From Amoeboradix gromovi X-113 (Eukaryota; Fungi; Sanchytriomycota): 7,750 bases of DNA. The notes beneath the pieces were generated by a model. The model worked only from the letters and a program-made list of their open reading frames with translations. It searched no databases and was not told where the DNA came from. Positions 1 through 7,750 of this stretch are shown in pieces. Numbering within the stretch: position 1 is the stretch's first letter; each line of letters begins with the position of its first letter. The DNA lies in NCBI GenBank assembly GCA_018985225.1, contig JADGIF010000492.1:1-7750 (forward strand), read 5' to 3'. Position numbers and translations under genes: made by a program.

Positions 1-125
1 TACTCCTCGTTAAAAGTCCAGATTTCCGAGAAAATCGAGAATTCTACATAGAAACTAGCAATGTTAGATGCTCCGTTACAGTGCTTGCTCACGCTTTCAC
101 TACCCTGAGGCGGGATTGAATAAGG
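1..125 (-). ncRNA. Putative Fanzor2 omegaRNA scaffold / element right end
   Basis: Lies immediately 3' of RuvC-III, where TnpB/Fanzor omegaRNAs are encoded. Contains the stem GUAGUG...CACUGU enclosing GC-GUGA-GC (GNRA loop; 103-78) and an imperfect hairpin at 21-44. Boundaries are uncertain. Confidence 0.45.
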
Positions 126-472
126 ATGCAGATACTTGTATATGTTCCCTGCTGCCATATGGTCTCTATCTATCTTCAAATGACAATTATCACAAGTGTA
201 GGTTTCTAAATTAGTTTTCTTTAGAGTACCACACCTTGTACATGTCTGAGTAGTAAACGCTTCATTACATTCGATTATCGTCTTTCCTCTTTGTTTACAC
301 TTGAACTTCAAGCGTTCCTTGAATAAACTGTGCAGATATCTTTTTTCTGGCCTCGAAAGACATCTAATTCTTCCATGTTTGGACCAGTTCCTAAGTGTTG
401 ATGAATGTATGCTGTGCCTGCTATTTATTTCTTTAGATTTCACATATTCGGGATTACATCCATTGATCCCAT
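1..472 (-). mobile_element. Internally deleted IS607-like element: TnpA (serine recombinase) N-terminal HTH fused in frame to a Fanzor2/TnpB C-terminus
   Basis: One open minus-strand frame from 449 reads EYVKSKEINSRHSIHSSTLRNWSKHGRIRCLSRPEKRYL (MerR-like HTH typical of IS607 TnpA: TLRxW..GxIxC.R...KR). It continues directly into HSLFKERLKFKCKQRGKTIIECNEAFTTQTCTRCGTLKKTNLETYTCDNCHLKIDRDHMAAGNIY: RuvC-II Glu at 263-261, CxxC at 242-231 and 194-183, RuvC-III Asp at 164-162. ATGs at 472 and 463 are one base out of frame (MDVIP/EYVK). No stop is reached before the window edge. Confidence 0.88.
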
Positions 473-779
473 ATATAATTAATGTAAAGGAAGAATATCG
501 AGTATTTAAGCTATTGGAAAAGTCATGAAATTATATAAAAATGCATACAAATTTGCGATAAATGTTTTATTTTACAAAACAATCGAGCTGTATATGATAC
601 ATCCTCCGTCTTAAAAACCATCATGATGCGATCCTGTCTAGGCTTGGATCAGATCTCGTAACAAGCTACAATAGTTTTATATCTTAGCATCACAGAAGCT
701 CAATTGCAGTACTTAATTTAACCGAAATTGTTTGATTTATTTACGATAATATAAACATTTTAATCTTTATTGCTTTTAG

Positions 780-1893
780 TTAAAACAGCTTCCTCATTTG
801 CTCATAAGTCACATAACTTATAGATGCAGCTGGAGCTACTTTGCATAACGCAGGAAGCAGCCCTTTATAAAACCCTCGTATTCCTTCGTTTCTTCTTGTA
901 TAGTTAATACACTCCCAGACATTTTTGTATTCTACCGGATGCGCTGATGTTTTCATTGCTTGCAGCCTAAATCAGTATTTTGTACCTTGTTCTGATTAAA
1001 TTTAAAGGATAAACAATAGATGCAGATACAGATGCGCTCACCATACCAATTCCCAGAGTACCTGCAACCATTGGAGGCTGCCCAGTAATATTTCGGTATA
1101 AACCTTTTAAAGATTCATAAGTGCCTAGATCAATACCAGCATAGGGGATAATTCCAATCAAGGCTGGACCCGCACCTCTGTAGAAAGTAAAAAATCCGAA
1201 TTTATTGACGCTTTTTGCGACATCGAATATTGACGCTTTTTGCTTAGAATTTTGTTGTAACGCAATCATATATCTAGTTTTCAACGTTTCTAATGGATAA
1301 ATGGCTAACTGACTAATAAAACCAGCTATTGACCCTGCAAGAAATCTACTGGATGGTACATCTGGAAGTATCTCTTTCGAGTACTCAAAGAAGTGAAATT
1401 TTAAGGCAGATTCAGGCATAACCTTCAGACAGTTAAGTAGGTTTCCTCTCCAGAAGGATCGAATGCCATTTTCTTGGTAAATAATTTTTATAATATTTGA
1501 AATGTTGGATTTGCTTGGGTCAGTTTGCAAGTATATTTTAAGCCGATCCAAAGGCGCTGTACAAGTACGACTGACTATTCCGGCTATAGAACCAGATATC
1601 GCAATGGTCCACTGATGCTTCGGCGGCACACTCCCGATTACCCAATAATGAAGTAAATCAGATTCAGTAACAATATTCTGACTACGGAAAAATTTCTTCC
1701 ATTCACCCAGAGTAATTCCTTGATTCTCATGTTGAATTGAACTTATCAATTTCTCTATTTTAGCATCACTCCAAGCAACATGGTTTTCTTTCAAAAACCG
1801 AATAATTTCATCGCGTGTTAGTAAATCATCATTATTAGAATCTATTTTAGAAAATGTTTGGTCAATTACAGACTTTTGATCGTCTGCTGGCAT
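780..1893 (-). CDS. SAL1: Ca2+-binding mitochondrial carrier (ATP-Mg/Pi carrier, SCaMC/SLC25A23-25 family), 364 aa, 2 exons (1893-986, 966-780)
   Basis: N-terminal EF-hand DSNNDDLLTRDE. Three carrier signatures: PLDRLKIYLQ, PLETLKTRYM and PLNLIRTRLQ (the third completed across the intron). Also carries FWRGNLLNCLKVMPESALKF. Spliced exon 2 gives LQAMKTSAHPVEYKNVWECINYTRRNEGIRGFYKGLLPALCKVAPAASISYVTYEQMRKLF*. Confidence 0.93.
967..985 (-). other. 19-nt spliceosomal intron
   Basis: Sequence GTACAAAATACTGATTTAG with GT..AG ends and branch-like ACTGAT. Removing it restores the conserved IRTRLQ carrier motif and the missing sixth helix. Confidence 0.9.
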
Positions 1894-1928
1894 AAAAAAT
1901 TACAAAAGTCAAATGTTTCAGGACACCT

Positions 1929-2053
1929 TTGGGACACCAAATATAAGACAAGACCAACTCGTCTTTAAAGTAAATGCTCCATAAGAAGGAAATGCTGTTA
2001 TTAATAAAAGTCCTTCTTCTTTCAAACCAATTTTCTTTCATTAAAGCCATTCC
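1929..2053 (-). ncRNA. Repeated element 3' end, candidate Fanzor1 omegaRNA scaffold (copy A)
   Basis: About 80% identical by hand alignment to 7630-7750, with a sharp shared boundary at TTGGGACACCAAATAT. Hairpins at 1945-1965 and 1977-1988 are conserved in both copies. Lies directly 3' of a Fanzor1-like C-terminus. Confidence 0.62.
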
Positions 2054-2086
2054 CCTCTTTAAAATAAAACAAGATGACCCACTTTC

Positions 2087-3271
2087 TCTTGCAAGAATAT
2101 GAGGTCTTTGAGTACTACATGTCTGCAATGCAAGCAATCTCCACAGATGTTTTCGGCATGTTTTGAACCTGCTTATATCTGATGCTCTTATGACCGCAAT
2201 TAAACATTGGAAGCAGAGATTAATGACATTACCTCCCAAGGAACAGTGGCATTTAAACAAGTTAACGGTGGGATTCGCTTCATTCATAGTAAAAGCGCTT
2301 TGAGAAAGTAGTTTCCAATTACTGCAAACAACTTTGAAAAACTTGTGATGAATTAAGTGCATATCTCTCCCAGTTCTTGTATAAGTTCCTAGTCAGTGCC
2401 AGCTTGCGAACTCTGGAAAAAAATCACCAGAGGCTTATCAATAAGAGGCCGTCTTTAGGGCAGCCTCGCTATTAATCTAAATTGCTATTGTATTGCAGCG
2501 CCTTTTCTATGCTGCATTTTATCCCCGGCAGCAATTGTTAGGGTTTGTAGCCTTTATGTTTCTTGACTTATGCAGTGTCACTATTGACAGTCAATTCTCA
2601 AATGAAGTCTATTCAGCATATTCATTGGCCCGTGTGCCCATACCACAACTGATTTAATACTTATATAATCCACCATTGTAATAGTTATCTGTCTTTGATC
2701 CGTTATTTTCATCATTTATGATGTCTTGCTGCTTTAAATCCAATTTCTAGTAAAGAGAACACTTATACTATAAGAAAGGTCTCTAGACACCTGTACTCGG
2801 GATCACCTTAAACGGCCTCGTTGAGCCATGGTTTTTGATGGAATTATAATCGCGGATCTCCTCGTATAATTTATATTCGAAGTGGAACTATTAGTAAACA
2901 ACTTAAAATCGATGATCCGACCCACTCTTAGCGTCTTGCAAAAATGTTAGAGAGCGCTATGAATCCAAGTCTCTTGGATTTGAATCAAGACGGAGCGTTG
3001 TTGTCATCTCTTGATCTATTAACTGTGTAGAAAAAGACTGAAACTCTATATCTCACCGATGACGCTGGGACGAGACACGGCGCTAAGTGACGCACTTCTT
3101 TTTGGGCTCCATTTCCAAGCAAGTGTTGCAAATCATATCTGGCTTATAAACAAATTCTTCCCATTTCTTGACTCACTAATCTTTTCTCTCTTGTGCTCTT
3201 AAGCGTAATCGAATAACTGAGGCATCAATTTCTTCCTAGGTTGTACTAAACCTGATACGCTTGAAACCCAT
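2087..3271 (-). pseudogene. Decayed Fanzor1 (TnpB-family) nuclease-like pseudogene with stops, frameshifts and internal deletions
   Basis: The frame from ATG 3271 reads MGFKRIRFSTT*EEIDASVIRLRLRAQERKD..KKWEEFVYKPDMICNTCLEMEPKKKCVT...FEYKLYEEIRDYNSIKNHGSTRPFKVIPSTGV*RPFL*Y...NYYNGGLYKY*ISCGM...AALKTASY. Frameshifted remnants follow: ELIQELGEIC, KVVCSNW, QC.NCGH and (AENI)WRLLALQTCSTQRPHILAR. FxxIP, KTAS, two CxxC remnants and a terminal RPxxLxR occur in the order seen in Fanzor1. No intact catalytic residues are recognisable. Confidence 0.58.
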
Positions 3272-3656
3272 TTGAGTATTCAGTTTCTAGTGTATGTTGC
3301 ACCTGTATAGGATTTTTTTCGTTTGTTTGACTAGTGTAATTACTTAGTAATAATATTGGAGGTTTACAAAATTGTATAATTGAAATATCCAGTTTGAAAG
3401 TTAACAGTTCTTATTGCTCATTTTAATATGAAAAGTATATCTTACTCTCGCTAAACATAAACTGAGCTTATTCTTTAACGCCTTACTTATTGTTTATAAG
3501 CTCCTAAAAATGTGAGCATTAATTGGATTGCTTGCTATGTAAATGGCCTACTTACAAAGAGTTTGCAAAAACTGAAAAGCAAGCATGAGCGAAGTTTTCA
3601 AGTATTGTGGCGATATCCATCTTACATGATGAGCGTTATTTAACTCTTAAGTTAAT

Positions 3657-6033
3657 TCAACAAAATTTATTCCATTCATTATAAAAGCTATTTGATATGT
3701 AATTGTCCTGTTCTAGCCCAATTGCTGTCAAGTTAACGGTCATATCGTTGAAGTTTTCAAAATAAATTGAGTCAAAATTATCTGAACAAAATGGCCTTAT
3801 TTTAAAATTTTTTTCTTCAAAGTTTTGAATAGGGGAAGAGTTATCAAGTTCGGTTAAGTAGTTTCTAAATGTTATCTACATTAGTTTGAGTTACCAAAAC
3901 ACTATTCTTTAATGGGCCGGACAAACATCGCCAAGCTTCCCTTTTATTCTCAACAAGAACATTTTTAATATCTACGCAAGAGCAATTGTTTTGTAAAATT
4001 ACGCCAAGGTTTTGGCAATAGTTATTTGGAGAACCATAATATAATTGAGCTTCACTAAAGTCGTTTTCATTGTTGAACTGTGAATTACCAGACAATGTGG
4101 CCTCACTGGCGCGATCCCTCGAAGCATAAGAATAGCCATTTACCAAATTATAGGAGTAAACTGGATTTTTAATTGCAATCATTCCTACCACTGCTGAAAA
4201 GGTAGAAGTTAAAACTAGAGCAATAAAGTAATATACTAAAATGTCCTGCAACTTCTTGTCAATCACCATATCCATGTTCTCCAGTTCCGCAGCTTCGATA
4301 TTTAAGTATTCTGCTAATCTGACCTTACCTTTTGTAAAATCTCCTTCGGGTCCCTCTTCGACTTCTGCCTTGCTTTTTTTCTTGTGGTGTACCAAATCCT
4401 TTGACATCTTTTTGGAATACCGCGAATCTAGGTATAAGCCCAGCATAATCGCAAGAAACGGGAGTATTGTTGTAGCAACGATCACTGGCCCAGCAACTTT
4501 GGCACTGACAGGCACCTTGAACGAAAACAGGACCGCAATGAACGCGTTTACAACATTCAGTCCTTGGCAGACAATTGCCACAATATCTTCGATGTTGCTA
4601 ATATACGGTCTCGAGTAGCACGTAATACTAAAAACAAACAAATGTACCCCAGTTAGAGCAACAAATACGACCTGAGTACTTGTACCTCTGTCCGTTTTAT
4701 TTAAGCCAGCTAAAGAAACTATACTAACAACTAAAAGTCGATAAACCAATGATATTAGCTTGTAGTCCTTCCATTTCAGCTGAAACATGGCATATAATGA
4801 TCTACAGCAGTTTTTCGAAGCTGTGACTCTCACAATCCATTGATTCTCAGGGTTTTTTGCTAATACAGGGATTTCCTGTACAAACTTGGAGCACGTTTTA
4901 ATTAACTTATAGTACAAAATCGGCATTCCTATTGTTATCAAAAATATTGATAGAACACACCCCGGGATAAAGTATGGCAATATTTCTGAATAATAAAGTA
5001 TGGTCTTGTCAATCTTCATAAATAGCTCACTTTCTAAGGATTTTTTTAGACCATAATCTGTAAATTGCACCTCCGTATTATTATAACTACTAAAACAGGA
5101 GTTGGATCCTCCTGTATAGGGAGCAAATGGCATCTTCATGTTCCTAACTTCAGTATTTTGGCATTTTTGATATTCAACAAAATTTGAAGAGAAAACAAAT
5201 CTGAATGTCGACAAGGTGATTGGTACATACAGCAAACTCATTACAATTAATATGATCTTTACCACATTCTTTCTAAATCCGTAGTTCATTCTTGTGTTAA
5301 ACATTCTTCCACGTACAGACATGTTGGAAATTACATTATACAGCATGACTATACCTACGAGTCCCAAAATAACGAAGATTGGGTTGCCGTTGTTTCCACT
5401 GTTGCGGTCAATGTTACGGAAGAGAAATGTTCCAATTCCAAAAAAAAAGAAGCCCAAAATTAAATTTCTTGATTGTCTCCAAAAAGACTTTTTGTGAACG
5501 AATTTTAGCCCTTTAAGAAATTTAAACTTTTCTAAATCTATTTCGTCTGCGTCAAGATTTACAGTATCCCCTGTAGCACTTTTTATTTTTTCTTCTATAG
5601 CCTTTTTGTGGCGCCTTTTATAAACAAAGTACTCAATGCCTAGAAGTATTAAAATGACCCCCGTCAAAATCATCAGAACAGTACCACTCGGGTCTTTCTT
5701 GTTAAATACGAATATTATTAATCCTAAGAAAAAACCACCGGTGCAAACTATAATAATCCCGTATCTCAAAATTGTAATCAATGAACGGAAACACAAAATT
5801 ATAATAGCTGATATAGCTATGGGGATCATAGATGTTATGAGCAAATGCTGAGCCCTACTATCAGCGGAATTTAGGCCGAAATAAGGAAAGCTTTCCATAA
5901 AATTGAAGGAAAAAAATTTCAAGATATTTATATAAGGCTTCCATTCGTCCGGCCACTCCATGTCTGCGCTAGCTGTGATGGAAAGAAATTGAGCGTTCAT
6001 CATTAGAATCTCTGCTAAAGAACTGACTCCCAT
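3657..6033 (-). CDS. Multipass membrane protein (~785 aa) with TRP-like/Flc-Pkd2-type transmembrane motifs; 2 exons (6033-3895, 3875-3657)
   Basis: Long ORF with more than 10 hydrophobic segments. Motifs include AQFL...EWP...FFSFNF, YVPIT, LYAMF..KW and RPYISNIED. Splicing 3894-3876 opens 72 further codons (ITFRNYLTELDN...EWNKFC*). The family assignment is tentative. Confidence 0.8.
3876..3894 (-). other. 19-nt spliceosomal intron
   Basis: Sequence GTAACTCAAACTAATGTAG. It has the same length and the same ACTRAT position (nt 10-15) as intron 967-985. Removal extends the frame by 72 codons. Confidence 0.82.
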
Positions 6034-6071
6034 TTAAGAAAGTGAAACTATTGGCCTAATATAAATCAAGA

Positions 6072-6821
6072 TTATTTACTAACAATTAAGTAAAGAAGAT
6101 CTTTATCATCTATCTTATCATGGTTCTCACACACCTTTCCATTCCCGACTAAAATCTGATTCTGAATAGGAATACTCAGAATATTAAAAATAGACTCTTT
6201 CACTTCCAATATTCTCGAAAAGTTGCCAACAGGTAATTGAAATTCCTGATCATGAACCGTTTTAACGCAGATGGTTCTTCCTTCTAAGTCGATTAGGTTT
6301 TTCTCGTCTTTTATATATCTTTGCTTTTTATCAGAGAACTCAGTTGACTTCTTTGCCTGTTTTAAAATAAGCAAAGATTCAATTTTAAACAACGCTGATT
6401 TCATTTCCTCAATTTCAGAGTTTAACTTGCCCATATTTGAGTCATAAATGGATTTCTCAATTGCAAACTTAGCCTGCAGGTCATTAAAACAGTCCTCAAC
6501 AAATGCATTAATCCCGTAGAGCTGCTGCTTTTGATCATTTAACATATTCATAACTTTCTTATTCGCTGCTTTTTGTCTTTCAATTTCGCTCTCTTGCAGT
6601 TGAATTTTTATACTTTGTTTGCTCAACCTTTCCTGAAGTTTAGAGTTAGTGTCATGTAATAAAAGTTCTAACTGTGTTAACTTGATGTTGTCCTGATTCA
6701 CTAGATATGTCTTGTCGCTATTAATAGCATCTTGAAATTTTGGACTACCATGAGTTTTATCAGAGTTTAAAGATGGCTTAAGGGCGTTCTCTTTCTCAAT
6801 AATCTCGTATTCGTCGTTCAT
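6072..6821 (-). CDS. Coiled-coil protein with C-terminal ubiquitin-like domain (no di-Gly), 249 aa
   Basis: Heptad-rich Q/E/K/L central region. The C-terminus ICVKTVHDQEFQLPVGNFSRILEVKESIFNILSIPIQNQILVGNGKVCEN...LYLIV follows the ubiquitin pattern (IFVKT..G....L.V....TI..VK..I....GIP..QQRLIF.GK.LE...LHLV). Confidence 0.85.
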   Translation of the reverse strand: MNDEYEIIEKENALKPSLNSDKTHGSPKFQDAINSDKTYLVNQDNIKLTQLELLLHDTNSKLQERLSKQSIKIQLQESEIERQKAANKKVMNMLNDQKQQLYGINAFVEDCFNDLQAKFAIEKSIYDSNMGKLNSEIEEMKSALFKIESLLILKQAKKSTEFSDKKQRYIKDEKNLIDLEGRTICVKTVHDQEFQLPVGNFSRILEVKESIFNILSIPIQNQILVGNGKVCENHDKIDDKDLLYLIVSK

Positions 6822-6873
6822 CGTTCAACAAGTCCTAAAAGGGGCTCTCTTTTAAATAGTTCATGTATTAATC

Positions 6874-6883
6874 ATTGGCCAAT
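6874..6883. promoter_or_regulatory. Possible double CCAAT box (palindrome ATTGGCCAAT)
   Basis: Palindrome giving CCAAT on both strands about 55 nt upstream of the ATG at 6821. Motif match only. Confidence 0.25.
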
Positions 6884-7042
6884 CAGGTGAGCCTAATGTT
6901 ATATCCTACACAAACGAGACGGATTTTGAGAAAACGGTAATATAGCCAGAGACAACTCTTTGCTGAAACATATTCTTGTGTGAAATATAGTATAAAACCA
7001 ATTTTTTGTTTTCGCTCTTATTTACACCGTTTGGCAAATAAA

Positions 7043-7200
7043 ATGTTATTTTTGTAACATAAGGCCCCACTTTAGACCTTGCTCATGTCTGTGTAAAGTG
7101 CGTGAACCGCGTCGTGGTTTTTTGACGCGGCGAGCGAACATCACTCCCCATCCGTATAGCGGGTCTGATTGAACCTTCGTTCGTCGAAGGTACTCAGGAC
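7043..7200 (-). ncRNA. GC-rich multi-hairpin segment, candidate omegaRNA of a second Fanzor1 family
   Basis: Stems: ACCUUCG/CGAAGGU (7173-7191), CCGCGUC/GACGCGG (7107-7130), AAGGUCU/GGGCCUU (7061-7080, whose G-U pairs work only on the minus strand) and AUGUUA/UAACAU (7043-7060). The segment begins inside the RPEYLRR codons. Confidence 0.55.
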
Positions 7201-7317
7201 GCGCTAACGTCTTATCTTTTAAAGAATCCATGTAAATCATGATTGAGATTGCAGAAATTTTCCACTGTGTCTGGTCTTGTGTTTGGTGTCTTTGTGTTAA
7301 CTACAATACAAAATGCC
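7181..7317 (-). pseudogene. Fanzor1-like C-terminal stub
   Basis: Reads GILYCS*HKDTKH, then after a frameshift QWKISAISIMIYMDSLKDKTLARPEYLRR. This resembles the Fanzor1 end (G.L.C...W[NRD].N[AS]A.NI...RP.YL.R) with the catalytic NRD absent. Confidence 0.5.
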
Positions 7318-7629
7318 TTCTTGGCAGTTTGTTTTAAAAAGTTCGTGTAGTTTTTGGTGATTGTTCCTGAATGAAAAAACAGAAAATTACTTCAACTCAA
7401 AGCAAGGCTAATGGCAAAGTAATTATTGGATTAATTGGATTGAAAAGGGAGATTGAGAATAAGAAATTAGAGAGCCTTTGTCTTGGTGGGAACAAAGCGA
7501 AAACTTCAAGTAATTCAGAGAGGCTAAACATTTTAAAGACTAATCAATTTGATTGTTATGCAGGATACGCACACAGTGTTAGCAAGATTCAATCTCCCAG
7601 GCTACCTAAGAAATAAAGCGTTTAATAAA

Positions 7630-7750
7630 TTGGGACACCAAATATAAAAACTAGACTAACTCGTTTTTAAAGGAGGTGCTCCATACGGAGGAAATCATTA
7701 ATAAAAGATCTTCTTCTATTATACCAATTTTCTTTCATTGATTGTATTCC
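7630..7750 (-). repeat. Second copy (B) of the element 3' end / candidate omegaRNA scaffold; runs off the window
   Basis: Direct repeat of 1929-2053 (about 20 substitutions and 6 gap positions over ~126 columns). Flanks differ beyond the TTGGGACACC boundary. Confidence 0.85.

What the first reader, a model, noticed from the sequence alone, without database searches (positions are those of the whole stretch)
130..472. IS607 TnpA HTH fused in frame to a Fanzor2 RuvC-II/ZnF/RuvC-III half in a eukaryotic nuclear locus
Seen: a stop-free minus-strand frame, absent from the ORF track, joins an IS607-type HTH (IHSSTLRNWSKHGRIRC..R..KRYL) to HSLFKERLKFKC..NEAFTTQTCTRC..CDNC..DRDHMAAGNI, with the junction near 333-345. 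Known: Fanzor2 derives from IS607 TnpB, and IS607-like tnpA+tnpB elements occur in giant viruses and some eukaryotes. Inference: one deletion removed the recombinase catalytic domain and the Fanzor REC/WED/RuvC-I while keeping both element ends, leaving a non-autonomous omegaRNA-bearing element. This implies that a full two-gene IS607/Fanzor2 parent exists or existed in this genome. A translated HTH-ZnF chimera is possible, but the nearest ATGs (472, 463) are off by one base.
Basis: partly seen in the sequence, partly recalled or inferred. Interest (0 to 1): 0.78.

Follow-up and report, generated by a model that had tools for sequence, protein, structure and literature searches.

The report
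High-copy shrunken IS607/Fanzor2 transposon in fungus
The odd fused reading frame is one decayed copy of a 585-base, internally deleted transposon found at 50 or more places in a small fungal genome, which suggests that a bacterial-type IS607 element likely jumped many times inside a eukaryotic nucleus, while the fused protein itself is probably never used.

Summary
The frame is real. Its first half (479-325) matches the N-terminal HTH of IS607 TnpA. Its second half (324-141) matches the Fanzor2 alternative Glu, zinc finger and RuvC-III.

It is not a one-off. 53 predicted proteins on 52 contigs belong to the family, and the 30 looked up are all Amoeboradix gromovi. Eleven share this junction, which lies at about 325, not 333-345. 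No base is missing near 452: the start codon at 479-477 is ATG in most copies and ATT here.

The element runs 587-3 (585 bp, against 1.89-1.95 kb in intact two-gene relatives). Its ends match those relatives (left CAG|CT, right AGGAG), pointing to an AG crossover core instead of the usual GG. An omegaRNA pseudoknot with compensatory pairs is present, but this copy's scaffold folds no better than shuffles.

No intact parent was found among predicted proteins. Half of the copies have lost a zinc or catalytic residue, so the chimera is likely a by-product. The point of interest is likely mass IS607 transposition in a eukaryotic nucleus, which a 2013 survey could not show.

The parts
3..587 (-). 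Non-autonomous IS607/Fanzor2 deletion derivative, 585 bp (one copy of a family with at least 53 others)
   Evidence: Summed contig depth is in the thousands over 1-~590 and 34 beyond; mixed loose ends at place 3; ends match L079-L082
588..590 (-). Left flank CAG: predicted TAM, holding the predicted AG crossover core (boundary inferred to within about 3 nt)
   Evidence: CAGCT stands 111-150 nt before the first ATG in the window and in L079, L080, L081, L082 (5 of 5; 0.10-0.34 expected per 220 nt); L081 and L082 diverge right before it
480..587 (-). Left-end non-coding segment; lacks about 10 nt near 521 relative to other copies
   Evidence: Loose ends behind 521; P0035, P0038, P0039 read through it
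325..479 (-). 5' remnant of IS607 tnpA (MerR-like HTH, about 51 codons); start codon reads ATT here and ATG in most copies
   Evidence: 477 A>C
324..326 (-). In-frame deletion junction 'type A', shared with 11 other predicted proteins on 10 contigs
   Evidence: two diverged unitigs bridge it (records 1 and 2)
141..324 (-). 3' remnant of Fanzor2: alternative Glu (263-261), C4 zinc finger (245-183), RuvC-III RD (167-162); RuvC-I, WED, REC and bridge helix absent
3..120 (-). omegaRNA scaffold remnant: 3-bp stem 114-112/105-103 whose loop (110-106) is predicted to pair with 9-5; ends in AGGAG (7-3); partly decayed in this copy
   Evidence: 31 of 32 cells paired, 3 pairs with two-sided change; z +0.28 here, -1.7 to -4.0 in relatives
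780..1893 (-). Context: host EF-hand mitochondrial carrier gene with an inferred 19-nt GT-AG intron at 985-967; shows a eukaryotic nuclear locus
   Evidence: Pfam Mito_carr and EF-hand; intron position; one unitig spans 550-2024 without differences

Best explanation
This is one copy of a multi-copy, internally deleted IS607/Fanzor2 transposon that keeps both element ends and was likely spread to new sites in the fungal nucleus by the serine transposase TnpA of an intact parent, the fused reading frame being a likely unused by-product. Shown: the homology of both halves, the copy family, shared junctions, unique or mixed flanks, ends like those of intact relatives, and decay of this copy. Inferred steps: (1) a two-gene element like L081 entered the genome, possibly from a giant virus; (2) internal deletions removed the TnpA catalytic domain and most of Fanzor2 but left the end sequences that TnpA binds; (3) TnpA in trans excised these short forms and reinserted them by crossover at an AG dinucleotide behind a CAG target, so copies sharing one junction multiplied; (4) while a full Fanzor2 existed, the right-end omegaRNA could have guided re-cutting of empty donor sites and so helped retention; (5) copies then decayed and exchanged sequence, and the parent was lost or is missing from the predicted proteins.
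For: 40 of 41 candidates in the near-length search are 103-166 aa EukProt proteins. With cluster members there are 53 proteins on 52 contigs, and 30 of 30 looked up are A. gromovi. Of 50 classified, 11 have junction A, 28 carry longer native Fanzor sequence and 11 were unclassified; P0004/P0033 and P0030 show two further junctions. Depth falls to 34 at about 590, and right-end loose ends are mixed (47 contigs, agreement 0.41), so flanks are not shared. Read-through proteins end in different flanks. The family is sister to L081, which carries intact TnpA and Fanzor2 (SH-aLRT 94; clade with L079 and L080 proteins 99; quick tree). The CAGCT left end is in 5 of 5 and the AGGAG right end in 4 of 4 aligned. 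The pseudoknot covaries. Decay: 21 of 42 copies covering all seven sites lost at least one of E, C, C, C, C, R, D; Cys columns are kept 0.77-0.91 against a mean of 0.86.
Against: No whole genome was held, so both flanks were seen for no second copy, and the core and TAM rest on this copy plus three independent relatives. The core is AG, whereas IS607 elements are described as using GG (PMC13565253, PMC10711439 passages). This copy happens to have TA on both sides if the left end is drawn at 590. No parent TnpA or Fanzor2 was found, so the mobilising enzyme is unseen. Differences from the majority are 10 non-synonymous to 6 synonymous, against an expected synonymous share of 0.20 (p 0.076; only sites in the printed tables), and RuvC-III R and D are kept at 0.98: weak hints against pure drift. 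The covariation rests on four sequences, with 8 of 500 shuffles as high. The left junction of most 'B-side' proteins is not visible.
Confidence: 0.75

Rival explanations
1. The short elements were spread by an unrelated cut-and-paste (DDE) transposase that captured the IS607 remnant, as described for 'Fanzor2*' elements with inverted repeats and target-site duplications.
For: With the left end drawn at 590 this copy has TA on both sides and a 4-nt inverted match (CTCG/CGAG) near the ends (sequence). No parent TnpA was found. Such captures are published (PMC10711439 section 24).
Against: The same end motifs occur in L080 and L081, which carry intact IS607 TnpA and show no TA duplication. Proteins reading through the right end imply other first flank bases than TA in several copies. 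No terminal inverted repeat is among the repeats listed.
Confidence: 0.1
2. The HTH-zinc-finger fusion is translated and kept as a small DNA- or omegaRNA-binding regulator, for example a dominant-negative repressor of the parent element.
For: The frame is open over 176 codons here with all seven key residues intact. The junctions visible in proteins are in frame. Similar HTH + Fanzor2 C-terminal fusions occur on other branches (P0044, P0138). There is a slight synonymous excess. A 2013 survey saw purifying selection on lone zinc-ribbon remnants in other eukaryotes (PMC3673617 section 11).
Against: This copy has lost its ATG. Only 2 of 53 family proteins (P0002, P0004) run from the TnpA start through the whole zinc finger, and both have lost key residues. 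Protein sets only show open frames, so in-frame joins are over-counted; one unitig junction has a net change of 71 nt. The AlphaFold model is uninformative (pLDDT 44).
Confidence: 0.06
3. The copies are kept by the host, or by a hidden full-length Fanzor2, as a library of guide RNAs ('ghost' loci) whose guides are the right-hand flanks.
For: The pseudoknot motifs are retained. Ghost loci with working omegaRNAs are published for Fanzor1, and ghost architecture is drawn for Fanzor2 hosts (PMC10432273 passages).
Against: This copy's scaffold folds no better than shuffles (z +0.28 and +0.48), while relatives reach -1.7 to -4.0; one pseudoknot pair is broken; no nuclease partner was found. Expression could not be tested.
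Confidence: 0.06
4. The fusion or the multi-copy signal is an assembly artefact, a co-sequenced virus, or the product of segmental duplication.
For: No listed contig spans this copy's own junction without differences. The nearest intact relatives lie on unclassified metagenome contigs.
Against: A unitig with zero differences joins the left end to the intron-bearing carrier gene at single-copy depth (record 7). Two other unitigs, with 18 and 20 differences, bridge the same junction. The junction recurs on 10 other contigs. Depth drops at the element end rather than running into the flank.
Confidence: 0.03

Closest known systems
IS607-type Fanzor2 elements of eukaryotes and giant viruses ('IS607EU'; ACa-1/-2, ISvMimi, ISvNY2A; PMC3627910, PMC13565253)
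   Same: tnpA-then-Fanzor2 order, MerR-like HTH, alternative Glu before a C4 zinc finger, right-end pseudoknot, no clear TIR or TSD.
   Different: Here both genes are fragments joined by a deletion; copies number at least 54; the ends point to an AG core and CAG target rather than GG and GGG; the host is a sanchytrid fungus that was not found in the searchable supplements of the three 2023 Fanzor surveys.
Fanzor 'ghost' loci (PMC10432273)
   Same: Short non-autonomous loci with element ends and an omegaRNA region but no working nuclease, present in many copies (134 in S. punctatus).
   Different: Those of S. punctatus are Fanzor1 loci with 30-nt inverted repeats, and the paper found no clear transposase link for its Fanzor2 loci. 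These keep a TnpA fragment that names the transposase type. Expression is untested here.
IS607-like fragments in eukaryote genomes (PMC3673617)
   Same: Fragments of orfA and orfB, with the zinc-ribbon part most often intact (43 of 80 sequences).
   Different: That survey put multi-copy fragments down to segmental duplication and found no evidence of transposition. Here flanks are unshared and both ends are kept.
Intact relatives L081/L082, L080 and L079 (metagenome contigs)
   Same: Nearest Fanzor2 branch, same end motifs and pseudoknot, TnpA HTH 44-45% identical.
   Different: 1.81-1.95 kb long with a full Fanzor2; L080 and L081 also have full TnpA, while no TnpA ORF was seen in L079; their scaffolds fold better than shuffles.

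Membership tests
IS607 family (autonomous element) | TnpA with N-terminal MerR-like HTH | tested here: met
   Remnant matches L080 TnpA residues 4-59; L080 and L081 TnpA pass NF033518
IS607 family (autonomous element) | Serine recombinase catalytic domain | tested here: not met
   Deleted in this copy; no family protein with it. Hence filed as a non-autonomous derivative, not as an autonomous IS607
IS607 family (autonomous element) | tnpB/Fanzor2 downstream on the same strand | tested here: met
   3' remnant only
IS607 family (autonomous element) | GG dinucleotide core at both junctions | tested here: not met
   Left flank ends in CAG and right end in AGGAG, here and in relatives with intact TnpA; AG is the shared dinucleotide. 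A GG lies 2 nt inside the right end, but none at the left boundary
IS607 family (autonomous element) | No terminal inverted repeats, no target-site duplication | tested here: inconclusive
   None in L079-L081; a possible TA/TA in this copy; both flanks seen for no other copy
IS607 family (autonomous element) | Short direct-repeat TnpA-binding motifs in the ends | tested here: inconclusive
   No such family inside 3-590 among the 20 of 46 direct-repeat families shown (seed 9); too insensitive for degenerate 8-9-mers
IS607 family (autonomous element) | Movement catalysed by TnpA via a circular intermediate | not testable with these tools
   Inferred from copy number, shared junctions and unshared flanks
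Fanzor2 | RuvC-I DPG motif | tested here: not met
   Deleted here; present in P0043 and P0047. The fragment cannot form the catalytic triad
Fanzor2 | Alternative Glu just before a C4 zinc finger, then RD | tested here: met
   All seven residues present in this copy; feature described in PMC10530073 and PMC13565253 passages
Fanzor2 | Groups with Fanzor2 proteins linked to IS607 TnpA | tested here: met
   Sister to L081 (SH-aLRT 94) in a quick 78-row tree; best PDB match is mimivirus Fanzor2
Fanzor2 | Right-end omegaRNA with pseudoknot | tested here: inconclusive
   Pseudoknot covaries across four elements, but this copy has 4 of 5 pairs and no excess folding; no Rfam match
Fanzor2 | RNA-guided DNA cleavage | not testable with these tools
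   Not expected from the fragment
Fanzor2* in cut-and-paste transposons | TIRs and TSDs, no IS607 TnpA | tested here: not met
   A TnpA remnant is present and ends match TnpA-bearing relatives; TSD not general in read-through proteins
Fanzor ghost locus | omegaRNA expressed from a locus without the nuclease gene | not testable with these tools
   No RNA holder listed

The most novel reading that the evidence does not exclude
A serine-recombinase IS607 element transposed at scale inside a fungal nucleus, using an AG core and CAG target instead of GG, and filled a roughly 10-Mb parasite genome with tens to hundreds of omegaRNA-bearing miniature elements. This would be direct genomic evidence of IS607 transposition in a eukaryote, with enough insertion sites to read off its target rule and the TAM of a new Fanzor2 clade.
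Probability: 0.55. Interest if true: 0.7.

Novelty: new variant of a known kind. Interest (0 to 1): 0.5.

Why it matters
IS607 is the one serine-recombinase transposon type reported in eukaryotes (PMC13565253 passage). The survey that found it there could not conclude that it had ever moved in a eukaryotic genome (PMC3673617 section 11). A dispersed family with shared deletion junctions, both ends and unshared flanks makes that question testable from one genome: the insertion sites give the crossover core, the target bias and the expected Fanzor2 TAM (predicted CAG). The intact sister elements L080 and L081 supply a TnpA and a Fanzor2 to test. There is a practical point too: at least 53 predicted A. 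gromovi proteins are likely transposon debris.

Tried and rejected
Whole-genome search: no genome held.

Full-length parent: 0 of 21 candidates scored at 208-2000 aa (weak evidence by the tool's own note). None of the 40 hits at 64-207 aa is long enough for, or annotated with, a resolvase domain. The best non-family hits among 50% representatives are 55-56% identical or less.

Expression: no RNA holder listed, so nothing follows.

Missing base at about 452: not listed in either laying; rejected.

N-half as Fanzor bridge-helix sequence: rejected, since it aligns with TnpA and not with P0043 upstream of HYSF.

Rfam: no match up to E 1. Plain folding of this copy's right end: not better than shuffles. 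The pseudoknot motif search over 102 of 159 sequences with a located RuvC-III found the paired motif only in the window, L079, L080 and L081 (L082 duplicates L081), so it is clade-specific.

AlphaFold of the fusion: pLDDT 44, pTM 0.28; not searched further. The careful tree did not finish, so the quick tree is cited; it held 8 family proteins, 60 of 85 long hits and selected loci.

Second repeat as Fanzor: no support from PDB, Atlas, Pfam, viral contigs or a Fanzor2 profile. P0067, a frizzled-repeat protein, was a chance hit. Earlier scan findings: none.

Full report
Observation. The minus strand holds a stop-free frame at 3..530 with the motifs quoted. The distal half matches PF07282 at E 1e-18, guided_TnpB models in part and mimivirus Fanzor2 9b0l best among solved structures (E 8e-8). 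The proximal half gives only a sub-threshold MerR hit, so I tested it against real TnpA genes. Among 7,991 ORFs of 158 Fanzor2/TnpB loci the best matches are N-termini of ORFs beside the Fanzor gene, led by L080 (E 2e-11) and L081/L082 (E 1e-8) (same trend in 78 viral loci). Both top ORFs pass the transpos_IS607 cut-off, and L080's matches solved IS607 TnpA catalytic domains. Pairwise, the window matches L080 TnpA residues 4-59 at 46% and L080's Fanzor2 from HYSF onward at 44% over 99 aa. The chimeric make-up is therefore real.

Setting. The neighbour is an EF-hand mitochondrial carrier whose frame is restored by an inferred 19-nt GT-AG intron at 985-967. One unitig of run X1 joins the element's left end to this gene with no differences at depth 34 (record 7). 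No whole genome was held. The organism is inferred from relatives: 30 of 30 family proteins looked up carry EukProt accessions of Amoeboradix gromovi, as does the one paralogue of another window ORF (P0199). A published table gives that species 10.5 Mb, 1,167 contigs and 7,220 proteins (PMC8371127, passages seen; the words transpos, repeat and repetitive do not occur in its main text).

It is a family. The near-length search returned 40 proteins of 41 candidates, all 103-166 aa and 45-88% identical. With cluster members and three further hits there are 53 proteins on 52 contigs. Of 50 classified by pattern, 11 have this copy's junction (type A), 28 carry native Fanzor sequence upstream of it, and 11 could not be placed. 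P0192 and the three added later also read as the longer type. All 11 type-A proteins are A. gromovi, on 10 contigs. P0004/P0033 and P0030 show two further junctions, and a unitig shows another (324 to 368 with 114 letters between). The left junction of most longer-type proteins is not visible, so they may not be one class. 714 contig records lie on 250-700; summed depth is in the thousands to tens of thousands inside the element and 34 outside. The tool warns that this is no copy number, so I take 54 as the floor and 'hundreds' as likely. Two unitigs with 18 and 20 differences bridge the type-A junction. No listed contig spans this copy's own junction without differences.

The junction lies at about 326-324 (loose ends behind 324; the TnpA match includes 341-330). 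No indel is listed near 452. Position 477 reads C in 21 contigs (1,292 of 1,580 depth), giving ATG at 479-477, in register with the L080 TnpA start. This copy also lacks one codon near 138 and about 10 nt near 521.

Ends. Depth falls to single-copy level within 586-601, and 47 contigs leave the window at place 3 with mixed flanks (agreement 0.41). CAGCT stands 111-150 nt before the first ATG in the window (590-586), L079, L080, L081 and L082 (5 of 5, four independent; 0.10-0.34 expected per 220 nt). L081 and L082 are identical for 1,923 nt from that motif but differ before it; they also share the short right flank seen, so one may be an assembly mosaic. AGGAG ends the conserved block in 4 of 4 aligned right ends. 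The element is thus 585 bp, against 1,887 (L081), 1,952 (L080) and 1,813 (L079). IS607 elements recombine at a shared dinucleotide, usually GG (PMC10711439, PMC6188088, PMC13565253; passages). Here the shared dinucleotide is AG, and the three bases before the left end, CAG, would be the TAM. This is inference from few sites.

omegaRNA. A 3-bp stem at 114-103 has a loop complementary to 9-5. Across the window and three relatives 31 of 32 cells pair and three pairs change on both sides; sliding the partners leaves 23-56% paired and no two-sided change; 8 of 500 shuffles score as high, which with four related rows is suggestive only. Such a pseudoknot is needed for an IS607 TnpB and is seen in the mimivirus Fanzor2 structure (PMC10711439 section 26; PMC11832414 passages). 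The relatives' right ends fold better than shuffles (z -3.2, -4.0, -1.7), but this copy's does not (z +0.28), and it holds the one broken pair. The scaffold is a remnant here.

Origin and parent. In a quick tree of 78 rows, 8 family proteins form one clade (99), sister to L081 (94), within a clade (99) holding the L079 and L080 proteins. These relatives are on metagenome contigs whose neighbours gave no diagnostic Pfam family. A giant-virus source is a guess from the known range of such elements (PMC3627910 passages). No full-length TnpA or Fanzor2 of the family was found at 64-2000 aa or among 50% representatives. The parent is lost, or missing from a fragmented and filtered protein set.

Is the chimera used? 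Probably not. It lacks RuvC-I, which is essential in mimivirus Fanzor2 (PMC10530073 passages), and it lacks the recombinase domain. This copy has no ATG. Only P0002 and P0004 of 53 run from the TnpA start through the zinc finger, and both have lost key residues. 21 of 42 copies covering all seven key sites have lost at least one (some through frameshifts), and Cys columns are no better kept than the average. Against this: R and D of RuvC-III are kept at 0.98, and 6 of 16 differences from the majority are synonymous where 0.20 is expected (p 0.076, printed sites only). These could be inherited from working parents. Independent HTH + Fanzor2 C-terminal fusions (P0044, P0138; by alignment only, DNA context not seen) show that the architecture recurs, as expected if only the ends are needed. 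Downstream variants assort across junction types (3:7 against 13:16), which suggests exchange between copies.

Mechanism. Shown: homology, family, shared junctions, unshared flanks, conserved ends, decay. Inferred: entry of an L081-like element; internal deletions; mobilisation in trans by TnpA with crossover at AG; possible retention help from Fanzor2 cutting of empty sites while the parent existed (restorative homing as reviewed in PMC13565253). New sites need a transposase, and the TnpA remnant and end motifs name IS607 TnpA as the most likely one.

Known and new. IS607-type Fanzor2 elements, ghost loci (PMC10432273 passages and Discussion) and eukaryotic IS607 fragments (PMC3673617 passages and section 11) are known. 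The last paper states that it found no evidence of IS607 transposition in eukaryotes. I found no report of this family or of mass IS607 transposition in a nucleus in eight literature searches (listings seen). The words Amoeboradix and Sanchytrium do not occur in the searchable supplements of PMC10432273 (one picture PDF not searched), PMC10530073 or PMC10711439. Repbase, subscription papers and bioRxiv supplements could not be searched, and Repbase may hold comparable families. PMC12247965 (passages) reports giant viruses in zoosporic fungi but does not name sanchytrids.

Verdict. A real, non-autonomous IS607/Fanzor2 deletion derivative, amplified in a fungal genome; the fusion is likely incidental. 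New variant of a known kind; interest 0.5.

Noticed in passing
window 1925-~2400 (minus-strand frame 2392-1862) and 7628-7750: A second high-copy repeat: two copies in the window about 81% alike, depth over 11,000 against 34. By eye the decayed frame upstream recalls a Fanzor1 C-terminus (motifs recalled), but PDB, Pfam, Atlas, viral-contig and Fanzor2-profile searches gave nothing.
   Followed up: partly
P0041, P0058; joint 591 to 1931: In two family proteins the right end runs within about 20 nt into the end of the second repeat, and one contig joins the left end to it. The two families may target each other's ends or share insertion sites.
   Followed up: no
window 1-3; P0008, P0019, P0041, P0191: Several copies seem to have a CAG-like motif 0-1 nt after the right-end AGGAG, and the loose-end consensus at place 3 agrees, while this copy has TA. 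The right end may be a few bases longer in some copies, or the target is biased on both sides.
   Followed up: partly
window 967-985: Inferred 19-nt GT-AG intron in the mitochondrial carrier gene; very short for a fungus (from my own knowledge).
   Followed up: partly
window 3865-6033 (minus): 722-codon ORF with many hydrophobic segments and no Pfam match at E 1.
   Followed up: no
window 6072-6824 (minus): 250-codon coiled-coil-like ORF ending in a weak ubiquitin-like match (E 9e-4, below cut-off).
   Followed up: no
L080 2655-4473; L081 229-1981: In the intact relatives tnpA and Fanzor2 overlap in different frames over several hundred bases; they are ready test candidates for a predicted CAG TAM.
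   Followed up: partly
P0044, P0138/P0187, P0131: Independent short fusions of a TnpA-like HTH (or, in P0131, a GIY-YIG piece) to a Fanzor2 C-terminus in metagenome proteins.
   Followed up: partly
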